Shown here in pieces: positions 1 to 64,000 of a stretch of 64,000 bases of DNA. Every line of letters starts with the position of its first letter. Position 1 is the first letter of the stretch. The DNA lies in NCBI RefSeq assembly GCF_032062105.1, contig NW_026929693.1:62001-126000 (forward strand). The letters run 5' to 3'. Source of the stretch: Saccostrea cucullata (lineage: Eukaryota). The position numbers and the translations under genes were made by a program. Below the pieces are notes generated by a model. The model saw only the letters and a list, made by a program, of their open reading frames with translations, was not told the origin of the DNA and searched no databases.

Positions 1-1189
1 ATTGAAATCTAACAGAATCATTACATGCATTTTTTCGTTCGCATTAAAAAATACGAAAATAAAACTTTTAAATGTCAATGAAAGACATAATCAAATATTA
101 AAATGAAAATGTATAAAAATATACAATCAAGTTATGGTACCAATGAAAAATATGAAATTAAAACTTTATTGAGGCCACTAATAATGCAAACACACTTTCA
201 GCTAATCAAATATTAAGATTATATTTTTGAAATGATATGGCAAATAAATAAATACAAATAAAATTAAATATCATTAAATCAAATACAGGTACGAATAAAG
301 CTTAGATTGCATGATATACATGTAAACAGGCCATTTTATAGTCCGTTAGACCAAGTATTACACGGGACAGTGTGCTCGCAATAAAAGCATTCTCGTGAAT
401 ATACCGGGTATGTAAAACTTAAGGAAGTTCTAAACACTGATAATGCTTCTTGGATGTAGAGAAAAATATATCTTATAAAGGTGCGCATATTGGAACTATT
501 TAGTTAATTTCAGCATAGGATACCGTCCTTTTTTTCGCAGGAAAAATGTTCAAAGACAATAGATTTTTCGTGAATAGAAATCACTGTTGTTTATCTAAAT
601 AGGGGAAAAATGGGGGAAAATAACCCATTTACTAAATCCTGGTCTAATATGATTCTAAGATTCTTTTAACGCATTAAAATTATGTAATTAACTGTAAATA
701 ACCATTTTTTTCTATTTCACTTTGAAGGGGATATCACACTAAACCCATCTACCCTATAAATATAACTTTTTAATGAGCAGTGTTTAGAGCTTCTTTAAAA
801 TTATATATAAAGTAGTTAACAAAAATCGTGCTTTTTTCTTTCAAATTCTGCTAGTAAATAGATGCTGTCTACCTCGCGAATAAAAAGTGTCGGGAAAATT
901 GATCAACAGTAAGCTACAGTATTCACATTTTCCAAACATGCAAAAATGTTTTTACCATTATATTGATTTTGTTTATCAGTATTAGATAAAAATTAATTCA
1001 TTAATAATTTCATAACATGTTTACTCAAATGAATTTTAACTTGATGCTTATTATACATTATTTTAAAAGCCCCTTGCATTTTTAAATACCTTCATAAAAA
1101 TTTTTTAAGTGCAAATGGACAATCAATAAACGTATTGAAATTTTGAGAGATATATTTGGGAGTTTTCGAAACACTTCTGTATTTTAAAG

Positions 1190-1836
1190 GAGGAACAGTA
1201 GATATCACCGTTTATGAATTACAACCTGATCTCAGCCTAATGGAACTGTACAGAGCTGGTGGAAGGACATGTGGAGGGACTCAGGTAGATGAGGCCTTCA
1301 AACAAATGCTGATCAAAATAGTAACAGCCCCCATCCTCGTTGAGTTTTCCCGCTCACATACAGCTGATTATGTGAATATGTATCGAGAATTCGAAATTAA
1401 GAAGCGTTCCTTTAAAGGTGACGCACAGGGCAAGGTCACCCTAAAAATTCCAATATCCCTGTTGGAAACTTTCGAAGAGAATACAGGGGAATATATAAAA
1501 GAGGCAATAGAGAAAAGCAAGTATTCAGGAAAAATCACATTGGTAGGGGACAGATGCAGAATAACAGCAGAAGTGATGAAGAGCTTGTTTGAAGTGGCAG
1601 GAGATCAAATTGTGGATCATGTTAGAGACCTATTAAAGAAATCGGAGATCTTAGGAATCAACAACATTATAATGGTCGGAGGATTTTCCGAGTCACCAAT
1701 TCTACAGGACATGATCAAGCAATCTTTTCCAGATATGAGAGTTATTATTCCCCCCGAGCCAGGGCTTGCAGTTCTCAAAGGGGCGGTGCTGTTTGGACAC
1801 AAACCTGTCACAATTTCTTCTCGCATTTCCAAATAA
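1190..1836 (+). CDS. HSPA12: HSPA12-like (HSP70 family 12) terminal exon, C-terminally truncated; upstream exons lie outside the window
   Basis: Phase-1 acceptor at 1188-1189 (ttttaaag|GA GGA ACA GTA GAT). Motifs GGTVDITV, CGGTQVDEAF, IIMVGGFSES and LAVLKGAVLFG. Stops at SRISK*, where HSPA12 proteins normally continue. Confidence 0.88.
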
Positions 1837-1960
1837 AGCTAAAACTACAGTCTACCTTTATCCAAGCATACGAATAGCTGAATAGAAAAAAAAACTATTC
1901 TGAAATATGAATGAAGATATATGTCATCAAATTAAGTCAGTTTTAAAGACACAAGTTTTC

Positions 1961-2110
1961 GCATTTTCACAAAGGGACAGTGCTGTTTGGACAAAAATTT
2001 GTCACCAATTGTTCTGGCATCGCGAATTTAAGATTCTACAGTCAACTTTAATCCAAGTTTTCGAACAACTGAAAAGGAAAAGACATACTGAAATCTCACT
2101 GAAATGTCAT
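1961..2110 (+). repeat. Degenerate tandem copy of the HSPA12 exon end and 3' flank (1768-1915)
   Basis: aaagggacagtgctgtttggacaaaaatttgtcac...ctacagtcaactttaatccaag mirrors aaaggggcggtgctgtttggacacaaacctgtcac...ctacagtctacctttatccaag. Confidence 0.75.
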
Positions 2111-2325
2111 AGAAATAAACCTGTATTATAGTCATACGTTTTAGCATTTTTTGTACTTTTTTTTTTACGAATTTCGAACCTTGAACAGGAGGAACCCTAA
2201 AAGTAGGGTTTTTAAAACAGTTGTTTAAAAAATATGATTTAACAAATATTGTCTATAAATTTTATTTCTAAGTTTGCTTAATGACATAAAGAAATTTTAT
2301 CACGTCATTAGTCATTTTACGTTTT

Positions 2326-3730
2326 AACAAGAGGCCCACGGTCCTTATAGGTCACCTGAGTATATGTAACAACTTTCCAACAATTGAATTTGGTTTGTGT
2401 TTTAAACCAGAGGCCATGAAATTCTGAAAGTTTGGAAAGAAGCATCATTGCTTATCATAATAATAAACTAAGCATGCTTGCTTACTCTATTTACTTAAGA
2501 CCCAGAGGTAGATAAGAATAACAAAGAGAAAATGCACTTCCACTTTATAACCAGTTGTGCACCCCAAAGTAACCACTGACCCTGGGGCCAAATATTTAAA
2601 AAATTTGAAAATTTTATCATAAATTTCATTTCATCATAAATGATTGATTAATACCAAAGAGCCGATGTCAAAGCATTCATTCACTATGTACCCACCCCCT
2701 CCTCAATTTAGGAAATTAACCATTTTGCTATATGCACCTTCCTTCATCCTAAATATATAAACTTGGATCATAAGCATAATACCCAAAGTAAAGAAAACGA
2801 TTTTCAAAGAATAAATGTATTTTCAATATATAATCAAAAGAACCCCCCCCCCTTACACCAAATGGCAAAAACCCTGAAACAAGGGTCAAGAAATTCACAA
2901 ATTTGAATGAGGCATTATAACTATATATTAAGTTAGTTTATTTCATACCCAGGAATAGAGAAAACAACGTTGAAAGAATTAATGCATTTTCACAATATGA
3001 TCAATAGTGCCCCGCCCTAACACCAGAACCCCTGACCCTGGGGCCATAAAATTCACAATTTTGGAAGAGGCACTCCTGCTCATAATAACTATAATTACTT
3101 AGTTTATTTCATACCCAGGAGCAGAGAAGAAGATTTTCAAAGATTTAACGCATTTTCACTATGTAATCAATAGAGCCCCGTCCTAGCACCAGAACCCCTG
3201 ACCCTGGGGTCATAAAATTCACAATTTTGAAAGATGCACTCTTGCTCATAATAACTATATATTTAATTAGTTTATTTTATACCCAGGAGCAGAGAAGAAG
3301 ATTTTTAAAGATTTAATGCATTGTCAGTATACAATCAATAGAGCCCCACCCTAGCACTAGAACCCTGACCCTGGGGTCATGAATTTCACAATTTTAGCAG
3401 AGGACTCAATGTTCATTACATTCACACCAACAGTTTGCCTGATGTCCAGGAGTAAAGAAGAAGATTTTTAAACATTTCATTAATTTTAGTGATTTTGGCC
3501 CCACCCCTCAGGCCCCCCCGGGGGGGGCACCATCAAAATCACAATTTTTGTTCCCCTTCAACCATAGATGCTGTATACTAAATTTGTTTGAAATTGGTTC
3601 TGTGGTATCAAAGAAGAAGCTGAAAATGTTCAAATGTTAACACACGACGGACGACGGACGTCGCACGACGCATGATGACGGACGAAAACGGATAGCAATA
3701 GGTCACCTGAGCGACTCAGGTGACCTACAA
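2326..3730 (-). mobile_element. Non-autonomous Helentron-associated (HINE/pearl-like) element with internal 166-168 bp satellite array
   Basis: Terminal palindrome taggtcacctgag-cga-ctcaggtgaccta (3699-3727); matching subterminal taggtcacctgag at ~2348; (gacg)n microsatellite ~3645-3685; repeat units anchored at 2834, 3001, 3167 and 3335. Confidence 0.8.
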
Positions 3731-3794
3731 ATTAATGATCCCTCTCTCGGTAGTAAACGAAACGAAACAAGTGCCGTTAACATAAAAGTAAAGA

Positions 3795-4395
3795 GTAAAA
3801 TTTCCAAGTATGAAACAGATGTTTCAGACTGTGATATCTTTCAACTCAAGCTCACCAGGATATATCGTATCGGCATAGGAATGGAAATTAACATTGCTAA
3901 ATGACAATACGTCGTCGATATATCTAAATGTCGAGTTGAAAGCCACAGCAGGTGTTCTCTTCTTTTCACGCATAAGATTTTGCACTTAAATTCTGCTTCA
4001 TATGAATACAAAAATAGGTCTGCTAATAATGGAGCGCAATTGGTACCCATGGGAATACAATAGATTGTTGGAAGACCTGGTCTCCAAAACCCACATAAAT
4101 TTTGTCAATCAGAAACTGAAGCATTTTCTTATGTAAACTTCAGAGTACCTGTGTGTGCAATCAAGAATGTGTTTTTAACAAAATAATTTTGAAAATGGCC
4201 AATGATCAGGTTAGTAGATCCGTGATTTTCATTTCAATTGAAAAGGCAGCTTACAATGACATCAAAGAGGCTGGACTTTAATTAATCGTGGGGAATGGTT
4301 GTACTTTTTTAAGCTGTTGATTTTGGTAAAATCTTGTGATTTCAAATTTTCCAAAAGTTCTTTTGAATTTTTTAGTATTCACATCTGATTCACAT
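3795..4395 (-). mobile_element. Penelope-like retroelement reverse transcriptase fragment (decayed)
   Basis: Minus-strand remnants QM*ILKNSKELLENLKS, DCTHRYSE, MGTNCAPLLADLFLYSYEAEF and FRYIDDVLSFSN, with frameshifts. Confidence 0.8.
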
Positions 4396-5149
4396 AAATT
4401 CTCGAATTTAGTATCCCTACGAGAAAGATAAATGCACTGATGAACGCCAGGTACAGGAGAATCAATATTGTAACATATACGTATGGGAGACAATGGGAAT
4501 CTTTATATTCGCTTTTGAGGGTATCGTTATTTAAGGAATCATTGTCTAGTTAGTATAGTATGCCAGGGCATCAACGCTAGTGGGAAACATGGGATAATTT
4601 GCATAACGGTCGAAGGATTCCTTATATTTTCATTTCATTAGACTTTAAAAATGTAGACATAGTATTAAATGACACAAGGACTTCCGTGGCAATTTCAATA
4701 GTCCTCGCCCACTGACGTCAAACATATAGGCAGCCGAACGAGATTTACATGCATATTTGGCCTCCTTAGCGTCAGACACAGAGACAGATGCGCACGAGAT
4801 TTGCATTCATATTAGGCCACCTTAGCTCCTGACATGTTGACCTGCCTAATTTACATTCCGGCAGATTTATCAAGAAATAAACCCGACAACTTTCAAAGAG
4901 TTATCACAAACAAAAAAAATTAGAAATGAAAATATATGGATATCAATAACTCATGAATTATGCAGTCAAAATGACATAATAAAATTTAAATAACGTTACA
5001 ATACTGGAAAATTCCTAAAAAATATTATAGTTTTAAGGATGTAACCGGAATTCCAAAGGATGTGATACTGGCAATATTTTGAAATCAATGTTCTTTAGTT
5101 GTTCTTTAGTTGTTCAAAAACAATGATTTAACAAATAATGCATGTATAC

Positions 5150-5561
5150 TTTGGCCTAGAGGAGCTGATTTACTTGACACTTACAACATTTTTGTGACGT
5201 CATCTTTTGTTAAACCTGGTGCAATAAATTTGTTATTGACCTGCATCCCGTCCAATAAGTTACCTGTATGTGTCCAATAAGATTCAACTTATTGGACAAG
5301 TACAGGTAACATTCAAATGAGAACAAAGGGCGAGGCGAATAAGTAAACAGCACTTAAAAGAAATTGACACATCAAACAATTTAATATGAACAATGTAGGA
5401 AATTAGTAGCGTTAAATGTTAATATTACATAAAATATCCTATTAAAAATGGCACAAATAATCCAGTGAATTGAATGTTTCAATGTTCCGCATTTAGCACA
5501 ACATTAAGCTCACAAAGTTCGAAGTTCGAAACCTGCACACAAAAGAGAAAGTGTTGCATTT

Positions 5562-5594
<33 letters not shown>

Positions 5595-7420
5595 AAAAAA
5601 AACATCAGAAATAATCTCCCAAATTTCATAGAAAATGCTTTAAAAACAGTTGTTTGAGTAAAATCTTTCAAATCCTATTGCTTTACAAAAATTACCTGTT
5701 AACGGGAATCTGTTTCTTGTAAATTCCGAAACATCAGAATATATATCCGGATTTCACAGTAAAAACTTGAACTGAGGCATCTTGGTGCAAACGATAAATG
5801 GCATCGTCACAACACCCGATTCTGAAGGTCTTTTTTCAAAATTGAAATGTACGTCGTCATCCGTGGTCGTTGCGTTGTAAAATGAATAAATTGTATAGAA
5901 TTTAAAAGAACTGACTTTTACGCATGCGTAGTATATATAAAAATGTCGCAATGCGGATAAATAAGACTAAACAAAGTTAATGTTCAAATCAATCGATATA
6001 AAACACCTCTCGATGATTCCTACTATGTAAAGGTTATAAGCCAAAAACTGTCCATTCTGTGAGAAGAAAGAACTGTTGGAGGGCCGTTAGGCCCGACAAT
6101 AGTTCTGTTCTTTTTTCTCACAGAATGGACAGTTTGAGGCCTATAACCTACTTAAAACATTTACCCTATTGTGTTCATAATGTACTCTCTTAGAACTTTT
6201 TCTCATCCATTGTATTAAGTAACCATTGTCTACTTATTGGACTGTCTCAGGTGAAGGTTATTTACAATCAAAAGAATCTTGTATTCATTGTAATTGTTAA
6301 CTTAGTGGACAGTTAAAGGTAAGTGCAATTTTTAAACAACCGACTAAAGAAAATCGGGTTATTTAATCACAAGGCATGAGACTCAATCACCATTTTGTTG
6401 TGATTGTGAATGTTGAAAGCATGTCTTCTTCCAAGGAAGCATATTTTGATGCAAAACAACTTCAGATATGAAGGGCAATGCAAATGTTATTCTCGTGATA
6501 TTTTGAGCCTAGGATTGTCAAGAAAATGAACTTTGAGCTCAAGGTGAACGCTTTATATTCAAATATTTCTCAACTTTTGGGCAAGGGCTTTCGAGGCTGC
6601 AGAAAAGCAAAGGAATTGTCGAAAGATTTCCGAAATTTAATCAACAATATTCAGACGACTTAGAAGAGGATAATCAGAGCAGAAAGTAAACGGGTAGTTA
6701 TTGTTGTCAGGAGCAGTGATATCCCCTCGTGTGCTGTTGGTGCAAACTAATTTCCAATAGAATTCGGGAGATATTTCCTTCCAATTTAAGGTTTGATAAT
6801 CAATGTGAGTTGGAATATACATTTCATCATTTATTGGAATGAAACTCATTTCAGTTTTTGATTCTGTCACATGGAATGGATTATTTGATTACACAGTGAA
6901 ACATGTTGGATTAATTGCCTGAAATATATTTACATGTATTTGTATTTATTTGTCTTGTGTTTTCTTAATCCAGTGAGTTACCTGTAGCCATCCAATAAGT
7001 TATTGAAAACTGTCCATTATCTTTAATTATTTTTTATAATGGACAGATTTTCAAACTTATTGGACAGCTTCAGGTAACTTATTGGACTGTTTTGAGTCTT
7101 GCAAGAAATAGAAAGCATTAAAAGAACAAAAGATGATGTCATACTAATGTTTTAAAAATAAAGACAGAAGAAAAACCAAAACTGGTTTTCTTTGGCCTAA
7201 CTTGATGAACGGTGCCAGGTAGTCATCCAAGCAGAACGAGACCTTACCTGTGACTGTCCAATAAGTTAACAATGGAAGTGTTCGACAGTGGTGAAATGTT
7301 TTAAGTAAGTTATAAGCCTCAAACTGACCATTATGTTAGATATAAGACTCACCTCGGCGCTAACGCGCCTCGGGTCGTCTAATATCTGACATAATGGACA
7401 GTTTTCGGCTTATAACCATT
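5150..7420. mobile_element. Degenerate non-autonomous DNA element(s) with inverted arms and two ~110 bp foldback hairpins (6032-6148, 7309-7416)
   Basis: gtccaataag/cttattggac motif clusters at ~5250-5310 and ~6980-7090 in inverted arrangement; hairpin arms ggttataagccaaaaactgtccatt...aatggacagtttgaggcctataacc. Confidence 0.55.
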
Positions 7421-7849
7421 ACATATATCTGAAGCAATTGATTTATAGATTGATTTAAAAATCCAGTTAACGGCCCTTGATCATTACTTTTTAACAAGTA
7501 TTATGACCAATGACGCCATAAAATTTTTTAAATGCCTTTCAGTAAATGTCAGAAATATCAGTTTACTGTTCTACACAGTAATTTTTACACCATTGTTTTT
7601 AAACTGCTTTTGTCGGGAATATATATGTAGTTGTTTGCCTGACCAATCAATGATGAGAATTGTTGTTATTTTTGAAAGCAATATGAGCTGCAAATTTTAA
7701 GTATGATTTTTGTTGTTGCAAAATTGTAATTAACTATTTCATTGACAAAAAACCAAACATTTATAAGTCCTGTTGTTCATATTTGCGATGGAAAACCCAT
7801 TTATAAGCTTTGATTATACCCCTTTCTCATTTGTAAACTAAACACTTTT

Positions 7850-9425
7850 CGTTAGCCATAATTAAGAGTTGATAATCCTAGTTTATCGTCGTTAACTAAA
7901 ATTCACACTCGTAAACTATAGTTAAGAGTTGTTAAATATAGTTTATAAATATAAATACCTCTTAACTGTTAATGATACATGTAGTTTCAATTCAAAATTT
8001 CGACGCATCAATAGCGAGAAGCAATAATAAATGTGTGTCATTGCCGTAAGAATTCTATGTGAAAAGGAACAACAAATCCTGTTCCATGTAAACATAATTA
8101 CGTCATAGTAATTTCTATTCTTTAAAATATTTAACAATAAGTTAATTTTTCAGCAACTTGTCTGATTATTCTGTTTTCTTTGAACATCGCAGAAGGTTTT
8201 TTCGAATTGCTTAAAAATTATAAACATTTACTTTTAATGTCAATAGGAATATGCATGCATATATTTGACAGCCACTGAAAATAATCGTTGCGTTGCATGG
8301 CAAAGTAATGTGTTGATAGCGATGTGACTAGGATCTTTTGATCCATAATAAAAAAAAACTACTGTTAACCATAGTTTCTATGATGGTTACCTATGGTTTT
8401 TAGTTCCACCGAAAATTGCGCATCTCTGATACAAAATAAGAATTTCTGTTCCATAACTGTTTTCAATTTACATTTGTTAAGTATAGTTTAGAGATGTAAA
8501 TCACACAAAGGATGATGAGAAAATTAGCGAACTAAATCAATTACTTCAATACAAAAATAAAATAATTTCTAAGATTTCATTATTTCTCAAAGTTGTCCTA
8601 CATATATCAAATTTTAATGCACACCGTTTGCACATGCACGAAACAAGTCTAATCGCTTTTTTTTGTCATACATTATATGTTTAAAGTCTAAAGAAACAAT
8701 ATTTTGTGAATTAAATAATTCTATTATAATTGAAATATTCAACTATTTTTCCATAACAAATTGCTTAACTAAGAACATCTCTTCCCCAGCTTGCTTCCAC
8801 TGGGCTACAGAATAAATATCGTTTTCAAGCATCTCCCTTCCTTCTCTAAAACAATCAATCCGATTAATGATTGACTTCTGACAAGTCTCTTGTCTTCATA
8901 TTGTACAAATTATTATATTTTACTGCTTAGGAATTTCCAAGATATACGTCAAACTCTAAAGCCGACCTTTGCTCGAGAACGACAGAGTCAACCGTTTTAT
9001 GTAACAAGTCACCTACATATTGAATCATTTTCAAATTGTGACGTCATAAACATGGAGCAAAACGTTATAAAATATTTTATATTTATAGAGAATGTGTATG
9101 ACTACTAGAGTATATGTGTGCAAAATTTTATTCTGATATAGAGTTTGAGTTTTTGAATATAGAGATAGGCACACGAACCTTTCGATCACCACTCGTAGTT
9201 TACAAATCGTAAAACTATATTTATCAGAGAAACGATATTTGCAGTTGCAAATGATTGTTTTCAATGTTAATTATAGTTTAAGGTTATAAAACATAGTTTA
9301 TAGTATGGACTATAGCTTACAGACGTAAAATGTATAGTTCACATTGTTAACTGCAGTCCGTAAACATAGTTAACAGTCGATAAACCTAGTTTAAATTATC
9401 AACTTGAAAACAATAATTAGCTCAT
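7850..9425. mobile_element. Old TIR DNA element with aactatagtt-type subterminal repeats
   Basis: Left agttgataatcctagtttatcgtcgttaacta vs the reverse complement of the right end agttgataatttaaactaggtttatcgactgttaacta; repeated aaactatagtt/aaacatagtt motifs at both ends. Confidence 0.5.
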
Positions 9426-10240
9426 TTCTGTAAATTAATCGTGTGATATCATCATCTATTACATGTACATTTGAGTTTTTATAGATAAAAATCGATGACC
9501 GATTCCATTCTTAAGCATATTTGTTTTGTTTTTTTTTTATCGAGAAACAAATTATTTCCTCTTTATGTCTTAAATCCTGGTTTATTCGAAGAATTAACAA
9601 AATAACGATTTTTCCTCTATATGAAAGATTAGTGACCCATGCCCACGACCTTATAATCTAAAATAAAGTAAGAATTTTAATCAATTTTACGATGAAAAAG
9701 TAGTAATCTATTAAGAACATTAATTATATAGCCAATACCACATTGATTATTTGATGCGCCATATTTTCGCCTCATTCTAGTAGACTAAAATTTGGTGAAT
9801 GCAAGCTAAAATTTTATTCAATATTAATTTTACAACACAAAAAGGATAACTCTCTTTGCAATAGGTAATGTATATTTAATAGAGATTTCTTTGTGATAAG
9901 AACGGGGTCCATTGGTGGACGGAAAAGAAATTGCACTATTTGAAGGTATTGCTTTACATACTCATTTTCTTTACTAGATATAAATAATCTATATACCTGA
10001 TATTAGATTTGGATTTTTGAGTTTTTGAAATATTTATAGTGAAAAAAGGGGAGTCATATTTGTCCATCTACAATGAAATTAATGTTTTAACGACAGTCTG
10101 CATATCTCCAATAAAAGTGTCCTACAATTTTTGTGCTGATGATTCAATGATTCAGTATCAAGTGATTTATGAGGACATTAAAAAAATCAATAAGATAAAC
10201 AAATAAAGTACATTTGTACCTTTAACCTTTTAGATTTATT

Positions 10241-12117
10241 ATGGTTCCCATTAGGAGTGCGCAAGATGTAATCCGATGTGACATTTGTGAGACAGTTATA
10301 GTACAGAAGTACTGTGATTTCTGTCACGCGGGTATGTTGAGGAAGCATATAAGTCATTTCTCGGAAAATTTAGACTTTTTAAAGAAAATTAAGTTTGATA
10401 ATTTACCAAAACCTCTGAAAAATGTAAACTGTTATTAACTATTGCGTACAGGTAAAAGAGTGTCTAATGCAAAGACGTGCACCACCGCCACGGGATCACG
10501 TGACTTCTATTAATAGCAAAATTTTCCTAAATAAAAAAGCTAACAGAACAACAATATCCCGGAGTTTAATAATTTCTTTTACTAAATAATATAGTTGAAA
10601 AACATCACTTTTTCCTAAAAAGAGCTGCTAGAATCCCACAGTCTTGTCAGTAAAATAATTATTCCACACATTCACATGAAACCTTACCCAATGTTTTGAA
10701 TTTTTTGCATATGAACCGAGATTTCTCGTAAAACAATGCTTAACTCGGGATTCTAGCAGCACTTTCCAAGTTTGTCATAAGGCAAACTTTCCATTGATAC
10801 AAATCTTTTGTTTTGAAATATCCAGCTTATTGTTGTTTTGTTGCATTATTTTTGTCACGAACGACAGAGGAAACGCCGACCGGTATACGTATACAGCTGA
10901 CTTTTTTCGAAAGAGAATATAATCGATGAAAATAAATTATCATACCTGTTTATTTAACTGAACTCCATATGAATTTTACATAATGTCCACGATATTTCCT
11001 TTAAATCTCAATTTTACGTATCTTTGTACATGTCGTCTTAGCCAAATTCTCTTTACACGACATGATCTATTCCCAAGTTACTTGATGTACACATATGACG
11101 TCATCGGTGGTAGAATTTAATCGAAATGACAGATACATCATAAAGAAATAAAAACATTTTATTTTTGTTAATGTTTACACTATTCTATTCATTTTCTAGA
11201 GTTAAATTACATCTCTAAATACCAATACAACGAAAAGTTTTGTTATACAATTGACGTCATCTCACCGACTATAACGTCATAATGTAGCACTGCTTTAGTC
11301 AAGGTAGAATATTTTGTATGCTTCCTTATCACCCCTGCGCACGTCAATCTGCGCATTCCTTGTGTAGGAAAACATATTTCTGATGACTATGACAAACATA
11401 AAGTGGTCCCATTCCGACAAAAAAAGTCAACTTTAATTTTTCGTAAGTGCACAGCACATCAAACAAGAGACAGTGAGTTTCACTGTGAAACATGCGAAAC
11501 CTCTGTGTGTTCGTTGTGCACTATATCTGATAATATAAGGGACATGTCATTTTAACTCTTTCTGATCTCTTTTATCCAAAGAGGAAAGTTATTAGAAAAG
11601 ATGCTGAAGAATTAGAAAACTTACTTTCTCCAACGTATGCAGAAATTGCAAATGAAATAGAAACCCAGATAGCTAACTTAGATGGGGAATATGGTAATCT
11701 TACAACAACGTTGATCAAATGTGGAGATGAATGGCACAGAGAAGTCGACTTAATTGTCAAGAAATTAAGAATTGAAATAGAGAAAGAAAAATCGAAGCAT
11801 TATAGTATTCTAAAGGATCATTTGAAAGAAATTAAACAGATACAGACTATTATTGAACAAACACTTCTAAATCTTGAACAATTGAAAATTCAAATGATGT
11901 ATCGTTGACCATGGAATACATCTCACGAACCAAGGAATTAAGCAAACTGCCTCCAAAAATTCAAGTATCACTACCAACTTTTAGTTCAAGGACAATAGAC
12001 ACAGAGCAGTTTTACAAGTTATTTGGATGTTTAACACCATTATCCACCACAACAGAGGAAAATGGCTACAAAGTGAAGAAACCAAAGATAACGACAAAAG
12101 ACATGCTGGAGGCACGG
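10241..12117 (+). pseudogene. B-box/B-box/coiled-coil TRIM-like gene copy 1 (no NHL domain), interrupted and frameshifted
   Basis: MVPIRSAQDVIRCDICE...YCDFCH [insertion 10327-11339] VNLRIPCVGKHISDDYDKHKVVPF...CETCETSVCSLC, then coiled coil and LPPKIQVSLPTF. Frameshifts near 11530 and 11885, with substituted B-box Cys. Paralog of 19572-23529. Confidence 0.88.
10327..11339. mobile_element. Non-autonomous TIR DNA transposon with 2-bp TSD (EnSpm/CACTA-like) inserted in the first B-box
   Basis: Ends cgcgggtatgttgaggaagcatataa / ttgtatgcttccttatcacccctgcg; CA duplicated at 10325-10326 and 11340-11341; removal restores TGT CAC GTC AAT (C-H-V-N). Confidence 0.8.
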
Positions 12118-12288
12118 GTAAGTGGTGTCATTTTAACACAGTGAACACATTATTTGATCCCCCAGACATTGATACATACATTCTGATCTTTTGGGATTTC
12201 TTTCTTCTCTTCATTCTTGTTTACTGTATTCTCTGGACAAATCAATTCTCGGATAAGAAATCCTTATGATGTTTTTTTATCCTTTCAG

Positions 12289-14405
12289 ACTTGGGACAAA
12301 GAGAACATGCCCTCTACCAGAAAACCGCTGGTGGCAGCCATTGATTTAGGTACCACCTACAGCGGCTATGCATTTTCCTATAAACATGAATACGAAAACG
12401 ACCCTTTGAAGGTCAGCTTCTGCAACTGGGCAGCAGGCTCCCGGAGTCTATCGACCCTAAATACCCCCACCTGTGTTCTGTTCAATAAAGACAGGGTGTT
12501 CGACTCGTTTGTTTACGAAGCAGAGAATAAATATTCAGAACTGGCAGAGGAAGAGGAACATGAGGAGTGGTATTATTTCAAGAGGTTCAAGATGTCTATC
12601 TTTAACAGACAGGCAAGTTCATCTCTTAATCTGTGAAAATTGATAATTATTTAGAGTTAAGATTTTTCTTAAGGGGCCGGGAATTACTCCGTTTATAATG
12701 ACGTAATCCTCTGGGTATTCTTGTATTTCTTATCAATATTCTGTTAGGAGAGGAACCCTTAACTAATTTCTACTTGCTAATGTCCCCTGCTATTTCAATT
12801 CTAAGATACAGCCCTATTTTAAGTAAAGGTAGAAAGATAATTAAAATAGATACATTTGAGAAAAATATGTATAATGGTATTGGTAGAAATTTAAGGGTTA
12901 GAATTTGAAAAAAAATATATTAATCATGTTTGTAGTTTTTTGTGCATTGAAGATTCGATTTCGTATTGATCCTTTTTAATTAGCAGACTGAATGTCTTAA
13001 AAATGGTGAAGATGTTGTACATATTTCTCACAGGAACCACTTTCAAAAGCCATAAAAATAAAATCTATAGATGGGAAGGAGATGGTGGCTTTGGATGTGT
13101 TTTCAGCGGCCATTAAATTCCTGAGGCGTCACCTATTACATACTCTAGAACAACGAGCCGCAGGGATAAGAGAAACTGATATAGGTTGGGTCTTAACAGT
13201 ACCTGCTATCTGGGACGATCTTGCCAGACAGTTTATGAGAGAGGCGGCAGTTAGGGTATAATTGAGCTATACACTAGTTAAGGGTAATGTTAGCAACCTC
13301 AAATTAGATTTATTTTTGTTACAGATATTTTCATGAAATATATCTTAAGATTTCAGGGGGCCGACTGGGGTTTCCATTGCACAATAGTTCGCGCATCAAA
13401 GTCAAATAAGGCGTATCTATTCTTTTAAAGCACCCTTTCTTTCACAAAATAAGTAACATCTAACAAAATTAAGAAATTACGCGTTAAAAAGCTTTATTAC
13501 AATTTTATTAACTGATTCTAACAGCGATTTTTTAAATTATAGATTGAGGTCGTCATAGTGTGTTTGTGCTTTTAGGATAAACTGAAGTTTTTAAGAGGGG
13601 GTCATTAAGATGCCATAAAAGCATTTACTAAATTTATTTTTAGAATATCATTGACAATTATCTTCCTATTTTTGGCATAAAACTATTCTGTATCATATTT
13701 TGTAGTACTTCATAAAAACAGGAAAATATCACTTATTTTGACATTTTGAGATGCCTCCTCTGGAAAGCAGACGATAGCATTTTGTGTTTCTTCTGTTTAA
13801 TGTATATCATAATATTATTCATCACGTTTTATAACTTGAGCAAAAAGTATATTGTTGGATTTGTATAATTCGCTCTGAAGACCGAAAATTGTCATATAAC
13901 CCTGTACCTGTGGTCTGAGACGGTTCCCTAAAAATATCCAGACGGTAAATTTTCCCTAAATTTTGCACATATACTGGAGTCGATTTAAGTTACATATGGT
14001 AAAGAATTAAAGATTTCTATATTGTTGTTTTCACACAATGAAACCTCAGTTTGCTCTTTTTAAATTTTTTGTAACTTTAGAAATGTAAAGAACCCCGAAA
14101 ACTAAAAATAACTAATTTGCAATGAAAAACCACAAACCTGAGTTTAAAAAAGTACACTGTAGAGTTTTAATTGAGGATGCAGTTTGAAAACATCTTTTAA
14201 GAATATATTTGTTTAAGGCTTGCTGAGATGTTGATTTTTGTTTAGTCTGGAATAGCCGGGGACCAGTTACTGATAGCACTTGAGCCTGGAATGGCCTTGT
14301 TATACTGTAACCATCTTCCCATAGAGAAACTGAAGTCTGAGGCGGGCGTCCAGGGATTTGGTGCCTTTTCCAAGGGAAGCAAATACCTAATTCGGGATTG
14401 TAGAA
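12289..14405 (+). pseudogene. HSPA12: HSPA12-like gene, exons 12289-12612, 13034-13255, 14246-14405; final exon missing
   Basis: LVAAIDLGTTYSGYAFS, WVLTVPAIWDDLARQFMREAA, LLIALEPGMALLYC and YLIRDCR, with in-phase splice sites (first donor is GC). Eroded motifs (ALEPEAA-type to ALEPGMA, DCGG-type to DCR). No downstream GGTVD exon. Confidence 0.85.
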
Positions 14406-14430
14406 GTAAGTTTTTGTTTAAATACCCTTA

Positions 14431-14690
14431 GGCCAGGCAAAGTGAATTCCTTTGGTTCTCAGACCTTTTCTTCAAGAAATATGATGACTGAGGGAGGCAT
14501 ATTTTTTTTTTCTTTTCGTTGCCCCAAAACATAATGAGGCAGCTTTTTATATAGTACAAAACCTCAAAAAATGATGGGGGGTGTGATTTGTTGTTTTTAT
14601 TTTATTGATTTACCAATAAAAAGGGTCAATGAGGCACCCTTGGAAGAGATTAGGGAGGGCCTGAGAATCAAGAAATTATTTTTTTTTGCC
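14431..14690. mobile_element. MITE, PIF/Harbinger-like
   Basis: tta|ggccaggcaaagtgaattcctttggttctcagacc ... ggcctgagaatcaagaaattattttttttgcc|tta: imperfect TIRs with TTA flanks. Confidence 0.5.
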
Positions 14691-16163
14691 TTATGTATAG
14701 CACACCTGTTATATTATTATTACAGCATTCATCAAAAACATCTGTCTTACAAGTCAAGTGTTTCTAAAAAATATTTACTTATTGTATACCATTAGACTTC
14801 CGGAATTTTTCTATCAAGATTAAGGATTTTTTTCCTTTAATTAACTAATGTTTAGCAAAGTGGTTGAAATAGATTAAATCCATCCAGTCTCTTGATATAC
14901 TGTCAGAATTAAACAAAGTTTATAGAAATATATCTGTTTACCCTAATCATGACACAATGATTTAATAAGGATAAGCATATATGTACAGTACAATCTCTTT
15001 ATCCCAAACTCGATAGGACCAAAAATAAACTTAAACTATCCTAGAAATTAAGATATCAAATGTAAAATATTTAAATAAAAGTGATTGTGACATCAAAATT
15101 GCTTCGACCTATCCATGTTCGAAATACAAAAGTTTAAATTAATTGTATATAAAATATACACTTTCAGTTTTCTATCCTTTCATTCCCTTTTGGCAATCTC
15201 TGCCTTATACTTTTCGCATGTATTTTTTCAAATACTTTTTTTGTTTGCTATGATACAATGTATGGGCACTGCCTTTAAAGTTGGGTAGAGTTTCAGCACG
15301 ACTATTTTTTTTATTATGTACTTGTAACCGAGCAGGAAGACAGAATGGGTTTTCGTCATCTATTTATCTGTTTTAAGACAAAATAAGGCATTTACCTATA
15401 ATAACAAAGTATAAGCCAAAATGACAGAATACTGATACAAAAAATATGAAAATACATGTACGAGAAAAGGGTGAAAAAAATCACTAACCGTAAATGTTTA
15501 AGGAAAAAAATAACTATATAAAACCACATGTACTAGCACTGTATCAATTTAAATGAAAATCTTGCAGAATCAATATTATTTCCGTAAAGATACACCCTTG
15601 ACTGCAAAAATACAAAAGAAGTAAAACGTTCGGAATCTTGTGACATCTAATTCCAGATGAGCAAACAAACTTTCGGCTAATAAAGTTTTCATTTTATTTT
15701 TCTAAAAATGATATGAAAAAAAAATAAATGAGAAAAACGAATAAAAATGTTTAAAATTAAATGTCATAATATCAAATATAGGCACGAGTAAAGCTTAAAT
15801 CAATTGCATAAAATAAACAAGGTAAACTTATGTATAGCTCTAAAGACCATGTGTTAGGCAAAACAGTGTGCTGGCGACTAATCATTTTCTTGTTTATTAG
15901 CAAAACTTAAGATTCTATAGACTAGTGTTTTCTTGCTAAGAAAGAGTTCATCTCTGCCTTGCAAATAAGAGGTGTCGCGAAAATTGATAAAAAACTAAAA
16001 AAAGTGATCTACAGTATTCAATTTTTCCATGCATGACCAAAAATGTTTTTACTTTTGTATTGATTTTGTGTATCAGTATGAGATAAAAATTAATTCAGCA
16101 ATTGTTTCATAATTCAAATGAATTTTACCTTTATCTTCATTTTGAATTATTTTAAAAGCCCCT

Positions 16164-19100
16164 ACAAAGTGTTCTCATTAAACTAGAAATGGGAAGATCT
16201 GGAGATCTTCTCTTATTTATGATTTCAACAACTGCTGCATTGTCACAGTGAAATAAAATTCTTTTCTTGGACCACATATCCCCCATAATATGGCCGCAGT
16301 CACAATAGGATAAAGTTCTCTGAATGCTATCGAGATGGGTTGTTTCAATGTTATGGTTAATTCCTGTGGCCAGGACTCCGAAAACCATCTGCCTTGAAAA
16401 TAACCTCCAAATCATAGCATCGAAGAAGCGTCAGTATACAGTTCCATATCTGCATTACTTGTTAGATTTCTTTCGTAGAATACTGATACACCATTCCATT
16501 TCTCTAAGAAGACTAACCACATGTGCAGATCTTCTCTGCTTTGTTTTGAGAACTTTACATAATGATGTAGTTTGTTTTCTGTTGTGGATAAAGCTATGAG
16601 GTAGGATGTAAAGGCTCTGCCCGGTTGTATCACTTTGACGGCAAAGTTGAAATGGCCCAGTAACTGTAATAATTGTCTTTTTGTTACTGAGGACTTTTTC
16701 AAGAAGTCGGTTATAAAAGATCTAATCCTATCAATCTTTTCCAAGGGCAGTCTGGCCTTTATCTTTTCTGTGTCTAATATGATTCCCAAATATTCCAAGC
16801 AATTTGTTGGACCTTCTGTCTTCTTCAATGAAAGGGGGATATTAAGCCTCTTAATATCGTGCAAATGATAGCCATCGTTCTTTCACTAATATATCCTGGA
16901 TTGTCAATTGTCAAAAAGTCCTCTAATAAGTGAAATATATTGGAAATTCCATAGTTATTGTAGGCAATCCATACTATTGCTTGTGACAAATGGTCAAAAA
17001 TTTTTGGTGAACTTCTGCTGCCGAAAGGTAAGCGGACAAAATAATAATATTTATTTCTCTATTTAACGCACAACAAATGCCACAGTTCTGGTGTCACTGG
17101 AATAAGTTTGAAAGCATCACTAATATCGGTTTTACATAGAATTGCATTTCTTCCAAGTTCTTTGATCTTGTTAATGGCGTCGTCAATTTTCACATATTTT
17201 AACGAGCACTTTACTTTGTCTATCAAGTCATTGATACTATCCACATCTTCCTTTTGTTGAGGAGAAGACAAGTCCAAAATTAAGCGTTTTTTCCCCGAGT
17301 ATTTGCCTGTTGCAAGACCCAATGGACTTACTCTGTAAGTAGGGAATTCTAAACTGTCAAAAGGACATTTAACAAACCCTTTCTGTACTTCTTTCTCCAG
17401 GAGTTCATCTACTGTACTTGGATCCTCCATTGCAGATTTTAAATTTTTACACTCAAACGATGTGTCCATATGAAACTCATCACCGAAAAAAATATCAAAA
17501 CAAGATTAAAGACCATGAATTATGTAATTACGAATTCTTTGTCTGGGTGATTTTGTAATTCATGTTTTAATTGTTCAATGTTGATAGGAGTAGTGGCTTT
17601 AGGCTGGTTCTCTGAAGGTAGTCACAAGCTTTGATTTTGCTTTTTTGTCTTGGTCGTCTCCGAAGTTGCAGTTTTGCCTGTCTCTTGCTTGGGACATTTG
17701 TTATTTTCCATGTCCAAATGAAAAACAGATTGCACACACATGGGCTCTCCTACAGTATGGCAGTGCACATCTGTTGTAATTGAAATTGTTACATACCGGT
17801 TGACCCTCTACGTAAACAATCTGTCTGTCATAGCGATCTTTGTGACTTGAAGATCTTGTCTGTTTTGCCTTGTCTTTCTCTTCAGATTTTGTTTCAACAC
17901 TGCACATAGCTGTTAAATGAGTTGTTGATCTGCATGTTTCACATTTCCTGACTTCGGCACCAGCTACAACTCGCTTGAGTAGTTCCTCATCCCCTTTGCT
18001 CCAGTTGATGAGCACATGGTTCTGTTTCAGTGCATGCTATGGCACACTTTGCGGATAAAAATTTATGATATTCGTAAAACTTTGAAGGCCATACATTATG
18101 AACCTCAATAATGTGTGCCAGGTATGTGTCTAATTCTTCCTATCTCCAAGGATATGCGTTTGGTGCGCACATAATGCGCTTAAAACGCCCAAATGCAGTC
18201 ACAAATTCGCTTATGCTGAGATTTCGCGAGAGGCGCTTGTCTGGCTTGTCTATTTTGTCTGATGTTGGTGGTAGCTGAGTCTCGTACGCAGGTATTAATA
18301 ATGCACACAAACTTATGTCGTCCCCCTTTAAGATTTTCTTCCTGATGTCAGGATTTACTAGGTCTATGTGCCCTACTTCTTTCGATGGAACCCCTATATT
18401 AACAGTGTTAAGCGTACCTGTGTTTTGAATTTGCAATGAATGGAAGGTGTCGCTCCTGATGTTCCTCTTTCTGCGTTTGTCATTACTTTCTGGAGAGGAT
18501 TCTCTTCAGTCTTTTTATCCTTTTCCAGAAGTATATTTACTGTCTGTTGAAGCGCTGAGCATGATTGCGCCATCAATTGCAAAGTCGAAAGTAACTCTCG
18601 ATTGTCGCTGGCATTATTTACACTTGTACTTCCGCTTTGAGAGGGTTCCCCAGAACTAATAATGGTTTCTGTGACGTCACATCCGCCCAACTCTACTTCT
18701 TCCCGCGAAATCAAATTTGTCTCCTGGCGGTTGTCTTTTTCGAAATTTTCGTAGTATAGTTATCTCAATGCGGTTGCATTAAAACTTTTAGGAACGGAAA
18801 TTCCCATGGAATTGAGTTTTTGTCGTAGTTCTGAAACCGTCCAATTTCGTGGATTGGTCATATCTAGGCCTAATCCCAAAACGTTTTGTTCCGAACTCGG
18901 GCGAGAATCTTCACTTCTCTTTGCGTTTCTATGCGGCATATTGAACAATGTTATTTTCTTCACATCAAATACTTCACTTAGGTAAATGTCACCAAACTAC
19001 TATCCTAAGTACCCAGGAATCAAAATTTATGTAGCACAGACATCGTATCATATTTCAAGCTGTTGAGTTTTCAGTTTCTTCACTAGGGTAACGCACTTAA

Positions 19101-19322
19101 ATCATTAAGTCTCCCACTTCACATCTCGAAAGTTAAATCCAATTTATAGAAATATCTGTCCAAAAACGGAACGTTAAAGAATGTATTGAAAGTATGAAGT
19201 ATGATCAAATCTTTTCTGTGTATGTAAACACAACTGCTGAAACTTCGAAGATTGTAACCTGCTCTGATTGGTTAGATAAATGACGTGATTCTAGTATGTG
19301 GGCTCTTTGAGGGAAATTATTT
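16164..19322 (-). mobile_element. DIRS-order (Ngaro-like) retrotransposon, degenerate and 3'-truncated (tyrosine recombinase absent)
   Basis: Gag-like remnant with terminal zinc finger CNNFNYNRCALPYCRRAHVCAIC; RT motifs RVSPLG, KKRLILDLS, KTDISDAFKLIP, HLLEDFLT and LEYLGIILD; RNase H LYTDAS and FHCDNAAVV. Multiple stops and frameshifts. Confidence 0.88.
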
Positions 19323-19571
19323 ATAGAAAGCCTGTAAATTCTAGATAGAGTTGTTTTGGGTAATAAACTCTGATTATTAACATAATCAATATTTAATGTT
19401 TTAATGAATCAGTATAAAATGTTATATGAGGCTAATAATATATATGAAGTACTTCTAAATTACTTTTGTTTTCACAGACATTAAAAAAATCAATAAGATA
19501 AACAAAGTAGGTAAGGAAAAGATTCTTCCAAGATAAATGTACATTTGTACCTTTAACTTTTTAGATTTAAT

Positions 19572-22500
19572 ATGGATCCCAGCAGGAGTGCACAACATAT
19601 CATCCAATGTGACCTTTGTGAGGATGCTTTAGTACAGATGTACTCTGATTTCTGTCATGTCAATCTGTGCATTCCTTGTAAAGGAAAACATATTTCTGAT
19701 GACTATGAAAAACATAAAGTTGTCCCTTTCCAAAAAAGGAAATCAACATTAATCTATCCTAAGTGCTCAGCACATCAAACAAGAGACTGTGAATTTCACT
19801 GTGAAAGGTGCAACATTTCTGTGTGTTCTTTGTGTACTTTGTCAGATGCACACCAGTGGCATATTATTTCAACTCTTTCTGACCTCTTTTATTCAAAAAG
19901 AAAAGAAATTGAAAAAGACACTACAGAATTAAAAATACAATTTCGCCAACTTATATAGGGGTTTCAACTGAAATAGAAACTCAGTTAGCTGACTTAGATG
20001 GAGAATATGAGAATCTTACAACAACCTTGATAAAATATGGAAAGGAATGGCACAGAAAAATAGATTTAATTGTAGAGAAATTGAAATAGGAAAAATGAAA
20101 ACGAAGCATGAAAATATTCTAAAAGAGCACTTAATTGAAATATAAGAAGATACAGTTTTCAATTGATCAAACAATATTAAACTTGGAAAAAATTTATGAT
20201 TCAAATGAAGAAATACTTGCTATCCAAATTAGAAACAATGAAAATATACATGGCCTATCATTTAATGAGAAAGCTTCAAAAAATATCAAGATAGTCCAAC
20301 ATGCTGATGACTGCACAAATGCATTAAAAGACACCAACTCATTGGCAACTACTCTTAATATTATTCACCATTTTAGTAAAGTTGCTGGTCCGAAACTTAA
20401 TTTATCTAAAACTGAATGTATCTTAACTGGCTCTTTAATTGATGAGTATTGCAACAATAATGACCTATTCGGTGTAAAAATCGCAACTGAAAGTGTTAAA
20501 TCTCTTGGCATATACTTGGATCATAATAAAGATGTGTGCTATGAAAAAAACTGGCTAAGTAAACTTGAAAAACTTGAAAAAATCTTAAGTGTTTGGCGAA
20601 AACGCAACTTAACAATATTTGGAAAATGTACAATAATAAATACTTTAGCGATATCAAAACTTGTCTATAATGCGTTTATTTTACCTAATCCAGATAAAAA
20701 ATTCTTTAAAAGGGCTTCAAAAATCATTTATAACTTTCTATGGAAGAAAAGAGAGAGAATTAAACGAAATACATTGATAGGGTAAAATTGAACAAGGAGG
20801 AATAGGAATAGTTGACATTGAAAGTAAATTTTCTGCTGCAAAAGCTTCGTGGGTAAGAAAAATACTCGATAAAGATACACTCACACACTTTACTTTAAAT
20901 AGTCTATTACAAAAAAGTAATTTATCTATAAATGATATCATTAAAACAACGAGTTGCAATTTGAATGATACAAAATTCTGGGGATTGACTAATTTCCCAC
21001 AGTTTTATGTTGAAGTATTTTCAATGTTTAATAAGTGCAAAAAAATCAAACAAACCAACAAAATTTTGAAGGAAGAATTTTTATCCCAATTTATCTGGCA
21101 CAATAATTTATTCCGGTATGATTCAAAAACATTATGTTTTGAACAATGGATCAAGAGTGGTATATTATATGTAAAAGATCTTTTTGATGAAAACGGTGAA
21201 ATGCATGCGATAGATTACTTTTGGGATAAATTAAAAAGTAAAAACAATATATACTGTGAATATATTATGCTAAAAAAGACACTAAGACCTTTTAAATCAA
21301 GGCTTGATTGCTCCTATGCCAATTATATTAACATTCATAACAATGACTCGTTTTTGTTTGGAAACAATTGTTTTAAGTCGATCAAATCTTTAAAAAGTGA
21401 TTTTTATTATTCTGTTTTAATTCAATCCAAATTTCAGAATTCAATATATGAGAATAAGTGGAATAAATATTTTAACATAGATGATAAATCATTATGGAAG
21501 AATATATACATTTCAAAAATTTGTAATATGTATGACAAAAAGATTGCAGAATTCAATTACAAGCTGCTTAACTGTCTTTTAAATACTAATATAAGTGTTA
21601 GTAAATGGAATAAAGATGTATCACCAATGTGTGAGTTATGTAATGTATCCGAAAATAGTGAACATCTTTTATTTTCTTGTATAATTACATCTTACTTGTG
21701 GAAAAAAAAATTGGTATATTTTTAAAATTTAACGTTTCATGGAAACGCATTGTGCTGGTATTTTATAGTGATTTTTCAGAGAAAACTTGTATTTTGAATA
21801 ATCTTATATCATTTATTTGTTTTACAATCTATAAATATAAAATGAAGAGTCGATTCAATAATGAAAGAATGTCAGAAGAAAATTTGAAATCATATGCTAA
21901 AAATTGGCTTGTTTTATATAATTCTATTGTGAAAAAAACTGGTAAAATAAGAACCAACTTGTACAATGATTTAGCAAACTGTTAATAAAAAAAATATATA
22001 TAATGTAAAAAAAAATATGTGTAGACAATTGCCTATCCAACACATGAAGAAACCAGTCTTCATGTGTGGTAGCTAGGGGTCCTCATTATGGACAGTGCTG
22101 GTGTTGAATAGGACTCCCTTTGCTACCTGGATTAGTTTGAACTTTTTTTATTGTATAAATACTATACAAAACCTGCATTCAATATATATTTATTTATCTT
22201 CCCTTATGTAGTATACAATTTTTGTCTATTGCATCAGTTTATATGTGCTCTTAAAATAATTGCATTAGATTGAACAGATAAATTCGTGAATATAGAAATT
22301 GTTATAGAAAAAAAAAGCAAAATGCTTGTTATATATCTATGATACGTATAATACATTTATATATTTTTTTTTATTTCCTTCTCTATAGAAGCAATATTAC
22401 TACTCTGATATGAACATAAAAACATTAATTGTGATGTATGTTACAATTTATATTCAATATGTTGTATATTGCATATGCTTTTAATAAAGAGAAAAAAAAA

Positions 22501-23529
22501 TGATTCAAATGAAGTGTTGTTGACTATAGAATACAGTTCAGACACCAAGGACTTCAGCAGACTACCACCAAAAGTTAGAGTATCATTACCAGAATTCAGT
22601 TCTAAGACGATCCATTCGGCAAAGTTTTGCAAGTTGTTTGGATATTTATCACCATTATCCACCACAACAGAAGAAAATGGCTACGAGATGAGGAAACCGA
22701 AAAAAGCAACAAGAGTATTGCTAGAAAAACCAAAACTAATCACTACTATTAATACTGGGTACGAAAATCTCCGTATTGCTATTTGTATCAATAACAAAGA
22801 AATCTGGACGAGTGCAGAAGTCAACGAAATGAAATGTTTTAGCATTCAAGGCTTTAAAATAAGGAAAATAAAGTCGAGAACAGGGAAAATGCCAGGTGAT
22901 ATAGCAGTGACAGGTGATTGAGATTTAGTGTACTCTGATCCGATAACAAGGGTTGTAAATAAAGTGAAGAATGGACAGACAGAGGAGGTGATCAGACTAC
23001 AGGACTGGACACCTCTCAATATGTATGTTACCAATTGTGGTGATCTCCTGATTACTATGTACAACGTTTGGAAATCACAAACCAAAGTTGTCCGTTACTC
23101 AGGCTCCACAGAGAAACAAATAATCCAGTTTGATGAAAAGGGTAAACCTCTGTACTCAGGAAATTACAACATTAAGTACATCACTGAGAATGGAAACCTA
23201 GATATCTGTGTGGCTGACTGGGAATGGGCTCTGTGGTAGTGGTCAACAAAAATGGGAAATTCAGATTTAGATACACTGGTTATCCTTCTTCCTCTTTACA
23301 GAAAGATAGATTTGAACCTTCTGGAATAACAACAGATAGTCAGAACCATATTCTGACAACAGATAATAACCATTGTATCCATATCCTAGACCAAGATGGA
23401 CAATTTCTAAGTTATATAAATAACTGTGATCTGAAAGATCTATGGGGATTATCTACTGACAAAAACGACAACTTGTTTGTTGCTGAGTATGACAGTGGAA
23501 ATATTAAAAAAATCCAATATATTGAGTAA
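19572..23529 (+). pseudogene. B-box/B-box/coiled-coil/NHL beta-propeller TRIM-like gene copy 2, disrupted
   Basis: MDPSRSAQHIIQCDLCE...CERCNISVCSLC; NHL-like repeats ([28 protein letters not shown]). Frameshift ~19935, LINE insertion, in-frame TGA at 22919-22921, frameshift ~23225. Confidence 0.9.
20211..22499 (+). mobile_element. 5'-truncated L1/Tx1-clade LINE
   Basis: RT C-terminal half (EILAIQIRNN, QHADD, GPKLNLSKTE, LTIFGKCTIINTL), C-terminal CELC...EHLLFSC knuckle, AATAAA plus A-tail, and 15-bp TSD atgattcaaatgaag at 20196-20210 and 22500-22514. Confidence 0.93.
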
Positions 23530-24023
23530 AAAAATATATGCAGGGAAGGCCTTTAGTATGTGATTTCCTACAGACATATATCTGTTGCAATGAACTGACG
23601 ATGGATTTTTTTTAAATTTAATTTCTTTCCTGGTGGATTTCAAGGTCATGAGTAAAATTCCTTCACAGTTAAAAGAGAAATCATTCCTTTAACAAACATA
23701 ATTTTGAAGAGTTGTATTATGCCGTTAACTCACCAAACGCTTCTTTTGGAAAAATATGTCGACTCCTTATCACATCAAGACAATCGTTGTTGCATTTTCC
23801 AACCTTTTTAATCAGTTGCAAGAAAAATAATAATAAAAAAAAACCAAATAATGTCCCAGTTGAAATCACTTCTTTGGCAATGCTGACATTGGGAACGCCA
23901 AACTTTCCAGGCATTTACTGTTTCGAGATTCGCGGTTATTTTTGTCTGGCAAGCAGTGACTATTTTGAGGATAATCCTTTTTATGTCAGTCAACATATAA
24001 AAAAAATGTTATTAGAATTTTTA

Positions 24024-24790
24024 TTTTTATGCCCCCGTAATCGAAGATTTGGGTGTATATAGTTTTTGTCGTGTCCGTTCGTCTGCCTGTCTCTCTGTAT
24101 ATCGGTCTGTTTGTCCGTTTTTCTGCAAAACTCAAACCTTGTCCATATTTTTTAACTGGGTGGAGTTATAACTTTCATATTTCACATGTATATTCCATGT
24201 GACAACACCTTTTTTGAGTACCAGCAAATTTGACCTTTTGACCACTTTTATACAAGATTTTAAACATTGGCAATAACTTTTGAACAGTAAATAATAAACT
24301 TTTACTCTGAGCGTTTGAACAGTCGATATTAGAAGTTTCATACTTCACATATATATTCCTTGTTGCAATTTAGGCCTTTCGTTGGATACCAACAACTTTG
24401 ACACTTTAAACTTGACCTAGGAGATTTCCGTACTTATAAAAAAACTTTTACCTTGGCCCTAACTTTTGAACGGTAAGGGCTAGGGTTTTCTAACTTCACA
24501 CATACGTAATCCTTGCTAGGGATTACATATACTTCACATATGTAACCCTTGTGACATTAGACCTTTCTTAAGAAACCAACAACTTTGACCTTGGACTTTG
24601 ACTTACCTTTCAAACTTTTTCATTGGCCCTAAGTTTTGATCAGGTGGTGAGGGGGTTTCATACTTCACACCTGTTTTTCTTGTGATAAGACCCTACTTTG
24701 GGAACAATATATAATTTGCATTTATGAAAAGTTTAATCTTCGCAATGTTTGCATACGGGGGCACCTGTGTTTCAGAAACACATACTGTTT
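24024..24790 (+). mobile_element. HINE/pearl-like non-autonomous element (second family)
   Basis: Starts ttttatgccccc, then a gtcc/gtct microsatellite and degenerate internal repeats; ends cgggggca...tgtgtttcagaaacaca hairpin...tgttt. Confidence 0.7.
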
Positions 24791-25179
24791 TAAAAGGCAT
24801 TGAAGAGTAATGCCCCTGTAATCGAAAATGATTGCGTTAAACACAGAGTAAATTTAGCCCCCCCCCCCCAAAAAAAAGAAATTTTGCGAATTAATGCAAA
24901 ATATTTTTGTGTTTAATTGCAAAATTGTTGCGTTTAATCGCAAAAGTCTTGCTATAATCGCAAAAGTTGACATTTTTTACGTAATGTTTTGTGTTTCAAC
25001 GGAATGATTATTGCGATTAAATGGTATGTTTTGCGATTAAAACACAATTAATAATACGTCTTTCCTTGAACTGGGCCTTCAAGGTTTTTTTTTACTCCTC
25101 ACTAAAATATAAAAAGCAGTGGAGGAGAACCTTCAGGATTATTCACAACCCTTACAGTAAACACCAATCTTATTTTCCT

Positions 25180-25750
25180 ATTTCATGTAAAAGTTATTAA
25201 AACTTCAAATTTTTGGACGGGTTTGATTCTCACATCCTTGCACTATCACAAAGTTTGATTTTATTCTTAATATTTAAAATGACAATCTTGTGAGAATAAA
25301 TGAAAAATATTAAAACAACAATCCACAAAATTCAGAGTAGAGATGTTCGAAAGCAAAACACATCACTCAGTATATTGTCATTCCATGCAGTTGTGGTGAG
25401 CAGACTTTAACAATTGAACACACCCGGTGAATCGTAAATATCAACAATAACAGAGCTCGTGCCCTGTTTACAAAAAACTGCGTACATTTCACAGGTGTGT
25501 TCAATTTGCTAAACTCTGTACACAACACTAATCACGAAATGTCGATACTTGTAAAAGGGTCTTTGCTTTCAAATATTTCTACTCTGAATATAATAATTTT
25601 TCTTGATTAAAGTTTTAATATTTTTTTCAACATACACAACAAGAGTCACACTTCTCCTAAATGAATAAAATAAAAATTTGTGAGAGTGCAACGAAGTGTA
25701 AATCAAACACCTCCAAAAATTTGAAGTTTCAAAAACTTTTAGATGAAATA
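25180..25750. mobile_element. Foldback MITE (~570 bp degenerate palindrome)
   Basis: Nested inverted pairs: aaacttcaaatttttgga/tccaaaaatttgaagttt, ttcagagtagaga/atttctactctgaa, attgaacacacc/ggtgtgttcaat. Confidence 0.65.
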
Positions 25751-40400: not shown

Positions 40401-41018
40401 ATTTAACACAGGGTTGTGTAGAAAAAAATTGTTTGAAATCTACTCAAGTCATGAAAATCTAGGTTTGTTCAAAAGATGGCCCCTTAAGGTTAAGTGGGAA
40501 CACAAAGGGCGATCAAATGTACATAGCATAAACAAATTTTTCTGGAAAAAATTGCATCTAAAAACTGATCAACAATAAGAACACCGATGAACATATTACA
40601 TAGTTCTATTTCAAGACAAAAAGTTCGTATAACATTGGCACAATAACAATGCAACTTGCATTAAAGAAAGAACAAGAGAATTTAGAAAAGACCGAAGTGA
40701 TTAAGCAAAAATGATTGATTATACAAGCACATTTGAGAGCAGTTTTCTCTGCAGCATATTTATATTCCACAATGGTATTTCTGTATATCACTTCTTAACA
40801 GTGTATTATATAAGAAATCTTGTTTTTCATTTTAGGCCGATATTGGAACTGACAGTCCATATCACTTAAGCCCTAAGGATAAGGGTTTTCGAGGTTGCAC
40901 ATCAAGGAAATCAAAACTGTTCGGTGTAGATTGCTACGTCAATCATGCCGTCTGTGTTTACCGTTCAAATAAGTGCCAGTGGAAAGGAAAATTCCGAAAA
41001 AAACATCGAGGAAAATGA
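28417..41018 (+). CDS. TIMP: Tissue inhibitor of metalloproteinases (TIMP-A), 5 exons: 28417-28540, 30219-30322, 30839-30935, 39430-39551, 40836-41018 (209 aa)
   Basis: Signal peptide then CKCPGPEHPQWLYCKSDI|VIKA...YQKFK|G...IYTPLGC...KYIMMG...KCNW...GLRKLYKRNCRC...DCYVNHAVC...KCQW. All GT-AG junctions are in phase (1,0,1,0); 630 nt in total. Confidence 0.9.
28833..29888 (-). mobile_element. HINE/pearl-like element (same family as 24024-24790) in TIMP-A intron 1
   Basis: Reverse-orientation ends (tgtgaaacactgatgcc... and gacag/gacg microsatellite...ggcataaaaa) with repeated caaactccaaggtcaaggtca units. Confidence 0.65.
29156..29420 (-). mobile_element. SINE-like retroposon (V-type core, non-tRNA head) nested in the HINE
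   Basis: Nearly identical to 56467-56736; (caat)n tail; 13-bp TSD cttgtcagaaaga at 29143-29155 and 29421-29433. Confidence 0.85.
31600..32230. repeat. 21-bp minisatellite (gttgacatgcaacttatttat variants) forming the left TIR; mirrored at ~36075-36715
   Basis: Direct tandem units; the repetitive ORFs (YVDMQLI)n and (MLTCNLF)n are artefacts of it. Confidence 0.95.
34198..35421 (-). CDS. IS3EU-type DDE transposase (integrase-core), ~407 aa, uninterrupted
   Basis: N-terminal HTH-like region, then HLDGWDKLKPFG, VDGFSRRILWL, YADRGTEN and NTRIERFW (D,D,E). ATG at 35421 follows a tttttcag acceptor. Confidence 0.9.
   Translation of the reverse strand: MGENIYTPALAQRLVVDGLPLSRNEMIAVYYHSGYTIQEIIGFLATRHNITLSARRIHQVLREMNLTRRNNQPRLEDIVTAILHELSGSGGDIGYRGMRMRLLIDHNLNVSCELVRVALSVLDAEGVIRRRQRRLQRRRYINEGPNFCVHLDGWDKLKPFGISIHCCVDGFSRRILWLKACNSNKNPEYISRFYIDYIKEINGVSVVVYADRGTENAIVRDLQYALRWNHQDPLQGLSSFRYGSPYRNTRIERFWRCLREMCGNFWINYFKAMDNLGVFDTSDIVHLECARYCFLPIITGELNRFIQHWNEHTIRRNRNADCPSGKPDVMYFQPEIYQTRDFKMPVPDNLNGIEQEYCAYPPANGVSMEFEVIGTQIRMENGLNYPPNTVEEATELFIRITDYVDCL
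39272..39400. repeat. ~130-bp foldback hairpin, probable terminus of a decayed DNA element
   Basis: taagtaag...gtgttgaatagtttagagaaaacat...atgttttctctaaactattcaacac...cttactta. Confidence 0.8.
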
Positions 41019-42189
41019 AGCTCCTTATTGCAAAAAATATAAAATATCTCAGGGCAGCTTGTGCATGAATATATGATGAAAATTCATAAAAACCTTTTAC
41101 CCTTAAACAATATGAGTGACTCTCAGTCAGGATCAGTTTCCTATCTGGGTTGATATTTTATGGCTAAGTTTGTTTATTTCCTACGAGTCCTTTTATTTGA
41201 GTTTTTGTGGCATATACTGTACGGAATGTATCACTACTGCATGACTATGAACTACAATATACATGCATATATAAAGCCTAGTTTACAAAGGAGAATCACA
41301 TTTATATTTGCTGAATAATTACAGTTATTCTTATTCAATTTTACATATAACTTTATATATAAAACTATACATGTATATAATTTTGTACAAACATAAATAC
41401 AATACATTGTATAATTATGCAAATGTGTGACATACAAGAAATGTCTTAGAAAGGGGATTTCATGTATATTTCATTTTGTTAATATCATAAATCATATGTT
41501 GTGCAACATTGGGTATGATTAAATCAAGTACACAAATTATGCAAATATTAATATTTGTAAAGTGCTTACAAATCATGTATTTCAGCATGCTGCCTGAACT
41601 GGATTCCAAGCACGATAGCTAAAAAACATTAGATCAAGAAAATTTATAATAAAGTTAAAAATGCAAAACATTAGACAATTATTATATTATATGTTATATT
41701 TCCTCAATCGGAGCAATGTTTATGTATGAAAACTCTATACATGCGTAACATTAAATTCATTTCTTTTTACGTTTACATGTAGGTGTTTCGAATATATTTT
41801 AGGACGGTTAAACTCAAACATAGTTATATAGATGCTATCGTCACTAAAACATAGATGATGTCATCAGACGGTTTTACACATACGTAAGTGTCTACCTCTA
41901 AAGGTAAGCTCCTGTTTACCTGCCCATGGATAACTAATAGGAATTATTCCATACTGACGAAGTCATACATGATTACAGTGTTTCAAAATGAATTGAACAT
42001 AAAAAAACTCTTGTAATAGCCTATGAACACCATTTTTAATATCTAACACAAATTCTATATGTGTGAATCTAAAATTTTGATAAAGTATATAATTTCATTT
42101 CAAAAAAGATATAAAAAAAATTTTGGGTAAATAGAAAATTAAAACTTATTTCATAGCTAGTTAAGAAAATTTATAAGCCTTATTGAAAC

Positions 42190-43152
42190 AACTTGAGAGT
42201 TATGTCCAAGACACGATGTAGTTACGATATAGACACATTACTTTTTTTTTTAGTTTACTTTAACATTTCTCCATCTTTGTGTGTTTATTACAATGCTTTC
42301 TGTTTTAAGAAGTCTTCCTTACTGTCAATATCCACGATATTGTGCCGATATCGAATCATGATTGTTCAAAGAATTATGGTTTCCATCTTGAAAACTATCT
42401 TTTATAAACTTTCCCTGTAGAGTCGATATCGACAATATCGCTTCGATATCGAATCATGTTTGCACAGCTCTTTGTAAATACCGTCCCTGTTACTTTGTAT
42501 GTGTATTTATGTTTAATTACTTTATTTTTACGAAGATTGTACCTGCCATCGATATCGACGATATCGTATCGATATCGAATCATGATTGTTAGAATATATT
42601 ACTTCACCAAACTTCACCCTAATACAAAAATCTTTATTTTTAACATATCCCATGACAATAAGTTCTGTTTCTTCATGCAACGCTTGTGCATATTTACTTT
42701 CTGATTAATTAGTTTACCCTACTATCGATATCGTCGATATCGACGATATCGTATCGATATCGAATCATAATTGTTAAACATATTTAACAGCTTTCACCCT
42801 CACCCAACATCTTACTCTAAACCTAATCCAAAACAATAACAACCACTAACCCTTTCCTTATTATAATTTAATTTCATATTCATGCTAATAATGAATGAAT
42901 TTGACATCATTTGTGACCTTGTAAAATTATGTTATACTTCATTGTGAAAATAAATTCTACAAATAGGATCGATATCGATACGATATCGTCACGGTATTGT
43001 CGATATGGACGACATCGACATAGCACAAAGTCTCATTAATGGTACCAAGTATTTCAAATTAATAGTGCTCATCATGATCGATATCGATACGATATCGACA
43101 TAATATTGTAGATATCGTCGATATCGACATCGAATTCCTTCTTTAGATAGCC
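42190..43152. repeat. Dispersed array of the palindromic CpG-rich motif atcgatatcgacgatatcgtatcgatatcg between the TIMP 3' ends
   Basis: Copies at ~42330, 42425, 42550, 42725 (forward) and ~42968, 43077-43135 (reverse). Confidence 0.75.
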
Positions 43153-43989
43153 AAAATACCACCCAATGATATAGGTTATATTCACTAATAAGGTAATGAT
43201 TACGATCAAACATTCACTCCTAATGACGTGTACATGAACAATAATCAAATTTATTCTTTCAATTTACAAATTTAGTCTTCTCTTAAGTATTTCATCTATC
43301 GATGCAAAAATACTCTTTGGAGGTTTACTGTCTATAGATTATAAGAACCAATTTATACCTTAGGTGTATGACAAATGAGACGACTTTAAATTTTCCACGG
43401 TGAAACTTTCCTAATTAAATGAACAATATGTCGTAATTACCTGCATATGGGGCTTACATCTCGAACTTATTCGATATTCAAAAGCATTCTCTGAATACTA
43501 CTAAATTTAAAACCGAGAGAGGTTATTGAAAGAAAAATTGATGTCCTAGGGATTTGAACAATATCGTTCAAAGTCAATATTTCCTAAATTCTGTTCCTTG
43601 TTTATTTGGGGAAAAGGCGAAGAAACGGACAGAGAGCAACCTAAATAATATCTTTAAAAAGCACACCCTGTTGATCGACCACACCCACTGTGATCACGTT
43701 GTATTAATACACTGTAAAATGAACAGAAAATTCATCCACTGTAATTTTTTTTTCAATCAAGATTGTCTTCTTTCATCAGTTTATTAAATCGTTAACTGAT
43801 AATAATCCTTTTAAAAATAAAAAAAAAGCCATAAAATATGAAAGAAAACTTTAATTAAAAAGATAATATCATGTAACAATGTTTTCTAAACAAACTACAT
43901 CTATATCACATTTAAATTACCAAGCCTGAAAATAGTGTCAAACATAGGTTGTTGATTTCTCTGAGGTATCAGACAGGATATTTTTTCAA

Positions 43990-46900
43990 TTATTTATCTA
44001 AAGGACACGGTTTCCGTTCAAGAAACCGCCATGTACATTTCCCTCCCTTTCTTTTGACACATACAGCTTGCTGCTCCTCGCACGGTGAATACCATTCCGC
44101 GTGACACACTCGCTTCCTCTTCCATCGTCCCAGAAGCATTTCATTTACCTTTAAATATTAATTCAACATCATCTAAACATTATTCATTATTGTTTTTAGT
44201 ACTAAATGCAAGGATATACATTTACAGTGCTAAATGGTTTAAACTTGAAACTATTATTTTTCGTGATAAGAAATATGCCTTCAAACATGGGTAAAATGTT
44301 TAGTTAATCCAGAATCATTTTCATGACTATATTTCCGAAGCCATTGTGGCTTCGGAAAGTAATCATGGATTTAAGAAAATATAATTGTAATTATAAAACA
44401 ATCTGCAGATTTTTCGTTTTGTTTTGAAGAGAAAGATTTATGAAAAAAAGAAACTCTTTCAAAATCAAAAGGGAAAATTTGATACTCAAAAGTCGTATTT
44501 CTTCATGTCAACTTGTAAGATCTTGTCCCTATCATTTACACGACCTGTGATCTAAAGTAAGACTTTTTAAGGATGCTTTTATTTTAGCCATGCGATTTGC
44601 ATTTCTCATATTTTTTATTCATATTTTAATTTTTGTTCTATTCAAAATCAAGTGGGCATATATCATGAATATAAAAAATAATAACATCTTCATTACTTAT
44701 ATAATATTTTAAACAAAATCTCTGAAGAATTCTTTTGACATTCAAAATCAAGTGGGTATATATAGAAAATAATAAAATCTTCTTTACTTAAATATTTGAA
44801 ACAAAATCTTTAAAGAATATTTTTTTTATATTACTAAATTCTGAAAACTGACTTACATTATAACACTACAAATTTAAAAAAATTAAGTGTCTCAATTCAA
44901 ACTATTGCAATTACAACATGATCACATAAGTGTTTTGTCACATTGTAACACAAATGAAAACCAAAAAGAAAAGTTTAATATACAAGTACGTTATCTTCAA
45001 AACTTGAACGATTCAGTGTTAGAGATTTGCTGAGAGTCTGCGTTGCTTCAATCTGAAAAGAAAGTTCAATGTTACTTAACTTACCCTGCATTTACAGTTG
45101 GCAGAATATAATCCACGGATTCCGGCCAATTGCCCTTCCTTCAGCTCAGAAAATGGAACAGTTGTGAAACAGGAAGACACCACCATATGATTATTTCGGA
45201 TATAGCCTGAATCATTAAGGATCGCATTTTCAAACTATACATGTATATTAATATCGTAGGAGTCACTGTGATATTTACCAATATTATATTATTGAAATTA
45301 AAGAAACTGCATCTAATGAAATCTTGAAAAGTTTAATTATTTGCCCTCTCCCGACTGACTGACCCTAGTCATTCTTTATAAATTCAAATAAATACACTTT
45401 GAAAATCAGTTGATCTTAAACTTTCTTAAAAATGAAAATAACCTACCTACTGACCCTTTTTTTTATTCACAAACATTGTTTTAAAATTGGCTAAACAAGA
45501 CATCTATTCAAGTACAGTAATAGTGTTGACAAGACGTTATCCAAGGTTTTTGATGCTAATGTAGATCGATATGAAAATAAATCTTTTCACAAATGGCCTC
45601 ATTTATTTTCGTTCAAAACTATGACAGTAAGAGTAATTGCTTCTCAACAACGCGTATCTCACCCGTCATGTAATATACAGTTCCCACAGTCAGCTCTATA
45701 CCACAGGATCCGTCAAAAGCATCAGAAGTCACATAATCTTTATCTGCCACCTCAAAAGATTCAGACCTCTACAAAACAATAACGAGATTACGTACAGATT
45801 ACAAATTAATGTCATTACAGATAACATATAGATGTTATTATTATAGATGACACTTCAGAGCATTTAATTGTAGACCTCCTTAATGGAAGATTTTGGGTAT
45901 ACAGTTTTTGCTCTGTTTGTCTGTTCGTTTACAAAATTTGATTTTGCTCATAACTCCTGACTGGATAGAGCTATATCTTAAATACATGTACTTTACATGT
46001 CTATTCATTGTGACGAAACATTAACATATAATATCTCTTCACCTTGAAGTTTGACTCTCTTTATCCAAAAAAAATTACAAAACCTTGATTGGTGTTTAGG
46101 CTTTCACACAACACATGTGTGTTTATTCCGATAAGATGGTTTCTTGGATATAAAATGTTATGATCTTTTCATTTCCAAGTTAAAATTTGAGCCACTTTTT
46201 ATAAAAAAAAAACCTTGGTCAAGACTTGTGAAAAATAATTACTAGAGCTTTCATATATCACAGACGCATTTCATTGACAAAACCTATAATGGATTAATGC
46301 AAATTTAACCTTTTGAATTTTTAAAGACCTAGAAATATGTTGAATGTATTACATAAACTATCATATTACTTGATCAAAGCGTCACTTTACAGCAAATCTT
46401 AAGAGTAATTAGAGTTAATTAAAGACGAATGATACCAACATTTTTTTCTTTGGAGGAGATTTAATATCATGTCACAGGCTTTTAACCTAAGTCTTCGGAA
46501 ATGAAATAGATTTGGAAAATATTAGTTAATACTTCAATAAATAACAAATAGTTACAAATCACACTCAGTTAAGATTTACAGACGACAAAAAATTTCAGAA
46601 TATGTTAGCTTTGTGCTAAAAGTGTTATATAAACTTTCAAAAAGCGAGGTAAACGCAAAATGGTGAAAAATCAGAAAAATCACATTGGCTGATTTTTACC
46701 ATTTTGCCCCCGCCCCTAAAATTTGCCTGGCTTGGTATATATTTTTAAAGGTTTACATTATTGATGAACATTCAACGACACGGCTCAATTTTCAATGTAG
46801 TAGGACCTCAATCCAACACCTTCGGTCTCAATATTGACATATAGAAAAATAACACCCATCCTCAGGTCAGTTCTCAACTGTGGTCAAACGTCTACATTAC

Positions 46901-49900
46901 AGTGGCATGCGGTGAATGTAATTAGCTTTTCTTCTTAAATTTCTTAATCTTTACAGGTGATTTCTTATTTTTTGACTTTGATCTTCCTTTCCAAATACGA
47001 CTCGCTTTGATGAAACTCTAGATCTGAATGACGCTCAATGTTAGAGAGCTTTAAAATAATGCAGGAGAAGTGCTCACACCATGGGATGCATTGGTATTAT
47101 AACATTTTTATTATTTCATTAGTATTGAATTCTAGAGGATGTTACATGCTAGGAATTATATAGAATGTTAATATGAAGTGCCTTTATTTACGAATTATTT
47201 TGTCTCTATCATTCATTAATTTTTTCGGATTATTAGACAAACATGAAAATCAGAAGTTTAATTTGGATAGCCAGTTTGGTATGCATATTTATTTTCACTA
47301 AATGATTTCAAGAAAAAATAACTGTGAATTATACATGTAATTAAGTGAATGTAAGTTTAAATGCAATCTTTTTTTAAATAAATATTTGTATCTCGTTTGT
47401 TGTAAATTGTGGAACTAGATTAGAAATATTTCACAGGTTGTGTCTTAAAAAATATTTGAATACAAGTACATGCAAATTAAAGAAGAAGATAAATTCATCT
47501 TAGATAAGTCCTTATGACGTCATTTTAAAGCCAGGTACAAACAGGTGTATGCATGATATATTCAGCCACTAGTATCTGCAACTCTTCAAATGCCGTTTTA
47601 TTGTGAATTGTTTATTAAATGACTTCAGCTTTTCTACGGTCTTGCTGAAAGTCTATATTTCACAAATCCTTTGGCTGATACAATGACACCTCCCCCAATC
47701 CCTTGCCTTTCCTTGCAGACACACAAACACTTCTAATTTGCTAACCAAATGTACATATGCCATACATGCATACCGGTATCTAAAACTTTTAATGGACCCC
47801 ATGGTCAATCTTTGGTAATTTAAAATGTCATTGATTGGATATATGATACAGACTGATTTTTAAAAAGACGTCAATTAACCCCCTTCACCGCAGTCACGCA
47901 TTTTAACGCAAATACCATTTCCTATTTCTAACGCAAAATCACGCATATACCGTTTCCCCGCAATCACGCAATTTCACGCACTTAAAAAAGTTCATTTAAT
48001 CTTCAATTTATTGCCAAATTCCATCTATTTTATGCTTGCTTAAATCTCATAAAATAAGAAAAGTTATTTTATTATTAAATATTGCGTCATAATAGCGAGC
48101 GCGTCGCGAAGCGACGCTCGCAAAGCGAGCTCAATAGACTAACGTGTAAGAACAGAGGAAATTCGGATTGAAATCTGTACATACGTCAGCCAAATTTCTC
48201 TGTGAAACATTCCCAGAATTCCTGCACTACCCAATGTCCTTTGCGCAAATAAATAAATAAATAATAACGTAAAGCATAAAAGGCTAGATCAGTCTGTAGA
48301 AATCTTTCAAAGAAACAAAAAATAACTCTACAATGTTTTTCAACCAAAATTGCACTAGGTCTATAGTTTCAAACACACGCTCGGCTGTCTCCGTAAGCTC
48401 CGACGAGCTCCGTGACGTCGTGTGACGTCACACTAGTCGAGATGTCTCGTGCGGCTTAATTGATGTTTGAAGTAGCTGATCAATTTTTAGAGTGTTTTTG
48501 ATGGTACATGTACATGCGCTCGCCCCAACGGTCACACCGTAAAACATATCATTACTTACGCTAAACTTTAGAGAGACTTGTACCATGCTATAAAGTGCTT
48601 GCGGGGAAAAGGTAGCGTCATATTTCTATGACGTGAACATTAAGTGTATGTTGCGTCACAGATCATTAAGTTGTAAAGAGTTCATAAGTATTCAAAAAAT
48701 AAAACGTCGGAAAAAAATAACGATATATTTAGATTGAGCATGTCAGTAAAAGTCATAATGTTTGTCACATTGTCAAAGTAATTTCTGGCTATTATGTAAA
48801 GTGAGTTTCTCCATGGTTATATGTTGAAATCAATTTTGTAATGTTTTGCGTTGAACACAGTTATAAAAATAATTATATTTTGTTTTATTACATTTTGCGT
48901 TGTTCTGAATACAATAACTAAAGTCGCATTTACAACAAAAACGTATCTTATTACATTATGCGTTAATCCCATCGCAAATTGTAAAAGCGCAAAATGTCAT
49001 AATCATTACAGTTTGTGTTTTTACAATTTGAGTTAATCTCTACGCAAAATGTAATAAGCTAAAAAGGTAACTATCCCATTTAATTAAATTTTGCGTTTTG
49101 ATACATTTCTCTTTGTAACACAGCATTCATATTTACCTTTTCAAGTAATAGACATGTATTATGTCGATACATTGTAAATAGATAAACACTTTAAAATTTC
49201 GAAACATTTTTGCTACAATAAATAACATCAGTGTCAGATCAAGAAATCAATCCCAATAATTCGTGAAGAAATGTAGCATTTCAACAATTGTCTTAAGATA
49301 AGTCGCGATTAAAATTGAAATTACTTATTTTATTCACAGATATGCATATCCTGGCGTGGAGATAGAACTTTGAATATTTCATCTGCCGTACCCGCACCAC
49401 TACTTAATTTCATTGAAAAGAGAAAGAATCAATCCGATCCGGAAACAATTTCTTTTTTCACACACAGAGCAAAAGTTTTCAATTATACTAGATTAATTCA
49501 GAATAACTTCACAAAGTTCCTCATCAGCAGTTATCTGACATTTTGTCCAAATAAACCATTGTGTTACGATCAAGGTGCCTTTTATCAAAATTATATGTTT
49601 CAATTTAATGGAAAACACCCGCTTTGTCGACCATGTAGCTGTGCAAATGACTGTTACAAGAAACATGAGTGTTGTGTATCAAAATACATCGCTCAAATAA
49701 ATACTACTCAACACAACCTTCATAACACCAGCGTTCCTATTAAGAAAGATGAATCGTCTTTTTCTTGTACAAGAACAGTATTGGGTGAGATTTATGATGA
49801 TAGAACAGGACAATCATTACAAATAGCGCCTGCAGCAAGATACTGGATAGTGGCAAAGTGTCCAAAGGATTACCCTCCAAACAATGTATGGAGAAAGTGC

Positions 49901-52900
49901 AAAAAATTTTTACCCATAAAAATGCTTCAAAGTGAGGAGCTGCAAATACCGGTATATTCAAGTAAAACAAATGATAGTTACCAAAACGTGTATTGTGCAC
50001 AATGCTTCGGTGAGAAACAGGAAGACCTTTATCCATGGAGAAAGATTATTGTGACAAACAATTACACAGAATTGAACAGACAAGAAAACTATTTTAATCT
50101 CGCTTCGTCAGACCCAAAGTTTACCCTAATTCTATACCCACCTTCGTTTTTAAAAGAAAGCTTGGTATGTAGTTTACCATCCATTTCCAAATGTAATGAA
50201 ACAGGCCTTTGGGACCGATTAGATAGCACATTAAAATGGGCTTGCGAGACAATGCCACAAGTACTTAACTATTTATTTAATAGAAAGACATACAAAAACG
50301 TATACTGCGTGATGTGTAACACATTTTCTCCAGAATATACAATACCGATCACCGTGACCAGTGGCTCTCCAGTAGAAATAACACATTATATCTTAGATGA
50401 TTTCCGACAAACCCTTGGCTTATTTCCCTCATTGCTAAGCTACTCAGCACAGAAGACTTTTCATGATTACAGTGTTGAAAGACTTTGTCCATCAGAGATG
50501 GTCTATAGCCCGGTTTTGGTGAGTACCCATTACACCGTGTCAGCTATTAGAAATTGAAATCGTTCTCCATTTCACTAATACTTTATGCCATCTAAACGAT
50601 CAAATTTTCATAAAAATGTAAATTATAGTGTAGAAACTAGTGTTTATTATTAAGGTATGTTTTCTTAAGCCAATAGTTCTGTGTCATTTTTTCCCCAACA
50701 TTGGAAGTGTTAAGAATACATTTGCATCCAAAAAGAACTTACATAGGAATTGGATTATCCTTTCGTATAGGCTATAAACATTAATGTTAAGCACATCATT
50801 AAACTACATGTGTATCAAAGAATACATGCCAGAAAGAGAAGGTCGGGACCATATTTATCAGAAGGCAAATAGAGTTCTTTCACTAGATGAGACAAATTGT
50901 TTGCTGTATATTTCTTTTCTACAGTTTTTGTCAGCGAATTTTCTTTCTATATACTCAGTGTAAGGATATCCGATCCTCAGTTTACCTGGTTTGATTACTC
51001 CTTCATAGCACCTTATCCCACCTCTGTTGAATTTAGCGGTCCGTGTTTTCCCTGTTCCTAATTTTTATTGTTTCAATAGACTTATTTGATTGTTATTTTA
51101 TTTAACCTGACATCAAGGTCTTATGTGAATAAAACAACCAATGTAAGTTGTGAATTTTTAACATAAAAATGAGTTATAAAGAGCTTTGTGAAATATTTTT
51201 AAAAACAACGGTTTCATTTAAATTTTCTACAGAAACACCAAAAGATTTTTTAGAACGCCTAATCATAAAAATATTTAAATCTATCTTCAGATAATTGAAC
51301 TTTGAACGGTTTATATGAATTACACGTACTTTTTGTTTCTTTACAGGTAGGTTCAGTCCTATTACAGATACATGTAGGTGTAATTGAATGATACCTATTT
51401 TTAAATCAGTCGATACGTAAACATAGGTAGTGACTGTCCCTTCGCCAAGCGCTCGACATTAGAAGTGAAAGTCACGGGTCTTTCGGATATGACCTTAAAA
51501 ACGTAGGTCCGGTGTCACGGTAGGCATTGGCACGATAAAGAACCCTCACTGTTCAATGGCCCTGAGTCCCGAGTATAGGTCTAAATTTGAGGCCCTTCAC
51601 CTGCATACGGTTACGTCTCTATATGAGTGAAAAACTCTCTAGAGGGACGTTAAACAATATTCAATCAATCAATAAATCATTCGAAGATAAGTACAGTTGA
51701 TTTTAACAAGGAACAATTAAAACACCCCCCAAATGATCTGATGCTACATGTAGGTACGAATTAAATATACCTGGGTTATGTTCGGTTACGCCTATATTTA
51801 ATTTTTGGAAAATCTTCATTTCTGTTACAAAGACAACCCTGAAATCCACTGAACCTTACCTATCTACAAATGAATTAAAGATAGGATTTGTCCAAAATGT
51901 CGTAGACAAATTTTTAACATTGTACATGTAAACAGTCAAGCAATGCCCCAGTGTGATGTGGGGGATCATTGATTACACAGTGAAAATGCACTATTTCTTT
52001 AAAAATATCTTTTTCTTCTCCTGCAATATAAGCCATGAAAGTGAGGAGTTAAATAATAATAATGAGCATGGACGCATCTTCAAATATTTTAAATTAAATG
52101 GCTCCTTGGTAAAGAGTTTGGTTTTATACTGGGATAGGTTGCTTTGATTTTACAGTGAAAATGCATTAATTCTTTGAAATGTATTTTTCATTTCAGGTAA
52201 GATGCCTGTCAATATTTTGTGATTCTGAATATGCTCAAAGAGGGCCAAAATGTCACCGTCGAATTTCCAATGACTTCTCTGGGCCCTATGTCATACGTGC
52301 ATCACTGTGCACTACAAGGTTCCTCACTTTGAATTTGTTAGATGAGATAAAGAAACAGATGGTAGAAAAACTGTTGAATGTACCCAGATTCTCTCCCAGG
52401 GAAACTGACATCCTATTTTATTCGCCATTTCTCACGAGGTCCTATAAATTTTGCTATCCATTCGTAGCAAGTTTTCTTCCTGCTGGTGTGACAAACATAT
52501 TTGCCGTAACAAACTACTTGTTGACGTTTACAAAAAACTTAACTGATGGTCTTTTTTCGAAGCATGTACAAATCAAACAAAATGGTGTTGATAGTAACGC
52601 TTTCAAAACAATGTCTCGTAAATCTGGGCCTAAAAAACACTTTTTCCGCAGGAATAAACCGCCTCCTTTTGAAAATAATGTAACACACTGGCAACACTGT
52701 CCAAAGATTTACCTACCAGCAAGCTATCATCTTAATCATTGCGACTTCGAAATTTGCATCAAAGAATATGACATTTGTTTTGAAAGTCACATGGCAAAAT
52801 TTGACCAAGAAGACACTGCCATCGCTTTATGTTTAGATGATTATAAAAGGATTGTTGATAATTATATGAGAAGAACTACTGGCGAAGATTCAACAGAAAC

Positions 52901-64000: not shown

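Follow-up and report, generated by a model that had tools for sequence, protein, structure and literature searches.

A family of B-box/coiled-coil-HSPA12 fusion genes in the oyster Saccostrea cucullata

The oyster Saccostrea cucullata carries a family of genes in which the NHL propeller of a TRIM-like protein has been replaced by the nucleotide-binding domain (NBD) of an HSPA12-type HSP70. DNA of a duplicated HSPA12B gene, with its introns kept, ended up downstream of the B-box/B-box/coiled-coil exon of a TRIM-NHL gene without a RING, and a new donor at the propeller boundary splices that exon in frame to the HSPA12 acceptor. One ancestral deletion of ~11 nt, followed by a stop, removed the HSPA12 tail, and the resulting gene of 735-740 aa multiplied in tandem. 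Some copies have died, among them the one in the window (the whole stretch of 64,000 nucleotides that was analysed). The fusion falls outside strict TRIM, as it is without a RING, and outside strict HSP70, as it is without a substrate domain.

In the window copy the donor GTAAGT begins at 12118, directly 3' of the codons for MLEAR, and the last base of the acceptor TTTCAG is 12288. The GT-AG intron between them is 171 nt long and phase 0/0, and the exon downstream opens into the HSPA12 phosphate-1 motif (Table 1). This is the junction put forward in the original prediction, which was made from sequence alone, and it held. So did the claim that the TRIM frame stops at the entry to the NHL propeller: comparison with TRIM-NHL paralogs puts the end of the frame at the point where they enter it. 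Could this joint be a coincidence? The donor is kept in every aligned copy that retains the TRIM tail, the intron ranges from 163 to 181 nt among copies with all three frames represented, and it is gone from contigs of presumed RNA, so the junction exceeds chance. The window sequence contains zero N. Searches with the window copy took one exon at a time, those with whole proteins started from database records, and the selection analyses also treated each exon separately.

Table 1. Features of the window copy and its surroundings (window coordinates)
Feature	Position	Strand	Evidence
Final exon of the sister fusion gene upstream, XP_062620265 (P0124), which is intact	1190..1836	+	Identical to P0124 C-terminus; ends at family-wide stop, NBD end
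Start codon and first part of B-box 1, TRIM-type exon	10241..10326	+	77/100 nt vs 5' end of intact sister exon; translation
Non-autonomous DNA transposon, 1,013 bp, imperfect terminal inverted repeats, CA target duplication	10327..11339		At least 40 full-length genomic copies, 86-94%
Rest of B-box 1, B-box 2, coiled coil, linker	11340..12117	+	PF00643; 691/779 nt vs sister L006, two 1-nt gaps
Fusion intron, GT-AG, phase 0	12118..12288	+	Only at 15 family loci; skipped in contigs of two presumed RNA runs
HSPA12 exon 1 (phosphate-1 loop), then GC-AG intron common to parent gene	12289..12612	+	83% aa vs parent on C10522; splice sites
HSPA12 exon 2	13034..13255	+	Homology; splice sites; joints seen in presumed RNA contigs
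HSPA12 exon 3; expected next exon absent from window copy	14246..14405	+	Homology; splice sites
Multi-copy retroelement remnant, at expected site of window copy's last exon	16203..19060	-	95-96% copies on C7251 and C10314
Neighbouring B-box/coiled-coil/NHL gene, donor family, with stops	19572..23529	+	77-85% nt vs TRIM exon; NHL Pfam match

Splicing can be seen in contigs from two presumed RNA runs, belonging to two separate studies, which skip the 171 nt at the fusion junction. One junction contig does so with clean GT..AG ends and 145 and 197 nt on either side, and presumed RNA contigs also skip the next two introns. Read depth is 4 in the fusion intron versus ~1,600 in the flanking exons. 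The junction contigs are ~90% identical to the window and have neither the transposon nor the frameshifts of its copy, so they derive from sister copies. The junction-spanning reads that the original prediction had proposed to look for were found in this form, as contigs for sister copies only; the window copy's own junction is seen in none of the RNA contigs listed. That the runs are RNA is a guess, and their source organism is coded.

Elsewhere in the S. cucullata genome, the junction region has end-to-end matches at 10 other places (79-85%) and partial matches at 4 more. The fusion intron is present at 15 places, all of them family loci, and has no match outside the family. Several of these places are pairwise identical or nearly so and are probably haplotigs, leaving ~12 loci that carry the junction. 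An open 288-codon B-box/B-box/coiled-coil exon is present in 7 distinct sisters, each ending at the same GTAAGT donor, and all five exons are open in at least five loci. Four fusion proteins, of 735-740 aa, are in RefSeq: XP_062620265, XP_062599964, XP_062620275 and XP_062618636. All carry PF00643 and an HSPA12 NBD, and 3/4 also match PF00012. The genomic exons as read are the exons of these models; in the C4429 copy, the exon 3/4 reading is one glycine shorter than the RefSeq model. Intact sister copies had been predicted as the functional form, and their intactness held. A polypeptide with both B-box and HSPA12 NBD, sought among bivalve proteins, was found intact. The gene to which the exon at 1190 belongs, XP_062620265, also starts with B-boxes. 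RefSeq names the four proteins only "HSP70 12A/B-like", so that the fusion was already present in its models, unrecognised.

The oyster fusions begin directly with B-box 1, and no RING Pfam match was found in them. The sister exon encodes two B-box stretches (PF00643, E 4e-14) with the Cys/His pattern kept, and a full-length AlphaFold model too weak to rely on (pLDDT 53) has long helices after them, at ~102-211; position and homology fit a coiled coil there, so that this part is assigned only tentatively. The sister TRIM read-through frames have no exact match in the protein collection searched. Further copies have degenerated: most of the TRIM exon is deleted in L012, L013, L015 and L016, and in L016 B-box DNA is joined straight to mid-intron sequence. 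P0061 (XP_062579147) is a fusion copy with a frameshifted TRIM exon that RefSeq annotates as a stand-alone, NBD-only HSPA12, in a model whose start is the former start codon of the parent.

The window copy is a pseudogene. The transposon disrupts B-box 1 in this copy only and is absent from the sister-derived presumed RNA contigs; alignment of the TRIM exon to sister L006 reveals 1-nt deletions near 11533 and near 11880; and the last HSPA12 exon was not found anywhere downstream in the rest of the window. That this copy is disabled had been predicted, and held on these three grounds. The retroelement remnant at the expected site of the missing exon has gag-, RT- and RNase H-like pieces, and we take it to be DIRS-like; its short pieces gave no Pfam match. 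The intron sequence preceding it matches window 849-1074. The neighbouring gene of the donor family is itself broken by a LINE at ~20135-21990 (RVT_1, zf-RVT). Other features of the window lie apart from the fusion copy. A 166-bp tandem repeat (x3) is found downstream of the sister fusion gene, at 2913-3407. The interval 31600-36720 has an integrase (rva_4) ORF at 34198-35466 (-) between mirrored arrays of ~23 copies of a 21-bp unit, and resembles a single transposon with repeat-rich inverted ends. Two long ORFs at 49370-53642 (+) are like an adhesion-type 7TM receptor with a Cys-rich ectodomain, with no Pfam match at E 0.01.

The parent of the HSPA12 half is a single conserved gene, the HSPA12B gene XP_062615745 on C10522, which has orthologs in S. 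echinata (96-97%) and M. gigas (85%). The fusions have the acceptor, the intron positions and a GC-AG intron in common with this parent, which shows that the HSPA12 copy moved as DNA. The TRIM part is 74% identical at the amino acid level to a RING-less B-box/coiled-coil/NHL member of S. echinata, over the region searched. The 171-nt intron gave no alignment above shuffles with the parent's upstream 1.5 kb or with the NHL-coding DNA of TRIM-NHL loci. In a tree of NBDs the fusions form one clade (99) adjoining the S. cucullata parent (92), with terminal branches of 0.12-0.29 for the fusions versus 0.01 for the parent. This tree suggests, with moderate support, that the fusion arose at about the time S. 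echinata split off or later. The ~140-aa substrate-binding-like tail is missing: every copy read ends at the NBD, with the deletion of ~11 nt just 3' of it and, in most, a stop at that codon. This count covers only the copies read, and some exons were left out, such as the last exon of the C23236 copy. The predicted swap of the NHL domain for an HSP70 ATPase domain is supported, with additions: only the NBD was fused, the tail was lost, a RING is lacking, the acceptor was taken over from the parent gene, and similar predicted fusions exist in other bivalves.

The TRIM exon has a maximum likelihood (ML) omega of 0.42 (p 5e-14 against 1), and the four NBD exons have ML omegas of 0.55, 0.75, 0.80 and 0.66, the first and last significant (p<5e-4) and exons 2 and 3 not distinguishable from neutrality. 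Six copies have a last exon with no stop before the shared end, where neutral survival would be 0.07-0.14 per copy. In the NBD, model M2a fits better than M1a, with 8% of sites at omega 2.8 (p 4e-4). Only one site exceeds 0.95 posterior, and the test was run without a control for gene conversion, which between tandem copies can inflate M2a. In the TRIM part M2a is no better than M1a (p 0.12), giving no positive selection there. At 92 positions that are at least 95% conserved among 150 mostly bivalve HSPA12s, the fusions have 9-16 changes versus 0-1 in orthologs. The changes at invariant sites are clumped (p 0.002), and W268, W173, K104, F23 and E202 are each replaced by 3-4 different residues. 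W173 and W268 align with the F146 and L227 motifs of DnaK, whose roles are those of the hinge or of coupling between ATP and the substrate domain (PMC4595643, PMC3836694). In phosphate-2, the third glycine or the threonine is altered in three copies. The nucleotide-site residues D22, G24, E200, D238, D245, G269-270, E309, K312, R313 and G404-405 are kept in 5/5 copies scored. The NBD is a complete actin-fold, with phosphate-1, EP, phosphate-2 and adenosine motifs present, and is predicted by a structural model to have the whole HSP70 NBD fold (pLDDT 89; Foldseek E 3.5e-18 vs the BiP NBD). It probably still binds nucleotide, although this is inferred without ATPase or binding data.

Gene models from other bivalves point to further fusions of the same kind. 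An index-free search found a RING-B-box-B-box-coil-NBD model in Potamilus streckersoni (KAK3594916), along with a second Potamilus fusion model; a RING is present in Potamilus protein P0253. Ruditapes XP_060608500 has a region that is B-box-like by eye, with no Pfam match, then a coil and an NBD. All the fusions from Potamilus and Ruditapes stop at the NBD boundary and are without the tail, and in Potamilus a GTAAGT donor closes the TRIM exon. In the tree, the Potamilus fusion NBD has as its sister an HSPA12 of Potamilus whose locus tag is close by, and trees that force all fusions into a single clade are rejected (AU p 1e-4 and 4e-4). These predicted fusions arose independently of the oyster family, with the reservation that the gene models have no RNA support in this analysis and that P0323 may be a merger of neighbouring genes. 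A glutamate at the third glycine of phosphate-2, found in 0/314 tail-bearing HSPA12s, is present in B-box fusions of three genera; it was spotted after the fact, and this glycine varies in tail-less proteins generally. No fusion was found among the annotated proteins of S. echinata, Magallana, Crassostrea or Ostrea, where only top matches or limited candidates were seen and absence is unproven. As a separate observation, the 22-kb TRIM-HSPA12 intron in Potamilus (L068 about 13000-29000) has many ORFs like those of a Polinton/adintovirus-type insertion. HSPA12 is also fused to HEPN_DZIP3, CARD, PH and Death domains (P0274, P0357, P0369 and P0374, from Mya and Logan contigs), and these Death, CARD, HEPN or PH fusions mostly retain the tail; HSPA12 seems to be an often-shuffled module. 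Three ESM Atlas clusters contain both HSP70 and B-box members, with taxa not recorded.

How does the oyster fusion compare with known systems? It is best classed as a variant of the TRIM C-terminal domain swap. As in TRIMCyp (TRIM5-cyclophilin A; PMC6677749, PMC2279257), the C-terminal recognition domain was exchanged for a host chaperone domain by a new in-frame splice, with repeated independent origins. Unlike in TRIMCyp, the partner is an HSP70-type NBD that arrived as intron-bearing DNA, not as a retrocopy, the oyster proteins lack a RING, and no antiviral target is known. Oyster RING-less B-box/coiled-coil/NHL proteins (TRIM2/3-like) share with the fusion their first exon, the context of the start codon, both B-boxes, the coiled coil and the linker, but in the fusion the NHL propeller is replaced exactly at its boundary. 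Relative to the expanded bivalve HSPA12s (HSP70-12), the fusion NBD is 69-82% identical to the parent's ortholog, with the same intron positions and the whole NBD fold; the fusions differ in having gained a 288-aa B-box/coiled-coil N-terminus, lost the ~140-aa tail, altered relay residues and evolved much faster. HSP70 and B-box are variable domains of TRADD-N proteins in oysters and sponges (Kaur et al. 2021; PMC8195603), and HSPA12 has been found fused to Death, CARD and HEPN domains (PMC8195603). These TRADD-N/Death-domain proteins likewise use an HSPA12-type domain as an exchangeable part of immune-type architectures in sessile marine animals, and a B-box/coiled-coil-HSP70 NBD protein was not found in the relevant passages of that paper. 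Plant NLRs with integrated decoys join a copy of a host domain to an oligomerising scaffold, with catalytic or allosteric constraint lost. By analogy, the fusions would also place a conserved host domain copy on an oligomerising scaffold, although they have no NB-ARC/LRR and no effector has been shown. The original prediction did not recognise the architecture as one described before. No description was found in the literature searched, where no text joins HSPA12, B-box and bivalve, and a survey of oyster HSP70s mentions neither B-box nor TRIM.

TRIM-type genes are often involved in immunity. TRIM coiled coils form antiparallel dimers, which B-box 2 links. In the role proposed here, coiled-coil dimers clustered by B-boxes would display two HSP70-type NBDs where NHL propellers once were. 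The NBD would bind nucleotide but be uncoupled from any chaperone cycle, none being expected without a client domain and with altered relay residues. Its proposed task is that of a diversifying bait or sensor: proteins that bind to HSP70-family NBDs or modify them, pathogen proteins most probably and host co-chaperones possibly, would be captured and either trapped in TRIM assemblies or passed to RING-bearing partners, for signalling or sequestration. The structure, the splicing, the truncation, the selection and the independent origins rest on the evidence above; an immune role, like binding and its partners, is inference. With no binding, ATPase, localisation or infection data, this TRIMCyp-like role, the most likely of those considered, could prove wrong as readily as right. 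Loss of relay residues is equally expected from plain release after tail loss, many copies are dead, and without a RING any output needs an unidentified partner.

Other readings have to be weighed against it. The fusion could be a real protein that acts on the oyster's own chaperone/TRIM network, for instance by sequestering HSPA12 co-factors or by forming heterodimers with TRIM-NHL as a dominant negative in stress. In favour of such a host-side regulator are the retained nucleotide site, the likeness of its coiled coil to the one in the large TRIM-NHL family and the usual tie between the HSPA12 expansion and stress (PMC11268181). However, host-only partners leave the positively selected class, the 12- to 29-fold longer branches and the birth-and-death turnover unexplained, which makes this reading unlikely. 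Equally doubtful is that the NBD is a passenger: a promiscuous TRIM cassette would capture downstream exons, and selection would keep the B-box/coiled coil while a slowly decaying but stable NBD rides along. The NBD omegas of 0.55-0.80, with exons 2-3 near neutral, and the excess of changes at invariant sites speak for this. Against it, the last exon has omega <1 and is uninterrupted up to a shared end in 6 copies, although a stop there would escape nonsense-mediated decay; the changes are clumped and spare the nucleotide site; and the same boundary recurs in other genera.

An artefact, in which two adjacent dead genes happen to be in frame or an assembly or annotation step has merged them, is all but excluded. 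The window copy is indeed dead and its own junction unseen, but the junction is present at at least 12 loci on several contigs, spliced contigs come from two studies, and the frames stay open despite frame-shifting intron indels and are under purifying selection. A related alternative, raised with the original prediction, was that a deletion had joined an already dead TRIM to an ordinary 5'UTR intron of HSPA12. It fails because 7 sisters keep an open TRIM exon, which evolves under purifying selection, and because the intron cannot be aligned to the parent's upstream intron.

Bivalves have a large HSPA12 expansion that is commonly put down to heat stress, without much of a mechanism. In the family described here, one of its branches became attached to a TRIM scaffold, shed the client-binding half, and went on to multiply and diversify; gene predictions from other bivalves suggest at least 2 further joins of this kind. 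The family adds another natural case of the TRIMCyp design to the first, and cautions that oyster HSP70 gene counts include non-chaperones. The four RefSeq accessions make up a defined, testable family for questions of HSPA12 binding and immune role. Beyond the bait or sensor role, a bolder reading remains possible: bivalves may repeatedly use a tail-less, allosterically unwired HSP70-type NBD as an integrated decoy on TRIM scaffolds, guarding the chaperone system against pathogen proteins. If true, this would be an animal counterpart of plant integrated-domain receptors, and would give a function to part of the unexplained HSPA12 expansion.
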